Source: Pseudomonadota bacterium (lineage in GTDB: Bacteria; Myxococcota; JACRCW01; JAFGSX01). From it: 64,000 nt of DNA. The stretch lies in contig JBDRCO010000072.1 of NCBI GenBank assembly GCA_043821645.1, positions 97,069-161,068 on the forward strand, in the 5' to 3' direction. Every line of letters starts with the position of its first letter. The first letter of the stretch is position 1. Positions 1 through 64,000 of the stretch are shown here, piece by piece. The translations under genes were made by a program, and so were the position numbers. The notes under the pieces are model-generated. The model did no database searches. It was not told the DNA's origin and was given only the letters and a program-made list of their open reading frames with translations.

Positions 1-2
1 TC

Positions 3-197
3 TACGATCGACCGCCCGACGTCGTCGCGGCGGACAGCGTCGTCGATCTGCTGCGAATGATCGAACGTGCTCCCGCGGCCTGTGGGTGTTACGTGGGCGC
101 GTCGCCTGGCTTCGAGGACGCCCTGCGCTTGATGCGTGCTGGTCCCATGCTCGTGGCCGAGCCCGAGCAGCTCCGCGAGGGGAAACGGGGCACATGA
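3..197 (+). CDS. 3' end of an upstream gene (partial, hypothetical)
   Basis: Open frame from position 3 (YDRPPDVVAAD...REGKRGT*) with GC-rich third positions. Its TGA (195-197) overlaps the next ATG (ATGA). Confidence 0.6.
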   Translation, partial: YDRPPDVVAADSVVDLLRMIERAPAACGCYVGASPGFEDALRLMRAGPMLVAEPEQLREGKRGT

Positions 198-1180
198 AGC
201 GAAGCGTGCAGCTGGTGATCGTGCTGGTGCTCATCCTGGGCGGTGCGGCACTGCTGTACAGGCAGCTCTTTCCAGATGGCGGGGGCTCCCAGGTCTCGGC
301 CACAGACGCGGCAACCCGGGTCCTTCCGAAGCTGGATGCAGCACAGGGCCCCGACGAGGACGCGGGTCGCGAGGATGGAGCCACGGCCACCGCGACGCGT
401 GCCGAGATCATGGACCTCCGGGGGGTCGCGCAGCGCCGTCTGCCCGGGGGGCGCTGGGCAGACATCACCCAGGGCGACGCCCTCTCGCTCGATGACACCA
501 TTCGAACCCTCGGCGGTGGCAGCGCCCTGGTGCAACTGGGCAACGCGGTCCAGGTTCGGCTGACGCCACACACCGAGGTCACCATCCGCGAGCTGACAGA
601 GCGCACCTCGCGCGTCCGCATCGAAGAAGGCCGCATCGTGGCAGAGGTCAACCCGCAGGGGCGCACCGTGCTGCGTGTCGAGGCCAAGGGTTCCCGGGCC
701 GTGGCTGAGGCCTCCGCGGGCAGCTTCTCGATGATCAGCGACGGCCGTGGCCAGGTGGCGGTCGCCACCAGTGCCGGATCGGTCAAGCTGGTTGCGGCCG
801 GCGAGAGCGTGGACATCAGCGCCGGACAGGTGGCCCGGGTCAGTGGCGATGCAGCCCCCACGGCTCCGGCGGCCATTCCGACCTCGCTGTACCTCAAGGT
901 CGCGGCCCCCTTGCGTGCGATCCAGCGCGAGAAAGAGACCGTGGTCCAGGGCACCGCAACACCCGGGGCACTGGTGCGCGCGGGCGAGCAGGTGGCCATG
1001 GCCGACGAGCGGGGGGCCTTCCGACTGCGCGTACCCCTGCGCGAGGGCAAGAACGACGTGCAGATCCGCGTCACCGATGTCGAGGGCCGGGAGCGCACTC
1101 AAAAGATGCCGGCGATCACCGTCGATACCCGCGAGCCCACGATCCAGAACCCCCAGGTGCAGTGGGGCGAGGACCCCTGA
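194..1180 (+). CDS. FecR-domain membrane protein with C-terminal Ig-like domain
   Basis: N-terminal TM (LVIVLVLILGGAALLY), FecR-like beta segment (GDALSLDDTIRT...VRLTPHTEV...IEEGRI), C-terminal VPLREGKNDVQIRVTDVEGR Ig-like motif. ATG at 194. Confidence 0.75.
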   Translation: MKRSVQLVIVLVLILGGAALLYRQLFPDGGGSQVSATDAATRVLPKLDAAQGPDEDAGREDGATATATRAEIMDLRGVAQRRLPGGRWADITQGDALSLDDTIRTLGGGSALVQLGNAVQVRLTPHTEVTIRELTERTSRVRIEEGRIVAEVNPQGRTVLRVEAKGSRAVAEASAGSFSMISDGRGQVAVATSAGSVKLVAAGESVDISAGQVARVSGDAAPTAPAAIPTSLYLKVAAPLRAIQREKETVVQGTATPGALVRAGEQVAMADERGAFRLRVPLREGKNDVQIRVTDVEGRERTQKMPAITVDTREPTIQNPQVQWGEDP

Positions 1181-1300
1181 GCTCGGCCTCGCCCCGCCAC
1201 CCAAACCCATGGTCCTTGCACGGCCACAAAGTGGCATGGTGGTGCCATCGCCGCTATGCTGAAACGCGATGCGTCCGGAGTTCGCAGCGAGGAGAGTCCT

Positions 1301-3253
1301 GTGATCGGCAGCGTGTGCGCGCTGACCTGGATGGTGCTGTCCCAGCCCATGGCTGTGGATGGCATCCTGCCAGCCGGGGATATCCAGATCTCAGTCTCGC
1401 CGGACCATCTGGACCTCGGCGCCGAGCAGCCCGCCACGCTGACCCTGCATGTGTTCAACGCCGACGGCACACCCCAGGATCAGACGCCACCTGTCCTGCT
1501 CGCGTCGATGGGAACTGTTGACGGGCTCCGACGCGTGGCTCCCGGTGTGTTCGTGGCGTCCTACCTTCCTCCTCGATCTGGCTCCCCGCGGGTCGCGATC
1601 ATCCTGGCTCGGACCCGGACGCGCAGCGGCCTCATTGCCGGTTGGGCCCGAATTCCGTTGTGGGGCAAGGGCAAGGTCAGCCTCGTCACCAAGCCGCAGT
1701 CCCAGGTCTGGCTCCGTATCGGCGAGACGGCGTTCGGACCGTCCGAGTCCGATCAGAAGGGCCGCGCCAACATCGCCATCCGGGTGCCGCCTGGGCCCCG
1801 CCAGGGCATTGCCGAGACCCTGGATCTCGCGGGCAACACGAGCAAGAAGACCATCGATCTGGGGGTCCGGTCCTTCAACCGGATGGCTGCCTTCGTCCTC
1901 GACGAGAGCATGGTGGCCGATGGCAGCGAGCAGTCCGGCCTGATCGCCTTCGTCGTCGACGACAGGGGAGATCCTCTCATCGAGGCGGACATCCAGGTCC
2001 AGGTCCGGCGCGGCCAGGTGGGTACCGTGCTGCCCCTGGCGCCAGGCGTTTATCGCATCGCCTACAGCTCCCCGAGGGAGATCGGCGATGGCAAGGACAG
2101 CGTCGAGCTGAGCCTCGCCCTGGACCAGACCTCGCGCCGGAACCTGCAGATCGCGCTGACCCCGGGCCTTCCCCAGCGCATTGAGCTGTCAGTGTATCCC
2201 CTGGAGTACCGGGCGGGGTCCGCGGTGCGCCCGGTCATCACCCTGCGGGCTTTCGACGCGTCGGGAAACGTGGCGCCCGCGTCCCTGGTGGACCTCACCA
2301 CCCAGGGTGGCGTGCTGGGCAATGCGCAGCCGGCGGCCCAGGGCGCCGTGCGCATCCCGATCGAACTCAGCGACCGATTCGGCGGGCGCGAGGTTCTGGT
2401 GGTGCGCGCCGAGGCCGTGCGCGGCCAGGCCCAGGCGGAGCTTCGTGTGCCCTTGCTGCCCGACCGCTGCGCCAGGATCACCCTCCGCGGTCCCGAGCAA
2501 CTCATCGGCGACGAGCGGCGCGCGCAGTTCACCCTGCGCTGCACGGACCGCTTTGATAATCCCGCGCCCGCGGACGGCATCCAGGTCACGAGTGCTCTGC
2601 TCCTCGTCGAGAACGTGCAGCGGGCTGACGACGAGGTTCGCGTGACCGTGCGCACCCCCTTTCTGACCGCGCCCGACGACGCCACGCTGCTGGCCCAGGA
2701 CGGCGAGGCAAGGACCAGCTCCCGCGTCCACCTGCTCCCGGGGATTGGTGTGCAGGCCGTGCTGGGGCCTCGCCTGGTGCTCGGCTGGGCCTACGGCGAG
2801 CGCTGGCTCACCGGCGCGGCCCTGGACTGGTCGCTGGGGCTCCCGATTGGCCGCGACATGCTGCTTGTGGGCATGAGCCTGGGCGCGCTGCAGTCCCCCT
2901 CCGAGCGGCCACAACCAGGCCTCACGACGGGCGTACGCCGGCTGCTCACGTCCCCCCTGGTGTTCGCCGCGCAGTACGAAAAGCAGGTCCATCCGCGCAT
3001 CGCGCTCCATGGTGGGTTGAGCGCAGGCCCGCTGTTCGTGGCACCGACGCTCGAACGCAACGGCGCACGCGTCGATGCTGCACTGCGAACCGCACTCCTC
3101 GCGGAGGCCATCCTGGGCGCGGGACTGCGCCTCGGTGATGGCATGTTCACCCTGGACCTGCGGGGAGGCTATGCCCTACCCCTTGGCGACGAGTCCGGGC
3201 TCGGCATGCTGTCAGGGCTCTCCATGTCGATGGGCTACCGCTACTACTTCTGA
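1301..3253 (+). CDS. Multi-Ig-like (invasin/Big-type) protein with probable C-terminal outer-membrane beta-barrel
   Basis: Repeated Ig-like motifs (DDRGDP, DASGNV, DRFDNP; ADG..QSGLIAFVVD), amphipathic C-terminal strands ending in GYRYYF. GTG 1301 follows AGGAG; the ORF extends to 1256. Confidence 0.6.
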   Translation: MIGSVCALTWMVLSQPMAVDGILPAGDIQISVSPDHLDLGAEQPATLTLHVFNADGTPQDQTPPVLLASMGTVDGLRRVAPGVFVASYLPPRSGSPRVAIILARTRTRSGLIAGWARIPLWGKGKVSLVTKPQSQVWLRIGETAFGPSESDQKGRANIAIRVPPGPRQGIAETLDLAGNTSKKTIDLGVRSFNRMAAFVLDESMVADGSEQSGLIAFVVDDRGDPLIEADIQVQVRRGQVGTVLPLAPGVYRIAYSSPREIGDGKDSVELSLALDQTSRRNLQIALTPGLPQRIELSVYPLEYRAGSAVRPVITLRAFDASGNVAPASLVDLTTQGGVLGNAQPAAQGAVRIPIELSDRFGGREVLVVRAEAVRGQAQAELRVPLLPDRCARITLRGPEQLIGDERRAQFTLRCTDRFDNPAPADGIQVTSALLLVENVQRADDEVRVTVRTPFLTAPDDATLLAQDGEARTSSRVHLLPGIGVQAVLGPRLVLGWAYGERWLTGAALDWSLGLPIGRDMLLVGMSLGALQSPSERPQPGLTTGVRRLLTSPLVFAAQYEKQVHPRIALHGGLSAGPLFVAPTLERNGARVDAALRTALLAEAILGAGLRLGDGMFTLDLRGGYALPLGDESGLGMLSGLSMSMGYRYYF

Positions 3254-3275
3254 GCGATGCAGCATCGCTGCGGGC

Positions 3276-4799
3276 TCAGCGTGCTGTGAGATCGACGCTG
3301 CGCTGGACGCGTTCTCCAGCCCGGACCTCGACCTGGATCGTGCGCGTCAGGTCGAAGACCGGGTTGTGCAGGGTGATGCGGTGGGTTCCGACCGGCAACG
3401 AGAGGTCGCGCAGCGGTGTATGGCGCTTGATGGACACCCCGTCGATGGCCACCTGCGCCCAGGGCTCGGCGTGGAGATCCAGCCAGCCGTAGCCGGATGC
3501 CGCGTCCGCCGCCATCGAGGGCTGCGCCACCCGGATCGGTCTGCGGTGCGTGGGGCGGACAACGCCCGCATCCCGCCGCGACATCTCGTGCCCATCCTGT
3601 GCCGTCCGCTGCACTGCCGCATCCTCCGTCGTGGGCGCGAGAATTCCGGCCTCGCGGCCAACGACCTGCATCACCAGGGCTGGCGCAGCATCCCGGGGCG
3701 TCTGCAGCACTGCAGCGTCGAGCACCTGCCCCTCCCCGGGTCGCTGCCAGTCCCGTAGGGCGATCCCTGTGGCCAGCACGACCAGCCCCACCACCAGCGC
3801 TGGCACCCACCAGCGCCTGGAGTTGCCCGTGTCGGGCCTCCCCACGACCAGGGTCCGGCGTCGCGGTGCCGGACGCACCCTGTCCTCGAGCGGCTGGCGC
3901 TGACCCAGCACCTCGCTCATCAGCTCCTGCACCGGCACCGGCCCCAGCGACAGGCCCTCCTCGCGGGCGAGACGGCGCACCTGAGCGGCCACCTGCTCCG
4001 CGCCAGAAGGCCTCTCGCCGGCATCTCGCTGCAACAGCTGCAGGACCAGGGCATCGAGACCCGGCATCACCCCGTCGCGCAGCGACCCGGGCGCTGGAAT
4101 CTCGGCATCGCGAACAGCCTGGACCGTGTCCAGGTCGGTGTCGCGGTCAAACAGGGGCCGACCGGCCAGCATCTCCCACAGCACGATGCCAGCGGAGAAC
4201 AGGTCACTCGCAGGAGTCAGGGCCTCGCCGCGGGTCTGCTCGGGCGACATGTACGCGAACTTGCCCTTGAGGTCGCCGACCCGCGTCTTGTGCGTCTTGA
4301 CCACCACCTGCACCACGCCGAAGTCCGTGAGCTTGACCGCACCATCGGTCCCGCACAGCAGGTTGCCCGGGCTCACGTCGCGATGGATCAAGCACAACGT
4401 GCAGCCCTCCTCGTCCTCCATGGCATGCAGGTAGGCCATGGCGTCGAACAGGGCACAGGCCACGGTCAGGGCGAAGGCGAGCGGCAGGGGCTGACTGCGG
4501 CGGTCCTGAAGCAGGGTGGCGAGGTCCGTGCCATCCACCAGCTCCATGGCCAGGAAGGGTCCCTCCTCGTCGCTGCCGTGTTCGAGCAAGCGCACGACAT
4601 TGGGATGGCGCAACCGCGCCCACACCCGGCACTCGTCCTGGAACATCTCGACGTAGTCCGGGTCCGCGTCGAAGGGCCGCTTGATGCGCTTGAGCGCAAC
4701 CAGGGTGTCCCGGTCCAGGTCCCGGGCCAGGCAGATCTCTGCCATGCCGCCGTCGGCGAGCAGACCCAGGGATTGGTATCGAGACGTGCGTGGTTCCAT
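3276..4799 (-). CDS. Membrane Ser/Thr protein kinase with C-terminal PEGA domain
   Basis: GGMAEI, VALKRI, HRDVSPGN, DFG, GKFAYMSPEQ motifs; TM WWVPALVVGLVVLATGIAL; PEGA-like end (EPWAQVAIDG...LPVGTHRITL). Start set at ATG 4799 inside the longer ORF. Confidence 0.92.
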   Translation of the reverse strand: MEPRTSRYQSLGLLADGGMAEICLARDLDRDTLVALKRIKRPFDADPDYVEMFQDECRVWARLRHPNVVRLLEHGSDEEGPFLAMELVDGTDLATLLQDRRSQPLPLAFALTVACALFDAMAYLHAMEDEEGCTLCLIHRDVSPGNLLCGTDGAVKLTDFGVVQVVVKTHKTRVGDLKGKFAYMSPEQTRGEALTPASDLFSAGIVLWEMLAGRPLFDRDTDLDTVQAVRDAEIPAPGSLRDGVMPGLDALVLQLLQRDAGERPSGAEQVAAQVRRLAREEGLSLGPVPVQELMSEVLGQRQPLEDRVRPAPRRRTLVVGRPDTGNSRRWWVPALVVGLVVLATGIALRDWQRPGEGQVLDAAVLQTPRDAAPALVMQVVGREAGILAPTTEDAAVQRTAQDGHEMSRRDAGVVRPTHRRPIRVAQPSMAADAASGYGWLDLHAEPWAQVAIDGVSIKRHTPLRDLSLPVGTHRITLHNPVFDLTRTIQVEVRAGERVQRSVDLTAR

Positions 4800-4859
4800 T
4801 GCGACCCGGTCCAGGTTGCCTGTATCGTAGCCTGCCTGTTCAGGTGCGCAAAACTGCAG

Positions 4860-6101
4860 GTGGCGTGTCGTCCACGGAACCGGGAAGCATCGCTCGTGCT
4901 CGCTTGCTCCAGCATCCTGCTTGCTGCTCATCTGGCCCTGGCCAGCGCTCCCCGCGCGGCCATCCTGTCCCTCGACGACGGGGAGCAGGTCCCGGCGCAG
5001 CAGGCAGCCATCGAGGCGAGCCTGGCGGTCCGCGGCTACAGCAGCATCGACAGTGTGGATGCCCGCAGGTTGCTCGGCGACGAGCCTCCCGAGCAGGATG
5101 CCCAGGCGCTGGCCATCGAGGCCAAGAAAGCCTTTGGCGACTTCGATAGCACCACCGCACGCGAACGTCTGCGACAGGCCCAGGACATTCTGTTTGAATC
5201 GCCACGCATCCTTTCCGAGCGCACGCTGCTGGCGGACCTGCACCTGCTCGAGGGCCAGATCGCGCTCAGCGCGGGGCAGCACGACGAGGCCCTGCAGGCC
5301 CTGGCCCGCGCGGCACTGCTCGAGCCGGACAGGACCCTGCACCCCGGGCTGTATCCGCCGGACCTCATCGAGTCCTACACCGAGGCCCAGGATTGGCTGA
5401 AGACCCAGGCCCAGGGCGCACTGGTGGTGACGACCTGGCCGGAGCATGCGCATGTCTACGTCGACGGCGTGTTCCGCGGCGAGGCGCCGGCGGTGATCGA
5501 AGGTCTGCCCGCAGGCTGGCACTACGCCACAGCCGCCGTGGATGGTCGGGGCGCGCGCACGCGGCCTTTCCTCGTCGAGGGAGGGCGCTCCACACAGACC
5601 ACGCTGTTCGTGCCGGATGAAGCGGTCCGGGAGCAGCTCCCTTCGCTGCTGCGACGCTACCGGGCCCAGCCGGACGATGCCGATGTCGCCGCCAGGTTGC
5701 TCACCGCGGTGGGTGCACAGCTCCTCGTCGCCACGGGCACGAGCCACGACGCGGCGGCCCAGATTCTCGACGACGATCAGGCCGCGGTGGTCGTGGAGCC
5801 CGTCCTGGCGTCCACGATCGCCATCGAGGCGCGGGTCGACAAGCTCCTCGAAGCCCTCAGGAAAAAGCGCCCGGCCTCGCTGCCCGGCGTGGGCACCACA
5901 GCCACCTCGGACAGTCCACCGGCCTCGCTCGACCCGTCCGGCGATGGGGCTCCCTCACCCTGGCCCTGGATTGCCGCCGGGGCCGCAGGCCTGGTACTCG
6001 CAGGTGGAGTCACCGCCGCCATCGCCATCGCCATCGCCCTGGGGCAGCCCGAGGAGCCGGAGGATCGCGTCGATATCTACCTCGGGGGGCCCAGCCTGTG
6101 A
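4860..6101 (+). CDS. PEGA-domain protein with TPR-like region and C-terminal TM
   Basis: Signal-like N-terminus, helical region (LLEGQIALSAGQHDEALQALARA), PEGA (TWPEHAHVYVDGVFRG..P), TM WPWIAAGAAGLVLAGG. Start uncertain. Confidence 0.75.
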   Translation: MACRPRNREASLVLACSSILLAAHLALASAPRAAILSLDDGEQVPAQQAAIEASLAVRGYSSIDSVDARRLLGDEPPEQDAQALAIEAKKAFGDFDSTTARERLRQAQDILFESPRILSERTLLADLHLLEGQIALSAGQHDEALQALARAALLEPDRTLHPGLYPPDLIESYTEAQDWLKTQAQGALVVTTWPEHAHVYVDGVFRGEAPAVIEGLPAGWHYATAAVDGRGARTRPFLVEGGRSTQTTLFVPDEAVREQLPSLLRRYRAQPDDADVAARLLTAVGAQLLVATGTSHDAAAQILDDDQAAVVVEPVLASTIAIEARVDKLLEALRKKRPASLPGVGTTATSDSPPASLDPSGDGAPSPWPWIAAGAAGLVLAGGVTAAIAIAIALGQPEEPEDRVDIYLGGPSL

Positions 6102-6991
6102 TGCGGCTGCGCTCAGTTGCGCCGTGCGCGAGCGTCCTGGCCCTGGCCTGGATCCTCGGTGCATGCCCCAAGCCAGTGCCACCGCCAGTGCGCACCGTGT
6201 CCATCAAGCCGTACTTCAAACCGTCGTGCGACTCGATCTGTGTCAGCACCTGTCTGGCCTGCGTCGACACCCTGCAGGTGTTCGCCATCGATGCCACGGG
6301 CCAGCGCCTGGTCGAGCGCTGTCTGGACGTCACCGGACGCTGGGAAACCCTGTGCGACCTGGCCACCGGCAGTGCCCAGCGATTGCTCGAAGAAGTCCCG
6401 ACGAAAGAACCGGTGGTGCTCGAACTGCGGGCCTACCGTCGCCGCGACGCCTGGCGCCCGGATGCCGGTGTCGACGGAGGCAGCCTGTGCCAGGTGCTGC
6501 CGCGCAGCCGTGCGTGGAGCTGCGATGTCCACCAGAGCGACCTGATGCTGTGGGGCCGCGCGCGGCCCACGGATCTGAGCGCGGATGGGGGTCAGAGCAG
6601 CATCCTGGTCGAGTTCGAATGTCGCGCGGGCTGTGACTGCGTGGACATCGCAGCCCGCAAGCCGAGCTGCCCCGACGATCTGCCCGAGAGTGCGTGCGTC
6701 CCCGGCGATAGTTGCAGGCTGGGCTGCATCGATCAGACGGGCTGTTTCGAGGGTGCCCTGCGCTGCGACGTCGACGCCGGGCACTGTGACCCCGAATCTG
6801 CCGTCGGCTCGGCCACCCTCCCTTTCTGTGCGTCCTGCCAGCGTGCCAGCGACTGCCAGGACAGGTTGTGCATTGGCCGCCCGGGCCAGGATGGGGGCTT
6901 CTGCGCGCGCTCCTGCCCAGACCTGTCCTGTCCGCGCGGGGCGAAGTGCACAGCCATCGGCAATGACGGCGGATACAGCACCCTGCCCTGA
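6098..6991 (+). CDS. Cys-rich putative lipoprotein
   Basis: Lipobox-like ILGAC, many Cys in a myxobacterial-type pattern, GTGA overlap with the upstream gene. Confidence 0.7.
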   Translation: MMRLRSVAPCASVLALAWILGACPKPVPPPVRTVSIKPYFKPSCDSICVSTCLACVDTLQVFAIDATGQRLVERCLDVTGRWETLCDLATGSAQRLLEEVPTKEPVVLELRAYRRRDAWRPDAGVDGGSLCQVLPRSRAWSCDVHQSDLMLWGRARPTDLSADGGQSSILVEFECRAGCDCVDIAARKPSCPDDLPESACVPGDSCRLGCIDQTGCFEGALRCDVDAGHCDPESAVGSATLPFCASCQRASDCQDRLCIGRPGQDGGFCARSCPDLSCPRGAKCTAIGNDGGYSTLP

Positions 6992-7022
6992 ACCTGCGGC
7001 GGCCCCACGACGACGGGTGCGC

Positions 7023-7874
7023 TCAGGCCAGAGCCACGGCCTCGGCCACCACCACCTGCCCGCGGTCCTCCCGCACCCTGCAGGCCGCCACCACCGGGTC
7101 GTGCTCGAAGACCAGGATCCAGTTGTCCTCGACCGCCTGGGCCAGGATGGCTTTCTTCTCCTCGATGGTGGTCAGGGGATACAGGTCATAGCCCATGACC
7201 CACGGGATGCGCAGATGGGCTGTGGTCGGGATCACGTCGCCACAATACAGCAGGGTCTCGCCGCCACCCCGAACCCGTACCAGCTGCTGACCCACGCTGT
7301 GTCCCTCGCTGACCAGCACCTCGACACCGTCGAAGATCTCGGTATCTCCGTCGAGCAGGTGCAGCCGGCCGCTGCGCGCGAGCAGGGTCACCTCGTCGAG
7401 CTTGAACGAACCGCGATCCTTCTCACTGGCGTGCTCTGCCCACTTGAAGTGCCGGCGCTGCAGGTGGTGGGTCGCCTCGGAAAATGTCGGCACGAGGGTG
7501 CCCGCGCCATCCCGGCGCACGATGCCTCCGGCATGATCGAAATGCAGGTGGGTCAAGATCACATCCGTGACCTCGTCCGGCGCGACGCCGATGCGCTGCA
7601 GGGCGCCCAGGACACCTCCAGCCACGGGAGCCAGGTCGTAGATATCCTGCTCGCGCTCGCTCCAGTTCTCGCCGGCGCCGGTGTCGACCAGGACCAGCCG
7701 ACCGGCCACCCGCAGCAACAGGCAGCGCAGTGCCAGCGGGATGCGATTGCGCACATCCGCAGCGATCTGCTTCTCCCACAGCGGCTTGGGAACGACGCCA
7801 AACATGGCGCCACCGTCGAGCGCGAAGCGTCCCATCTCGATCGTTCGAACCTCGATCTCGCCCAGCTGTCGCAT
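7023..7874 (-). CDS. MBL-fold metallo-hydrolase (YtnP-like)
   Basis: LDGGAMFGVVPK, VDTGAG, THLHFDHAGG, GHSVG, WVMGYD, FEHDP motifs. Confidence 0.92.
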   Translation of the reverse strand: MRQLGEIEVRTIEMGRFALDGGAMFGVVPKPLWEKQIAADVRNRIPLALRCLLLRVAGRLVLVDTGAGENWSEREQDIYDLAPVAGGVLGALQRIGVAPDEVTDVILTHLHFDHAGGIVRRDGAGTLVPTFSEATHHLQRRHFKWAEHASEKDRGSFKLDEVTLLARSGRLHLLDGDTEIFDGVEVLVSEGHSVGQQLVRVRGGGETLLYCGDVIPTTAHLRIPWVMGYDLYPLTTIEEKKAILAQAVEDNWILVFEHDPVVAACRVREDRGQVVVAEAVALA

Positions 7875-8031
7875 CCTCGAACCTCGCACCTCAGACGTCC
7901 TGGTCGACCCCCTGGCACCTCGTCAATTCTGGGCCGTTCTCGCTCGAGCTGCAACGCTGGCGCTCGCGGGCACCGACGCCAGCGGCTTTCCTTGCACGCG
8001 GCCGCCGGAACGCGATACCACAGGAAAGGTG

Positions 8032-9912
8032 ATGCCACGCCAGCGCCACAGATGCGTGTTTTCGCGATACCGGACCAGGGCCGGTGCACTGTTCCTGTGC
8101 CTGACCCTGGCGTGTGAGCACACACCAATCAAACCGGACGAGACCAGCACCTTGACCCGGAGGTCGGCAAAGGACACGTCCCTGGCGACGCTGCCTGCCG
8201 ACGAGGTTCGATTCATCTCCTCCGAGGCTTACTACCACTTCTTGCAGGGACAGCTTGCGGCCGATGCTGGGCAGTGTGAGCGCGCGATCGAGCATTATCG
8301 AGAGGCCCTGTCCTTCGATCCGGACTCGGCACACCTGCACGTGCTCTGTGGCCGCTGCCTGCTTCGACTCGGACGCCTGGACGACAGCCTGCGCGAGGCC
8401 AGACGCGCCGTGGCACTCGATCCGTCGGGTGCCGATGCCTCCCTGCTGCTGGCCCGCGGCCTGATGCTCGCGCGGGATCTGCCGCAGGCCGCGCAGGTGC
8501 TCAAACGCGCCGCCGAGGCACACCCGGAGACCACGAGTCTCGTCGAACTGCAGGCGGAGATTGCCCTGGACCGGGGTCAGGACGAGTACGCGCTGCAGCT
8601 GATGCAGCGGCTCGCGACCCACGACCCCTCGGATCCGCGCCCAACCCTTGCTCTCGGCTTGTTGTTGCTGCGCCAGACCCGCTGGGAACTCGCGGCCCAG
8701 GCCCTGGAGCAGACACTGCAACGCGACCCCGATTCCCTCGACGCCATGGACGCCCTGACCCGAGCCTACGAGCACCTGGACCGCCGCGAAGACGCCGCAC
8801 GGGTGGCTGCACGCCGTCTCGATCTGACCCCGGACGACCGGGATGCCATCTATTCCTTCATGCGCCTGCAGGCGCGGACAGGTCAGCTGGGTCCCGCACA
8901 GGTGCTGATGCAGCGCTGGCACGACGAGGAAGGGAGCGCGGAGCTTTGGGTGGCGGCGGCCCAGGGACTGGCGGACGGAGGCGCCGACGCCAGCGCGGTC
9001 ACGGTTCTCGACGAGATCCTGGCACGCGAACCGGATCTGGACCTGGCCCTGTTTACCGCAGGAAGCCTGCATGCGCGACACGGCCGCCTGAAACGCGCCG
9101 ATACCCTCCTGCGCCGCCTCGAGCCCGGTTCTCCACTCTTCTCCGAAGCGCAGGTCGAGCGCAGTCGCGTGCTGTGGCGCATGGGACGCCTCCGGGAATC
9201 GCGGGAGGTCCTGGAGCAAGCCCGCACCAGCGTCCCCGACAGCCTCGAGATAAGCCTGGCTCTCGCCGATGTCCTCGCCCGCCAGCAACAGTACGAGAGG
9301 GCCTTCGCCATTCTCGAAGAGCTCCCCGTGCCCGCCCTGGGCCGCGAACTGGTCGTGGCGGCGCGCTCGCAGCTGCTGGCCGAGATGGGTCGTGCCGACG
9401 AGAGCGTGCAGGTTGTGTCTGACCTGGTGGCCCTGCGCCCCGACGATGCCGACCTGCTGGTGCTGCTGGCCATCGCCTACGAGCGCGCCGGACGAAAAGC
9501 CGAGAGCGAGGGTGCGGCGCGCCAGGCCCTCACTGCCATGCCGGACCATGTGGCCGCCCAGAACTTCCTGGCCTACACCCTGGCTCAGCACGGGGACAGG
9601 CTGGACGAGGCCGTAGAACTCGCCCGGAGGGCGGTGTCGACCAGTCCAGACGACGGCTACATCGTCGACACTCTGGGTTTCGTGCTGCTGCAGCAGGGAA
9701 GCGTGGCTGAGGCCAGACAGGTCTTGCTCAGGGCAAATGAACTCAGCCCCGACGAGCCAGAGATCCTCCTGCACCTGGGAGATACGGAGCGCGCTCTGGG
9801 TCAACACCACAGCGCCCTGAAACGCTACCGCCGCGCACTCCAGCTGAGCCCGCGCGAGCGAAGCGTCCGCGAGGCGGTGCAGGAGCGCTTGACCCGAGGA
9901 GGCTCGAGGTGA
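8032..9912 (+). CDS. TPR-repeat putative lipoprotein
   Basis: LTLAC lipobox-like motif, many TPR units, NFLAYTLA...DGYIVDTLGFV...EILLHLGD C-terminal signature. Start uncertain. Confidence 0.85.
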   Translation: MPRQRHRCVFSRYRTRAGALFLCLTLACEHTPIKPDETSTLTRRSAKDTSLATLPADEVRFISSEAYYHFLQGQLAADAGQCERAIEHYREALSFDPDSAHLHVLCGRCLLRLGRLDDSLREARRAVALDPSGADASLLLARGLMLARDLPQAAQVLKRAAEAHPETTSLVELQAEIALDRGQDEYALQLMQRLATHDPSDPRPTLALGLLLLRQTRWELAAQALEQTLQRDPDSLDAMDALTRAYEHLDRREDAARVAARRLDLTPDDRDAIYSFMRLQARTGQLGPAQVLMQRWHDEEGSAELWVAAAQGLADGGADASAVTVLDEILAREPDLDLALFTAGSLHARHGRLKRADTLLRRLEPGSPLFSEAQVERSRVLWRMGRLRESREVLEQARTSVPDSLEISLALADVLARQQQYERAFAILEELPVPALGRELVVAARSQLLAEMGRADESVQVVSDLVALRPDDADLLVLLAIAYERAGRKAESEGAARQALTAMPDHVAAQNFLAYTLAQHGDRLDEAVELARRAVSTSPDDGYIVDTLGFVLLQQGSVAEARQVLLRANELSPDEPEILLHLGDTERALGQHHSALKRYRRALQLSPRERSVREAVQERLTRGGSR

Positions 9913-10727
9913 CCCGGCACACTGTGCGTCGTCGGTTTCCAGCACCGCTGACCTTTGCTGTCGCGCTTGGTGTGCTCACCACGTCGGGGTGTCCGCACCC
10001 TGCCTCTCCCATCCCGCGCCTGGCCGGCGTCGAGCCGGCGGATCTGCTCGCGCGTCTGCAGGTCGCGTGGGATAAACCTCGCCAGGCGGTGGGCCTGGTC
10101 CTGCTGGAGTATCTGGCGAGCGACGGCTTTTTTCGCGGCGAGGCTGACGTGGCTGTGCAACGGCCGCGGAACCTGCGCATCGAGCTGCGGTCCTTCTTCG
10201 GGCAGCCGGCCGGGGCGCTGGTTTGTGATGGGCGACGTTACACCTTCGTGGACAACACCAGGGCGATCAGCCAGTCCGGCCCGCTGGACGACCCGGCCCT
10301 GCGTGCCCTGCTCCCCCTAGGGCTCGACGCCACGACGACGGTCTCGCTGCTCCTCGGAGGGCTCCCCGCCCTCGGACCCGGCTCCACCTCCTACATCAAA
10401 CCGCAACGACCTCCACACCTGGCGCTGCGGCACGACGACGAGGCAGGGCGCTGGCTGCTCGAGCTCGACGACAGGGCCGAGCGTCTGCTCCAGGTCGAGC
10501 ACCAGGACAGCCGGGGCGATCTGCGCTTCCGGGCGCGCTTTGACGGCGCCGACTCCAGAGGCACCGTACGCTTCTCGCGCAAGGGTGAGGTCGAGGTGCG
10601 CGGGCGTGCAGGTGCCGTGAGCTGGGCTTGGAAGGACGTCGAGCTGGACGGTGAGGCCTTGCCGGCCGAGGCCTGGCAACTCAATCTACCAGGCAGCAGT
10701 TCCGACGACGACCAGAGCGAGGATTGA
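9909..10727 (+). CDS. LolB-like/DUF4292-like lipoprotein
   Basis: Lipobox TTSGC, QRPRNLRIELRSFFGQP motif, beta-rich; GTGA-coupled to the TPR gene. Confidence 0.6.
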   Translation: MTRHTVRRRFPAPLTFAVALGVLTTSGCPHPASPIPRLAGVEPADLLARLQVAWDKPRQAVGLVLLEYLASDGFFRGEADVAVQRPRNLRIELRSFFGQPAGALVCDGRRYTFVDNTRAISQSGPLDDPALRALLPLGLDATTTVSLLLGGLPALGPGSTSYIKPQRPPHLALRHDDEAGRWLLELDDRAERLLQVEHQDSRGDLRFRARFDGADSRGTVRFSRKGEVEVRGRAGAVSWAWKDVELDGEALPAEAWQLNLPGSSSDDDQSED

Positions 10728-10831
10728 AGCCGTCGTCTTGCGACGAATTTTGCCCAGGTGCTAGCATGCGGTAGTCTGGTGTTCACACCTCGAGGTGCCG
10801 TGCGGGGACGGCACCAGGTATAGGTTTGTCG

Positions 10832-11605
10832 ATGGATCGACGCATCCGGTTGGGCGAATTACTGCTGCGTGCGGGGCTGATCACCGAGATGCAGCTCAAG
10901 GCCGCCCTCGCGGAGCAGAAGAAGTGGGGAGGACGGCTGGGCACTATCCTCGTCAACATGAATTTCATCTCAGAGGATATCCTGGTCAAGGGCCTGGCAC
11001 GCTTGCTCGAAGTGCCCCGGGCGGACTTCGAGAACATGAACGTGCCCGACGTGGTCCTGCAGCGCTTCGACCCCACCGACTGCCAGACCCGTGGCTACCT
11101 CCCGGTGCAGTACAGCCACGCAGAGAAGAAGCTCACCGTGGCATTCGTCGACGTCAACGATCTCGCCCTCGTCGACGAGCTGCGGTTCAAGCACGGCCTC
11201 AACATTCAGCCCGCCATCACCGGCGAGCACGCCCTGCAGGCCTCGTTGCGCAGTCTTTTTTACAGCGAGGCGCTGGACGCGAGTGTCACCGGCCAGGAGC
11301 CTGGGCTCAAGCTCATCGACAGTCGCGGCGGGACCCTGGTCAAGAACCGCGCGGAGATCTTTGGCAACGAGCCTCCGCCGGCGCCGGTGGCCACCACGGG
11401 GGTTGAGCGTGCACCCGCCGGTGTGGCCGCGGCCCTGCCGCCCCCCCCGGTGGGCGGGATCCCCGCAGGACTGCTCAACGAGCTCGAGATCGCGCAGCGG
11501 CGCCAGTCCAGAGCCATCAAGACCGTCCTGGAGCTCCTGATCGAGAAGGGAGTGATCTCTCGCGAGGAGTTCGTCGCCAGCGTCAACAAGCGCAGCGACA
11601 GTTAG
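10832..11605 (+). CDS. MshEN (GspE/PilB N-terminal) domain protein without ATPase domain
   Basis: RLGELLLRAGLITEMQLKAALAEQ...RLGTILVNMNFISED tandem MshEN motif; no Walker A. Confidence 0.85.
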   Translation: MDRRIRLGELLLRAGLITEMQLKAALAEQKKWGGRLGTILVNMNFISEDILVKGLARLLEVPRADFENMNVPDVVLQRFDPTDCQTRGYLPVQYSHAEKKLTVAFVDVNDLALVDELRFKHGLNIQPAITGEHALQASLRSLFYSEALDASVTGQEPGLKLIDSRGGTLVKNRAEIFGNEPPPAPVATTGVERAPAGVAAALPPPPVGGIPAGLLNELEIAQRRQSRAIKTVLELLIEKGVISREEFVASVNKRSDS

Positions 11606-11660
11606 GAGACTCAAACGGGCCGCTCGTCGATGACACGGCGGTGCGCACCCGGAGCGACTC

Positions 11661-14600
11661 ATGGCGCAGCGGAAACGTCTCGGCGACTACCTCATCGAGG
11701 CTGGCATCATCGACCAGTTCCAGCTGCAGTCTGCGCTGGGGCATCAGAGGCAGTGGGGTGGCAAGCTCGGCCGGATCCTGGTCGAGAATCGCTTCGTCAA
11801 GGAAGACGTGATGGTGCGCGCGCTGTCCGAGCTGCTCCGCATCGATGCCGTCGAACTCTCCTTGATGACCATCCACGCCCGGGTCATCGAGCTGGTGCCC
11901 GTGGACATGGCCGAGCGCTTCGGGCTGATCCCGGTGGCACTCAAGCGCGAGAAAGCAGGCGAGTTCGTCTACATCGCCATGAGCGATCCCACCAATCTCG
12001 AGGCCGTCGACGCCATCCAGTTCAAGACCGGCAAGAAGGTCAGGTCGATGATCGCGGGGGACAGCGCGATCGATCGCGCCATCCGCCACTACTATTACGG
12101 AGAGACCCCCCGCGAGACAGCCAGCACACCGGCCGGACAGGTCCAGTTCTCGGGCCGCGAGATCGCGCTGTCGCCTACCCATACGCCGCCTACCCAGGCA
12201 GCGGTGCAGGCCCCTGCGGCGGCGGGCCACCCGGCGCTCGTGGTCCCTCCTCCGGCGACCTCGCAAGGTGCCATGCCGACGCCCCCTGTTCATCCTTTCG
12301 CGGGGCAGCCCCAGCCAGCGCTCGCTCTCCCGGACGACGACGACGACATTCCTCTGATCACGGGCACTCCGGCGGGACCAGCGACGGCAGATGACTGGTT
12401 CTTGCCTGGTGCACCCGCTCCGGCACAGGCACTCGCAACGGCTGTTTCAGCCCCACCTGTACCTGCGACGCCCGCAGTTCCCCCAGCGCTTCCCGTCGGG
12501 CCGGCCCCGCAGCAGCAGGCACCGGTGATCCTGGATGCGCGAGAATTGACGGCCGTGAATCCGCCCGAGGCGCCATTGCCGAACGCAGCGAGCGTGCTCT
12601 CTCCTTCTCAGGTGCCTCCCCCGACGCCAGTGTCGGCCTCCTCGAGTCTTTTTGGCCCGGCCGGGGGCCTCCTGGGGGGTGAGGATGCTGGACCGGGTTT
12701 GTCGGCGCCGCGGCAGGATGTGGCATTCGGAACGCTGGAACTCCCGACACCGGGTGCTGGGACGGCTGCGACGAGACCGCCGGCGGCGAGGACTCCGCCT
12801 GTGCAACCCGCAACCGCAGGTCCGGCCCCTGCAGGTCTGGGGCACGTCGAACCGCCGGACGCTGCCGGCACTCCAGCGGTCCTGGACAGCAATCTTCTGC
12901 AACCCATCAAGGAACCTGCAGTCGCCAACGCTGTGCTGGGTGAGATGGAGTTTGCTGCCCCTGAAAGCCCGCCGAGCGCATCCACCGCACCGGGGCTGGA
13001 GCCTGGTGTGATCCCGGATCGATTCCCGGCGTCAGCGCCACTTCCGGAGCATCTTCTCGCCGCCTCGGGAATGGCATCCTTCGATCTGGGGCCCGGTGAC
13101 GACGATCCGCTCGAATTGGACCTCCCGGGCACACCTGTCGCCACGCCGGGGCCTGCCACCTCCACCTTGACGGTGGCTCCGAACTATGAGGTTGACCTCG
13201 GACCCGAGTCCGCTGCGATTCCCCTCGACGAGGCGACATCTCCGGCCCCGCACTCCAGATCCCCTGTGTCCGACGACGGCAGTGCTGCGGCCATGCCCGG
13301 GGCGGTCCTCGCCGCGTCGGGACTGGCAGACTTCGAACTCGACGAGGATGGCAGCAGCATCGAGCTCGACTTCGACACCCCGACCCCAGACGACGCGCAG
13401 TCCGCGACCCCCGCGGATCCTCTGGCGAGCATGCTTCCTGTACAGCACGCGAGCGATGAGCCCCTCGAGAGCCGCACCGAGCCCGAGAGCCCTGGGGTTG
13501 ACGACAGCCTGAGTTTCGTCCCCCTCGCTCCTCCCCAGCGTGTCTCCGCCGCGGCCGCCCAAGCTGCGACCATCACCCCGAGTATACCGGTGCAGGAGAA
13601 CTCCTCGGCCGCCGAGACAGAGGCAGCGGTCACGGCGGACCCTGTCGACGTGCCGCCCCCGAGCGGCAGGGACCCGTCCGGGTTGGAGCTGGTCCCTCCG
13701 GTGTCCACGGCCTTCTCCTTCGAAGACCTGGATCGGCCCCCCGCCGACGCGGTTCCCCTCGGCACCGGCCCCGACCTCGAGGTGGTTCAAGCCGAGGAGA
13801 TTAAGCGGCTGGACGCTCCGAGCCACAGTCCTCAGCTGGAGACGATCCCAGCCCAGGCTGACGATTCACCGGACGCCTCTCTGCGGGAGAAGACAGAGAC
13901 CCCAGCGGCGGTCGAAGATCCGCCCCTGCCAGACCTCCCGATGGAGGTCTTCAGCGATGTCGTCGACGTGGACGCACCGCCAGTGCTGGTCACCCCTGCA
14001 CGTCTGGCGGATCCCGCGGTCGAGACCCCAGCCCCGCCGCTGCCAGAGCGCACAACCGCTCCGGAGGTGGAAGGAGCACAGGCACCTCGACGCCCGCTGC
14101 CGCCAGACCCTGTGGCGGAGGCCTCGCTGGTCGCACTCGAGGACGGAGCCAGCGACGATCTCAGCGACCTCGACTTCTCGCTCGACATCGAGGACCCACC
14201 TCCACCCCTGGCTGCGCGTGTGCCGAAAGAGCTGCAGGCCACCGAGGAACCCGCGGTACACGAAGGGGCCGCGTCCTCCGAGCAAGCACCTCCACTCGAA
14301 CTCAGCCCCACCACCCCGGCACTCATGACCGGGGGCAGCCCGGATATCGAACCGGGACAGGGCGTGAGCGACGATCTTTTGATCCCCGAAGTGCCTGCGC
14401 AGGACCTGGCCGAGGACACCGAGGACAGCACCGTCACCGATGGTGACGAACACGCGACGATGCACGATCCCGCGTCTGATACCCAGGCACCCCAGGAGCA
14501 AAGCCCGATGTCCGGCCTGGAGCGCACGATCGAAGACGCAGCGCCACAGGACACGGAACCAGCCAGCCCAGGCGTCTCCGCTCCACCCAGCGCACTCACT

Positions 14601-15899
14601 CCCGTCGACACCCAGACCATGGATCTGGCCCAGGGGGCCTTTGACCCGTCGAACTGGAGTCTGGATGCCTTCCCCGAATCGCTCCCAGCAGCATCGGTGG
14701 CAGCCCCTGCACCGATCGAGGACAAATTCGCCGAGCCTGCCGGCGCGATGCCGGGCCCGGAGGATCAGGACTTCGAATCCATCGTCGACTTCTCGGAGTC
14801 AGACTTTCCGAGCGAGGCCCAGAGTCAGGACGCCGTGCTGGGAGAGGAGGATGAGGACGTCGATTCCATCATCGATTTCAAGGAATCGGACTCCCCGCGC
14901 GAGGTCCAGGGTCCGGAGACCGCGCCGGGACCGGAAGCGGACGAGTTCGTGTCCATCCTTGACTTCTCGGAGTCGGACTCCCCGCGCGAGGCCCAGAGTC
15001 CGGAGCCCAGTGCTCCCGTCGCTGACGCTCCAGCCTCCGATGGTCCGATGCCGGCGACGATCGGCCGCGTGGAAGGTGAACCGAACGCGGCTTCCGTCTC
15101 CGATGATGAAGAAGCCTCGGACCTGGACCTGGGCGAGGATCTGCCAAACTCCGAGCCCATCTCGCTGCTACCTCCACCACCCAACTTCTCCTCGGCCTCC
15201 GCCCTGCTCTCCGCACTGGACCAGGGAGAGGATCTCCCCGACCTCGAGCAGCCAGACGCCTGGATAGATGCACCGGCGGCACCGATCGCGCGGGACCCGT
15301 CCGAGGCCTCCCTGGCCCGGTTCCACGACGACGCCGACCCGAGCGATGCGCTCGACCTCCCATTTGACGCGGAGCAGGCACCCTCGCCCGCTCCCAGTGC
15401 CACGACAGTCCTGGATGAGCCGCCATCCTCCAGCCACCCGATCGAGGATCTGAGCTCGGCCCTCGACGTGGCTTTCCCGGACCTCACCCTCGATCCCCCG
15501 ACGGAAGACAGCGTGCCACCGTCTCTCCCGGCAGCTGGGAGTCGGCTGCCAGAGGTCGCCCTGGACGCGCTCGGGGATGACATCGACGCGGTCGCGACGG
15601 AATTTCAGCTCGACCCACCGGCGAGCGAGCCCGCGATGACCCTGTCTGGATCTGACGTCGCGGTGCTACCCGAACTCCAGCTCGAGGGCCCGGAGCTGGC
15701 AGACGAATCCTTGACGGCCTCAGCGTCAGGGCCAGCCACCGAGAAGACGACGACACATCCGGTCCTGGCACCCGATGTGGAGGCTCTGCTCGACAATATC
15801 GATGCCGCCAAGATGCCCGCGGTCCTCAAGCTGCTGCTGGAAAAGGGTCTGCTCTCCCTCGAGGACATCGAGGCGACCCTGGGCAAGAAGAAGGACTGA
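11661..15899 (+). CDS. Giant MshEN-domain protein with long acidic Pro/Ala/Asp/Glu-rich linker
   Basis: RLGDYLIEAGIIDQFQLQSALGHQ...KLGRILVE, AMSDPTNLEAVDAI; about 1,200 aa of low-complexity sequence; short conserved C-terminal helix. Confidence 0.82.
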   Translation: MAQRKRLGDYLIEAGIIDQFQLQSALGHQRQWGGKLGRILVENRFVKEDVMVRALSELLRIDAVELSLMTIHARVIELVPVDMAERFGLIPVALKREKAGEFVYIAMSDPTNLEAVDAIQFKTGKKVRSMIAGDSAIDRAIRHYYYGETPRETASTPAGQVQFSGREIALSPTHTPPTQAAVQAPAAAGHPALVVPPPATSQGAMPTPPVHPFAGQPQPALALPDDDDDIPLITGTPAGPATADDWFLPGAPAPAQALATAVSAPPVPATPAVPPALPVGPAPQQQAPVILDARELTAVNPPEAPLPNAASVLSPSQVPPPTPVSASSSLFGPAGGLLGGEDAGPGLSAPRQDVAFGTLELPTPGAGTAATRPPAARTPPVQPATAGPAPAGLGHVEPPDAAGTPAVLDSNLLQPIKEPAVANAVLGEMEFAAPESPPSASTAPGLEPGVIPDRFPASAPLPEHLLAASGMASFDLGPGDDDPLELDLPGTPVATPGPATSTLTVAPNYEVDLGPESAAIPLDEATSPAPHSRSPVSDDGSAAAMPGAVLAASGLADFELDEDGSSIELDFDTPTPDDAQSATPADPLASMLPVQHASDEPLESRTEPESPGVDDSLSFVPLAPPQRVSAAAAQAATITPSIPVQENSSAAETEAAVTADPVDVPPPSGRDPSGLELVPPVSTAFSFEDLDRPPADAVPLGTGPDLEVVQAEEIKRLDAPSHSPQLETIPAQADDSPDASLREKTETPAAVEDPPLPDLPMEVFSDVVDVDAPPVLVTPARLADPAVETPAPPLPERTTAPEVEGAQAPRRPLPPDPVAEASLVALEDGASDDLSDLDFSLDIEDPPPPLAARVPKELQATEEPAVHEGAASSEQAPPLELSPTTPALMTGGSPDIEPGQGVSDDLLIPEVPAQDLAEDTEDSTVTDGDEHATMHDPASDTQAPQEQSPMSGLERTIEDAAPQDTEPASPGVSAPPSALTPVDTQTMDLAQGAFDPSNWSLDAFPESLPAASVAAPAPIEDKFAEPAGAMPGPEDQDFESIVDFSESDFPSEAQSQDAVLGEEDEDVDSIIDFKESDSPREVQGPETAPGPEADEFVSILDFSESDSPREAQSPEPSAPVADAPASDGPMPATIGRVEGEPNAASVSDDEEASDLDLGEDLPNSEPISLLPPPPNFSSASALLSALDQGEDLPDLEQPDAWIDAPAAPIARDPSEASLARFHDDADPSDALDLPFDAEQAPSPAPSATTVLDEPPSSSHPIEDLSSALDVAFPDLTLDPPTEDSVPPSLPAAGSRLPEVALDALGDDIDAVATEFQLDPPASEPAMTLSGSDVAVLPELQLEGPELADESLTASASGPATEKTTTHPVLAPDVEALLDNIDAAKMPAVLKLLLEKGLLSLEDIEATLGKKKD
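14751..15010 (+). repeat. Three imperfect 87-nt (29-aa) coding tandem repeats
   Basis: SIVDFSESDFPSEAQ / SIIDFKESDSPREVQ / SILDFSESDSPREAQ; the Asp codons fall at 14787, 14874 and 14961. Confidence 0.85.
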
Positions 15900-15933
15900 T
15901 CCCCCACGCGGCACCATCGTCGGGACGCTCGGC

Positions 15934-16302
15934 TCAGTCTTCTCCGCGCGCTGCCACGATGGTGTCAATGAGCTGTCGGCTCTCGTCGTCGAGGCTGAGG
16001 AACTCGATACCCATGCCTGGCACCTGATCGGCACTCGCCTGGGCGCTGGCCCACACGACGCGACCGATGCCCTCGATGAGAGGCATCCCATCTGCCAGGG
16101 CAAAGCGCAGGTAGATGGTCGAGCCGATCGCATGCGGCGAATCGGTGCGCAGGAACAGTCCCCCGGCCGACAGGTCGGTCGCGATCTCTTCCATGAAGGC
16201 TTCGAGGGTCTCGAAGCGGTGCTGAACCAGGAGGTTGAGCGGGACGCGACGGTGGCGACGCCGGTCCTTCGGATCAGACGATGCCCCATGCGGCTTTGCC
16301 AT
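15934..16302 (-). CDS. PilZ-domain protein (TIGR02266-like)
   Basis: RRRHRR (RxxxR) and DLSAGG (DxSxxG) motifs, GRVVW, GMGIEF; GGAGG before ATG 16302. Confidence 0.9.
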   Translation of the reverse strand: MAKPHGASSDPKDRRRHRRVPLNLLVQHRFETLEAFMEEIATDLSAGGLFLRTDSPHAIGSTIYLRFALADGMPLIEGIGRVVWASAQASADQVPGMGIEFLSLDDESRQLIDTIVAARGED

Positions 16303-16393
16303 CCCTGACCTCCCTGTGCCTGGCGTGCTGCATGAGTCTAGCGCGAATTCAGTTCGGGTAAAAAAGAAGACGCTCGCGCGCCAGGTGCCGGGC

Positions 16394-17458
16394 TCAGGGC
16401 TGCAGGGCCGCACGCTGGGCTGCCACCTCCGGGTCATCGGGAAGCCGGGCATCGAGCTCAAGCAGCCGGTAGCGGTAGCGGGTCTTGCCACGCTGTCTCT
16501 CGAGCCAGGCGGCAGTCTCCGCCTGCTCTGCGCGCGCCTGTGCATCCTCGGGCCTGCGCACGAGTCTCTGCACCGCCAGCTCCCGGCGCTCCCGCGCGTC
16601 CTCGGTGACGGCCCCGCCACGCCAGGTGGCGTCACCCCGAACAGCCCACACCTCGAACTGGACGAGGTAGTGACCTTGCTGGCCGGCGGCCACCACGGGC
16701 ACGCTGCTGCCGTCCCTCTCCGGGTGCTGGCCAGGCCGGGCCTCCTCGCGAGGCAGAAAAGAAACCAGCCCACGCTGGGCGACCAGCACCACCGACACCT
16801 GTGGCAACCCCTGCGCCAGCCTGGCCGCGGCGTCGGAGGACATGCGTGCCACCAGCACCACATGATCACCGGGCCGGGCCACCTTCGCCAGCACCCCGCG
16901 CAGCGCAGGCAGGGCGGGTGTCGGGTCCAGGCCCGTCGCGGGTGGCCAGTTGGCCGGATCCAGCGCACTGACGACGACGATACGCTGCCCACCGAGCTGC
17001 CGCACCACGTGGCTCTGGTAGGCCGGTCGGCGATCCGCGACCCGCACCAGGTTGCTGGCCACCACGGGGAGCTTGTACGCGCGCACCAGCTCGTCGAAGC
17101 GCGCAAGCCCCAGGCCGAGGTCACCCGGCCCGGGTACCAGCGCATCCAGCTCAGCCCTGTGGAGAGCACTTGCGATCACACGTGCCCGCGCCAGCGCAAG
17201 GACGCCATTGTCCCCTGGCGACGCCGCCTCGTCGAAGAAGCTGTTACCACCCTCGATGTGGAGCACGGGTCCGCGCTCCCGCAGTGCCCGGATCGTTCCC
17301 ACCTGCCTGGCCAGACCGCCAAGCGGACCACTGGGTCAGCCACAGGGGTCGAGGGCCCCCTCCCGGTCGTGGGCATAAAGCACCGTGAAGCTCACGGGCT
17401 CGTCGTCGAGGTTGGCGGCGCAGAGCAGGACAGACGCCACCACGGCCAGGGCGTGCAT
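16394..17458 (-). CDS. Putative UshA-like (5'-nucleotidase fold) selenoprotein, CxU motif, Sec at codon 41
   Basis: ORFs 17336..17599 and 16394..17302 share one frame: ...GALDPCG-TGA-PSGPLGGLARQVGTI.... Signal peptide at the N-terminus and a SECIS-like hairpin after the TGA (17336-17338). Confidence 0.85.
17298..17335 (-). promoter_or_regulatory. Bacterial SECIS-like element
   Basis: UGA + 11 nt + stem GCUUGGC/GCCAGGC closing loop GGUCUG; basal CCCA/UGGG pairing. Confidence 0.78.
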
Positions 17459-17465
17459 GCTTCGC

Positions 17466-18767
17466 TCAGCCCGTGATCTCGGCGTTGCCTGGGCGGATGG
17501 CCTGCGGCCCGAAGGGGCAGCGTTGGAGCCGGATGTGCTCCTCGAACTCGTGCCGGAACTTCTTGACGAAGGCTCGGGCCGGGATCGCGGCCGCGTCACC
17601 CAGCGGGCAGATGGTGTTGCCGAGGATGTTGGCGGCGACCTCGTCGAACAGCGTGATGTCCTCGCTGCTTCCGTGGCCCTGCTCGACCCGGGTCGCCATC
17701 TTGGCGATCCAGTGCGTGCCCTCGCGGCAGGGCGTGCACTGCCCGCAGGACTCGTGGGCGTAGAAGCGCATCAGCCGGGCGGTCAGGCGCACCGTGCAGG
17801 TACTCTCGTCGAGGACCGCGGCACAGCCTGTGCCCAGCATGGTGCCCGCCTTCGACATGGCATCAAAAGTGAGAGGCACATCGATCTCGTCTGGAAGCAG
17901 CACCGGTGTCGACGAACCGCCGGGGATCACACCCTTGAGCGCCTTGCCATCGCGCAGACCCCCGCCATGCTCGAAGATCAGTTCCTTGAGCGAGATGCCC
18001 TGGGGGAGTTCCCACAGACCGGGCCTCGCCACGTGGCCAGAGGCGCCGTACAGCTTGGTGCCCACACCGCCGTTGACGCCCAGGCTCTTCCAGGCGTCGG
18101 CACCACGCTCGAGGATGTGCGGCACCTGGGCCAGGGTCTCGACGTTATTGACGATGGTGGGCTGGCCAAACACGCCGACCACTGCGGGAAACGGAGGCTT
18201 GAGACGCGGCTTGCCCGGTTTCCCTTCGATGGACTCGATGAGCGCGGTCTCCTCGCCACAGACGTAAGCGCCTGCACCACGATGCACGAAGACGTCGAGG
18301 TCGAAACCTTTACCCAGGATGTTCTTGCCCAGATAGTGCGCGTCCACGGCCTCGGCGATGGCCTGCTCCAGGCGTCGGGCGATGGCGTGAAACTCGCCGC
18401 GAATATAGATGTAGGCCGTATGGGCGCCGATGGCATGGCAGGCGATCGCGATGCCCTCGAGCATCATGTGGGGATCGCGGTCCATGATGTAACGATCTTT
18501 GTATGTGCCCGGCTCACCCTCGTCAGCGTTGATGCACAGGTAGCGGGGACCGGGCTTGTCCTTGGGCACGAAGCTCCACTTCATGCCCGTCGAGAAGCCG
18601 GCGCCGCCCATGCCGCGCAGTCCTGACTTCTTGACCTCCTCGATGAGGTCGCCCGGAGCCATGGCCAGGGCCTTTGCCAGCGACGTGTAGCCGCCACCCT
18701 GCAGGTAGGTCTTGAGCGTGTGGCTCTCGGGCTTGCCCCAGTTGCGCGACAGCAGTCGCTCGCCCAT
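17466..18767 (-). CDS. nuoF: NADH-quinone oxidoreductase subunit F
   Basis: GLRGMGGAGF, NADEGEPGT, GAGAYVCGEETAL, ESCGQCTPCREG, TICPLGD. ATG 18767 follows GAGG. Confidence 0.96.
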   Translation of the reverse strand: MGERLLSRNWGKPESHTLKTYLQGGGYTSLAKALAMAPGDLIEEVKKSGLRGMGGAGFSTGMKWSFVPKDKPGPRYLCINADEGEPGTYKDRYIMDRDPHMMLEGIAIACHAIGAHTAYIYIRGEFHAIARRLEQAIAEAVDAHYLGKNILGKGFDLDVFVHRGAGAYVCGEETALIESIEGKPGKPRLKPPFPAVVGVFGQPTIVNNVETLAQVPHILERGADAWKSLGVNGGVGTKLYGASGHVARPGLWELPQGISLKELIFEHGGGLRDGKALKGVIPGGSSTPVLLPDEIDVPLTFDAMSKAGTMLGTGCAAVLDESTCTVRLTARLMRFYAHESCGQCTPCREGTHWIAKMATRVEQGHGSSEDITLFDEVAANILGNTICPLGDAAAIPARAFVKKFRHEFEEHIRLQRCPFGPQAIRPGNAEITG

Positions 18768-18809
18768 TGCGTACCTCGTCATCGCGGCTGTCGGTTCGCC
18801 CGGTCCGCG

Positions 18810-19277
18810 TCAGTCGGCGGCCCGCAGCACCGCCGCCACCTTCTCAGGGGTCATGTTCTCGTGAAAATCGCCGTCCACCTGCAGGGCAGGCGCCGTGCCA
18901 CAGGAGCCCAGGCACTCGACCTCGTGAACGGTGAAACGGCCGTCGGCGGTGGTCTCTCCCGGCTTGACGCCGAGTTCGTGGCACACGCTGTCGAGCAGTT
19001 CCTGACCGCCGGTGAGGTGGCAGGACAGGTTGGTGCAGATCTCGACCAGGTGCTTTCCGACGGGGTGCTTGTGGTACATGGTGTACCAGGTCGCCACCTC
19101 GCGCACCCGGATCTCGTCGAGCTCGAGCAGCGCCGCCACCTCGCGCACGCCCTCGTCGTCGACCAGCTCGCGCTCACGCTGCACCACGTAAAGCGCGGGC
19201 AGGGTGGCTGCCGCCCGATCCGGGTAGCGTGTCTTGAGGGATGCGATCTCCTTCTTGGATGCCTCGCTCAGAGCCAT
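18810..19277 (-). CDS. nuoE: NADH-quinone oxidoreductase subunit E
   Basis: VATWYTMY, CTNLSC and ECLGSCGTAP [2Fe-2S] motifs. Confidence 0.95.
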   Translation of the reverse strand: MALSEASKKEIASLKTRYPDRAAATLPALYVVQRERELVDDEGVREVAALLELDEIRVREVATWYTMYHKHPVGKHLVEICTNLSCHLTGGQELLDSVCHELGVKPGETTADGRFTVHEVECLGSCGTAPALQVDGDFHENMTPEKVAAVLRAAD

Positions 19278-19415
19278 GCCGCGTACCTCGTTGGTTCATC
19301 GCTGGGGACGTCCTGCGTCCCCGCTGGCGCCCGACCCACAGCCGCCGACGCCTTCACCCTGGTCGCACGTTCCCGCGATGGGATCTGCGTGCCGCAGTGC
19401 ACCATGGGCGAAGCG

Positions 19416-19444
19416 ACCGTAGGAGAGGGCAGGTCACAAGTCAA
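19416..19444 (-). promoter_or_regulatory. sigma70-like promoter for nuoE-nuoF
   Basis: TTGACT-N17-TACGGT on the minus strand. Confidence 0.55.
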
Positions 19445-19533
19445 GGTGAGCCTGCGTCGTCACTGCCTTTCCTGGGCAGCCCAACGAAGCTCGCGCTCGG
19501 ACCTGGAACGGAGGGCAGGAAAGGGGACGCGCC

Positions 19534-20616
19534 TCAGCCGCGACAGTTGTCGATGATAGTGCTGCCATCGGTGAAGACCTCGAGATCGCAGGTCTCGGCA
19601 CTGCCCCCGACGACGTAGGTGGTGATGGTGCCCGTGGCATGGCCGCCGAGGTCGTAGTGCAGCTCGCCCTCTTGCTCCTTGGGCTGGGCCGTGAGCTCGT
19701 CGTCGAACACCCAGGTCTCGCGGTAGGCTCCACTGTATTCGATATCCTGATGCACGGTCAGGGTCGAGCCATCGGCGTAGTTCTGCGTGTAGTCGCCCTG
19801 CCCCGTGCCCGCAGGCGAGAAATCGTACTGGCCCTGGTAGTCCGGAAAGACCTCGGTGCCCAGGTCATCGTACCGGAACTCGTACCTCAAGCTGCCGTCG
19901 GGAAGCGCTGTCAGCTTCTCGCGCACACCCCAGCCGTCGGTGGTGCTGTCTATGGTCTGCTGGATGGTGCCATCGTGCTGCTCGACCTGGACCAGGGTCC
20001 AGTCCGGACTGATCTCGGTGCCCAGGTCATCGTAGCTCACGCTGCCATTGAAGCGCCCCTCGTCGTCGCTCAGGCCCTCGACCACGAACACGTGGTCCGG
20101 GTAGGCGTACACTTCGCGCAGTTCGGTCAGACCGTTGGCCAGCTCTCGGTACTCGCCCTCGAAGCCGCCGCCCTGGCTCGAGCTGCCGGTGTAGACGGTG
20201 GCGCCGGGCTCCACGGGATCTGGTCGGAAGTTGAACTCCCAGGTGACCTCACTACCGTTGCGAAGCTGGTACACGGTGCTGTAGTGACCGCTGCCGTCGC
20301 CGTTATCCACGCCCTGGGTCAGGACCCTGGCCACCTCGCCGCCCTCGGCGCAGGAATACGCCACCTCGAAGGCTCCCGTGGCATCGGTGTAGTGCTCGTA
20401 ATCGGTGCTCCACTCCTGGCAGCTATCGGACTGGGCCTCACCCTCGGCGAGAGCCTTGGCCTCGATGGACGGGATGCCCCGGGCTCCGGTTTCATTCGGG
20501 GGGGTCAGGTGTGGCACCACGGTGCCAAAGGCGTGAACCGCAGGCACACCCACGTCACAGCCGCCTGCGGCGACCGCCACCCATGCCAGCACAACCGTCA
20601 CAGACGCAATGCGCAT
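19534..20616 (-). CDS. Acidic beta-rich repeat lipoprotein (hypothetical)
   Basis: Lipobox AGGC; internal ~54-aa repeats YDDLGTEISPDW / YDDLGTEVFPDY / FDDELTAQP. Confidence 0.78.
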   Translation of the reverse strand: MRIASVTVVLAWVAVAAGGCDVGVPAVHAFGTVVPHLTPPNETGARGIPSIEAKALAEGEAQSDSCQEWSTDYEHYTDATGAFEVAYSCAEGGEVARVLTQGVDNGDGSGHYSTVYQLRNGSEVTWEFNFRPDPVEPGATVYTGSSSQGGGFEGEYRELANGLTELREVYAYPDHVFVVEGLSDDEGRFNGSVSYDDLGTEISPDWTLVQVEQHDGTIQQTIDSTTDGWGVREKLTALPDGSLRYEFRYDDLGTEVFPDYQGQYDFSPAGTGQGDYTQNYADGSTLTVHQDIEYSGAYRETWVFDDELTAQPKEQEGELHYDLGGHATGTITTYVVGGSAETCDLEVFTDGSTIIDNCRG

Positions 20617-20654
20617 GTCCCGTCCGTCGCGAACACCTCGACGCGGTACATGGA

Positions 20655-20670
20655 TGCGAAACCCGGGCCA
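20655..20670 (-). promoter_or_regulatory. sigma54 (-24/-12) promoter candidate for the 19534..20616 gene
   Basis: TGGCCCGGGTTTCGCA with GG-N10-GC spacing, about 40 nt upstream of the ATG. Confidence 0.5.
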
Positions 20671-20880
20671 TCGGGATCAGGTCCGAAGGCGCAGAAGATC
20701 CGGGCAGATCGAGAGGTGATCCGGATTTCGCCCATGATAAATGCGGCCGATTTCATCCAGAGTGGCTGATATGCTCCAGCAGCCTGGTGGATCCGAACCT
20801 CCCGCTCCTGCCCCGACAAGCGCGGATCAGGTGCGGCGCGGCTCTGCCGGGCGGAACATGGCTTGCTTCGCACGGAGGCG

Positions 20881-22932
20881 ATGACGGATCGCATGCCAAC
20901 CCTGTCCTGCATCCCACGCAGCCGCGGCCTCGCCCGCGCCGCAACCCGTGTCGGGCTGGTGCTGGCCTGCGCGGTGTTCGGGGCGCCCGCCGTGGCGCAG
21001 GAGGCCGATCTGTTCGGGCTCGGCGAGGACGAGGGCGACGACGTGGCCAGTGTCCCCATGGTCATCGGTTTGCGCCCCGCCAGCGCCACCGTGCTCACCG
21101 GCGAGGATCTGCTGCGCCAGGGCTACCGCACCCTGGGCGATGCCCTGGCCGATGTGGTGGGCATCGACCTGCAGCGCACCACCCAGGAAAGGCGCTACGG
21201 CCTGCGCGGTATCCCCGACGGCATCCTGCTGGTCATCGACGGAGTGCCGACCCTGGTCGATGGCGAGCGCGACGTGCTCGACGTGGACGAGGGCCTGGAT
21301 CTCAACGATGTGGAGCGGGTCGAGGTGATCCGCGGCCCGTCCTCGGCGGTCCACGGCGTGGCCTCGCTCTCCGGTGTGGTGCAGGTGACCACGCGTCGCC
21401 CCGGGCTGACCAGTGCACGGCTCCGCCTGGGCACCACCCACCTGGGCGAGCGCGAGGTCAGCGCCGACGGCACGGTGCGCTATGACGTGGCCGCCCTGCG
21501 CGCGTCGGTGCTCCACCGCGAAGGGCCCAATGGTGTGTGGCGCCTGGAGAACGTCCCCACACGCTTCATCCGGGTGGGGCGCGCGGTGGTTCCCTCGACC
21601 AAGGAGAACACCGAGATCATTCCCCAGGACGACAGCACCACCCACCTCCGGCTGACCGGCAGCATTGGAGCACTGCAGCTCGACGGGCGTTTCAGCCGCA
21701 GCGACGTGCACACTCCCATCTCCAGCTTCAGCCATGGCCTGCTGTCGACGGGCCCCCAGCAGCGGCAGCTGCGCGAACGCCAGCGCATGCAGCTGAGCTG
21801 GAACCGCCACCTGGGCCCACTGTTCGTCGAGACCTCCGCCTACGGCGCGCGCAACCTGCGCACGGACCTGATCGTGCTGTACCCGTCCCGCGGGCTGTTT
21901 CCGACGGGGGGCAGTGTCACCGTCGACAGTGAGGCCGACACTGCGGGCCTGTTGCTCACCGCGGGCGTGCCTGTGCTGCGCGACCACCGGCTGCTGCTGA
22001 CCTGCTTCGGCGACCTGACCCGACAGTGGGCCGTGACCCGCGCGGTGGACCCCGAAGAGGAACGCGTGTACCCGCGACTGGTCGAGTTCGACGAGCTCAC
22101 CGGCACGGCCACCGCAGCCTTCGAGTACCAGGGTGACTTCGGAGCGGGCTGGCATCTGACGGCGGGCGCCGCGGTGGAGTGGCGCACCGGCTATGGCGCA
22201 GCCCTGGTGCCCCGGGCTTCCCTGAGCTACCTGCCGCTGTCCTGGCTCGCCCTGCGCGCATCGTACGCCGAGGGCTCGCGCACCCCGGACCGCTACGACC
22301 TGGCCTTGCTCACCCAGGCCGTGATCGCTGGCCGCGCCATCGGCGCCGGTGTCAATCCCGACCTGCAGCCCGAGCACGCGCGCAGCCTCGAGCTGGCGTT
22401 GCGTCTGGAGCCGTCGGCTCAGCTTCACGCCGAGCTTGACCTGTTTGCCTCACGCCACGAGAACGCCATCGAGCCAGAGATCGTGGGTGCGCGCATGGTG
22501 CCGCAGAACCTGCCTCCCCGGCTGGTCCTCGGCGGCGAGCTGTCGACGGAGATCGAGGCCATCCCGACCCTGCTGCACCTGGGTGCGGGTGTGGCTCTGG
22601 CACGGACCGTCGATGGACCCGCGCTGGAAAACCGCTTGCTGCTGGTGACCGCCACGGCCGAGGTGACACCCCTGACCGGTATCGCGCTGGGTGCGCGCGG
22701 CCGCGCCGGCTGGCGAGAGCAGAGCGATGCCGCATCGGGAACCTCGGGGAACGCCGAGATCTTTGGCTCGTACCGCGCCCTCGACGAGCGGCTGAGCTTC
22801 TCGCTGGTGCTGCGCAACGCCATCGATGGGCAGGACGATTCCCCGGACGTCGCCGTGCTCACCGGGACCTCTGACGTGGCCATCCCCAGCCGCGGCCGCG
22901 TGCTGTTCGTCGCCATCGAGGGCCGCCTGTGA
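20881..22932 (+). CDS. TonB-dependent receptor
   Basis: Plug motifs (TVLTGEDLLRQGYRTLGDAL, LRG, VERVEVIRGPSSAVHG), barrel motifs NPDLQPEHARSLE and RNAID; GGAGG before ATG. Confidence 0.9.
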   Translation: MTDRMPTLSCIPRSRGLARAATRVGLVLACAVFGAPAVAQEADLFGLGEDEGDDVASVPMVIGLRPASATVLTGEDLLRQGYRTLGDALADVVGIDLQRTTQERRYGLRGIPDGILLVIDGVPTLVDGERDVLDVDEGLDLNDVERVEVIRGPSSAVHGVASLSGVVQVTTRRPGLTSARLRLGTTHLGEREVSADGTVRYDVAALRASVLHREGPNGVWRLENVPTRFIRVGRAVVPSTKENTEIIPQDDSTTHLRLTGSIGALQLDGRFSRSDVHTPISSFSHGLLSTGPQQRQLRERQRMQLSWNRHLGPLFVETSAYGARNLRTDLIVLYPSRGLFPTGGSVTVDSEADTAGLLLTAGVPVLRDHRLLLTCFGDLTRQWAVTRAVDPEEERVYPRLVEFDELTGTATAAFEYQGDFGAGWHLTAGAAVEWRTGYGAALVPRASLSYLPLSWLALRASYAEGSRTPDRYDLALLTQAVIAGRAIGAGVNPDLQPEHARSLELALRLEPSAQLHAELDLFASRHENAIEPEIVGARMVPQNLPPRLVLGGELSTEIEAIPTLLHLGAGVALARTVDGPALENRLLLVTATAEVTPLTGIALGARGRAGWREQSDAASGTSGNAEIFGSYRALDERLSFSLVLRNAIDGQDDSPDVAVLTGTSDVAIPSRGRVLFVAIEGRL

Positions 22933-23804
22933 TGCTGCCCGCCCTGGCCACCGCGCTGTGCCTGGTCTTCGCTGCCGACGTCACCCCGGCCTCGCAGCCA
23001 GCCCCTGCCAGGGGCCCCGTGGTGGTGCTCGCGGATCGCGACACCCGCGCCTACAAGGAGGCGCGCGCAGGCATCGAGGCCGCCGCCGGGCGCCCGGTGC
23101 TGCTGGTGAACAGCAGCGAGACGGAGCGCTGGCATCAGCTCCAGCGCAGCCACGGCGATGCGACCTGGCTCGCCCTGGGACCCCGCGCCACCGCCCTGCT
23201 GAAGAGTTCACCCCACCCGCGCCGGGCCGCGCTGCTGGTGCAGCAGCAGGAGATACCGCCTGGTCTTGCCGCGGTCCCCCTCGAGCTGCCCTACGCGCAG
23301 CAGGTCGCCTGGCTCAAGACCGGATTTCCGGGAAGGTTGCGCCTGGTGGTGCTGCGCCAGCCCGGTGGTCCGGTCGACGACGAGGCGCTGCGCCAGGCCG
23401 CCCAGGCGGCGGAACTGGATCTGGTCCTGGTCGACGTGCGCCGCAGCGGAGATGCGGTCCCAGCCCTGGAGGGTGCGCTGCGCGATCGTCGCCACAGCTC
23501 GCTGCTGTGGGTCCTGCCGGATCCCGTTGCGGTGAGCACGGACACAGTGGCGCCGCTGGTGCAGGCCGCGCTCGCAGCGCGCGTACCCGTGGTCGGTTTC
23601 AGCGACTACTTCCTCCGCGTGGGCGCGCTGGGCGCGGTGGTGGTCGACTACCGTGCCGTGGGCTCCCAGGCGTACGGGATGGCGCGGGATCTGGCGACGA
23701 GCACGCAGGCTGCCGCGTCGGCGCACCTGGAGGTGGATGGCCGGCTCGCCGAGCGCCTTGGCATCGCCGTGGACAGTGGTCCCGGTGTCCAGGTGCGGAG
23801 ATGA
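22929..23804 (+). CDS. Periplasmic ABC-type substrate-binding-like protein
   Basis: Signal peptide; LLWVLPDP, RVPVVGFS..LRVGAL, DYRAVGSQA motifs of the ABC_sub_bind family. Confidence 0.75.
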   Translation: MMLPALATALCLVFAADVTPASQPAPARGPVVVLADRDTRAYKEARAGIEAAAGRPVLLVNSSETERWHQLQRSHGDATWLALGPRATALLKSSPHPRRAALLVQQQEIPPGLAAVPLELPYAQQVAWLKTGFPGRLRLVVLRQPGGPVDDEALRQAAQAAELDLVLVDVRRSGDAVPALEGALRDRRHSSLLWVLPDPVAVSTDTVAPLVQAALAARVPVVGFSDYFLRVGALGAVVVDYRAVGSQAYGMARDLATSTQAAASAHLEVDGRLAERLGIAVDSGPGVQVRR

Positions 23805-25333
23805 ACACACCTCGTCGCTGGCGTCTGGGCCTGCGCGAACGGCTGGTGGCCGCGGTGCTGGGCGTGCTCACGGCACTGCTCGCCATCACCGCCGCGCTCG
23901 TCGTCATGCGCTCCGAGCTGGCCCTGGTCGAGGCCCAGCAGACGCGCTTCGCCGCACTCACGCGTCAGCTCGCGGACTCGCTGCGCTACGCCGTGCTGGC
24001 GCAGAGTCCCGCGCTCATGGAGCCCTCCCTCGACGTGTTCGCGCGCAGCCCCGACCTGGTGCAGGTGGAGGTGCGCGACGAGCGGCGTGCCTTGCTGGCG
24101 GTGAAGAGTGGCCCCCAGGGCCCCGTGGGTGATGGCGTCGAGCGCAGTGACGTGGTGACCGTGGAAGTTCCCGTCAACACCCGCGAGCAGGCGCCCGGCG
24201 ATGAAGACGATGAGCTCGCGATCTTTGGTCTGGGCAGCGAGGGCACGCGCCTGGTGGGCTACGTGCAGGCGGTGTTCTCCACCGAGGCCACGGCACGCAT
24301 CCAGGACAGGCTGCGGCGCGAGATCCTGGCGGCCTTCACGATCCTGGGCGGGCTGGGATTGCTCGCCGTGTTTGGGCTGGCGTCGTCCGTGGTGCGACGC
24401 ACGCGCTTCCTGGCGCAGGCGGCGGCTCGGGTGGCTGAGGGCGACCTCGGGGTGCGCGTCGAGGACCCGGCAAGCGACGAGCTGGCAGCTCTGGCGCAGG
24501 ACTTCAACGCCATGACCACCGCCCTGGCCGAGCAGCACGTCGCCCTCGACCAGGCCGCCTCGCAGCTCGCCGAACAGGAAGCGCTGAGTGCCATTGGACG
24601 TGCCACCGCAGTCATCGCCCACGAGCTCAAGAACCCCCTGGGCATCCTGCTCGGAGCTGCCCAGATCGCGGCCAATGACGAGCGTCCCGAGACCGCGCGG
24701 CGCAAGGCTGCGGGCATCATCGTCGAGGAGGTGCAGCGGCTCGAGCGAACCCTCAACGAGCTGCTTCACTACGCCCGTCCGCGTCCGGCCAGCCGCATGC
24801 CGGTCGACGTCCTGGAGCTGTGCCGGCGCAGCGTGCAGCGCGTGCGTTCGCCGGGCGGCCCCGCCGAGGGCGCGTCCATCGACGTGAGCGGCGAGAGCTG
24901 CACGGTGCTCGCCGACGAGCAGCAGCTGGCGCAGATCCTGCTCAACTTGCTGACCAACGCCGCCCAGGCCGGTGCCAAGCACATCGCGATCGCCGTGCAG
25001 CGCGCGGCAAGCCGCGTGCGTGTCGAGGTGCAGGACGACGGACCCGGGATCGCCCCGAGTGTGCAGGATCAGCTGTTCCGACCCTTCGTCACCACCAAGC
25101 AGCGGGGAGCGGGCCTGGGCCTGGCTGGCTCGCGGCGCATGGCACGGGAGAACGCAGGGGACCTGCGACACGAGCCGGGCGAACAGGGCGCGCGCTTCGT
25201 GCTGGAACTCGAGATGGCCGCTCCAGGGAGCCCGCCACGACCGTCGGAACCACACACAGAGGCGTCAGAGCCAGGGCTCGACACCGCGGGGGCGGCGCAC
25301 GAACGCCCTGACAAGAAAGAGGTCCAGGGATGA
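23801..25333 (+). CDS. HAMP-domain sensor histidine kinase
   Basis: Two TMs, HAMP (DELAALAQDFNAM), AHELKNPL, NLLTNA, DDGPG, GAGLGL; ATGA overlap with the upstream gene. Confidence 0.93.
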   Translation: MNTPRRWRLGLRERLVAAVLGVLTALLAITAALVVMRSELALVEAQQTRFAALTRQLADSLRYAVLAQSPALMEPSLDVFARSPDLVQVEVRDERRALLAVKSGPQGPVGDGVERSDVVTVEVPVNTREQAPGDEDDELAIFGLGSEGTRLVGYVQAVFSTEATARIQDRLRREILAAFTILGGLGLLAVFGLASSVVRRTRFLAQAAARVAEGDLGVRVEDPASDELAALAQDFNAMTTALAEQHVALDQAASQLAEQEALSAIGRATAVIAHELKNPLGILLGAAQIAANDERPETARRKAAGIIVEEVQRLERTLNELLHYARPRPASRMPVDVLELCRRSVQRVRSPGGPAEGASIDVSGESCTVLADEQQLAQILLNLLTNAAQAGAKHIAIAVQRAASRVRVEVQDDGPGIAPSVQDQLFRPFVTTKQRGAGLGLAGSRRMARENAGDLRHEPGEQGARFVLELEMAAPGSPPRPSEPHTEASEPGLDTAGAAHERPDKKEVQG

Positions 25334-26721
25334 CACACCGCGTGCTGCTGGTCGAGGACGAGCAGAACTACCGGCAGGTGATCGCCATGATGATCGCCGA
25401 TCTCGATGTGACGCTCATCGAGGCGGGCGATGGCCGCGAGGCTCTGGAGAAGCTGGACAGTCACGAGGTCGACCTCATCATCACCGACCTCAACATGCCG
25501 CGCATGGACGGCATGGCCTTGCTGGCAGAGCTCAAGACCCGCCAGCTCAACCTGCCTGTCGTCGTCATCACGGCCTACGGCACGGTGGACTCGGCGGTGG
25601 AGGCCATGCGTCTGGGAGCCATCGACTACCTGCAAAAACCCTTCGAAGAAGCGCGCCTGCGCCTGACCTTGCAACGTGTGCTGCAGGTCAGTGACCTGAT
25701 GGCCGAGAACAGGCGGCTGCGCGACGCCGTGGAAAAGAAGTTCGACTTCTCACAGATCATCGGTGAGTCGGCGGCCATGGTCGCGGCGCTGAGGGTGGCC
25801 GGCCAGGTTGCGGGCACCGACGCCACGGTGCTGGTCGAAGGCGAGAGCGGCACTGGCAAGGAACTGGTGGCCCGGGCCATTCATTTCAACAGCCGGCGGG
25901 CCCGCAAACCCTTCGTGGCCGTGAACTGCGCGGCCCTGCCCGATACCTTGCTCGAGGCGGAACTCTTCGGCAGCGAGGTTGGCGCCTACACCGGAGCCAC
26001 GCGCCGCCGCCGCGGCCGGGTCGAGCTGGCCCAGGGGGGAACCCTGTTCCTCGACGAGATAGGCGATATGCCGGCCATGCTGCAGGCCAAGATCCTGCGC
26101 CTGATCCAGGAGAAGACCTACACACCGCTGGGCGGCGAGCAGGAAGCCCGCGCCGACGTGCGCTTCGTGCTGGCGACCCACCGCGACCTCAAATCCCTGG
26201 TGGCCGAGGGCCGCTTTCGCGAGGACCTGTACTACCGGGTGAGCGGACTGCCCGTGCGTCTACCGCCCTTGAGGCAACGCGGTGACGACGTGGTGTTGCT
26301 CGCCGAGGCCCTGATCAAGCAAGCCTGCCAGAACCTGGACCGCCCTCCCCTGGAGCTGACCCCGGCCGCGCGCGATGCCCTGCGAGGCTACGGTTTCCCG
26401 GGCAACGTGCGCGAGCTGGCCAATCTGGTGGAGCGCGCCACCTTGCTGAGCGAAGGCACCACCATCGACGCGACGGACCTGGAACTCGACGACAACCCCG
26501 CCTCGGCACCGGCAGCGGGATCGGTCCCCGGAGCCTCGACCACGGCGGTCAGCGGTGTGTTCACCCTGCCCGAGCAGGGCGTGTCTCTCGAGGAACTCGA
26601 GCGCAGCATGGTCAAGCAAGCCCTCGATCGCGCTGCGGGCAACAAGAGCCGCGCGGCCAAGTTGCTGGGCCTGTCCCGCGCCACCCTGCGCTACCGCATC
26701 GAGAAGTTCGGGCTCGAGTGA
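25330..26721 (+). CDS. sigma54-dependent response regulator (NtrC family)
   Basis: Receiver domain, [37 protein letters not shown], Fis-type HTH. Confidence 0.96.
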
Positions 26722-26789
26722 CACAGCCGGGCGCCCTGAGCCGCCGGCCGCATCCATGCTAAGCTGCACACTCCGCCCCGGAGTGCCAC

Positions 26790-28919
26790 ATGCAGGGAGT
26801 CCCTTCGAGACGATCCGCCATCGCCTGCTCGCTGGTCCTCGTGCTGGGAGCTGCGCTCCTGGCGTGCCCGCAACCCGCAGGGACCTGCAGCACCCAGGCG
26901 CACTGTGCCACCGGCGAGCTCTGCATCGAGGGCCGGTGCCGGCAGGCCTGTGCCTCCAGTGCCGTGGATTGCCCATCTGACCAACAGTGCCACGACGGTG
27001 TGTGCCTCCCCCTCGGCAACGCCTGTTCCAGCCCCGCCGACTGCCTAGGTATCGAGGCCTGTGTCCAGGGACTCTGCCATCTGCTGTGCAGCACCAGCGT
27101 GCCCTGCCCGGGATCACAGCAGTGCATGCAAGGGTCCTGCATCGCGGCCACCGATGCCGCGACCCTGGACGGCTCTGGCAGCGACCAGCGCGCCCGGGAC
27201 AGCGTGCAGCAAGATTCGGCTGCGGCGTCGGACCTTGGCATGTCCCCGGATGGACCGGTGTCCCGGGATGCCATGAGCGGCCAGGACAGGGCCGATGCGT
27301 CGGCCGTTGACATCGTTCGCAACGCTGACGCGACAGTCTTGTCCGATCACCCGACGGCAAGCGATGTTCCTGCCATCGTCGATGGTTCGACTGTCATCTC
27401 CGATGGCATGACTGTCCTGTCCGATGCCGGAACCGCCGACCTGGACCTGTGCAGCGATTCGGTATGTCCGGCGCCTGGTCAGTGTCACAACGTCGACGGA
27501 GGTGGGCACCAGTGTGCCTGCGGCGACGAGGTGTGTGCCAGCGGTCTGCTGTGCGTGGCCGACCGGGGCGACGCCGGCGTCGGGGACGCAGCACCGGTGT
27601 GTTGCGCGGACGGCCTGACCAACTGCAGCAGCACCTGCGTCGACACCGCGCAGGACACGCGCCACTGCGGCGCGTGCGGCCACAGCTGTGCCTTCGGCGA
27701 GAGCTGCAGCAACGGATCGTGTGTGTGCGGTGCCACCCCCGGCTGCAACGCTGGCAGCCAGGATTGCTGTGGTGGCGTCTGCCGCGATGTGCTGACGGAT
27801 CCCCTGCACTGCGGGCCCGTGGGCACAGGAATAGGCTGCTCGGCAAACTGTGTCTCGATGTCCGGGGTGGACTGCAGCCGCGCCTGCAGTCAGGCCCTGG
27901 TGACGCTGTCGGGCACCGTGTCCGGCCCCTTTGCCTTTCCGCAATATGACGTGGTGATCACCGACCTCGCCGTGACGCCCTTCGACGGGATCAACGCGGG
28001 TGTCCTGCTGGTGACCGGCGCCAACATTCAGGTCACGGGGACCCTCGACGCCACGGGGGCCGGCTACGGCGGTGGCGGCGGTGGCGGGGGTGGCGCCGGC
28101 GGGGCGGGAGGCTACGATCAGGACCAGCTGGGTGGCGAGGGAGGCAACGCCGTCGCCGGAAGCATCGCGGGCATGGCGGGAACGGGGTGCGTGAGCGACC
28201 CGGGAAGCAGTCCTGACTGGACCTGCGAGATCCTGGGGAGTCGCCCCGGCGGCAATGGCGGCAAGGGTGGAGGCAGCTTCGGTGGGTCGGGGGGTACAGG
28301 CACCACGGCGGCCGGCGCCGGCGGCTATCTGGCCACCGGGGTCAATGGCGACAGCACGACCGACAGCCAGGTGTGGATGGGGGGTGGCGGTGGCGGCGGA
28401 CGCGGCGGACGCGGCGCCGACGGCTGGAACGACTCCGGCACCTACTGCGGCGGTGGCGGTGGGGGCGGCGCCGGCGCCGGCTACCGAGGTGGCGGGGCCA
28501 TCCTCCTGGTGAGTTCGGGCGAACTGGTGGTGACAGGCAGCATCCTCACCCGTGCGCAGGTGAGCTCCGTCGGCGCCAGCGGCGGCAACGGGCACGCCTC
28601 GATGGGCTGGGAGGGTGGGGACGGTGGCCGTGGCGGCCACGCGCCCCAGGGTGGTGGCGAGGGCGGGACCGGTGGCATGGGTTGGTCGGCCTGTAGCGGT
28701 GCGGCGGCACATAGCGGCACGACCGGTGCCGCGGGCGGCGGCGGTGCCGGTGGCGGCATCCTGCTGCAAGCTGACGTCGTGAACATCGACGGGGTCCTCG
28801 ACGCCCGGGGAACGGGGGACCAGCTCGCCAACAGCGGAACCATCAAGATCTTCTGGCACAACAGCTATCTGAACAACGGGGACCCGGCCACCATTCGGGC
28901 CTTGATCGAGCAGCGGTAG
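26790..28919 (+). CDS. Cys-rich lipoprotein with C-terminal glycine-rich domain
   Basis: LLAC lipobox, Cys-rich repeats (DTRHCGACGHSC, DPLHCG), Asp/Ala/Ser linker, poly-Gly domain. Confidence 0.8.
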   Translation: MQGVPSRRSAIACSLVLVLGAALLACPQPAGTCSTQAHCATGELCIEGRCRQACASSAVDCPSDQQCHDGVCLPLGNACSSPADCLGIEACVQGLCHLLCSTSVPCPGSQQCMQGSCIAATDAATLDGSGSDQRARDSVQQDSAAASDLGMSPDGPVSRDAMSGQDRADASAVDIVRNADATVLSDHPTASDVPAIVDGSTVISDGMTVLSDAGTADLDLCSDSVCPAPGQCHNVDGGGHQCACGDEVCASGLLCVADRGDAGVGDAAPVCCADGLTNCSSTCVDTAQDTRHCGACGHSCAFGESCSNGSCVCGATPGCNAGSQDCCGGVCRDVLTDPLHCGPVGTGIGCSANCVSMSGVDCSRACSQALVTLSGTVSGPFAFPQYDVVITDLAVTPFDGINAGVLLVTGANIQVTGTLDATGAGYGGGGGGGGGAGGAGGYDQDQLGGEGGNAVAGSIAGMAGTGCVSDPGSSPDWTCEILGSRPGGNGGKGGGSFGGSGGTGTTAAGAGGYLATGVNGDSTTDSQVWMGGGGGGGRGGRGADGWNDSGTYCGGGGGGGAGAGYRGGGAILLVSSGELVVTGSILTRAQVSSVGASGGNGHASMGWEGGDGGRGGHAPQGGGEGGTGGMGWSACSGAAAHSGTTGAAGGGGAGGGILLQADVVNIDGVLDARGTGDQLANSGTIKIFWHNSYLNNGDPATIRALIEQR

Positions 28920-28948
28920 CCCCTCGCTGTGACCCGCGAGAAATCCGT

Positions 28949-30859
28949 TCAGGCTCCTGCCTCCGGACGCTCGCTGCGCGGTCGACGACGCAGGCCTGCC
29001 AGCGCCAGCGCCAGCAGTCCCGATGGCGCCGAGGGAAAGCCCTCGCGGCAGCTACAGCCGCGGGCGACCACCGTCGAGAGTTTCTGACTGTCCGTCGTGA
29101 CAGGGGCGTCCGCGATCGCACCTCCCTCGACGACGCTGGCCGCGTCCTCGCGGCTTCCATCAACCGCGGCAACATCCGCCCCCATGGCCTGATCCGCGGC
29201 GAGCAGATCGGCCCGGGCAGTGTCGAGAGGGGAGGCGTCGCCGACGACCTGTGCATCACCGGCCATGGCTGCATCACCTGCGGGCGAAGCATCGGCAAGC
29301 GGTGCACTGTCCACCCTGGCGACGTCGGCCGCGGTCGCAGCATCGGACAGGGCTCCCGAGTCCGCCACCGTTCCTGCATCCGTTCCTGCGTCCCCGGACA
29401 GACCGGCATCCTCGACCGCCTGTGCATCGAGGTTAGAAGTCGCGTCTCGCAGCGGCCCCGCGTCTGTCCCGGGTGGCAGGTACTCGTAGGCGCCCAGGTC
29501 CTCGACGCCCTCCTGCGGCCGCGGCACGCGGTCCCTGTCGTCGACGGGGGCCAGGACGGACGAGCCTACATTGCGCGCCGGGCTGCTGGGGATCAGGTGC
29601 AGGTCCCCGCCCAGGTAGTTGACGAAGTACGCGTCGACGTCGCTGATCAGAGCGTTGTGGTCCTCGGTCACATCCTGGCCGGCGGCGATGCTGAGCGCGG
29701 TGGTCAGGTTGTTCCGCACCACGCAGCCCGTGCTCGCCGTGCCGTCCTTGTGCAGGCCGATGCTGATCCAGGGCGGGCCTGGGGTCGTGTCGTTGAGGTC
29801 GAGCACGGTGTTGTTGACGATGCGGCTGTTGCGGGCACCGAGCAGGGTGATGCCATGCCAGTGATCGGTGAGGATGACATTGTTCTCGATCACCCAGTCG
29901 ACGAAGAAGCCGTCGAAGCAGCCTATGCCCTGCAGGGTGCCGCGAAAGGGCTGGTTGGGGTCCGTGTAGTTGATGATGGTATTTCCGCGCAGGGTGATGC
30001 CGACGACCTCGCCAGTGCCGACGCCACCAGGGCCCACGGACCAGGACTGAAAGCCGTCGTCGTGGTTGGCATTGACGTCGTAGCAGTTCTTGACCGTGTT
30101 GTACTGAAAGGTGTCGTGGTCGCCCAGGCCGCGCAGGCCGTCACCGGCGAAGTTCTCGATCACGTTACCCTCGACCAGGCCTCGCGCGCCGCTCACGGTG
30201 ATGCCGAAATTGACGTTGAGCAGGTGATTGTCCCGCGCCACGCAGTCGTCGCCGGACACGCTGATGCCATTGCAGGCCAGGTTGTTCCAGTCGTCTAGGG
30301 TCCAGGCCGAGGTGTCGCGCACGCTGAACAGCTCGCAGCCTTCGATGACGACATCGTGGGCGGGCCCGCTGTAGTTGTGCGAGGTCACTTCGACCAGGTG
30401 CACGGTGGTGTAGCTGGCGTCGTGACTGGGGCTGATGGAGACGCCGCGCAGGAGCCAGTTGGCCGAGGCCACGATGCGGGCGCGCCTGAGCTGCGGGCTA
30501 TGCCCGGGTTCGGCAGCGATGGTGACCAGGGCGCTGTTGTACATGCGAAGCAGGTCGAGCTCGCCGTGGTAGCCCGAGCGCAGCCAGATCGTGTCGCCGG
30601 CCTTCACCGGTGCGCCGACGTTGCGCGGCACCAGGGTCGAGCTCGCCGTGTAGGGCAAGGCATCCCAGGTCCGTGTCTCGACAAGGTCGTCGGCGATCAC
30701 CTCCTGCAGGGTGCGCCAGGGGTGCGCCGCGCTGCCATCGTTGCCAGGATCGCCAGTGGCAGGGTCGACGTAGAACTCCTCGGCGCGTGCGGCTGGAACC
30801 AGGAGCAGGACCACACCGAGCAGAACGATCGCGGATGGCCGGGTTCCGGAGCAGCGCAT
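28949..30859 (-). CDS. Secreted right-handed parallel beta-helix (pectin-lyase-fold) protein with MYXO-CTERM-like tail
   Basis: Signal peptide, YVDP..G.P.NDGS.AHPWRTL, Asn-ladder repeats, DLGAYEY, tail GCSC...LLALALAGLRRR. Confidence 0.85.
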   Translation of the reverse strand: MRCSGTRPSAIVLLGVVLLLVPAARAEEFYVDPATGDPGNDGSAAHPWRTLQEVIADDLVETRTWDALPYTASSTLVPRNVGAPVKAGDTIWLRSGYHGELDLLRMYNSALVTIAAEPGHSPQLRRARIVASANWLLRGVSISPSHDASYTTVHLVEVTSHNYSGPAHDVVIEGCELFSVRDTSAWTLDDWNNLACNGISVSGDDCVARDNHLLNVNFGITVSGARGLVEGNVIENFAGDGLRGLGDHDTFQYNTVKNCYDVNANHDDGFQSWSVGPGGVGTGEVVGITLRGNTIINYTDPNQPFRGTLQGIGCFDGFFVDWVIENNVILTDHWHGITLLGARNSRIVNNTVLDLNDTTPGPPWISIGLHKDGTASTGCVVRNNLTTALSIAAGQDVTEDHNALISDVDAYFVNYLGGDLHLIPSSPARNVGSSVLAPVDDRDRVPRPQEGVEDLGAYEYLPPGTDAGPLRDATSNLDAQAVEDAGLSGDAGTDAGTVADSGALSDAATAADVARVDSAPLADASPAGDAAMAGDAQVVGDASPLDTARADLLAADQAMGADVAAVDGSREDAASVVEGGAIADAPVTTDSQKLSTVVARGCSCREGFPSAPSGLLALALAGLRRRPRSERPEAGA

Positions 30860-30931
30860 GGGGCCTCCGTGGCACACAAGGCCCGAGTATAACGTTCTGT
30901 CGACGGTTGGGCGACGCGGCAAGGCCCGTGC

Positions 30932-32482
30932 TCAGCCCCGATACTCCCAGTGCCAGTGCTCCGACGGGATGCGCGAGAAGCCGAAGCGGTGGCCGTTGCG
31001 GGCCAGCCAGTTGTAGACCGCGCCCGTGCCCTGGCTGCGGCTCACGCCCTGGGTGTTCAGGTCCAGGGCAATGCCACTTTGGTGGTTGGAGTAACCCGGA
31101 GGTGCTGCCGGGTTGAAACCGGGCAGGCGGTTGACCCAGCCGTTGTACAGGTACTGCTGCTCGGACATGGTCCTGAAGCCCGAGATGAGCGCGATGTTCA
31201 CGCCGTCCTTGCGCGCGGCGGCCTTCATTTTCAGGTAGGCGCGCGCCGTGTCCTTCTCGACCAGCTCGCCCTCGATGGGCACGACCTTGATGTTCCGGGA
31301 CACGCCATTGACGTAGCCGGTGGCCGCACGCACCGGCAAGCCGTGAATGGGATCGCGCTGCGCCTTCTCGACCCGCTTGAGCGCCTTGAGCGTGGCCTGG
31401 CCCACGCCGTTGCCCTTGCCGTCGAGGTGGTGCTTCTGCCGGAAGCGATCCAGGGCGCGCTGGGTGCCCTCGGTGTACAGGCCGTCGACCTTGCCCGGAT
31501 GGAAGCCGACCTTCTTAAGCAGCTGCTCGGTGCGCTTGACCGCGGCCGAGTGCTCGCCGATGCGCTGGTGTGGCGAGGTGGCGCTCTTCGCTTCCAGCGT
31601 CGCCCTGGACAGGCGATTCCAGGTGGCGGCGTCGACGCGGCCGCTGACCTCGAGACCGGTCTTGCGCTGGAACTCCTTGACCATGCCCTCGGTGCGGTCG
31701 TCAAACATTCCATCCTTGCGCTGCGGATCAAAACCCGCGGCCTTGAGGTGACCCTGCACCACCTGCACGGCGCGGCTCTTGTCACCGCGACCGAGGCCAC
31801 CGCTGCCGTCGGCGTGCTGCTGGGCGGCGGCCCGCTCGACGATGCGATCGCTGCGGCGGCGCGCGTCCGAGGGCTTGACCCGCGCGCGATGGGGCGCGTG
31901 GTTGAGCGCTGCAGTCTCGTGCCGCAACACCGAACGACTGTTATTGCCGAGCAGGCCGCTCTTGGCTTGCCGCCTGAGCTCGGGCTGGTCGCGCTTGAAG
32001 GCCTTGACTGCGTCGGCGGTCTGGCCGTCGAACACGCCGTCGACCTTGCCCACGTCGTAACCCAAGCGGCGCATGCGTTGCTCGAGCTTCTCGATGTGCT
32101 CGCCCTTCTGGCCACGCCCCACCTTGCCATTGTGCTCGCGCTTGGCGGTGCGCGCGCGCTCGTTGACCTTGCCCAGCTTGTTCAGGGTCGCACTGGTGAT
32201 GCGACCGTCTGCCGTCAGGCCCATGGAGGTCTGGAACTCCTTGAGCGCGTCCTGGGTCAAGCGCGTGTACTTTCCATCGACCTTGCCTGGCTTGAATCCC
32301 GCGCCCTTGAGCAGGCGCTCGGCTTTGCGCACGGTGGCGGGCTCGTACACATCTGCGGGATTCGTCTCGGCCGGGGGTGTGGGTTCGGTGGGCGGGGCCG
32401 CTGCTGGAGGCTGGCTGCTCGCTGCCGCAGGCTGGCGTGCCGCGCGGATGCCGCGAGTAGTCGAAGAAGTGGTGGCCACCAT
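30932..32482 (-). CDS. Four peptidoglycan-binding domains plus M15-family (VanY-like) peptidase
   Basis: Four G.VDG.F...T..A...FQ-type PG-binding repeats; SGFRT, AAPPGYSNHQSGIALD and EHWHW Zn motifs; AAGGAG RBS. Confidence 0.9.
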   Translation of the reverse strand: MVATTSSTTRGIRAARQPAAASSQPPAAAPPTEPTPPAETNPADVYEPATVRKAERLLKGAGFKPGKVDGKYTRLTQDALKEFQTSMGLTADGRITSATLNKLGKVNERARTAKREHNGKVGRGQKGEHIEKLEQRMRRLGYDVGKVDGVFDGQTADAVKAFKRDQPELRRQAKSGLLGNNSRSVLRHETAALNHAPHRARVKPSDARRRSDRIVERAAAQQHADGSGGLGRGDKSRAVQVVQGHLKAAGFDPQRKDGMFDDRTEGMVKEFQRKTGLEVSGRVDAATWNRLSRATLEAKSATSPHQRIGEHSAAVKRTEQLLKKVGFHPGKVDGLYTEGTQRALDRFRQKHHLDGKGNGVGQATLKALKRVEKAQRDPIHGLPVRAATGYVNGVSRNIKVVPIEGELVEKDTARAYLKMKAAARKDGVNIALISGFRTMSEQQYLYNGWVNRLPGFNPAAPPGYSNHQSGIALDLNTQGVSRSQGTGAVYNWLARNGHRFGFSRIPSEHWHWEYRG

Positions 32483-32619
32483 GGCGGACTCCTTGTTCGA
32501 GGACGTCCGGGGTATCGGTGGGTCTATGTGCGCAGGTGTGGGATTCGGGGTCGGTCAACGGGTGGTCCGCCACATGACCGATGCTTCCGTGATCGCCCAG
32601 ATATCCGCGAATTTCTGGC

Positions 32620-33477
32620 TCAATCGAAATCCAGCCAAAGCACGGTGTCGGCGTCGCGGACCACCGGGCCAGGGACAAAGGACTGGCGGTGGCGGACCAC
32701 CTTCGAAATGTGGACCTCATCGATCTCGCCCAAGAAGGGCGTGCGCAGACCCGTGTCCCCCTGGGGGCTGCGACACAACCACAGGCTGTCCACGGCATGG
32801 GCCACCCCCTCTCCTGCAGGCCACTGGCCACCCGCGGTGGCGCGCTCGCCGTCGATGTACAGGTTGGTGCGCACCACACCGTCGGGCTGGGTCTCCACCG
32901 ACGCGGCCAGGTGATGCCAGGTGCCGGGCTCGACCGGGTGCAGCCACCCCATGCCCCGTCCGCCGTTGACTTGACCCTCGCGCAGACGGTGGCTCTTGAA
33001 GCTCACGGTGCGGTAGGTGCGCCCCACGCCGTCACCCAGCTCGACGTGAAAGTCGTCCTCGCGGGTGTCGCGGCGTGGCGCCACCAGCAGGTCCACCGGC
33101 CGCGAGCCCAGGTCGCCCACGGCAGCGGGCCTGAACCAGAACTCCACGCTCAGGGCCTGGGTACCGTCAAGGGCAGCGTCGAGATCCAGCTGCATGCCGT
33201 CGATGCCATCGCAGCGGAGCGACTGACCCGAGGGCGCCCGCGGCGGCGACCCAGGCAGCACCAGCGCCTCGGCCACGGCGACCTTAGGCGCCCCTGACCC
33301 AACGCGACGCCCGGATAGTCGCGGCGCCTCAGCGCGCTGCAGGGCGCCGGTGACGACGGGAGCGGGGAGATCCTGCGCGGGCCCGGGCGGCAACCAGCCC
33401 TGCTCGCACTGCTCGCCACTGCCGGCGAGGGCCATGGTCAGCACGAGCACAAGGCGAACCATCGATGCCGATTTCAT
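32620..33477 (-). CDS. LamG-like jellyroll protein
   Basis: SVEFWFRP, GTWHHLA, LYIDG, FLGEIDEVHIS, DTVLWLDFD; N-terminal signal. Confidence 0.8.
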   Translation of the reverse strand: MKSASMVRLVLVLTMALAGSGEQCEQGWLPPGPAQDLPAPVVTGALQRAEAPRLSGRRVGSGAPKVAVAEALVLPGSPPRAPSGQSLRCDGIDGMQLDLDAALDGTQALSVEFWFRPAAVGDLGSRPVDLLVAPRRDTREDDFHVELGDGVGRTYRTVSFKSHRLREGQVNGGRGMGWLHPVEPGTWHHLAASVETQPDGVVRTNLYIDGERATAGGQWPAGEGVAHAVDSLWLCRSPQGDTGLRTPFLGEIDEVHISKVVRHRQSFVPGPVVRDADTVLWLDFD

Positions 33478-33578
33478 GACCGCACTCCTGTCTGCTGGGC
33501 AGCGTCCTCAACGCGCGATCTCCGGCCACGATCCAGCGCGCGAACAAAAAAATTGTGGACCGAGGGTGTGGTCAAAGG

Positions 33579-33722
33579 TGCGTAAGCTTTTACGCAGTGG
33601 CGTGTAAACGGCTTCCCGATCCAGCGCTGGGCGCGACCCGGCACCATTTTGTGTTCTTAACTAATTGTTATTAAACGTGAATACAGTACGTCGCGCCGCC
33701 AAATGGTGGTCCAGGTCTTGCG
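33579..33722 (+). promoter_or_regulatory. Enhancer palindrome + IHF-like site + sigma54 promoter
   Basis: TGCGTAA-N4-TTACGCA (33579-33596); TAACAATTAGTTA on the minus strand (33658-33670; 1 mismatch to WATCAANNNNTTR); TGGTCCAGGTCTTGCG (33707-33722). Confidence 0.65.
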
Positions 33723-33735
33723 AGCAAACGCGCAC

Positions 33736-34815
33736 ATGTCCATGAACACCTATCTCAATCCGACCCAGCTGGCCGCGGATCGCACAGCGGTCATGCTCAA
33801 CATCAACGCCAAGAAGGTCACCTCGCGGGTGGTGGATCGCGTGGCCCAGGTGGTGCCGCACACCGACCTGTTCCTGTCGCGCTCCTTTGACGATGCTCGC
33901 AAGCAGGTCGAGACCGTGGTGGCGCGAGGCTACGGCCGCGTGCTCGCCGGCGGTGGCGACGGTACCCTGGTGACGCTGATCAATCTCATCGATCGCACCA
34001 TTCGACGCTGCCTGGATCGCGGCCAGCAGGTACCCTTTCCCGAGATGGGCATGTTGCGCCTGGGCACGGGCAACGCCGTGGCCTCGGTGCTCGGTGCGGG
34101 TTCTCTCATTCCCGACGTGAAGAGGCACCTGCGCGGAGAGGATCAGCTCCGCGTGCAGCTCGACATGTTGCGCGTCGGCGATCAGGACACGCTGTGCCCC
34201 TTTGCCGGCATTGGCTACGACGGCGAGATCCTGGGCGACTACAACTGGGTCAAGGCGCATGCCCAGAATCCCGTGGCCAAGGCCCTGATGCAGACCTCAC
34301 TCGGCTACCTGGCCGGACTGTTCCTGCGTACCTTGCCGCGCAAGCTGGCCGAGTTCGGGCGCAACCTGCCCGAGATCGAGGTGCGCGCGCGCGGCCGCGC
34401 CTTCCGCGTCGACCACCAGGCCAACGATGCCCTGGTGCGAGCCGATGACGAGCTGCTGTACCGCGGTCCCGTGGGCTTCGCGGGCGCTGGCACGGTGCCG
34501 GTGTACGGCTTCAACTTCCGGGTGTTCCCCTTTGCCGGTCGCGTGCCTGGCCTGATGCACCTGCGCGTCACCGACGTCAGTGCGCTCACCGCCGTGGCCA
34601 ACCTGGGCGGCCTGTGGCGCGGTACCTGGCGGCATCCGCAGCTGCACGATTTCCTGGTCGAGGGTGTCGAGATCGTGGGCGATCGCCCCCTGCCCTACCA
34701 GCTCGGTGGCGACGCGGCTGGTGCGCGGGCGAACCTCGACCTACGCGTGGCCGAACAGCCCCTGGCCATGGCCGCCCTGGCCCCGCCCCGGCTGGCACTG
34801 CCCGCAGCAGCCTGA
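33736..34815 (+). CDS. Diacylglycerol/lipid kinase family protein
   Basis: GGGDGT, LRLGTGNAVA, GIGYDG, YG.NF..FPFA, YQLGGD. Start 33736/33742 preferred over 33703 because the latter overlaps the promoter candidate. Confidence 0.88.
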   Translation: MSMNTYLNPTQLAADRTAVMLNINAKKVTSRVVDRVAQVVPHTDLFLSRSFDDARKQVETVVARGYGRVLAGGGDGTLVTLINLIDRTIRRCLDRGQQVPFPEMGMLRLGTGNAVASVLGAGSLIPDVKRHLRGEDQLRVQLDMLRVGDQDTLCPFAGIGYDGEILGDYNWVKAHAQNPVAKALMQTSLGYLAGLFLRTLPRKLAEFGRNLPEIEVRARGRAFRVDHQANDALVRADDELLYRGPVGFAGAGTVPVYGFNFRVFPFAGRVPGLMHLRVTDVSALTAVANLGGLWRGTWRHPQLHDFLVEGVEIVGDRPLPYQLGGDAAGARANLDLRVAEQPLAMAALAPPRLALPAAA

Positions 34816-34925
34816 ACCCTCCGCCAGATTCGCTTTCTTCATGATAAGAAAGGTACGCGCCGTCGCGTCCCGCCCACAGCACCTGCACGCCAGCAGGAGT
34901 CCGGGCGGCAGAGGGGAGCCAACGC

Positions 34926-36035
34926 ATGACAGGCATCAAGGGACCGGCCACCGGCTACCGCATCACCCCGCACGCGCAGGACCAGGGCACAGCCCTGACC
35001 AACAAGGACGTGCACGCCTCGTCGTCGCGCGCCGGTGAAGCCAGCGCTCCCAAGGTTGCCAAGGCCCTGGACAGCGCCCTGGCCGACGGGCGACTGACCC
35101 TGCAGGAGTTCGAGGGCGGAAGGACAGAGCGCTTTTTACGCACCCTCGGCGTCGACGGCGGGTCGTCGGTGCTGGGCGCCATGCGCGACGACGGCTTGCT
35201 GGCCAAGAACCAGATCGACCCCGTGGACTACCGCGACTGCCAGCGCCTGCTCGAGCGCGCACAGCTCCCGGCGGGCCACCCCGACCACATCACCCTCGAC
35301 GCTGGCGTGCCCGAACGGCTGGGCAAGGTGGTCGACGAGTTTCAGGCACGGATGCTAAAAGGCCCGCAGGCCGGCGCCTTCATCGAGAAGATCCAGGACG
35401 AGAAACTGGGCCCGCAAAAGGTGGTCAACCAGACCGCCATGACCCTGGCCCCCGTCGACACCGGCACCTTCCTCGACCGCCTGCCGCCCGAGCGCTGGGC
35501 CGAGGAGTGCTATGACCTCAAGAGCCTGCACAACCAGGTGCTGGACCGCCAGGAGCTGCCCGACGGCGGCTACCAGGTGACCATGCTGCAGCGCATGGAG
35601 TTCGGCGACGGCGGCACCGCCACCGACATGACCAAGCGCACGGTGGTGCGCAAGTGGAGGGACGCGGACAGCGGGCAGTGGCACGCCACCGCCGAGTGGA
35701 AGGTGTACAGCTCCGATCCCACGAGCCAGATCCCGCACGCGGGATCCATGCGCATCGACACCGGGCGCATGGAGTTCAAGCCGGTGCAGAAGGACGGCCG
35801 CTGGCACACCGAGGTGCTGTTCAACAACGCCACCCAGACCAACACCGCCACCGAGGAGAAGCTGCTGGGCCTGCTGGGCAAGAACACGCCGCTCAGGCAG
35901 AACATCTCGGCCCAGCTCGGCGCCTCGCCCCTGGGTATCACGCCCTTTGCCAGCAGCGTGGTCGAGCGCTACCGCGATGTGGGCAGCGGTCAGACACCGC
36001 CGCGCTGGCAGGGCCTGGCCACCCACACCGAGTAG
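34926..36035 (+). CDS. Hypothetical protein, possible START/SRPBCC-like C-terminal fold
   Basis: Strong coding bias, GGGGAG RBS. The fold is only a guess from the beta-meander/C-terminal helix pattern. Confidence 0.65.
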   Translation: MTGIKGPATGYRITPHAQDQGTALTNKDVHASSSRAGEASAPKVAKALDSALADGRLTLQEFEGGRTERFLRTLGVDGGSSVLGAMRDDGLLAKNQIDPVDYRDCQRLLERAQLPAGHPDHITLDAGVPERLGKVVDEFQARMLKGPQAGAFIEKIQDEKLGPQKVVNQTAMTLAPVDTGTFLDRLPPERWAEECYDLKSLHNQVLDRQELPDGGYQVTMLQRMEFGDGGTATDMTKRTVVRKWRDADSGQWHATAEWKVYSSDPTSQIPHAGSMRIDTGRMEFKPVQKDGRWHTEVLFNNATQTNTATEEKLLGLLGKNTPLRQNISAQLGASPLGITPFASSVVERYRDVGSGQTPPRWQGLATHTE

Positions 36036-36145
36036 AAGGACACGCCGGCGCTTTCGGCCTGGGCTCCTGGTCGAGCCGCCCGGGTTCTGCTATCTCGGAC
36101 CGATTGGAAGGACACGCTTGCTGGCGCCGCCAACGAGGATCTCGC

Positions 36146-37576
36146 ATGACGAGACTGCTACCCAACTTCTTCCGCCGCATCGAGAATCTGTTTCATCCGG
36201 CACCCCTGTCGCCCACACGCGACGCCTCGACCACGACGGAAACCTTGCCCGAGGGCGACCGCTTCAGCCCCGATGGCCACGCCTCGCCGCTGCCTAGCAC
36301 ACAGCCGCCGGCGGGGACCGTGACATCTCCCCTGGGCGCGCGCCTGTCGGCCATGGGCGTGGGCGCACAGACCGACGTGGCGACGGTGCAGGCCCGCATC
36401 GAGACGCTGCTGGCCAGCCCCACCGAGAAGCCCCAGGAGGCCGAAGTGCTGGGGCTGCTGCGCGGCAGCGGCGGCCAGGCCCTCGATCAGCTGGTGCAGC
36501 AGCTGGACCTGTCGCGCCTGGTCGAGGCCATGGACGACCGCTGGTTCGGCCCGGACAACCGCGAGGCCCTGCTCGACCTGCTCACCGACGAGCGCGTGGG
36601 CGACCTGAGCACCGATAGCCGGGCGCGCCTGATCACCGCCCTGCAGCGCGGCGAGACCCCGCGGCAGTCCGAGCGCGCCATCGAGAGCCTTTTTCTCGCC
36701 ACCACCGGCAGCGAGCTGACCGCACTGAAGAACGCCATCGACGCCGGTGGCGATCACCGCGACCTGCTGCAGCTGCTGCACCACGACATCGACGCGGGCG
36801 GCATCCGGCGGCGCATCCTGCGCCACATCGAGGCGCAGGCTCCGGCGCGCCAGCCTGGTCGGCTCAAGGTGCTCAGCGACATCGACGACACCTTCTACGC
36901 CAACCTCAAGGACAAGCGCTTTCCGTCGAAGACGGTGTACCCGGGCGTGCGCAGCTTCTACGAGGCCCTGGCCGGTGAGCGCATGACTGGCGGCGGCGCC
37001 GAGGCGCGGGTGGGCTTCTTGACCGCGCGCCCCGAGGACCCCACGGGCCTGATCGAGGACGAGACCCTGCGCATGCTGCGCGAGCGCGGCGTCGACCAAG
37101 CCATGGTGCTCAGCGGCGATATCGGCCACGTCGTGGGCAACGAAGAGATCGCCGAGAAGAAGCGCGAGAACTTCGACCAGTTCGCGGCGCTGTATCCCGA
37201 GTACGGCTTCGTGTTCGTGGGCGACAGTGGCCAGGGCGACGCCCTGCTGGCCCAGGGCCTGACCGCGGATCACGGCGGCCAGGTGCCCGCGACCTTCATC
37301 CACGACGTGGTGGGCCTGCCGGAGACGCAGCGTGCCTCCCTGGCGGCGCAGGGGGTGATGGTCTTCGACACCTACGCCGGGGCGGCCCTGGCAGCGCACA
37401 ACAAGGGCCTCATCGGGCTGCCTGCGCTGACCAAGGTGGCCCGCGACAGCGTCGCCGAGCTCAAGGCCGTATCCTTTGGCGATGCCGCGCAACGGACTGC
37501 GCGCTTCGAGGATCTCGGCCGCGACCTCGTGGCCATCAACGCCTTGCTGCCCACAGACCAGCAGATCGTGCTCTGA
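36146..37576 (+). CDS. App1-family phosphatidate phosphatase (HAD-like, DUF2183)
   Basis: LSDIDDT (DxDxT), YPGV..FY, FLTARP, FVFVGDSGQGD, FIHDV; GAGG RBS. Confidence 0.85.
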   Translation: MTRLLPNFFRRIENLFHPAPLSPTRDASTTTETLPEGDRFSPDGHASPLPSTQPPAGTVTSPLGARLSAMGVGAQTDVATVQARIETLLASPTEKPQEAEVLGLLRGSGGQALDQLVQQLDLSRLVEAMDDRWFGPDNREALLDLLTDERVGDLSTDSRARLITALQRGETPRQSERAIESLFLATTGSELTALKNAIDAGGDHRDLLQLLHHDIDAGGIRRRILRHIEAQAPARQPGRLKVLSDIDDTFYANLKDKRFPSKTVYPGVRSFYEALAGERMTGGGAEARVGFLTARPEDPTGLIEDETLRMLRERGVDQAMVLSGDIGHVVGNEEIAEKKRENFDQFAALYPEYGFVFVGDSGQGDALLAQGLTADHGGQVPATFIHDVVGLPETQRASLAAQGVMVFDTYAGAALAAHNKGLIGLPALTKVARDSVAELKAVSFGDAAQRTARFEDLGRDLVAINALLPTDQQIVL

Positions 37577-37679
37577 GTCGACGCCCTCTCCCCCTCCCAG
37601 AAGAATCCTGTCGTCGCGCGTTGGGCTTGGCGCAGTCAACAGCTTCGCGGACAATGGCGCCACGATTCCGGGGAGGACC

Positions 37680-38618
37680 ATGACAGGCTCTTTTTCACGC
37701 GAGGACGTCCTGGCGCTCATGCCCGAGTGGGCGGACCAGGTGCTGGACATCCAGCCGCTGACTGGCGGCATTACCAACACCCTGTATCGCGTGCGCACCG
37801 GCCGCGGTGACGACGTGGTGGTGCGCCTGCACGGTGCGCGCACCGAGATCTTCATCGACCGCGACCTCGAGGTCGAGAACCTGCGAAGACTCGAAAACAC
37901 GGGTGTGACCCCAAGACTCGTCCGTTACCTGCCCGCGCAGCGCGCCACGCTGGTCGCTTTCATCCCGGGCCGTGTGCTCAAGAACCCTGACTTTCTCGAC
38001 GAGAAACTGTGGCCGGTGCTGGTCGAACCCATTCACCGTGTGCACCGCAGCGGCGTGGTCCTGCCGCGCGTGTTCGAGCCCCTGGTCGAGGTGAGACGGC
38101 TGGCACGAGTCTTCGGCGATCTCAACGTCGACTATCCGGAGTTCGACATTCCTGGCACCTTGGACAGGCTGGAGCGCCTGGCCGCGGCCGCGGCCGCCCC
38201 CGTCGACGATTACGTGGCCTGCCACAACGACCTGCTGGCCGAGAACTTCGTGCTGGCCGGCGAGGGCGAGGCTGCACGCATGCACCTCATCGACTGGGAG
38301 TACGCGGGCCAGAGCACGCCGCACTATGACCTGGCGGACATGTTCCAGGAGATAGCGGTGCCGCGCGCGATCGAGCGCGAGCTGCTGCGCCTGTACTGGC
38401 AGGACCAGGACCTGGACACAGCGATCCGCCTGTGCGACCTGCACAAGCCCTTTCCGGATATCTACTGGTTCTTGTGGAGCCTCATCCAGCGCGCGGTGTC
38501 GACGATAAACTTCGACTACTACAGCTACGGCGCCACCAAATACCGCAACGCCTGGGCCAACATCAAAGCCGCGCGCACGCTGCATGGGGTGCGCAGCGAC
38601 GGCGCACGCTCGGGCTGA
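37680..38618 (+). CDS. Choline/ethanolamine kinase family protein
   Basis: LTGGITN, IDRDLE, CHNDLLAEN, LIDWEYAG, FLWSLIQ; GGAGG RBS. Confidence 0.9.
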   Translation: MTGSFSREDVLALMPEWADQVLDIQPLTGGITNTLYRVRTGRGDDVVVRLHGARTEIFIDRDLEVENLRRLENTGVTPRLVRYLPAQRATLVAFIPGRVLKNPDFLDEKLWPVLVEPIHRVHRSGVVLPRVFEPLVEVRRLARVFGDLNVDYPEFDIPGTLDRLERLAAAAAAPVDDYVACHNDLLAENFVLAGEGEAARMHLIDWEYAGQSTPHYDLADMFQEIAVPRAIERELLRLYWQDQDLDTAIRLCDLHKPFPDIYWFLWSLIQRAVSTINFDYYSYGATKYRNAWANIKAARTLHGVRSDGARSG

Positions 38619-38741
38619 ACATGCCTCATCCAGGAAGCTCGAGAACCTCTTCGCGCTGCTCCCTAGGCAGCGCGCGCCATCCACGCCACAATGCGCAACC
38701 ACACGCGCGCCTCTGGACCTCGCGCGTCAACGGAGCTTCCC

Positions 38742-39785
38742 ATGCAACGCAACAACATCCTGGTTCTGGCCCTGCTGCTGACCAGCGGCCTGGCCCTGCT
38801 GGTTGGCGTGTTCAGGCTCGCCTCGGCGCCAGCGCCGGCGGAACAGAGCGAGTCTGACGACGTCGAGGGTTTGGTTGGCGAGCTGTGGTCCGGAGGTAAA
38901 GACGCCCGCGACGGCGTGGGCGTGGTCGAGCTCAGCGGCGTGATCCAGTTCGGTAGCGAGGACATGGGTCCCTTCTCGACGGTGTCGCCCACCGACCTGG
39001 CCCTGCGCAAGCTGCGCGCCTTTGCCAAGGACAACAAGGTCAAGGCCGTGGTGCTGAGGGTCAATAGTCCGGGCGGCTCGCTGGCGGCGTCACAGGAGAT
39101 CGCGGACGAGGTCAAGCGCCTGGTCAACGATCTGAAGAAGCCCGTGGTGGTGTCCATGGGCGACGTGGCCGCCTCGGGCGGGTACTACGTGTCGGCGCCG
39201 GCGAGCAAGATCCTGGCGCAGCCCGGCACGCTCACCGGCAGCATCGGCGTCATCACCAGCGGTCTCAACCTGGCCGGCCTGATGGAGAAGCACGGGGTCA
39301 AGGTCAACAGCATCACCAGCGGCCCCAACAAGGACACCCTGGCCTACTGGCGCGAGCCTCGCCCTGACGAGATCGCGCTGATGCAGAAGCTGGTCGACGA
39401 CGCGTACGGTCAGTTCCTGGAACAGGTGGCCACGGGCCGGCACATCGATATTGAGGTGCTCCGACCAAACGCCGATGGCCGCGTTCTTCTCGGCAGCCAG
39501 GCTCTGGAACTCGGGCTGGTCGACGCCCTGGGTTCGTTTCGCGACGCCGTGCGCCTGGCCTGCGAGCTGTCGGGCCTGGACCCCGACGACCCGCACCTGA
39601 TCCGCGACAGCGGCTCGTGGATGGATCGTGTGCGCCTCAACTTCGATTCCCGCCTGGGCTCGTGGCTCGGAGCTCGGGCTCCGGGTACGACGGGCGCCCA
39701 GCTTCTCGCCGCCTCGACCTTGCCCGTGGCCTACCTGTACCTGCCACCAGCCTCGTTGCGCCAGCTGGTCGAGGTGCTGCCGTGA
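38742..39785 (+). CDS. sppA: Signal peptide peptidase SppA (S49, short type)
   Basis: LRVNSPGGS, KPVVVSMGDVAASGGYY, TGSIGV, DGRV..G.QA..LGLVD. Confidence 0.93.
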   Translation: MQRNNILVLALLLTSGLALLVGVFRLASAPAPAEQSESDDVEGLVGELWSGGKDARDGVGVVELSGVIQFGSEDMGPFSTVSPTDLALRKLRAFAKDNKVKAVVLRVNSPGGSLAASQEIADEVKRLVNDLKKPVVVSMGDVAASGGYYVSAPASKILAQPGTLTGSIGVITSGLNLAGLMEKHGVKVNSITSGPNKDTLAYWREPRPDEIALMQKLVDDAYGQFLEQVATGRHIDIEVLRPNADGRVLLGSQALELGLVDALGSFRDAVRLACELSGLDPDDPHLIRDSGSWMDRVRLNFDSRLGSWLGARAPGTTGAQLLAASTLPVAYLYLPPASLRQLVEVLP

Positions 39786-40330
39786 GCCGCGCCCTCGAGC
39801 TGTGTCGACTTCTGGTGGTGGCGCCGGAAGAAGCCGCCCAGTCCGTGCTGCAACGACCCCTGGAGTCGTCCACAGTGGTCCTGCTGCTGTGGGGCGTGTT
39901 CGCCCAGGCCGTGTCCCAGGCCCTGAGTGCAGGCCATGCACCACTCGGTCTGGCAGCAAGCTTCCTTGCCGCCCTGATCGCGGCCAGCGTGGCCATCTTG
40001 CTCGGCGGAGCCCTGATCCACCTGAGCGCGGGCCTGCTCGGAGGCAATGGCAGCGCCGGAGACCTGGTGCGCGTGCTGGCCCTGGTCTACGCCCCCAACA
40101 TTTTTCTGCCAGCATTTGCCCTGGCAGGCGACGGCGCGCTGTTTCTGGCGCGCGTACTGATCGGGCTGTGGCAGCTTTGGATCCTCGTCGTCGGCGTGCG
40201 CGAGGCGCACCGACTGAGCACCTCCACAGCAGCCAGCGCCGTGATCATTCCCGCGGTGTTCCTGCTGTTCGCCCTGCCCCTGGCGGGGATCAGCGTGCTG
40301 ATGCTCGGCCTGCTGTCTGCGATGGGCTGA
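39782..40330 (+). CDS. Yip1-family membrane protein
   Basis: Several TMs with HLSAGLLGGNGS and GVREAHRLS motifs; GTGA overlap with sppA. Confidence 0.75.
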   Translation: MSRALELCRLLVVAPEEAAQSVLQRPLESSTVVLLLWGVFAQAVSQALSAGHAPLGLAASFLAALIAASVAILLGGALIHLSAGLLGGNGSAGDLVRVLALVYAPNIFLPAFALAGDGALFLARVLIGLWQLWILVVGVREAHRLSTSTAASAVIIPAVFLLFALPLAGISVLMLGLLSAMG

Positions 40331-40339
40331 GCGCGTCGC

Positions 40340-41281
40340 TCACAACAGCGCGGTCGAGAAGTAGCGCTCGGCGCGGTCGGGCAGGATCGTGGCCACCCTG
40401 GACCTGGGTCCCAGCCGTTCGGCGACGATGCGCGCGGCAAACACATTGGCGCCGGCCGAGGTCCCGACCAGCAGGCCCTGGGCGCGCGCCAGCTTGCGCG
40501 TGGTGTACACCGCGTCATCGTCGGAGACGGTCACCACCTCGTCGATGATGCGCGGGTCGAGCACCTTGGGCACGAAGCCATCACCGATGCCCTGGATCTG
40601 GTGGATCACGTGCAGGCCGGGCTCGATGCCAAGCAGCGCCGAGAAGCCGTCGGGCTCCACCGCCACCAGCGTGACCTCGGGGTTCTTCTGCTTGAGGAAG
40701 CTGCCCACGCCCTGCAAGGTGCCACCCGAGCCCACTCCAGCGACAAAGGCGTCGACGCGGCCATCCATCTGCTGCCACAGCTCGGGTCCGGTGGTCTGGA
40801 AGTGGATCTCGGGGTTGTGTGGGTTGTCGAACTGACCCACACGCCAGACGTTCTTGTTGAGGGCCACCAGCTCCTCGAGCCGCCGCACGGAGCCTTCGAT
40901 GCTCTGCTCGGTGGGCGTCAGGATCAGATCAGCGCCAAGGGCGCGGATCAGCTTCTTGCGTTCCTCGCTCATGGACTCGGGCATCACCACCACCACCCGG
41001 TAGCCCTTGCAGCGCCCGACCATCGCAACACCTATGCCGGTGTTTCCCGAGGTGGCCTCGGCGATGATCATGCCCTTGCGCAGATCTCCCTTGGCCTCGG
41101 CCTGCTCGATCATGTGCTTGGCCACGCGGTCCTTGACCGAGCCCCCCGGATTGAGGAATTCGGCCTTGCCGAACACGGAGCCGGTGCGCTCGCCCGGCTC
41201 ATCGATGTGGACCATCGGCGTGTTGCCGATGAGCTGTAAGACGCCCGTGGCCTGGCTCCGCACGTGCTCGATGACGTTCAT
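40340..41281 (-). CDS. cysK: Cysteine synthase
   Basis: IGNTPMV, NPGGSVKDR, EATSGNTG, GVGSGGT, QGIG, DRAERYFST. Confidence 0.93.
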   Translation of the reverse strand: MNVIEHVRSQATGVLQLIGNTPMVHIDEPGERTGSVFGKAEFLNPGGSVKDRVAKHMIEQAEAKGDLRKGMIIAEATSGNTGIGVAMVGRCKGYRVVVVMPESMSEERKKLIRALGADLILTPTEQSIEGSVRRLEELVALNKNVWRVGQFDNPHNPEIHFQTTGPELWQQMDGRVDAFVAGVGSGGTLQGVGSFLKQKNPEVTLVAVEPDGFSALLGIEPGLHVIHQIQGIGDGFVPKVLDPRIIDEVVTVSDDDAVYTTRKLARAQGLLVGTSAGANVFAARIVAERLGPRSRVATILPDRAERYFSTALL

Positions 41282-41387
41282 GCTGTACTCCCGCAGCGGG
41301 GGAAAAACCTGCCGCGCTTTCGCTGCGATGAGCCTATCGCGAGTTGAGCTGCCCGGAGAGTGAAGATTGCACACGCTGGGTCCCGAC

Positions 41388-41807
41388 TCAGCGTCGCCGA
41401 CCCCGGATCAGCAGCACGGCGAGGACACACAGCAGCGCCAGGCCGCCGGACCGAGGAACAGCGCTGCATCCTCCCGCCACTGCCGTGCCCTCGTCGTCGA
41501 CGGTCCCCGCGAGACCGGGGTCCATTTCCGGCTCCAGGGTCTCCACGTCGATGCCGCTTGCGGCGTCGTCCACCGAGGCCTCGGCGGCGTCGGGACTCGC
41601 CCCGCCATCTCCGCCGCCATCGAAGACGGGCGGCATTCCTGCGTCGGCCTCGCCGGTCGCATCCGCCGAGCCATTCGAATCCGTTCCGGCGCCGGTGTCC
41701 GCAGCGAGGTTGGCATCCACAAGACCGGCATCAGGTGCCACGCAGGTCCCCTCGTCGACCAGGCCATCCCCGTCGTCGTCCCGGCCATTGCACCGCTCCA
41801 CACCCCC
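41388..41807 (-). other. Out-of-frame C-terminal segment (CNGRDDDGDGLVDE motif, acidic linker, MYXO-CTERM-like tail) of the preceding gene
   Basis: In the +1 frame: VERCNGRDDDGDGLVDEGTC...GGCSAVPRSGGLALLCVLAVLLIRGRRR*. Confidence 0.8.
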
Positions 41808-43815
41808 GCCGCGGTCCCGCGAAGCGCAGCGTGCTGTAGTACTTGAGACTGCCCCAGCCCACCTCGTCCGTGAGTGCTGGGCCCATGATCGCGGCCGAGA
41901 ACCCGCTGCCCGTGGAGCGGTAGCAGCGCACACCAGCCGAGCCGCGCGCGCACAGATCGGCCTTGCCGTCCCCGTCGAGGTCACCCAGGCGCAGACTGCT
42001 GTAGTAGGTGTGGAAGTTCCAACCCGAGGCGTCGCTGAGTGTGGGTCCGTCAACGCGCTCGCCGAAACTCGAGCCCAGCCACTTCCAGCAATACACCCGC
42101 GCGTTGGCACGGGCGCACAGGTCCAGGTCGCCGTCACCGTCGATGTCTCCCAGGCGCAGGCTGGCGTAGTTGCCGTGATCACGCCAGCCCGAGCTGTCAG
42201 CCATGCCAGGTCCCGCGGTGGCAGGGACGAAACCTCTCCCCGTCGACAGGTGGCACTCGAAGCTGGCGCTGCCTCGACCACACAGGTCCGCCTTGCCGTC
42301 GTTGTCGATGTCGGCCAGGCGTATGGTGCTCCAGTAGGGCACCTGGGCCCAGCCGGAGGCATCACTCCAGGCCGGACCGTTGATCAGGGTCGGGAAGCCC
42401 ACACCGTCGGACAGCCAGCACTGCATGCGGTTGTTGCTGCGTGCACAGACGTCCTCCTTGCCGTCGCCATCGACGTCGCCCATGCGGATGGTGCCGAAGT
42501 GATCCTCGGTGTTCCAGCCGTTGGCGTCTGATAGAGCCGGACCGCTGATGGCGGCGCCAAATCCACTGCCGGTCGAGGGATAGCAACGAAAACCCGCGGC
42601 GGCCCGGGCGCAGAGGTCGTCCCTGCCGTCGCCATTGATGTCTGCAAGGCGCAGGGTCGAGAAGTACTGCGGCTTGCTCCAGCCCGACGCGTCAGACAGG
42701 GCCGGTCCGTCCTGGCGGGGCGCGAAGCCACTGCCCGTGGAGCGCCAGCACGAGAAGCCCGCATCGCGCCGTGCGCACACGTCGCCCAGGCCGTCGCCGT
42801 CCACGTCGCCAATGCGCAGGGTGGCGAAGTTGGTCTCGTCGTCAAAGCCCGAGGCGTTGGACAGATCGCCCAGCTGCCAGCGCGCACCGAAGCCACTGCC
42901 CGTCGAGGGGTAGCACAGCAAGCCACCCGAGGAGCGAGCACACAGGTCGGCCTGGCCGTCGCCGTCGAGGTCGGTGGAGCGTGCATCGTCCTGCTGGTGC
43001 GCCTGAAGGACCACCTCGTCGACGGACCAGTCGCAGGACCCGGGGTTGCCGCTACCGGTGGCGTGCACGGCCAGGTGATTGCCCACCACCCGCTCGCTTC
43101 CGTCCGACGGATGATTGACCACGCCGGAGCCACGGAGCCACATGGTGGTCGAGCCTCCGCCGTCGAGATTGATCGCGGTCCAGGCTCCCAGACCCTTCAT
43201 CAGGGTGCCGAGCTCGGCGCAGGTCATACCGATGCTCGCGCTGGTGCGCCCATCGACCACTGCCAGGAACAGGGTCTGTCTATCGCGGGAGAAACCCGCG
43301 GCGGTGCGCGGGTGGCGCTGGGAGCAGTCGGAGCGGTTGAAGCTCGCCGGCACGCCACCGTCCTGCACGAGGATGGGTCGTCCTCCCACCGCCTGCTGGA
43401 CCCAGGACGGCACGCTGCTCAGGGTGCTTAGGTTGACCAGCGCCGTGTCATCCCCGAACACCAGCTCCAGCGACCCACTGCGGTCCGGCTTCCACACGTG
43501 GCCGTTGCCCACCGCGAGATCCGTCGGGAAGTAATCGGTGTAGCTGAAGAAATCGCCGTTGATCGCAGCCTCGGCGCCCACCAGATTGGCAAAGGATGAG
43601 GTGGTGCGACGGTGCTGGCTCTCGTCGGTGGCCTGCAGGCGGACCCCGCGGGCGCACAGGTCAATCTTGAGCGCGTGGATGCGCCAGGGATTGCTGGTGC
43701 TGCGCGTCAGATGGCGAATCCCGGGATGCGGTGTGGTCCAGGTGTCGGTGGCGCGGACAGGAACGACCAGCAGCAGCACAGGAAGGATCGCGAGAACACT
43801 GTTCCGGGGTTTCAT
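41731..43815 (-). CDS. Secreted phosphodiester glycosidase (NAGPA/DUF2233) with 7 FG-GAP-like repeats; frameshifted before its C-terminal anchor
   Basis: AAINGDFF, HPRTAAG, VVDGR, NLDGGGST; seven DxDGDGxxDxCAR repeats. Frame drifts near 41800. Confidence 0.85.
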   Translation of the reverse strand: MKPRNSVLAILPVLLLVVPVRATDTWTTPHPGIRHLTRSTSNPWRIHALKIDLCARGVRLQATDESQHRRTTSSFANLVGAEAAINGDFFSYTDYFPTDLAVGNGHVWKPDRSGSLELVFGDDTALVNLSTLSSVPSWVQQAVGGRPILVQDGGVPASFNRSDCSQRHPRTAAGFSRDRQTLFLAVVDGRTSASIGMTCAELGTLMKGLGAWTAINLDGGGSTTMWLRGSGVVNHPSDGSERVVGNHLAVHATGSGNPGSCDWSVDEVVLQAHQQDDARSTDLDGDGQADLCARSSGGLLCYPSTGSGFGARWQLGDLSNASGFDDETNFATLRIGDVDGDGLGDVCARRDAGFSCWRSTGSGFAPRQDGPALSDASGWSKPQYFSTLRLADINGDGRDDLCARAAAGFRCYPSTGSGFGAAISGPALSDANGWNTEDHFGTIRMGDVDGDGKEDVCARSNNRMQCWLSDGVGFPTLINGPAWSDASGWAQVPYWSTIRLADIDNDGKADLCGRGSASFECHLSTGRGFVPATAGPGMADSSGWRDHGNYASLRLGDIDGDGDLDLCARANARVYCWKWLGSSFGERVDGPTLSDASGWNFHTYYSSLRLGDLDGDGKADLCARGSAGVRCYRSTGSGFSAAIMGPALTDEVGWGSLKYYSTLRFAGPRRGCGAVQWPGRRRGWPGRRGDLRGT

Positions 43816-43920
43816 GTTCCAGATTTCAGCAGGCGCGAGCGCACCCGCCATCCGTCAAGCGGGGGAGGGTCGGACAGAGGGAGGAGGATGAGACGGCCAG
43901 GTGCCGACCCCGGCTGATGG

Positions 43921-44601
43921 TCAGCGCTGCGGGGCGCGAACCCGCCGTTGCACCTCGTCCCGGGTGGCGCGGGCCACCATCATGGCCGTGGTGATGGTGA
44001 CCCCGGTCATGAACTCCGGCTCATCGCGGAACATGCTCCCGAGCCCCCATCCGAGCTGGGTGAGATCCGTGTACGTGGTGTAGAAGCACAGCGTCCGCGG
44101 TCCCGCCGCCACCAGCTCCCAGCGGCCACGGGTTCCTGGAAGCTCACCGTCAACCTGCCAGAAGCTCACCCGAGTCGGCGGATCCAGGCGGTGCGCCAGG
44201 GTGTAGTGAACCTCGATGGCGGGCAGGCGCCACACGCGCATGGCCACGGTCTGCTGCACGCGCACAGTGCCTGCGGGGCTGCCATCGAGCACCTTCGCCT
44301 CGGTGTTCTGAGGCATGAAGCTTGGGTAGTGCTCGAAGTCGGTGATGGTCTGCCACACACGATCTACGGGCGCGTCCACCAGCACACCGGCGGTCACCTC
44401 GCGCAGTGTGCCGTCGGCCTGGCGCGCGACCAGCACCAGCTCCCCCTGACGCAGGAGGTCCTGCACTGCGCTGGCCGGCAGAGCGGGCAGACCCTTGTCG
44501 ACGGGGGACGAGGGCTGCGAACTCGCCGCGCCGAGGATCAGCAGACCGCACCCCAGCACCATGAACACGGCGTGCCGGGTGGCACCGGACCCGACGCTCA
44601 T
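43921..44601 (-). CDS. SRPBCC/START-family protein
   Basis: VDAPVDRVWQTITDFEHYPSFMP, GRWEL; N-terminal signal. Confidence 0.85.
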   Translation of the reverse strand: MSVGSGATRHAVFMVLGCGLLILGAASSQPSSPVDKGLPALPASAVQDLLRQGELVLVARQADGTLREVTAGVLVDAPVDRVWQTITDFEHYPSFMPQNTEAKVLDGSPAGTVRVQQTVAMRVWRLPAIEVHYTLAHRLDPPTRVSFWQVDGELPGTRGRWELVAAGPRTLCFYTTYTDLTQLGWGLGSMFRDEPEFMTGVTITTAMMVARATRDEVQRRVRAPQR

Positions 44602-46034
44602 GACGGCGCCGTCACGGCGTGCAGGCGTTCGCGCACCACATCGCGCAGCAGGCGCAGGCTGTCGTCGTCACCAGGCTCCAGCGCGTCGATGACCGACACA
44701 AGACCATTCATCTCGGGTCGCGCATGACTGGCCAGGACGCCGAGCGCCGCACCGCGTACAGAGACGTCGCGGGCAGAGAGCAAGGCCGCCACTCGATCGG
44801 CATCGTCGACGGAGAGTTGCGACGAGGAACCGTGCAGACGATCCAGGACACCCAGGGCCGCTGTCACACGTTCGGGCTCACCGCTGCGAAGGTGAGCGCG
44901 TGCCAGGGGAAGCAGTGCATCGCGAAAAGGTCCGTCGAGGGGCAGCGGCGACAGCGGACCGGTCAGGGAGCGCAGCAGCGGCGCCTGGCACCGGGGCGTC
45001 GCCCGCGCGAGCCGGTCGATGAGTGCGTCGACCTGAGCGTCGGGCACGCCGGTGCGAGACAGCGCGCGAGCGGCCTCCTCGGCGACAAAGCTGTCCCTGT
45101 CGTCGAGCATGGGCAGCAGCGCCGCGACAGATTCTGTGAAGGCCAGGCAGCCCAGGGCCGCAGCCGTGCCCGCCCGCACGAAGCGATCGGGATCGTGCGT
45201 GAGCTCGGTGAGATCGTCGACAATGTGCTGCTCGCTCCCGGTGAGACTGCTGGCCAGGGCGCGCAGGGCCATGGCGCGCAGGTCTGCGGCGGCAGGACCG
45301 TCCCCACCCGAGGCCGCGAGCAACAGCAGGGCGCCACTGGCCTCGGGCGCAGGCCGCTGCAACAACAGACGCACGGCGGTCGAGCGAACGGCGAGCACGG
45401 GATCACCCAGCGCTTCGATGAGCACGGTCTGACCACGAGGCCCTGCCTGCAACAGCTCCTGCTCGGCTCTGGCGCGCTGGCTGGCCACCGCGTGAGCAGC
45501 CTGGCGCAGGGCGTGCCGCAGGTCCGCATCATCGGCCCCCGAGACCAGCTCGGCGAAGCTCGACAGGTCCTCGGGCTCCACCTCGATGCTCGTCAGCGCC
45601 GCCGCCGGCATCGCCGCAGGTTGCGGGCTGGCGATGCCATCGAGTGCCCGCTGGGCCGCCGCACGCACGTCCAGGTCGTCATCGCGCGTCAGATCGCGCA
45701 GGCGTTGGCGGTCTCCCTCGTCATGCCAGCTCGCATCCGCCAGGTCCGCCGCAGCTCCGAGCAGGATCGCACGCAGGTCGGCATGCGTCTCGGCTGTCGC
45801 GGCCTGCACCAGTGCCGGGCGAGCCTCGAGGTCCCGCAACGCCGCGAGCAGCAGGGCAGCCTGGGCCACCAGCAGGGGGCGTTCGCCGAGCTGCAGGGCG
45901 TTGCGCAACAGGGGCCTGGCAAGTTCGGCCTTCTCCTGCAGGGCCTGCTCCGCGGCCTGGCGTCGTTCTGGATGGGTCGCATCCAGATCGTTGATCCAGC
46001 GCACGACCTCGTCGGTGGGATCGGGCTTGCTCAT
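44598..46034 (-). CDS. HEAT-repeat protein
   Basis: Repeated D.D..VR..A..AL units. Confidence 0.82.
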   Translation of the reverse strand: MSKPDPTDEVVRWINDLDATHPERRQAAEQALQEKAELARPLLRNALQLGERPLLVAQAALLLAALRDLEARPALVQAATAETHADLRAILLGAAADLADASWHDEGDRQRLRDLTRDDDLDVRAAAQRALDGIASPQPAAMPAAALTSIEVEPEDLSSFAELVSGADDADLRHALRQAAHAVASQRARAEQELLQAGPRGQTVLIEALGDPVLAVRSTAVRLLLQRPAPEASGALLLLAASGGDGPAAADLRAMALRALASSLTGSEQHIVDDLTELTHDPDRFVRAGTAAALGCLAFTESVAALLPMLDDRDSFVAEEAARALSRTGVPDAQVDALIDRLARATPRCQAPLLRSLTGPLSPLPLDGPFRDALLPLARAHLRSGEPERVTAALGVLDRLHGSSSQLSVDDADRVAALLSARDVSVRGAALGVLASHARPEMNGLVSVIDALEPGDDDSLRLLRDVVRERLHAVTAPS

Positions 46035-46130
46035 GGCGGTCTGTGTAGCACGAAGCGCGCAGGGCTCCAATGCGACCTGCCAGTACGGGCGTGCGTGGTA
46101 TATCTCGACCCGTCCTGCCAAGAGGTGCCC

Positions 46131-46895
46131 ATGCGCGTCATCACCTGGAACGTCAACGGCGTCCGAGCTGTCCTCGGCAAGGGGCTCAAGCCCTGGAGCA
46201 TTGTCCCAAAATGCGACGTGGTGTGCATTCAGGAGACCAAGGCCCAACCCGACCAACTTGACGCGGACGTGGTGACACCACGCAACTGGCACGGCTTCTG
46301 GCACTCGGCCCAGAAGAAGGGCTACTCGGGTGTGGCCACCTTCTGCCGCGCTCAGCCAGACGAGGTGGTCGAGGGCCTGGGTGATCGCCGCTTCGACGAC
46401 GAAGGCCGCGTGCTGGCCGTGCGCTTTGGTGAGCTGGTGGTGGTCAACGCCTACTTTCCGAATAGCCAGGACGAGGGCCGGCGGCTCGACTACAAGCTGG
46501 CGTTCTGCGCCTCGGTCGAAGAATTATTACGCGTCTGGCAGAGCAAGGGCTGCGAGGTGTTGCTGGTCGGTGACTACAACATCGCGCACCAGCCCATGGA
46601 CCTCGCCAGACCTAAGCAGAACGAGAAGAACGCGGGCTACCTTCCCGAGGAGCGCGCCTGGTTCAGCCATTACCTGTCCCTGGGCTATCGCGACGTGTTT
46701 CGCGAGCGCTACCCCGAGCGGGAAGGTGCCTACACCTGGTGGAGCTACCGCGGTGGCGCGCGCGCGAAGAACGTGGGGTGGAGACTGGACTACGGCACCA
46801 CCACGCATGCTCTCGCGGATCGCGTGGCCGACATCATCATCCACCCCGACCTCGAGGGCAGCGATCACTGTCCGGTGCGCATCGAGCTGCGCTAG
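46131..46895 (+). CDS. xth: Exodeoxyribonuclease III
   Basis: TWNVNGVRA, IQETK, GYSGV, GDYNIAH, YTWWSYR, GWRLDY, SDHCP. Confidence 0.95.
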   Translation: MRVITWNVNGVRAVLGKGLKPWSIVPKCDVVCIQETKAQPDQLDADVVTPRNWHGFWHSAQKKGYSGVATFCRAQPDEVVEGLGDRRFDDEGRVLAVRFGELVVVNAYFPNSQDEGRRLDYKLAFCASVEELLRVWQSKGCEVLLVGDYNIAHQPMDLARPKQNEKNAGYLPEERAWFSHYLSLGYRDVFRERYPEREGAYTWWSYRGGARAKNVGWRLDYGTTTHALADRVADIIIHPDLEGSDHCPVRIELR

Positions 46896-47000
46896 ATCGA
46901 TGTCACCTTTCTGTGGATTCCATGGTGTTGGGCACCCCGCGATGGCTGCCCCCGGGGAGCTGTGGAGACGCGGTATACGCAAAGGCTCGTCGCCAGGGTC

Positions 47001-48311
47001 TCAGGGGCTGGCGAGCGCGGTCTGACGCACGCTGAACAGCGCGAGAAAGAAGCCATCGCCATCGTGGCGGTGCGGCCACAGGGTGAGCATGTGGGCCTCG
47101 GCGCCCAGGGCGCCGGCCAGCGCGCCAAGAGTGTGCGTCAAGGGCACGGGCACCAGAGGTGAGGTGCGCAGGACCTGCTCCACCACCTGTTCGTTCTCGC
47201 GTCGCCGCAGCGAGCAGGTGGTGTAAAGCAACAGCCCACCAGGCCTAAGCAAGCGCGCGGCCTGCCGGACCAGCACGGCCTGGTCCTGGGCAAGGCGCTC
47301 GATGTCCTCGGATCCATAGCGCCACAGCAAGTCAGGGTGACGACGGACAGTGCCCAGACCCGAGCAGGGCGCGTCCACCAGCACGCGATCGAACTGAGCA
47401 CGCAGTTCCGGCGGGCAGGGCTCACGCCAGTCGTGGCGCTGCGTGCTCAGGGAACACGGTACGCCTCCTTCTTCGAGTCGGTGCTGCGCCTGCCGAAGAC
47501 GCCGCGCGTCGAGATCCATGAGCAGCAGGCGACCCGTTCTCGTCAGTTGTTCTGCAATGGCCAGGGCCTTGCCTCCACCGCCCGCGCAGGTGTCGACGAC
47601 GTGCAGCCCAGGCTGCACCCCCAGTGCGCGCACCGCGACCTGGCTCGAGCTGTCCTGCACCGCGACGAGGGCAGGCGTGAGCCGGGGATGCGCCTCGAGG
47701 CGAAGGGGGCTGTCGACGAGGACAGCCTGGGGCACCAGCGCATGGGTCCGGGCTTGCACGCCCTCGGCCTGGAGCAGGGCCAGGACCTCATCGACAGGGT
47801 GGGGTGGTCGCACGCGCAGCGCCAGCGGAGCGCGTTGACAAAGAGCCTCGACCGCCGCGTCCGCCTCAGTCTCGCCCAGGCGCTCCTTCAGCTCCTCCAG
47901 CACAGAAGGCGGAAAGCCTGGCTGCGCGGTGGAAATGCTGGCGTCACCCAGCTCCGCTTCAAGCGCGCTGCACAGATGCGACTCCAGGAACTCGCGCACC
48001 TGGGCTCTGACCTCGTCGTCACCGAGAAGGGCGTAGACCACCAATAGGCGGTCCCGCAGATCGGGCCGCCGCGCCTGCACCGGAAGGCGCTCGATCACAC
48101 TCTCGACCCGGGCCTCAATGGCATCCCGCTCCCGAGCGTAGACAAACAGCCAGTCTTCGATCTGACGTCGCCGGGTCGAGGTCACGCCACGCAAGGTCTT
48201 CTGGTGCCGCTGCAGCACGCGGCGCAAGGGTTCGCCCGCGTGGCGCCACTCGAGCGCCACGTCGACGAAGCTCTGCACGGCGAGGGGGAGGCGTCGGGGT
48301 GTACCGGGCAT
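47001..48311 (-). CDS. RsmB/NOP family RNA m5C methyltransferase
   Basis: QDSSSQ, DTCAGGGGK, VLVDAPCSGLG, YTTCSL...EN, DGFF. Confidence 0.92.
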   Translation of the reverse strand: MPGTPRRLPLAVQSFVDVALEWRHAGEPLRRVLQRHQKTLRGVTSTRRRQIEDWLFVYARERDAIEARVESVIERLPVQARRPDLRDRLLVVYALLGDDEVRAQVREFLESHLCSALEAELGDASISTAQPGFPPSVLEELKERLGETEADAAVEALCQRAPLALRVRPPHPVDEVLALLQAEGVQARTHALVPQAVLVDSPLRLEAHPRLTPALVAVQDSSSQVAVRALGVQPGLHVVDTCAGGGGKALAIAEQLTRTGRLLLMDLDARRLRQAQHRLEEGGVPCSLSTQRHDWREPCPPELRAQFDRVLVDAPCSGLGTVRRHPDLLWRYGSEDIERLAQDQAVLVRQAARLLRPGGLLLYTTCSLRRRENEQVVEQVLRTSPLVPVPLTHTLGALAGALGAEAHMLTLWPHRHDGDGFFLALFSVRQTALASP

Positions 48312-48323
48312 CGAGGACAGTGG

Positions 48324-48725
48324 TCAGCTCTTGTCGTCGTCGTTGCTGGCGAACACATCTCCATCTTCGGCCTGCTTGCTGCTCTTGATCTCGTCGGCAT
48401 CCAGCACCACGCCGCGCAGCAGTCCGGTCATCTCGAGAGCGGTCATGTCCAGCACGTCGGCAATCTCCTCGCGCTTGGCCGCGTGACCGCTTGCCGCCAG
48501 GCTGGCGCCGCGCACAGCTTGCTCGGCGGCCGTGAAGCCCTGCTCGACCCAGGGTGGGCAGGCATTGCCGGCACAGCCGCACATGCCCCAGGCGTGAGTC
48601 TGCACCTCGTTGTAGCTGTGTCCACTGCTCTTCTCGACGCTGCCCTTGAGCTCACGTACCTGCTCGAGGCTGAGGGTGGTGATCTGAGCAGCCAATCGGG
48701 CGCGGCGTTGTTCTGCGATGGGCAT
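48324..48725 (-). CDS. Hypothetical protein with CGCxxxxC motif
   Basis: GGAGG RBS, coding bias, lies in an operon-like run. Confidence 0.7.
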   Translation of the reverse strand: MPIAEQRRARLAAQITTLSLEQVRELKGSVEKSSGHSYNEVQTHAWGMCGCAGNACPPWVEQGFTAAEQAVRGASLAASGHAAKREEIADVLDMTALEMTGLLRGVVLDADEIKSSKQAEDGDVFASNDDDKS

Positions 48726-48797
48726 TCACCCTCCAGCTCGTGCAGTCCGCCGAGTCGATCGCGGTCTGCGCGACCCCCAGTATATAGCACGCCCGGA

Positions 48798-50705
48798 TCA
48801 GGGGTGCGCGTCGGCATGCTCGGGAAAGGTGAAGCGCAGGTGGCAGATCCCGTCCTCCGTTGTCACCTCGACGGTCTGGCCAGTGCTCTGGAACAACTCC
48901 AGGGCCGAGTAGTTGCCCACCGCTACCGCCCCGGTGAAACCGCGCACGTGGTTCTTTCGCGCGTTCTTGGCCAGTGCCGCCATGAAGAAGGAGCCCAGGC
49001 CTTGCGACTGGAAGTCGTCGTGAATGAGGATGCCAAGCTCGGCGTAGCCGGTGCCACGGTCGGTGTTGTAGCGGCCGGTGCCAATGATGCGCTGGCGACC
49101 GCCGGCCGCAGGCACCGTGGCCACCAGCATGAGATCGCGCGTCCCGTCGAAGCTGAGCAGCTCGCGCACGCGCTGTCGCGGCAGGGTCCGGCGCTCGGTG
49201 TTGTAGCGGCGCAGGATGGTGCGCTCGCTGAGGTCGTACCACATCTCCTGCAACGCCCGCTCATCGGTCAGGCGCGCGGCGCGCACGTGAGCCTCCTGGC
49301 CATTGCGCAGACTCACGTCGAACTCGAGCTCTCCCAGCGAGGGGTCCACTTCCACCGGATCGGGCGTATCCTGATCCAGCACGCCACGCTGCCTGGCCTC
49401 GGCAAAGAGGTCCTTGCGAAAGCGTGGGTGCGCGATCTGGATCAGGGCCAGCGCCCGCTCGCGCACGGAGCGGCCATGCAGGTCGGCCACCCCCCACTCG
49501 GTGGCCACGAAGTGCACGTCGCCGCGACTGGTGGTCACGCCTGCACCGTGCTGCAAGTAGGGCACGATGCGGCTCACGGCGCCTTTTTTGGCCGTCGATG
49601 GCAAGCAGATCACGGGGCGGCCATTGCGGGAGCGCGCAGCCCCGCGCACGAAGTCGACCTGCCCACCGAAGCCGCTGAAGAACACCGGCCCCAGCGAGTC
49701 CGCACACACCTGGCCCGTCAGGTCGACCTCGATGGCCGAGTTCACCGCCACCATGTTGTCGTGCTGCGCGATCAAGAAAGGATCGTTCACGTACTCGGTG
49801 GGGCGAAACTCACACACCGGGTTGTCGTGCACGAAGTCGTATAGCCGCTGTGTGCCCATGCAGAAGCCAGCCACGATCTTGCCCGGGTGCAGGGACTTCT
49901 TGCGGCCGGTGATGACGCCGGAGGCCACCAGGTCCACCACGCCATCCGAGAACATCTCGGTGTGGATGCCCAGGTCCTTCTTGCCGCCCAGTGCCGCCAG
50001 CACGGCGTCGGGGATCTTGCCGATGCCGGCCTGCACGGTGGCGCCGTCGGCAACCAGCGTGGCGACGTGACGGCCAATGGCGGCCGAGACGACGTCGATC
50101 TCCCCGGGGGGATACTCCGGCAAGGCCTCCTCGTGCTCGAGGACCGCAGTCAGGCGGTCGACATGCACAAAACTGTCACCATGGGTACGCGGCATGCGCG
50201 GGTTGATCTGGGCGATGACCCGGTCGGCACTCTCGACTGCGGCCTTGGCCACGTCGACGGCGATGCCGAGGGAGCAAAAGCCATGGGCGTCGGGCGGCGT
50301 GACCATGATCAGGGCCACGTCGAGTGGCACTGTGCGGCTACGAAACAGTGCCGGGACCTCGCTGAGAAAGATCGGTGTGTAGTCCGCCTGGCCACGGTTG
50401 ACCGCCTCGCGCACATTGGCGCCCACGAAGAAGGCGTTGTGGCGAAAGCGATCGGCCAGCCGTGGATCGGCCGTGGGCGCGTCACCGCGGGTCAGCAGGT
50501 GAACGATCTCGCAGTCCGCCAGGTGTTGCCCGTCGTCGACCAGGGCACGGATCAGGACCTGGGGTACGCCGCAGTTGCTGGCGATGAAGATGCGCTCACC
50601 ACGCTGGATCTTCTGGATGGCTGCGGCCGCGCTTGGCGCGCGATTCGCCTCGTAGCGCTCGCGCCAGTCGTGCTGGGACTGACCTGAGAGACCGAGCTTG
50701 CGCAT
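48798..50705 (-). CDS. Acetyl-CoA hydrolase/transferase fused to a C-terminal GNAT domain
   Basis: QAGIGKIPDAV, HTEM, EVDLTGQV, SGFGGQVDF, IAHP.FR; GNAT DDFQSQGLG. Confidence 0.92.
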   Translation of the reverse strand: MRKLGLSGQSQHDWRERYEANRAPSAAAAIQKIQRGERIFIASNCGVPQVLIRALVDDGQHLADCEIVHLLTRGDAPTADPRLADRFRHNAFFVGANVREAVNRGQADYTPIFLSEVPALFRSRTVPLDVALIMVTPPDAHGFCSLGIAVDVAKAAVESADRVIAQINPRMPRTHGDSFVHVDRLTAVLEHEEALPEYPPGEIDVVSAAIGRHVATLVADGATVQAGIGKIPDAVLAALGGKKDLGIHTEMFSDGVVDLVASGVITGRKKSLHPGKIVAGFCMGTQRLYDFVHDNPVCEFRPTEYVNDPFLIAQHDNMVAVNSAIEVDLTGQVCADSLGPVFFSGFGGQVDFVRGAARSRNGRPVICLPSTAKKGAVSRIVPYLQHGAGVTTSRGDVHFVATEWGVADLHGRSVRERALALIQIAHPRFRKDLFAEARQRGVLDQDTPDPVEVDPSLGELEFDVSLRNGQEAHVRAARLTDERALQEMWYDLSERTILRRYNTERRTLPRQRVRELLSFDGTRDLMLVATVPAAGGRQRIIGTGRYNTDRGTGYAELGILIHDDFQSQGLGSFFMAALAKNARKNHVRGFTGAVAVGNYSALELFQSTGQTVEVTTEDGICHLRFTFPEHADAHP

Positions 50706-50706
50706 G

Positions 50707-51828
50707 TCACTCCCTGAGCTTGTCGGGGTTGAGACCCCTGAGTTCGTCGAGGACGAACTGTCCGTCCTTGCGGATCAGCGTCCCGTCGAACCAGATCTCC
50801 CCCCCGCCGTACTCCGGGGTCTGGATGTGCACGAGGTCCCAATGAATCTGGGACTTGTTGCCGTTGTCGCAGTCGTCGTAGCTGTTGCCCATGGCCATGT
50901 GCAGGCTGCCCCCGATCTTCTCGTCGAACAGCGTGTCGAGCATGGGCCTGGTGATGAATGGATTGACGCCGAGGGCGAACTCGCCCACTCCCCGCGCGCC
51001 AGCGTCGCGATCCAGCACGGCCTCGACAGCGGCGGTGCTGGAGCCTGCATCGACCTTGACGATGCGCCCCTTGTCGAAGGTCAGGGCGATGGGCCCGAAG
51101 GTCTTGCCTTCGTAGATGGCTCCCGCGTTGAACGTGATGGTGCCCTGCACGCTGCCATCCACCGGCGCGGTGTAGACCTCACCGTCGGGGATGTTGAGCT
51201 TGCCGTCACACTTGATCACCGGAAGGCCCCGGATCGAGAGGCGCAGGTCCGTACCCGGCGCCTTGATCTCGACCCGATCAGTGCGCGCCATCAGCGCCTG
51301 CAGCGGGTCCATGGCGCGGGACATGCGTGCGTAGTCCATGGTGCAGACGTCGTAGTAGAAGTCCTCGAAGGCGCGCAGGGGCTGCTTGGCGAGCTGCGCC
51401 ATGGCGTGGTTGGGGTAGCGCAGCACCACCCAGCGGGTGTGCGCCACGCGCTGTTTGATGTGGACGGCGTCGAAGTAATACTTGTTGTACCAGTTCATGG
51501 CCGCCTGGGGCACGTCGCTGAGCTCGGCCACGTTGCTGGGTCCGCGCACGCCGATGTAGCAATCCATGTCCTTCATCTGGGCCAGGGCATGCTGGGTCAG
51601 GGCTGCCACCTGGGGCTCCTCGACGGAGTTTAAAAAGGCCCGCAGCACCGTGTGGTCGTGGATGTTGTGAAACACGAACACCCCCTTGCGGGCTGCCACG
51701 CGCACGATCTCCTCGACCAGAGGCAGGGTGTCCACGCCGATGGCCTCGACCAGCAGCCGCTCGCCCTTCTGGGCTGCCGTGGAGAAGTTGACCAGCAGGT
51801 CGGCGAGCTTGGTGAGACGCGGGTCCAT
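50707..51828 (-). CDS. Aminopeptidase (M29 family)
   Basis: NIPDGEVYTAP, GEFALG, LFDEKIGGSLHMAMG, SQIHWD; AAGGAGG RBS. Confidence 0.93.
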   Translation of the reverse strand: MDPRLTKLADLLVNFSTAAQKGERLLVEAIGVDTLPLVEEIVRVAARKGVFVFHNIHDHTVLRAFLNSVEEPQVAALTQHALAQMKDMDCYIGVRGPSNVAELSDVPQAAMNWYNKYYFDAVHIKQRVAHTRWVVLRYPNHAMAQLAKQPLRAFEDFYYDVCTMDYARMSRAMDPLQALMARTDRVEIKAPGTDLRLSIRGLPVIKCDGKLNIPDGEVYTAPVDGSVQGTITFNAGAIYEGKTFGPIALTFDKGRIVKVDAGSSTAAVEAVLDRDAGARGVGEFALGVNPFITRPMLDTLFDEKIGGSLHMAMGNSYDDCDNGNKSQIHWDLVHIQTPEYGGGEIWFDGTLIRKDGQFVLDELRGLNPDKLRE

Positions 51829-51985
51829 GGGGCCTCCTTGCTGCCGTTGCCGCGAGGCGCGACGACGTGGTGTATGGGTAACCCACTCGATCGCAGAGGA
51901 CAACGGGAACCGCACTCATAAAAAGACTGAATTGCGCGACCGCTCCCCGATCTCGAGGGCGGGACCTGCATCGAGCCCGTGAAGG

Positions 51986-53464
51986 CTAGTTGGTCTTGAG
52001 CTTGAACGGGAAGTTGATGGGGCCCACCGGCTTGCCATCGTAGGCGCCGAAGTGCCAGCTCTCGACGGCCTTCTTGAGGCAGGCGCCAACCGGCGCGTCC
52101 TTGTAGGGTTCGGTCATCACCTGCACCTTGCCGGTCCTCCCGGTGGGCCGGATCCAGAAGCGCACCGTGACGGTGCCGCTGGCCAGTTCGGGGTCGATGG
52201 CGTGCTGCTGCTTGGCGCACGCATCGATCTCGTCGAGGTGCCCGCGCACCACGTCCAGGATCTCCTGCTTGCCAGGCGGTGCGCTGGTCGGACAATCCAG
52301 GGGATCCGGGAACAGCACTTCATCACAACCCGCGGGACGCTGCCCGGTGCGCCGCGGCGGCGGTTTGCTGTCGCCCTCGTCGCCGGGTGAGGCAGGCGGC
52401 GGTTTCTTGACCGGCCGGTCCACATCCTTGACCGGGGGGGGGAGACCGGGCCGCTCGACTTCTGGGGCCTTGACCGCGATCGGCTTGTTCACCGCGGCCA
52501 CGGGCTGCGCGGGTGTGGGCGTCACAGCCAGGGCGATGCGTGCTGCGTCCGCACGCGTGGGCAAGGCGGCATCCGCGATGGCGGCCTGGCTCGCGTCGAC
52601 GGTGCGCAGGGACGCATCTGGTGCCGCCACCAGCGCAGCGTGTCCAGCATCCAAGGTCCCCACCATGGCGACTGCTGTCCCTACACCGGGGCCGCCAGCG
52701 ATCACCTCGCCTCCCGGGCCGCGCTGGCGTAGCAGCAGCACCAGGATCACCGCCAGCAGGCCGACGATGGCCAGCAGGCCGAGACCAAGCATCACCATCA
52801 ACCCTGTGTTGCGCCGGGGCACGAAGTCCATCTCGACGGCGTGCTGACTGATCATGCTGCTCGAGCGTTTGAGTGCGGACACAGGGCCGGTGACCGCCCC
52901 CGGGTCCGTGCGGACCAGGCCCTTGAAGTCCCCATCAAAAGCGGGTGGTGGTGCCACCTCGGGCTCCGGTGCAGACTTGGCTCGCCGGATCTCGGGCGGC
53001 TTGAGCATGTCGTCGTCGGTTGCGGCCGTCTTGCGTCGCTGCGCGGTCACGAACTCCTGCGCCGCCAGGGAGTTCAGCTCGGAGGCGGCAGGCGTCCACG
53101 GCTCGTCCTCCGACGGCGCGGTCTCCGCGGGCGCGAGGGGCAGGTCTGGCGACGCGAGCATCTTCTCGCTCGACGACTCGACGACCTTGTAGGCGGGCAC
53201 GGCCGGGTTCGAGATGCTGCGCGCTGGCTCGGCCTCGCGTCCGCCGATGCGGTAGGCGCTCGGGGCGACCTCTCGAGGCTGCGCCTGGGCCACGATCGAG
53301 CTGACCTCGTTCTCCAGCTCGCTGCGCAAATCGTCAAGAACCTGGGCACCCGCGGCAGGGAGAATCGCTCCACATCGTGTGCAGGACGCATCCAGCAGCA
53401 AACCTGCACCGGGTCGAGACTCGACCTCGTTCTCGAACCGGCAGGAGGGGCAGATGATCTTCAC
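51986..53464 (-). CDS. Zinc-ribbon / TM / AgmX-PglI C-terminal domain protein (AgmX/GltJ-like)
   Basis: CPSC...CTRC at the N-terminus, single TM, Pro-rich linker, TonB_C-like end (IDAC, GTVTVRFWI..G, GACL, INFPF). Confidence 0.8.
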   Translation of the reverse strand: MKIICPSCRFENEVESRPGAGLLLDASCTRCGAILPAAGAQVLDDLRSELENEVSSIVAQAQPREVAPSAYRIGGREAEPARSISNPAVPAYKVVESSSEKMLASPDLPLAPAETAPSEDEPWTPAASELNSLAAQEFVTAQRRKTAATDDDMLKPPEIRRAKSAPEPEVAPPPAFDGDFKGLVRTDPGAVTGPVSALKRSSSMISQHAVEMDFVPRRNTGLMVMLGLGLLAIVGLLAVILVLLLRQRGPGGEVIAGGPGVGTAVAMVGTLDAGHAALVAAPDASLRTVDASQAAIADAALPTRADAARIALAVTPTPAQPVAAVNKPIAVKAPEVERPGLPPPVKDVDRPVKKPPPASPGDEGDSKPPPRRTGQRPAGCDEVLFPDPLDCPTSAPPGKQEILDVVRGHLDEIDACAKQQHAIDPELASGTVTVRFWIRPTGRTGKVQVMTEPYKDAPVGACLKKAVESWHFGAYDGKPVGPINFPFKLKTN

Positions 53465-53534
53465 GGCGCGATCTTCCTGATCACAATCGCCCAGCTATAC
53501 CATAGCGCGCGGTCGCGTGTGCAGGTCCGAGGCG

Positions 53535-54620
53535 TCACAGTTCCTGCACCACCCCGTTGACCACCTGCAGCCGCACCACCGGCCAGCTGGCCAGATCCGG
53601 TGGCCAGGTGCCCTGTTGACCCGAGGTCAGCTGCACGCGCTCGACACCGTCAAGACCCAGGCCCGCAGCGGTCTCCAGCGTGGCGGGACCTGCCGCGCGG
53701 TACAGCCACACGCGCTGGCCAGGCGCGGCCAGCACCAAGAAATGTCCACTTTCGATCACCAGGGCGGCTTCCTCGTCGAGGCCCAGGCCAAGGACCGGTC
53801 CCTGTCCAAGCAGGGCCAGCGCCCTCGCCAGAAAGGTCAGCAGGCGACCCTCTCGGTCGCGCGCCTGGAAGTGCGTGTCGACCACGGTCGATGCGAGAAA
53901 AGGATGCGCAAAGGGCGAGCGCGACACGCTCACCACCGACGACAGAGGCGCGGCCAGGGCCTGCACGGAGTCGACACTGCCCCGCGCGGCATCGAACGCG
54001 ACCTCCCCGAGGGCCATGGCTCCAGCGCTGGTCCCGCCCATGCTCCCACCCCGTGCGCCAACCCTGGCCAGTGCCTGCTGCAGGACCGCGGGCCACGCCA
54101 CGAGGTAGTCGGACTGATCGCCGCCAGCCAGCCACAGGGCCTCGGCAGCATCGACCCGGCAGGTCACCGCCGGATCCGCCGCAGGGGTGGGCTGGGCGAG
54201 CAAGGCCGTGGTCACGCTCGCCGGAGCCGGGACGGCCCCCAGCTCTGCAAAGAAGTACGAGGTGTAGCTGTCGACGGAGCCGCTGGCCCTCAGCACCAGC
54301 ACGTCTCCTCCCACCGCACCCTCGACGAAGCTGCGCGCGGCCGCGTCGATCTCCGCGCCACCCCCCATCAGCACCAGGAGGGCTCGAGACGGGGTCTGGC
54401 TGTCCTCGTCGCTGCCGAGTCGACCCGTGGGGACTTCCGTGGGCCAGGGGTCGCAGGGAGCCGCACCCGCGTCCCCGTGCGCAGCAGCATCCTGAGCTGC
54501 GGACGCGTCGCCCGTCTGCGCCGGAGCACAGCATGCAAGCAGGAGCGAGGTACTCAGCCACCGCGCGCCGGCGAGGGCAGACCGTCCACGGATCGCGAAT
54601 CCGGGGCCGTCGCGTGCCAC
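53535..54620 (-). CDS. Cyanophycinase-like S51 peptidase, probable lipoprotein
   Basis: LMGGG, AGGDQSDY, GGTSAGA nucleophile, DTHF..RDREGRL, GLDE; LLLAC lipobox. Start uncertain (54620 or 54659). Confidence 0.85.
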   Translation of the reverse strand: MARDGPGFAIRGRSALAGARWLSTSLLLACCAPAQTGDASAAQDAAAHGDAGAAPCDPWPTEVPTGRLGSDEDSQTPSRALLVLMGGGAEIDAAARSFVEGAVGGDVLVLRASGSVDSYTSYFFAELGAVPAPASVTTALLAQPTPAADPAVTCRVDAAEALWLAGGDQSDYLVAWPAVLQQALARVGARGGSMGGTSAGAMALGEVAFDAARGSVDSVQALAAPLSSVVSVSRSPFAHPFLASTVVDTHFQARDREGRLLTFLARALALLGQGPVLGLGLDEEAALVIESGHFLVLAAPGQRVWLYRAAGPATLETAAGLGLDGVERVQLTSGQQGTWPPDLASWPVVRLQVVNGVVQEL

Positions 54621-54853
54621 CCGCGTTCGATCGCACTCGAAGGTACTGGCTTTGGGCATCGCGACCTCGTCGACGGAGCATAGCCCTGGCCCTGCCCGCA
54701 CCACAACGGCCCGGCAGACAGGCGCGAGGTCACGTGCTCGTCCCAGACCGCGCCAGTCACCGGCGGTGGAAGCACTCGCAGCTCGACCAGGTGCACCAGT
54801 CCGAAGCCGAGGAGTCCCCCGACAAGGACAAGCACCGCGATGACATGGCGCAT
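54554..54853 (-). CDS. Small membrane-anchored hypothetical protein (99 aa)
   Basis: GGGAGG RBS, N-terminal TM and an upstream sigma54 promoter; its 3' end overlaps the peptidase start. Confidence 0.45.
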   Translation of the reverse strand: MRHVIAVLVLVGGLLGFGLVHLVELRVLPPPVTGAVWDEHVTSRLSAGPLWCGQGQGYAPSTRSRCPKPVPSSAIERGWHATAPDSRSVDGLPSPARGG

Positions 54854-54940
54854 GATGGCCTCCCTGGTGGGCCGCGCAGGGCGCGCCGTCCGTGAGTCCA
54901 GCCCGCGGGCGGCGGCCTGCGTCGGTTCGATGGTGGGTAG

Positions 54941-54956
54941 AGCAGCGAGCGTGCCA
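54941..54956 (-). promoter_or_regulatory. sigma54 promoter
   Basis: TGGCACGCTCGCTGCT, a near-consensus -24/-12 element; AT-rich tract at about 55000-55022 upstream. Confidence 0.65.
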
Positions 54957-55281
54957 GCGCGATCAGGCACCGGGTGATTCGGCAAGCGTCCAGGAAGTTC
55001 TTGCAACGAATGAGTTTTATTGTCGACACGAACGCACAGCGAGGACCCGGGCGCACCGCGTGAACAGGCGCCCCAGGGGCCAGCAGTCTACGATCTGGAG
55101 CGCTCTCCTTCGATTCGCGGCACACACCGCAGGACCGCAGCGTCGCAGAAGCGCAGCGGGTGATTGCGAGCAGTCGCTGTCGCACAGTAGAGTCTTCCCG
55201 CACGCAGCTGGCGCCGAGGGGCTCGCTCTCTGGCCGGCCTTCCAGGCTCCGCGATCCAGGGTCTGGGGTGCAGGCGGAATC

Positions 55282-56313
55282 ATGTCGTCGATCAACCACC
55301 ATACCCGCGAGATCAACGTCAAGATCGTGTACTACGGCCCGGGGCTGGGCGGGAAAACCAGCTCACTGCAGTGCCTGCACCGAAATCTGCCCGACTCGCA
55401 GCGCGGCCAGCTGGTGTCGCTGGCCACCTCGGTCGACCGCACCCTGTTCTTCGACTTCTTGCCAGTCAAGTTGCCCAAGGTCCGCGACTTCAACGTGCGC
55501 ATCTCGCTGTACACGGTGCCAGGTCAGGTCCACTACAACGCCACCCGCCGGCTGGTCCTGCAGGGCTGCGACGGCGTGGTGTTCGTGGCGGACTCGCAGC
55601 GAGCCCGGCGCGAGGCCAACATCGAGAGCATCCAGAACCTCGACGACAACCTGCGCTCCCATGGCATGGACCCGGAGGTGGTCCCTGTGGTGCTGCAGTA
55701 CAACAAACGGGATCTGACCGACTTGCTGAGTTTGGAGGAGCTCGACGCGGACCTCCACTCTCAACCCGGCCAGGCCTACGGAACCTGTGCCCTGAGCGGC
55801 AAGGGGATCGCCGAGGCACTCAAGCACATCATCCGGTTGGTGCTCGGAGATCTGAAGAAGAAGGGCATCTACAAGGAACGGGACAATCCTCTCAAGGCCG
55901 AGACCAGCGGACTGCATCCGGTGGTCAGTCCAACCATCGAGTCCGCACTTGGCAGCGCCATCCTGGAGCACGAGGAGGCCGCACCACCACCTGGCCGCCG
56001 CCTGTCCCTGTCGGAGCTGTGGCCAGTGGATCCCCTGCGGGGAGAGCTCCTGGCGCTCGAAGGCGACATCGAGCGTGGTGATTACGACACGGCCGTGGCC
56101 CGTGCCCAGGGCGCCCTGCACGAGCTGCTGGGCCGGGACAGCGAGAGCAACGGCCTGGTCGAGGACTTCCTGCGGCTCGGTGTTCACCCCGGGCACTTCG
56201 ATCGCTACCGCGTGGCTGTCACCAGCAGCTCCCCGGTACGTGCAGACGCGCTCTTCGCGCTGTTTTTCTTGCTCGACGTGGGTCTGCGCCGGCATGCAGC
56301 GCGCCGAAGCTGA
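55282..56313 (+). CDS. MglA-family small GTPase with C-terminal extension
   Basis: KIVYYGPGLGGKT, DRTLFFDF, TVPGQ, VFVADSQ, NKRD. Confidence 0.9.
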   Translation: MSSINHHTREINVKIVYYGPGLGGKTSSLQCLHRNLPDSQRGQLVSLATSVDRTLFFDFLPVKLPKVRDFNVRISLYTVPGQVHYNATRRLVLQGCDGVVFVADSQRARREANIESIQNLDDNLRSHGMDPEVVPVVLQYNKRDLTDLLSLEELDADLHSQPGQAYGTCALSGKGIAEALKHIIRLVLGDLKKKGIYKERDNPLKAETSGLHPVVSPTIESALGSAILEHEEAAPPPGRRLSLSELWPVDPLRGELLALEGDIERGDYDTAVARAQGALHELLGRDSESNGLVEDFLRLGVHPGHFDRYRVAVTSSSPVRADALFALFFLLDVGLRRHAARRS

Positions 56314-56320
56314 CAGGCTT

Positions 56321-56866
56321 CTAGACCACCTCACCTGAACTCTGCAGCACAGTGGCGGGATCGATGCCCATGTCCGCCAGCACCTGCTCCCAGACTTCGG
56401 CCGCGTCGTCGGAGAACAGGTAGCGCGGCTCGAACTCACCGGCCAGCCAGGATCCCGCAGCCAGCTCGGCATCCAGCTGGCCGGGTCCCCAGCCGGCATA
56501 GCCCAGGTAGAGCCGAAATTCTCCCTGATCGCGGGTCAGCAAGCTCCGCAACACGTCCAGCGAGCCACTGATACAGGTCCCCTTGGCGATCTCGGTGTCC
56601 TCGTCGCCCGCAGGGTCGCAGTGCAGCACGAAGCCGCGGTAGACCTCGACCGGTCCACCAAAATAGGCGTGCCCCTGGGCCGCGCAGTGCTCGATGCCAT
56701 GCTGTCTGGCCACCTCGAGCAAGGGGAGCTCCAGCGGGCGGTTGATCACCAGCCCCATGGCTCCTTCCTCGTCGTGGTGCAGGAGCAGGATCACGGTGCG
56801 CGCGAAGTTTCCATCCACCAGCTGGGGCACCGCGATCAGCAGCCCGGGTGCCAGCCCATCGCCCAT
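56321..56866 (-). CDS. YqgE/AlgH family protein
   Basis: LLIAVPQL.D.NF.RTV, GAMGLVINRP, GGPV, GYAGWGPGQL; TGATG overlap with the upstream GTPase. Confidence 0.92.
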   Translation of the reverse strand: MGDGLAPGLLIAVPQLVDGNFARTVILLLHHDEEGAMGLVINRPLELPLLEVARQHGIEHCAAQGHAYFGGPVEVYRGFVLHCDPAGDEDTEIAKGTCISGSLDVLRSLLTRDQGEFRLYLGYAGWGPGQLDAELAAGSWLAGEFEPRYLFSDDAAEVWEQVLADMGIDPATVLQSSGEVV

Positions 56867-57906
56867 CAGCGAAGCTTCCGGCCGAGGATGTTCTTGATGT
56901 CCTGGTAGTCCTGCTTGACCTTGCGCAGATCGCCTTCGAGCGTGGCCACGCGCTCCACCAGCTTGTGGTGCAGCACCAGCAGGTTGGCGAACTCCTGCTG
57001 CGCCAGCCCCTGCTTGGAGGGCATGGGCACATCGGCGGCCTCGGCTCCCTCGACCACCCTGCCCACCAGATGCTCGAGGGGCGTGGCCGCGCTGGTGGGT
57101 GGGGGCACGGCTCCGGCCTCGGGCAGCGAGCGCACCCCGGAACTCTCGAAGGGGTTGGCGGGGGGCACGGGTCTGCTCATGGCCGCGGCAAAGGGGTCGA
57201 TCTTGAGTCCGGACGTGGCCGCAGGTGCCGCTGCCACGGCCGCAGGTGCGATGGGCGTGGGCTGCGCCGCAGTCGGGCTGGCTGCGGGCTTGGCGGGTGC
57301 GGACTTCGGCTTGCCCTTGGTGGCACCGTCCCGCACATGGCGGAACACGTCGAGGGTGGCATACTTGAGCGTCTCGATGACGTTGACGCCCGAATGGGCC
57401 GAGGACAGGAAGACCTTCACGCCGCGGTCGTTGAGCGCAGCGTTGAGATCCTCGGTGGGTGTGAGCTCGGGGAGGTCCTGCTTGTTGAACTGCAACACCA
57501 GCGGGATGGTGTCGTAGTCGAGGCCATTGAGGCGCAGATTGCGCTTGAGGTCCAGCAGCGCGTCGCGGTTCTGATCCAGCATGAAGCGCTGGCTGTCGGC
57601 GACAAACACCACCCCATCGGCGCCCTGCAGCACGATGCGGCGCGTCTCGGCATAGTAGGGCTGACCGGGCACCGTGAACACCCGCACCAGGAAGTTGAAA
57701 CCAGCGATTTTGCCCAGCTTGAGGGGCAAGAAGTCGAAGTAGATGGTGCGGTCTGTCTCGGTGGCCACGCTGAGCAGCTCGCTCTTCATCTGCGGCTGCA
57801 TCAGCTCGTGAACTTTTTGCAGGTTGGTGGTCTTCCCGCACATGCCCGGGCCGTAGTACACGACCTTGGCCGTGATCTCCTTGGTCGCCGGACTGAAATA
57901 CGCCAC
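56866..57906 (-). CDS. MglA-family small GTPase with Pro/Ala linker and C-terminal coiled coil
   Basis: KVVYYGPGMCGKTTNL, TETDRTIYFDF, TVPGQ, NKQD; AGGAG RBS before GTG. Confidence 0.9.
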   Translation of the reverse strand: MAYFSPATKEITAKVVYYGPGMCGKTTNLQKVHELMQPQMKSELLSVATETDRTIYFDFLPLKLGKIAGFNFLVRVFTVPGQPYYAETRRIVLQGADGVVFVADSQRFMLDQNRDALLDLKRNLRLNGLDYDTIPLVLQFNKQDLPELTPTEDLNAALNDRGVKVFLSSAHSGVNVIETLKYATLDVFRHVRDGATKGKPKSAPAKPAASPTAAQPTPIAPAAVAAAPAATSGLKIDPFAAAMSRPVPPANPFESSGVRSLPEAGAVPPPTSAATPLEHLVGRVVEGAEAADVPMPSKQGLAQQEFANLLVLHHKLVERVATLEGDLRKVKQDYQDIKNILGRKLR

Positions 57907-58002
57907 GTTGAACTCCTGGTTCGCAGTCCTGCACTATAGCTTGCCATGCTGCGGCGACCAAGAAGCCGCGCAGGGATGTTGCGCCGGGGTGCGACGCTCG
58001 AA

Positions 58003-59043
58003 CTAACCCTCGCGTACCAGCTGGCGTAGCTTCTCGGCCTGCGATCCGCGGCCGATGACCACCAGCACGGAACCCTCCTGCAAGACCCACTGGCCTCCGG
58101 GGTTGTACTCGAACTCCTCCTCGCCCGGACTCCCCACGGCGATCACCAGCATGCCCGTGCGCTCACCGATGCGCAGGTCGCGAAGAGACTTGCCGATGGC
58201 ACCGGCAGCTGCAGGCACGATCACCTCATCAACGCGAATGGTCTTGTCGCGGCCTCGCAGCATGTTGTCCAGGAAGTTGACGACGTTGGGCCTGAGCAAC
58301 TGCGAGGCGATGCGCATGCCACCGATGAAGGCCGGCGAGACCACATAGTTGGCCCCGGCGCGCTTGAACTTGGCCTGGCTGTCGTGGTCCACGCACTTGG
58401 CCACGATGCGCATGTCCTGCTTGAGCAGGCGCGCGGTGATGACCAGGAAGAGGTTGTCCTTGTCCTCGTGCAGCACCGCCACCAGGCCGGATGCGCGCTG
58501 GATGCCAGCGGTCTCGAGCACGCTCTCATGGGTGGCATCACCGATGACGTGGAGCAGCTCGTGCTTGGTCTGGGTCTGGGCATGCTGGATCATCTGCAGG
58601 TTCTGCTCGACCACCACGAAGGGCACGTCCGCGGCGATCAGCTCGTGCATCACGTGGATGCCGGTCTCACCCACGCCGCACAGCACGTAGTGATCCTTGA
58701 GGACAGCGATCTTGCGTTGCATGGCGCGCTCCCGGAACAGCCGACGAAGGTGTCCCTCGACGATGAAGGCGGTGATCGTGGACACCGAGTACAGGGTGAC
58801 GCCCATGCCGGTGATGAGCAACACGATGGTGTAGGCCCGGCCCAGGTCGCTTTCCCCGGCGTGCAGCACATCGCCGTAACCCACCGTCGTCAGCGTGATG
58901 ACGGTCATGTAGACACATTCGAGAGGGGAGTAGCGGCCCGCGCCGATGACAAAGAAGCCCACGCTCCCTACCACGAACATGCTCGACAGCAGGAACAATG
59001 GCCTGAGCAGAGGTGCCAGTGGGTGGTGACGCAGCCAATCCAT
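58003..59043 (-). CDS. Potassium channel with TrkA-N/TrkA-C (RCK) domains
   Basis: TTVGYGD selectivity filter, CGVGETG Rossmann motif, GDAT, TrkA-C end. Confidence 0.93.
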   Translation of the reverse strand: MDWLRHHPLAPLLRPLFLLSSMFVVGSVGFFVIGAGRYSPLECVYMTVITLTTVGYGDVLHAGESDLGRAYTIVLLITGMGVTLYSVSTITAFIVEGHLRRLFRERAMQRKIAVLKDHYVLCGVGETGIHVMHELIAADVPFVVVEQNLQMIQHAQTQTKHELLHVIGDATHESVLETAGIQRASGLVAVLHEDKDNLFLVITARLLKQDMRIVAKCVDHDSQAKFKRAGANYVVSPAFIGGMRIASQLLRPNVVNFLDNMLRGRDKTIRVDEVIVPAAAGAIGKSLRDLRIGERTGMLVIAVGSPGEEEFEYNPGGQWVLQEGSVLVVIGRGSQAEKLRQLVREG

Positions 59044-59177
59044 GCGGCGATTCAACCTCGCGTGTCGTCGACGGAGCAGCAGTCTGCCAGAACGCACCGC
59101 GCGCGCAAGCAGCAGGCAGAATGCGCAAGGCCTCGGCGTCGCTTGCCTGCGCGAGGCCGCCGCGGTACGCAGACAGG

Positions 59178-60413
59178 ATGCGTCTGTGGCGTATACAGAC
59201 GGGTCGTCGCCTGGCACCCTTCGGGGAGTCCGTGGGTGAGCTCATCGTCGCCCCCGAGACCCTCGCCCGGCAGCAGGAGCGAACCTGCGCACGCCTCGGC
59301 ATCGAGCTCGAGGATGTGTCCGGATTGTTCCCCCTGGAGGTCGGACCCGGACTCATCCTGTTCGACGACGCCTTCGTCAACGAGGCGGCCCTCGATCACT
59401 TCGTGCAGCACACCCACGTGCCCGGCACCGCGGCCCTGTGCCTGGGCGACGATGCCCTGGGACGCTTTGTCCAGCCCGGGCTCGGCGGAGAAACCCTGTC
59501 AGGGCAGGCAGCGGTGGTGGGCTTGTTCGTGGTCGATCACCGGGTGGTGCAATCGGGCGGCGTGGCCCTGTGGCAGCAGCTGGTGCGCGAGGCCCGCCCG
59601 GTGCTGCTGGGCTCCGCTCCAAGCGAGCGCGAGCGCCTGCCCGGCTTCCCCTCGCGACAGCCCGTGCTCGAGATCCCCCGCGGCCAGGCCGTGGCGGCGC
59701 GGCTCACCCTGTGGCCGCAGCTGCTGTGGCTGAACCAGGCCCTGGCCTACGCGCGAGATCCCGCGCGCGAGCGCAGCGGCAACCAGATCGCCGGGGACGC
59801 CCGCGTGCACCCCACGGCCCACATCGAACATTCCAGCATCGGTCCTCGCACCGTGATCGAGGCGCACGCCACGGTGCACGACAGCATCCTGGGCGCCGAG
59901 TGCCATCTCGGCGATCACAGCGCGCTCACCGGCTGTGTCCTGGGCGACGGTTGCCAGACCCTGGCGGGTTCGCTGCTGCGGCGCGTGGTGGCCTTTCCCG
60001 GGGCGACCCTGTCCAGCCTGGGCCTCGACGAGGTGCTGGTGGGACGCCGGTCCTTTCTCACCACGGCCAGCATCTTCTTCGCCACCAGGCTCGGCGAGAA
60101 CCCCGAGGTCGAGATCGACGGTTCGGAGGTGGACTGCGGGCGCCCGCGCCTGGGTGGCTGTGTGGGCCACGATGTGGTGCTCGGAGCCCGGGCCATCTTC
60201 GAACCCGCGCGCGTGATCCCCAACGGCGCCACCGTGGTCATGCGGCCCGAGGAGGGCGTCGCGCGTATCGAGATCGAGGCCGGCGACGTGTGCTGCTGGG
60301 ACCAGGGCTCGCTGCGGCGGGTGGATAGGGTGTTTCCCTCGCATCAACCGCCGGAGCTCGACGATAATCCAGAACCGGGCCCTGCGGCAGCGGCCCGGGA
60401 GACACCGCGATGA
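59178..60413 (+). CDS. Hexapeptide-repeat (left-handed beta-helix) protein
   Basis: IAGDARVHPTAHIEHSSIGPRTVIEAHATVHDSILG... repeats. Confidence 0.75.
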   Translation: MRLWRIQTGRRLAPFGESVGELIVAPETLARQQERTCARLGIELEDVSGLFPLEVGPGLILFDDAFVNEAALDHFVQHTHVPGTAALCLGDDALGRFVQPGLGGETLSGQAAVVGLFVVDHRVVQSGGVALWQQLVREARPVLLGSAPSERERLPGFPSRQPVLEIPRGQAVAARLTLWPQLLWLNQALAYARDPARERSGNQIAGDARVHPTAHIEHSSIGPRTVIEAHATVHDSILGAECHLGDHSALTGCVLGDGCQTLAGSLLRRVVAFPGATLSSLGLDEVLVGRRSFLTTASIFFATRLGENPEVEIDGSEVDCGRPRLGGCVGHDVVLGARAIFEPARVIPNGATVVMRPEEGVARIEIEAGDVCCWDQGSLRRVDRVFPSHQPPELDDNPEPGPAAAARETPR

Positions 60414-61204
60414 GTTCACGCCTGCTTTTCCTGTGGATGCTCGCCAGCGTGCTCGTGGCCTGTCCAGAGCCTCCTTCGGGTTCCGACGCTGCGATCCCGC
60501 CGCAGAGCTGCAGTGCGGGCAGGTCCTACTGCGAGGGCCAGACGGCTGTGCAGTGTGACGACGACGGCCACCTCATCAGCGAGGAGATCTGCGGGGACTT
60601 CAGCACCTGCTGGGCCGGGCGCTGCGAGCCCAATGTGGTGTGCCGCCCGGGCGAGGACGTGTGTCTCGAAAACGCAGTGGTCACCTGCGACGCGCAGGGT
60701 CATGGCCTGCTGGAGCCCCTGCCCTGTGGCGACCAGCAGTGCTTCAACGGCCTGTGCGTGGACCCCGGCGCGAAGGCCTGCTTGCCCAACAGCCGCTTCT
60801 GCCGCGATGGCATGGCACATCTGTGCGATGCCACCGGCGACGGATGGCTGGGATCACCCGAGGACTGTGGAGAGGACCCGTGCATCAATGGCAGCTGCGC
60901 CGACCTCCTGTGCGAGGCCGGGCACGCCAGTTGCGAGGGCGAGGTCGCGCATACCTGCAACGCCTTTGGCACCGGCTTCACCGTGGCCCAGCAGTGCTAC
61001 GCCCCCCAGATCTGCCTGGCCGGCCGCTGCCGTCAGGTCGTGTGCACGCCAGGCCTGTCCTGCTCCGGCGATGATCGCATCACCTGCTCCGACGACGGCA
61101 TGCAGATCGTGGATCGCCAGCCCTGCGGCCACGGTCAGTGTGTCGACGGCACCTGCGTGTCCACGGACGCCGGAACCACCGACGCCACGGCCGAGGATCA
61201 CTGA
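60410..61204 (+). CDS. Cys-rich repeat lipoprotein
   Basis: LVAC lipobox; about five C..G...C.G.....C..DG......C....C..G.C units; ATGA overlap. Confidence 0.82.
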   Translation: MSSRLLFLWMLASVLVACPEPPSGSDAAIPPQSCSAGRSYCEGQTAVQCDDDGHLISEEICGDFSTCWAGRCEPNVVCRPGEDVCLENAVVTCDAQGHGLLEPLPCGDQQCFNGLCVDPGAKACLPNSRFCRDGMAHLCDATGDGWLGSPEDCGEDPCINGSCADLLCEAGHASCEGEVAHTCNAFGTGFTVAQQCYAPQICLAGRCRQVVCTPGLSCSGDDRITCSDDGMQIVDRQPCGHGQCVDGTCVSTDAGTTDATAEDH

Positions 61205-61208
61205 TCCC

Positions 61209-62447
61209 TCACCCGGCCCGCACCAGCAGTCCCCTCACCCGCTCCGCGATGGGCGGATGGGTGTAGTACAGCGCCGCGTACCAGGGATGCGGATTCAGGT
61301 TGGCCAGGTTGTCGGTGGCCAGGTTGCGCAGAGCCCGGGCCAGGGGACCACCGTCGCCGAGCAGCGCCACCGCGTCGTCGTCGGCCTGCCGCTCGTCGCG
61401 CCTGGACAGCCAGCTAGCCACCGGCGTGACGAGGTCGCTCGCCACCGACAGCACCACTCCCGAGATCACCAGGCGTCCAAGCAGTGACGCGTGCTCCAGC
61501 CCGACCAGGGCCGGGAGAGCGGGCCAGGCGACGAGCTGCCACAGACCCAGGCAGGTCACCCCAGTGGTCGCGATCACCAGCAAGAGCTTGCGCAGCACGT
61601 GGCGACGCCGCCAGTGCCCGAGCTCGTGGGCCAGCACCGCCAGGATCTCGTCGCGCGCCAGGGTGGTCAGCAGGGTGTCGTAGAGCACCACCCGCTTCAT
61701 CCGACCAATTCCCGTGAAGTAGGCATTGGCATGGCGGCTGCGGCGCGAGGCATCGACCTGTAACACCCGCGACACCTTGCAGCCGGCCTTGTGCGCCAGT
61801 GCCTCGATGTCCCGCCGCAGGTCGTCGTCCTGCACCGGCGTGTGCACGTTGAACAAGGGCTCGATGACGACGGGAGCGAGGTAGATCATCAACACGCTCA
61901 GCCCGACCACGAACAGCCACAGCGCGATCCACCACACCCGCGGGAACCATGAGATCAGCAGCAGCCCGCCCACCAGCACGATCGAACCCAGGATCGCAGA
62001 CAGGGCCAGGCCCTTGAGCTGATCGGCCAGCCACAGCCTCGGCGTCGTGGTGTTGAAGCCAAAGCGCGTCTCGATGCCAAAGGTGCGGATGCCCCCGAAG
62101 GGCAGGCCGAGGATCATCTCGAAGAGGAGCAGGATCCCGCAGAAGATCAGCCCGGACGGGATCAGGTGCAGCTGCAGCGACTCTATCCAGGCATCGTAGG
62201 CACCGAGCACCCCACCGAACAGGAAGATCGCGGCCAGCAAGGCACCGATCGCATCCTCGATCAGGCCCAGGCGGCCCCGCGCCAGGGTGTAGGCGGAGAC
62301 GCGGCGCAGCTGATCACCTGCGATCGCGCTCTCGAAACCGGCGGGGACGCGATCTCCATGCTGCCGCAGGTGGCGCAGGTTCAGCACGCGCAGACCCATG
62401 CCCAGCAGCCAGATCACGAAAACCAGACCCAAGCTTGCGTGCGCCAT
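61209..62447 (-). CDS. M48 family (Ste24-like) membrane metallopeptidase
   Basis: NAYFTG, DTLL, AVLAHELGH, ERQAD, THPP..ER; multiple TMs. Confidence 0.93.
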   Translation of the reverse strand: MAHASLGLVFVIWLLGMGLRVLNLRHLRQHGDRVPAGFESAIAGDQLRRVSAYTLARGRLGLIEDAIGALLAAIFLFGGVLGAYDAWIESLQLHLIPSGLIFCGILLLFEMILGLPFGGIRTFGIETRFGFNTTTPRLWLADQLKGLALSAILGSIVLVGGLLLISWFPRVWWIALWLFVVGLSVLMIYLAPVVIEPLFNVHTPVQDDDLRRDIEALAHKAGCKVSRVLQVDASRRSRHANAYFTGIGRMKRVVLYDTLLTTLARDEILAVLAHELGHWRRRHVLRKLLLVIATTGVTCLGLWQLVAWPALPALVGLEHASLLGRLVISGVVLSVASDLVTPVASWLSRRDERQADDDAVALLGDGGPLARALRNLATDNLANLNPHPWYAALYYTHPPIAERVRGLLVRAG

Positions 62448-62458
62448 GCGATCTGCCC

Positions 62459-63247
62459 TCAGCGCCGCGATGGCTTGAGGGGCCTCAGCTCGCGAGCGGG
62501 CCGCGCTTCCCGGGCGATCTCGGCCCGCAGCTTCTTGGCCTTGCCTCCCTGCCCCGAGCGCTCGTACAGATCCGCGAGTTGCTGACGGAAGCTGAGATTG
62601 TCGGGGAACCGCCGTGCCATCAGCTCCAGGGTACGTTCGGCATGCTCGATGTCGCCCTGCCGTTCTGCCAGGCGGGCAGCCCCCAGCCCGGCTGCGGTGT
62701 TGTCGGGGTTGAGACTGTAGGCACGGTCAAAGGCCTCGCGCGCAGGCTTGAGGGCGCCGCTGATCTCCTCGAGCAGGGCCAGGCGATACAGGGCATCGGG
62801 ATACGAGCTGCGGTAGCTCAGGGCAGCGCGATAGGCCTTGCGCGCGGCCGCTTCGCGCCCGAAATTTTCGTGAAACAGACCCAGTGCGTAGTGCACCCGG
62901 GGATTGCTTGGGGCCAGCTGCCGCGCCTTCTCCAGAGGCCGCGCGATCGCAGCCTCGTCCTGGTTGAGCACCATGCGACAGCTCGCCTCCTCGAGGTGGG
63001 CGATGGCCCAGCCCGGATACAGGGCCGTTGCAGCCTCGAAGTAGGGGAGAGCCTGGCCATGCTTGCCCTCGGCTGCGAGGGTCCGACCCGCCAGGAGTTT
63101 TTCCTCGGCAGTGGCCATGTCCTCGGGGCTGCTGGGAGGAACCTTGGTCGGGGCGGATTCGACTGGCGGGGCCGTCTGCTCATCGCCGCCATGGGCGCAG
63201 GCCAAGGCCAGCGCCACCAGCAAGGCCAGTGTGAGCGCGACACGCAT
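62459..63247 (-). CDS. TPR-repeat lipoprotein
   Basis: LALAC lipobox, TPR units. Confidence 0.85.
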   Translation of the reverse strand: MRVALTLALLVALALACAHGGDEQTAPPVESAPTKVPPSSPEDMATAEEKLLAGRTLAAEGKHGQALPYFEAATALYPGWAIAHLEEASCRMVLNQDEAAIARPLEKARQLAPSNPRVHYALGLFHENFGREAAARKAYRAALSYRSSYPDALYRLALLEEISGALKPAREAFDRAYSLNPDNTAAGLGAARLAERQGDIEHAERTLELMARRFPDNLSFRQQLADLYERSGQGGKAKKLRAEIAREARPARELRPLKPSRR

Positions 63248-63274
63248 CAGATCATGATTACCACGTGTGGTCGT

Positions 63275-63310
63275 AAAACAAAAAAAACCCCCTCACTCGC
63301 GTGAGGGGGT
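63275..63310 (-). terminator. Rho-independent terminator of the rRNA operon
   Basis: ACCCCCTCAC-GCGA-GTGAGGGGGT hairpin followed by a T-run on the minus strand. Confidence 0.92.
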
Positions 63311-63321
63311 CTACAAAAAGC

Positions 63322-63438
<117 letters not shown>

Positions 63439-63575
63439 CCCTGAACCGATGAGGCCATCGGTTGCTGGCAATTTCCGGATATAAAGACGCACGCTGCAAG
63501 CGCTCGGGTTCGTTCTCAAGATCCTTACCTTGACCTCTGCCCTCATACTCCCGAAAGAGCATGAGGTAAAAAGAG

Positions 63576-64000
<425 letters not shown>

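Follow-up and report, generated by a model that had tools for sequence, protein, structure and literature searches.

The locus at positions 16,394 to 17,458 of the window (the whole 64,000-nucleotide stretch of DNA analysed here) raises the question of whether an in-frame TGA ends a short open reading frame or encodes selenocysteine (Sec) within a longer protein. The sequence-only reading of this stretch had proposed the latter: a frame that stops at TGA and then continues, a SECIS-like hairpin shortly downstream, and a 354-aa Sec protein that standard gene callers truncate, belonging to the recognised but uncharacterised UshA-like CxU group. The interruption and the continuation of the frame are present on the minus strand, the read-through length is 354 aa, and the analyses below support the Sec reading, the truncation and the group assignment.

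An in-frame TGA in a UshA-like gene

On the minus strand, a frame of 354 codons runs from ATG 17458-17456 to TGA 16394-16396 and contains one in-frame TGA, translated here as U. The residues before this codon form the N-terminal part MHALAVVASVLLCAANLDDEPVSFTVLYAHDREGALDPCG, and after it the reading frame resumes with PSGPLGGLARQVGTI and extends 313 codons further to the stop (Table 1). Residues 37-41 read DPCGU, which contains the P-C-G-U/C motif of the NF041198 family. Class-level relatives run past the position of the 16394-16396 stop into a cytochrome module that is absent from the 354-aa protein. The consensus scan that picked out the terminator-like hairpin behind the stop returned four sites, compared to 1.1 expected in shuffled sequences. 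At 17336-17338 the TGA was found without any difference in contigs of two sequencing runs from different studies (X1 and X3). Run X1 is possibly the source sample itself. None of the runs listed as containing this sequence is recorded as RNA, and two RNA runs in the same study contained next to none of the sampled words.

Public gene calls split the locus into a 40-aa product (P0054) and a 290-aa product (P0002), the latter matching with 100% identity over 82% of the query. All of the nearest public proteins lack the N-terminus and begin only past residue 52, as expected if Sec forms are mis-called. A word-indexed homologue search gave four matches, two of them truncated, and an exhaustive search of representatives found more. 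Because gene callers cut the Sec forms, databases lack the family's one invariant motif for these forms, and reading the TGA as Sec corrects a systematic annotation error.

Table 1. Features of the UshA-like locus and its flanks (positions are those of the window).
Feature	Position	Strand	Evidence
nuoE-like gene, upstream	18810-19277	-	Context of the nuoF-like gene
nuoF-like gene, upstream; ends 7 nt before the ATG	17466..18782	-	Pfam Complex1_51K 1.3e-50, NADH_4Fe-4S 5.3e-31, 2Fe-2S_thioredx 3.2e-50
Predicted UshA-like selenoprotein CDS, 354 aa, Sec at residue 41	16397..17458	-	Translation and full-length homology to Cys/Sec relatives
Hydrophobic signal-peptide-like segment, residues 1-19, MHALAVVASVLLCAANLDD	17402..17458	-	Sequence; homologue N-termini
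C39-G40-U41 motif; UGA Sec codon at 17336-17338	17336..17344	-	Sequence, translation, family alignment
SECIS hairpin over the codons for L-G-G-L-A-R	17305..17324	-	Fold energy, covariation in Sec forms, synonymous codons
Truncated product of gene callers, 290 aa from GTG 17266	16397..17266	-	P0002; start deduced from length and in-frame GTG 17266-17264
True stop TGA, with no SECIS-type hairpin behind it	16394..16396	-	Homology also ends here
Terminator-like GC hairpin then T-run, directly after the stop	16369..16382	-	Consensus scan, pattern match only
PilZ-domain gene, downstream	15934..16302	-	Pfam PilZ 9.6e-15

UGA alternates with cysteine codons at position 41

The homologue set comprised the best 153 library matches, 139 of which span position 41; this residue is cysteine in 137 of them and arginine in two. 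At the codon level, the CxU position is UGA in all 38 fetched loci flagged "1 TGA", and TGC or TGT in all 22 loci flagged "none". The "1 TGA" loci come from many genera and their coding sequence is conserved on both sides of the TGA. The orthologues in the family-level relative G001 and the class-level relatives G002 and G003 also carry TGA. In an alignment of 110 family members, C39 and residue 41 are each present in 102, the rest being gaps apart from a single Leu39, and the positions conserved in at least 90% of members are C39, C/U41, G47, G48, G71, D113, G117, and N136. The contig scan that yielded relatives used a closer alignment (A4) as query; a contig scan with the single protein as query found no relative.

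Across Myxococcota the short Sec form is frequent; Myxococcus, Corallococcus, Archangium, and Cystobacter also have it. By hand count, TGA is present in 100 of 150 among the matches listed for a sample of 401 genomes, and in 56 of the 74 named loci that could be scored, including those of Myxococcus xanthus and Corallococcus coralloides.

A conserved SECIS hairpin follows the UGA in Sec forms

The hairpin begins 11 nt past the UGA, where the 5' arm GCUUGGC (17324-17318) and the 3' arm GCCAGGC (17311-17305) form seven pairs, one of them U-G, and close the loop GGUCUG (17317-17312), all as the sequence-only reading had described. The GGUC loop and the G23/U24 spacing may resemble those of the E. 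coli fdhF SECIS. With a 6-nt loop starting in GG, a 7-bp stem, a gap of 18 nt between UGA and loop, and an energy of -13.4 kcal/mol for the fixed structure, the hairpin agrees with the four bacterial SECIS constraints set out in the Fig. 2 legend of PMC13188914. The surrounding 66-nt stretch is no more stable than its dinucleotide shuffles, 149 of 200 of which reach an equal or greater stability (z = 0.70), and a search of Rfam with E values up to 10 gave no family match around the UGA. The hairpin alone is therefore not beyond chance, and its significance rests on comparison across genomes.

This comparison separates Sec forms from Cys forms, and in the former the hairpin keeps a constant distance from the UGA. 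Among the Sec forms (n = 38), 88.4% of alignment cells in the stem are paired, the covariation score is 0.338 versus 0.160 for shuffles (0 of 500 shuffles reach the observed value), and in four of the seven stem pairs both partners vary; slid controls are at most 47% paired. Among the Cys forms (n = 21), 53.7% of cells are paired and covariation is not above that of shuffles (438 of 500 reach it). The mean energy of the fixed hairpin is -11.4 kcal/mol in Sec forms versus -0.2 kcal/mol in Cys forms. It lies above -7.5 kcal/mol in three of the 38 Sec forms, and the loop of the nearest relative, G001, is GGACUG, without the U. In named myxobacteria, the second glycine of GGLAR is encoded by GGT in all 56 Sec forms versus none of 18 Cys forms, most of which still encode the peptide GGLARRK; synonymous codons at the hairpin are fixed in Sec forms only. 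With Cys paralogues of the same peptide as a built-in control, the SECIS on the GGLAR codons is a clean instance of RNA-level selection on synonymous sites.

The genome encodes the Sec-insertion machinery

The machinery for Sec insertion is complete in the genome. The tRNA-Sec gene scored 78.6 bits (cut-off 47) and was called SeC with anticodon tca by ARAGORN. Both selA (531 bits) and selD (388 bits) scored above their family cut-offs, and selD has an in-frame TGA of its own, i.e. it contains Sec. The selB gene scored 256 bits against a cut-off of 242, with a match that spans only positions 2-339 of the 581 in the model. In the proposed mechanism, SelB-GTP carrying Sec-tRNA(Sec) would bind the hairpin formed by the L-G-G-L-A-R codons while the ribosome sits at the UGA, and Sec would be inserted there in place of termination.

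We conclude that the in-frame TGA is very probably a genuine Sec codon and that the locus is one gene for a 354-aa selenoprotein. If the gene were instead broken, the TGA would be a nonsense mutation or the boundary between two genes (a 40-aa peptide and a product of ~300 aa from GTG 17302 or 17266), with no Sec. A standard ORF listing and the public calls give exactly such pieces, and a hairpin of this stability could be due to chance, but all 38 loci, drawn from many genera, have the TGA at this same codon between conserved flanks, the Cys forms read straight through codon 41, and a truncated product would lose strand 1 together with the only invariant motif of the family. Compensatory and synonymous changes, moreover, keep the hairpin only alongside TGA, and we consider a broken gene highly improbable. 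It is hardly credible that sequencing or assembly turned the TGC or TGT codon of an ordinary Cys form into TGA. The genome is a metagenome-type assembly of 140 contigs, and Cys forms are common in the family, yet contigs from two runs of different studies agree at this codon, the SECIS-type codons GGC GGU CUG GCC that accompany TGA are present here, and the orthologues in G001, G002, and G003 have TGA as well. The sequence-only reading had anticipated Cys or Sec at position 41 of homologues, selA, selB, selC, and selD in the genome, a recognisable SECIS, and reads that keep the TGA; these expectations held, apart from the two homologues with Arg, the hairpin matching the constraints in the PMC13188914 legend and covarying, and the independent run retaining the TGA.

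A 5'-nucleotidase fold that has lost its metal site

The protein folds like the N-terminal metallophosphatase domain of 5'-nucleotidases and lacks their nucleotide-binding C-terminal domain. The AlphaFold model has a mean pLDDT of 94.9, and Foldseek matched it to CD73, 5'-nucleotidase, and SoxB at E values of about 1e-17 (1e-17 to 1e-18 for the 5'-nucleotidases) with TMq of about 0.65. A profile of the family likewise matched the PDB entries of 5'-nucleotidase (2z1a, E 3.4e-39) and SoxB (2wdc, E 1.1e-29). The model shows a helical hairpin and short strands for residues 230-354. Pfam gave no family match anywhere in the 354-aa protein, including 5_nucleotid_C.

A comparison with the canonical motifs (D-x-H, GD, GNH(E/D), H, GH-x-H) showed that D31 is the only dimetal or catalytic residue kept. 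The replacements are E33, E69/N72, P111-G112, R205, Q228, and G230, and the canonical ligand positions His, Asn, His, and His (33, 111, 112, and 230) are unconserved among the 110 members. In their stead, the family has an almost invariant C-G-U/C pair, located in the loop that follows strand 1. From the sequence alignment, C39 and U41 are predicted to lie at the former metal site. Another gene of the same genome encodes a canonical 5'-nucleotidase with all motifs intact.

The protein may be exported to the periplasm. Residues 3-19 of its signal-peptide-like segment are helical in the model (pLDDT about 70), and homologues have signal- or lipoprotein-type N-termini. Neither Lys nor Arg precedes the segment, a canonical lipobox is absent, and no clear ribosome-binding site was found in the sequence upstream of ATG 17458-17456; the argument for export therefore comes mainly from the homologues. 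The usual lipobox is not matched by the V-L-L that precedes Cys13; a lipoprotein anchored at Cys13 is conceivable.

Genomic neighbourhood

The nuoE- and nuoF-like genes upstream occur in the same order at the locus of G001. As they are found upstream only here and in G001, we read no functional link into the shared operon. A PilZ gene lies downstream of the homologue in four of 19 relatives' loci. The 75 flanking ORFs analysed, out of 240 listed, come from the loci of 11 relatives and include no conserved partner; their families are mixed (ribosomal protein S1, PilZ, TPR, DNA methylase, Mur ligase, and M43 peptidase). Nothing among the neighbourhood genes points to a substrate, and there are no metal-resistance or sox genes nearby.

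Possible functions of the Cys-Gly-Sec centre

Class-level Sec orthologues have four C-terminal CxxCH motifs (Pfam Cytochrome_C554, E 1e-15). Together, the lost metal site, the invariant Cys-x-Sec pair, and the four haems of the long forms narrow the hypotheses to redox or to chalcogen or metal chemistry. We tentatively favour an exported redox protein over a hydrolase, one in which C39 and U41 would switch between thiol/selenol and selenenylsulfide states. The fused tetrahaem cytochrome c would supply the electrons in the family's long forms. The short form would depend on a separate donor, and one candidate is a tetrahaem cytochrome encoded on its own elsewhere in the genome. More speculatively, the short cytochrome-less forms of Myxococcota might constitute a distinct class of periplasmic selenoenzyme, in which a Cys-Gly-Sec centre in a dead 5'-nucleotidase pocket would catalyse haem-linked redox reactions of a small substrate containing sulfur, selenium, or a metalloid, with electrons from a separately encoded tetrahaem cytochrome. 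If so, the orthologue in the genetically tractable M. xanthus would open this long-uncharacterised family to direct functional tests.

Two other roles are compatible with Sec insertion. It is conceivable, though on balance doubtful, that C-G-U is a binding site, either for a soft metal or metalloid (e.g. Cu(I), Hg(II), As(III), or Se) or as a carrier of sulfur or selenium in persulfide or perselenide form, much as SoxY serves the related enzyme SoxB. CxC motifs bind soft metals in other proteins, here the CxC/CxU pair stands in for a dimetal site, and kinship with SoxB is evident in the PDB match to 2wdc and in the TIGR04486 matches of 89 of the 110 members. Against binding, the tetrahaem cytochrome fused to the long forms speaks for electron flow into or out of C-G-U, and metal-resistance and sox genes are missing from the neighbourhood. 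A protein that is still a phosphoesterase or nucleotidase, with Sec in a structural or regulatory role, is improbable. It would account for the fold, for the GG(L/V)AR, D113, and N136 held in common with true 5'-nucleotidases, and for the retention of D31 and an acidic residue at 69, but the motif I His, the Asn-His of GNHE, and the motif IV/V His have given way to E33, P111-G112, R205, Q228, and G230, positions that the family does not conserve. The substrate-binding C-terminal domain is also absent, and the genome has its canonical 5'-nucleotidase elsewhere.

Comparison with known families

Canonical 5'-nucleotidases (E. coli UshA 1ush, T. thermophilus 2z1a, and human CD73) share the N-domain fold, GG(V/L)AR, D113, and N136 with the window protein. 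They have a C-terminal nucleotide-binding domain and metal and catalytic His and Asn residues, all of which the window protein lacks, whereas nothing in bacterial UshA corresponds to its C-G-U pair. The thiosulfohydrolase SoxB (2wdc, TIGR04486), a periplasmic protein of the same fold superfamily (Foldseek E 4e-17), acts on cysteine-bound sulfur species. Unlike the window protein, it retains the dimanganese site and the C-terminal domain, and the window protein scores 14.5 bits against the TIGR04486 cut-off of 550. At the RNA level, the hairpin resembles the bacterial SECIS consensus (bSECISearch model) in being a stem-loop within the coding sequence, directly 3' of the UGA, with a 6-nt GG(U) loop.

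Two catalogued selenoprotein models were compared with the protein. NF049981 (UshA_like_Sel_2) matches weakly over the first ~85 residues (27.8 bits, cut-off 140), and its listed motif is CxxU, in contrast to the CxU found here. NF041198 (UshA_like_PCGU) shares the 5'-nucleotidase-like N-domain, P-C-G-U/C, GGLAR, and the alternation of Sec and Cys, and it is matched by all 110 aligned relatives. Residues 12-229 of the window protein align to model positions 11-235 (E 1.7e-34), with a score of 119.3 bits that lies below the whole-protein cut-off of 275. The model has 519 positions, of which the last ~185 (about 335-518) are a tetrahaem cytochrome c; the window protein is without this module and has no CxxCH. 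The cytochrome-bearing class-level orthologues in G002 and G003 fall just under the same cut-off, at 267 and 224 bits.

UshA-like (COG0737) CxU selenoproteins have been listed, as functionally uncharacterised, since 2008 (Zhang & Gladyshev 2008, PMC2398784; reviews PMC9312934 and PMC13188914). The window protein shares the two features under which that family is listed there, UshA homology and the Cys-x-Sec motif (C39-G40-U41). The result is thus a corrected annotation within a catalogued family of unknown function and no new kind of system: the protein is a short, cytochrome-less member of the catalogued UshA-like CxU selenoprotein group (NF041198).

An UshA-like gene with an in-frame UGA codon

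The reading frame that opens with the ATG at 17458 encodes MHALAVVASVLLCAANLDDEPVSFTVLYAHDREGALDPCG before an in-frame TGA, and continues unchanged for 313 further codons to a second TGA. This frame, its internal TGA and the hairpin that follows had been reported by a sequence-only reading, and all three are present as described and at the same positions on the minus strand. That reading had also named sequencing reads with TGC, TGT or TGG in place of TGA as counter-evidence, but contigs from two sequencing runs retain TGA. Those assembled by Logan from run X1, possibly the source sample, span 16541-17600 with a single difference (at 17063), while a contig of run X3, from a separate study, spans 17313-17575 with 0 differences. 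As the contigs of both runs agree, the TGA is not a sequencing or assembly error. Public gene calls represent the gene as a 290-aa product (P0002) and a 40-aa fragment (P0054).

Features of the UshA-like selenoprotein locus in the window
Feature	Coordinates	Strand	Remarks
UshA-like selenoprotein gene	16397-17458	-	354 aa, Sec at residue 41
In-frame TGA	17336-17338	-	
Terminal TGA	16394-16396	-	
Helix, 5' arm (GCUUGGC)	17324-17318	-	11 nt after the UGA
Helix, 3' arm (GCCAGGC)	17311-17305	-	
nuoE-/nuoF-like pair	17466-19277	-	directly upstream; 7 nt between nuoF stop and selenoprotein ATG
PilZ-domain gene	15934-16302	-	directly downstream of the selenoprotein gene
1412-aa ORF	11661-15899	+	N-terminal MshEN domain, then a Pro/Ala/Asp/Glu-rich low-complexity body of about 1200 residues

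Selenocysteine machinery

The window's genome (7.07 Mb in 140 contigs, 94.7% complete) was searched for selA, selB, selC and selD, and all four were found. The tRNA-Sec scores 78.6 bits (cut-off 47) and is classified by ARAGORN as SeC with a tca anticodon. The selA gene scores 531 bits, selB 256 bits (cut-off 242, with the alignment limited to model positions 2-339) and selD 388 bits. The presence of tRNA-Sec, selA, selB and selD indicates that the organism makes selenoproteins. The selD gene (L018, G000:C87:204011-204937, minus strand) carries one in-frame TGA (…TVCGAGU-ASKLGPGD…) flanked on its 3' side by a GC-rich hairpin whose loop begins with GG, and SelD is itself a selenoprotein in this genome.

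Homologues carry UGA or a cysteine codon at the same position

A six-frame search (E <= 0.001) found the gene in 44 of 61 related genomes. One TGA was recorded in the family-level relative G001 and in the class-level relatives G002 and G003, and no stop in others. When translated, the TGA-containing loci read …PC(G/S)U… whereas the stop-free loci read …PCGC… at the same aligned place. Within a phylum sample of 401 genomes, 235 had matches at E <= 1e-8, and 100 of the 150 matches listed contained one TGA by hand count (99 of 149 without the G195 row). Forty extra loci, picked by this TGA column (28 flagged with TGA and 12 with none), were pooled with the 20 fetched earlier. The codon after C-G/S is TGA in all 38 flagged loci of these 60, and TGC or TGT in all 22 unflagged loci.

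An exhaustive search of 1.84 billion representatives returned 1965 hits at E <= 0.001, of which the best 153 were aligned; 13 of these stop short of the region and one is the 40-aa fragment identical to residues 1-40. Position 41, where Cys or Sec had been expected, is Cys in 137 of the 139 covering proteins among these 153. The other two (P0039 and P0117) have Arg (…ACGR… and …RWGR…) and may be decayed copies one mutation from TGA (CGA). Among the hits without this region, the ten closest all start beyond residue 52 and look like mis-called Sec forms.

A conserved hairpin downstream of the UGA codon

The two arms of the helix enclose the loop GGUCUG, and the element may resemble the E. coli fdhF SECIS, as the sequence-only reading also proposed. 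The 66-nt stretch is no more stable than its shuffles (z = 0.70), 149 of 200 being at least as stable, and no Rfam family matches the hairpin region. As the hairpin alone is unremarkable in GC-rich DNA, the argument must rest on comparison with other genomes. The 7-bp helix was scored on a gap-free alignment of 48 nt from the UGA of 38 Sec forms. Paired cells amount to 88.4% (78.4% in shuffles) and the covariation score is 0.338 (0.160 in shuffles), with none of 500 shuffles reaching either value. Four of the seven helix pairs vary on both sides, and sliding the partner by 1-3 columns lowers pairing to 18-47%. In Cys forms, scored on 21 of the 22 loci, the identical helix is 53.7% paired and its covariation does not exceed that of shuffles, 438 of 500 of which score as high; L077, whose spacer is one codon shorter, was left out because it does not align in register. 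Folded as this fixed hairpin, Sec forms have a mean energy of -11.4 kcal/mol, and 35 of 38 lie at or below -7.5; the mean for Cys forms is -0.2 kcal/mol, and 1 of 21 lies at or below -7.5. The sequences are related, and the p-value therefore overstates this contrast.

The covarying columns are mostly synonymous or cross-codon. Base 3 of the Arg codon tracks base 1 of the facing variable codon (CG 12, UA 10, AU 4, UG 2, GC 1), and base 1 of the Arg codon (A or C) tracks base 3 of the facing variable codon (UA 25, GC 9). A scan of named genomes, in which one of the two patterns used favoured Cys forms, yielded 80 loci in Myxococcus, Corallococcus, Archangium, Cystobacter, Hyalangium, Pyxidicoccus, and Vitiosangium. 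Of these, 74 were scored (56 TGA, 17 TGC, and 1 TGT) and 6 were unmatched by the motif expression. The second Gly codon of GGLAR, the source of the loop GU, is GGT in 56 of 56 named Sec forms and in 0 of 18 named Cys forms, whose encoded peptide is mostly the same one, GGLARRK. Exceptions are the loop GGACUG in the nearest relative, G001, four further Sec forms with GGC or GGG at the loop codon, and weak hairpins in three Sec forms.

The window element has a 6-nt loop starting with GG, a 7-bp stem, a UGA-to-loop distance of 18 nt and an energy of -13.4 kcal/mol, in agreement with all four constraints of the bacterial SECIS model as set out in a figure legend (PMC13188914, Fig. 2). This agreement, the covariation in Sec forms and its absence in Cys forms bear out the proposal of a SECIS-like hairpin, and we identify the hairpin downstream of the UGA as a SECIS. 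With the Sec machinery, the Cys or UGA codon of the homologues and this SECIS conservation, the claim of a hidden selenoprotein is upheld: the gene is a genuine selenoprotein gene and was spotted correctly. One Cys form (L073, G182:C1) retains six of the seven helix pairs (-9.9 kcal/mol, loop GGCUUG), a remnant that would fit a recent Sec-to-Cys replacement.

During bacterial decoding, SelB with Sec-tRNA(Sec) recognises an mRNA hairpin as the ribosome reaches UGA. The machinery, homologue and SECIS evidence suggests that the UGA of the window gene would be decoded in this way.

Fold, genomic context and possible function

A Pfam search of the window protein returned no family. Profile searching with 110 aligned relatives finds the N-terminal domain of 5'-nucleotidases of solved structure (2z1a, E 3.4e-39; CD73; UshA) and SoxB (E 1.1e-29), and a Foldseek search with the AlphaFold model (mean pLDDT 94.9) retrieves the same structures (E about 1e-17 to 1e-18, TMq about 0.65). 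In the profile alignment, and again when the protein is aligned with a canonical 5'-nucleotidase encoded by this genome, the first Asp is the sole dimetal-site residue retained. The canonical D-x-H is D31-R-E33, D..GD is E69..N72, G-N-H-E is G-P111-G112-D113, the His of motif IV is R205, and G-H-x-H is Q228-R-G230. Ligand positions 33, 111, 112, and 230 are unconserved across the 110 relatives, in which conservation reaches at least 90% at C39, C/U41, G47, G48, G71, D113, G117, and N136. The window protein also lacks the nucleotide-binding C-terminal domain. With most of its metal ligands replaced and this domain missing, it has a 5'-nucleotidase fold but lacks the catalytic apparatus of the hydrolase; it is unlikely to have residual phosphoesterase activity. 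The genome contains a canonical 5'-nucleotidase N-domain gene (L083, G000:C3:140700-143500) in which the NDTH, GGD, GNHDFD, and GGHTH motifs are intact and the signal is twin-arginine-like (RRRFL). The 5'-nucleotidase C-terminal domain is encoded by a separate ORF ahead of this gene, so that the two look like a split enzyme.

The order of nuoE-nuoF-like pair and selenoprotein gene recurs only in G001 among the loci compared. A terminator-like hairpin and then the PilZ gene lie 3' of the selenoprotein gene, and a PilZ homologue is also found 3' of the UshA-like gene in 4 of 19 relatives' loci with 1.5-kb flanks (L022, L023, L032, and L034). The remaining flanks vary between lineages, and no function for the gene could be read from its context. 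The MshEN ORF is convergent with the PilZ gene.

In G002 and G003 the Sec orthologues are longer (499 and 502 aa), with a C-terminal module that has four CxxCH motifs and matches Pfam Cytochrome_C554 (E 1e-14 to 7e-16). The window protein ends about where this module starts. We infer that it is exported, based on its hydrophobic N-terminus, the homologues' N-termini of signal or lipoprotein type, and the c-type haem of the fused relatives; c-type haem attachment takes place outside the cytoplasm. Its own signal is weak, with the basic residue absent, and there is no clear ribosome-binding site.

The Cys-Gly-Sec pair lies in the loop after the first metal-binding motif, and the chances that C39/U41 has a redox role are about evenly balanced. 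Electrons would reach the pair from the haems in long forms and from a separate donor in the short form of the window. A stand-alone tetrahaem cytochrome c encoded elsewhere in the genome (L081:1381-1878, G000:C68; 165 aa, signal peptide, four CxxCH), 37% identical to the fused module of the class-level relatives (E 2.4e-9), is a candidate trans partner. The main functional rival to a redox role is that C-G-U forms a soft-metal, metalloid or sulfur/selenium-carrier site.

Relationship to the catalogued UshA-like family

The translated Sec forms of the Myxococcus/Archangium group are likewise short (about 367-373 aa). The short architecture is widespread in myxobacteria, and public protein sets annotate it wrongly. 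A short UshA-like Sec gene of the Myxococcus type, 61% identical to our search query, was also identified in BNCN01000006.1 (L113), titled Comamonas sp. KCTC 72670, an organism label that looks wrong.

With the NCBIfam model NF041198 ("UshA_like_PCGU"; 519 positions, cut-off 275 bits), the window protein scores 119 bits, below the cut-off, and its residues 12-229 are matched to model positions 11-235. Model positions of about 320-518 align to the cytochrome module of the G002 and G003 orthologues, which score 224 and 267 bits. As the model covers this module, the catalogued family is an UshA-like domain fused to a tetrahaem cytochrome c. The window protein, a short-form relative, departs from NF041198 in two of the three features tested. 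It fits the UshA-like group as more loosely defined in table rows of the literature, by COG0737 homology and a CxU motif (PMC2398784, PMC9312934, PMC13188914), and it belongs to this catalogued family of unknown function.
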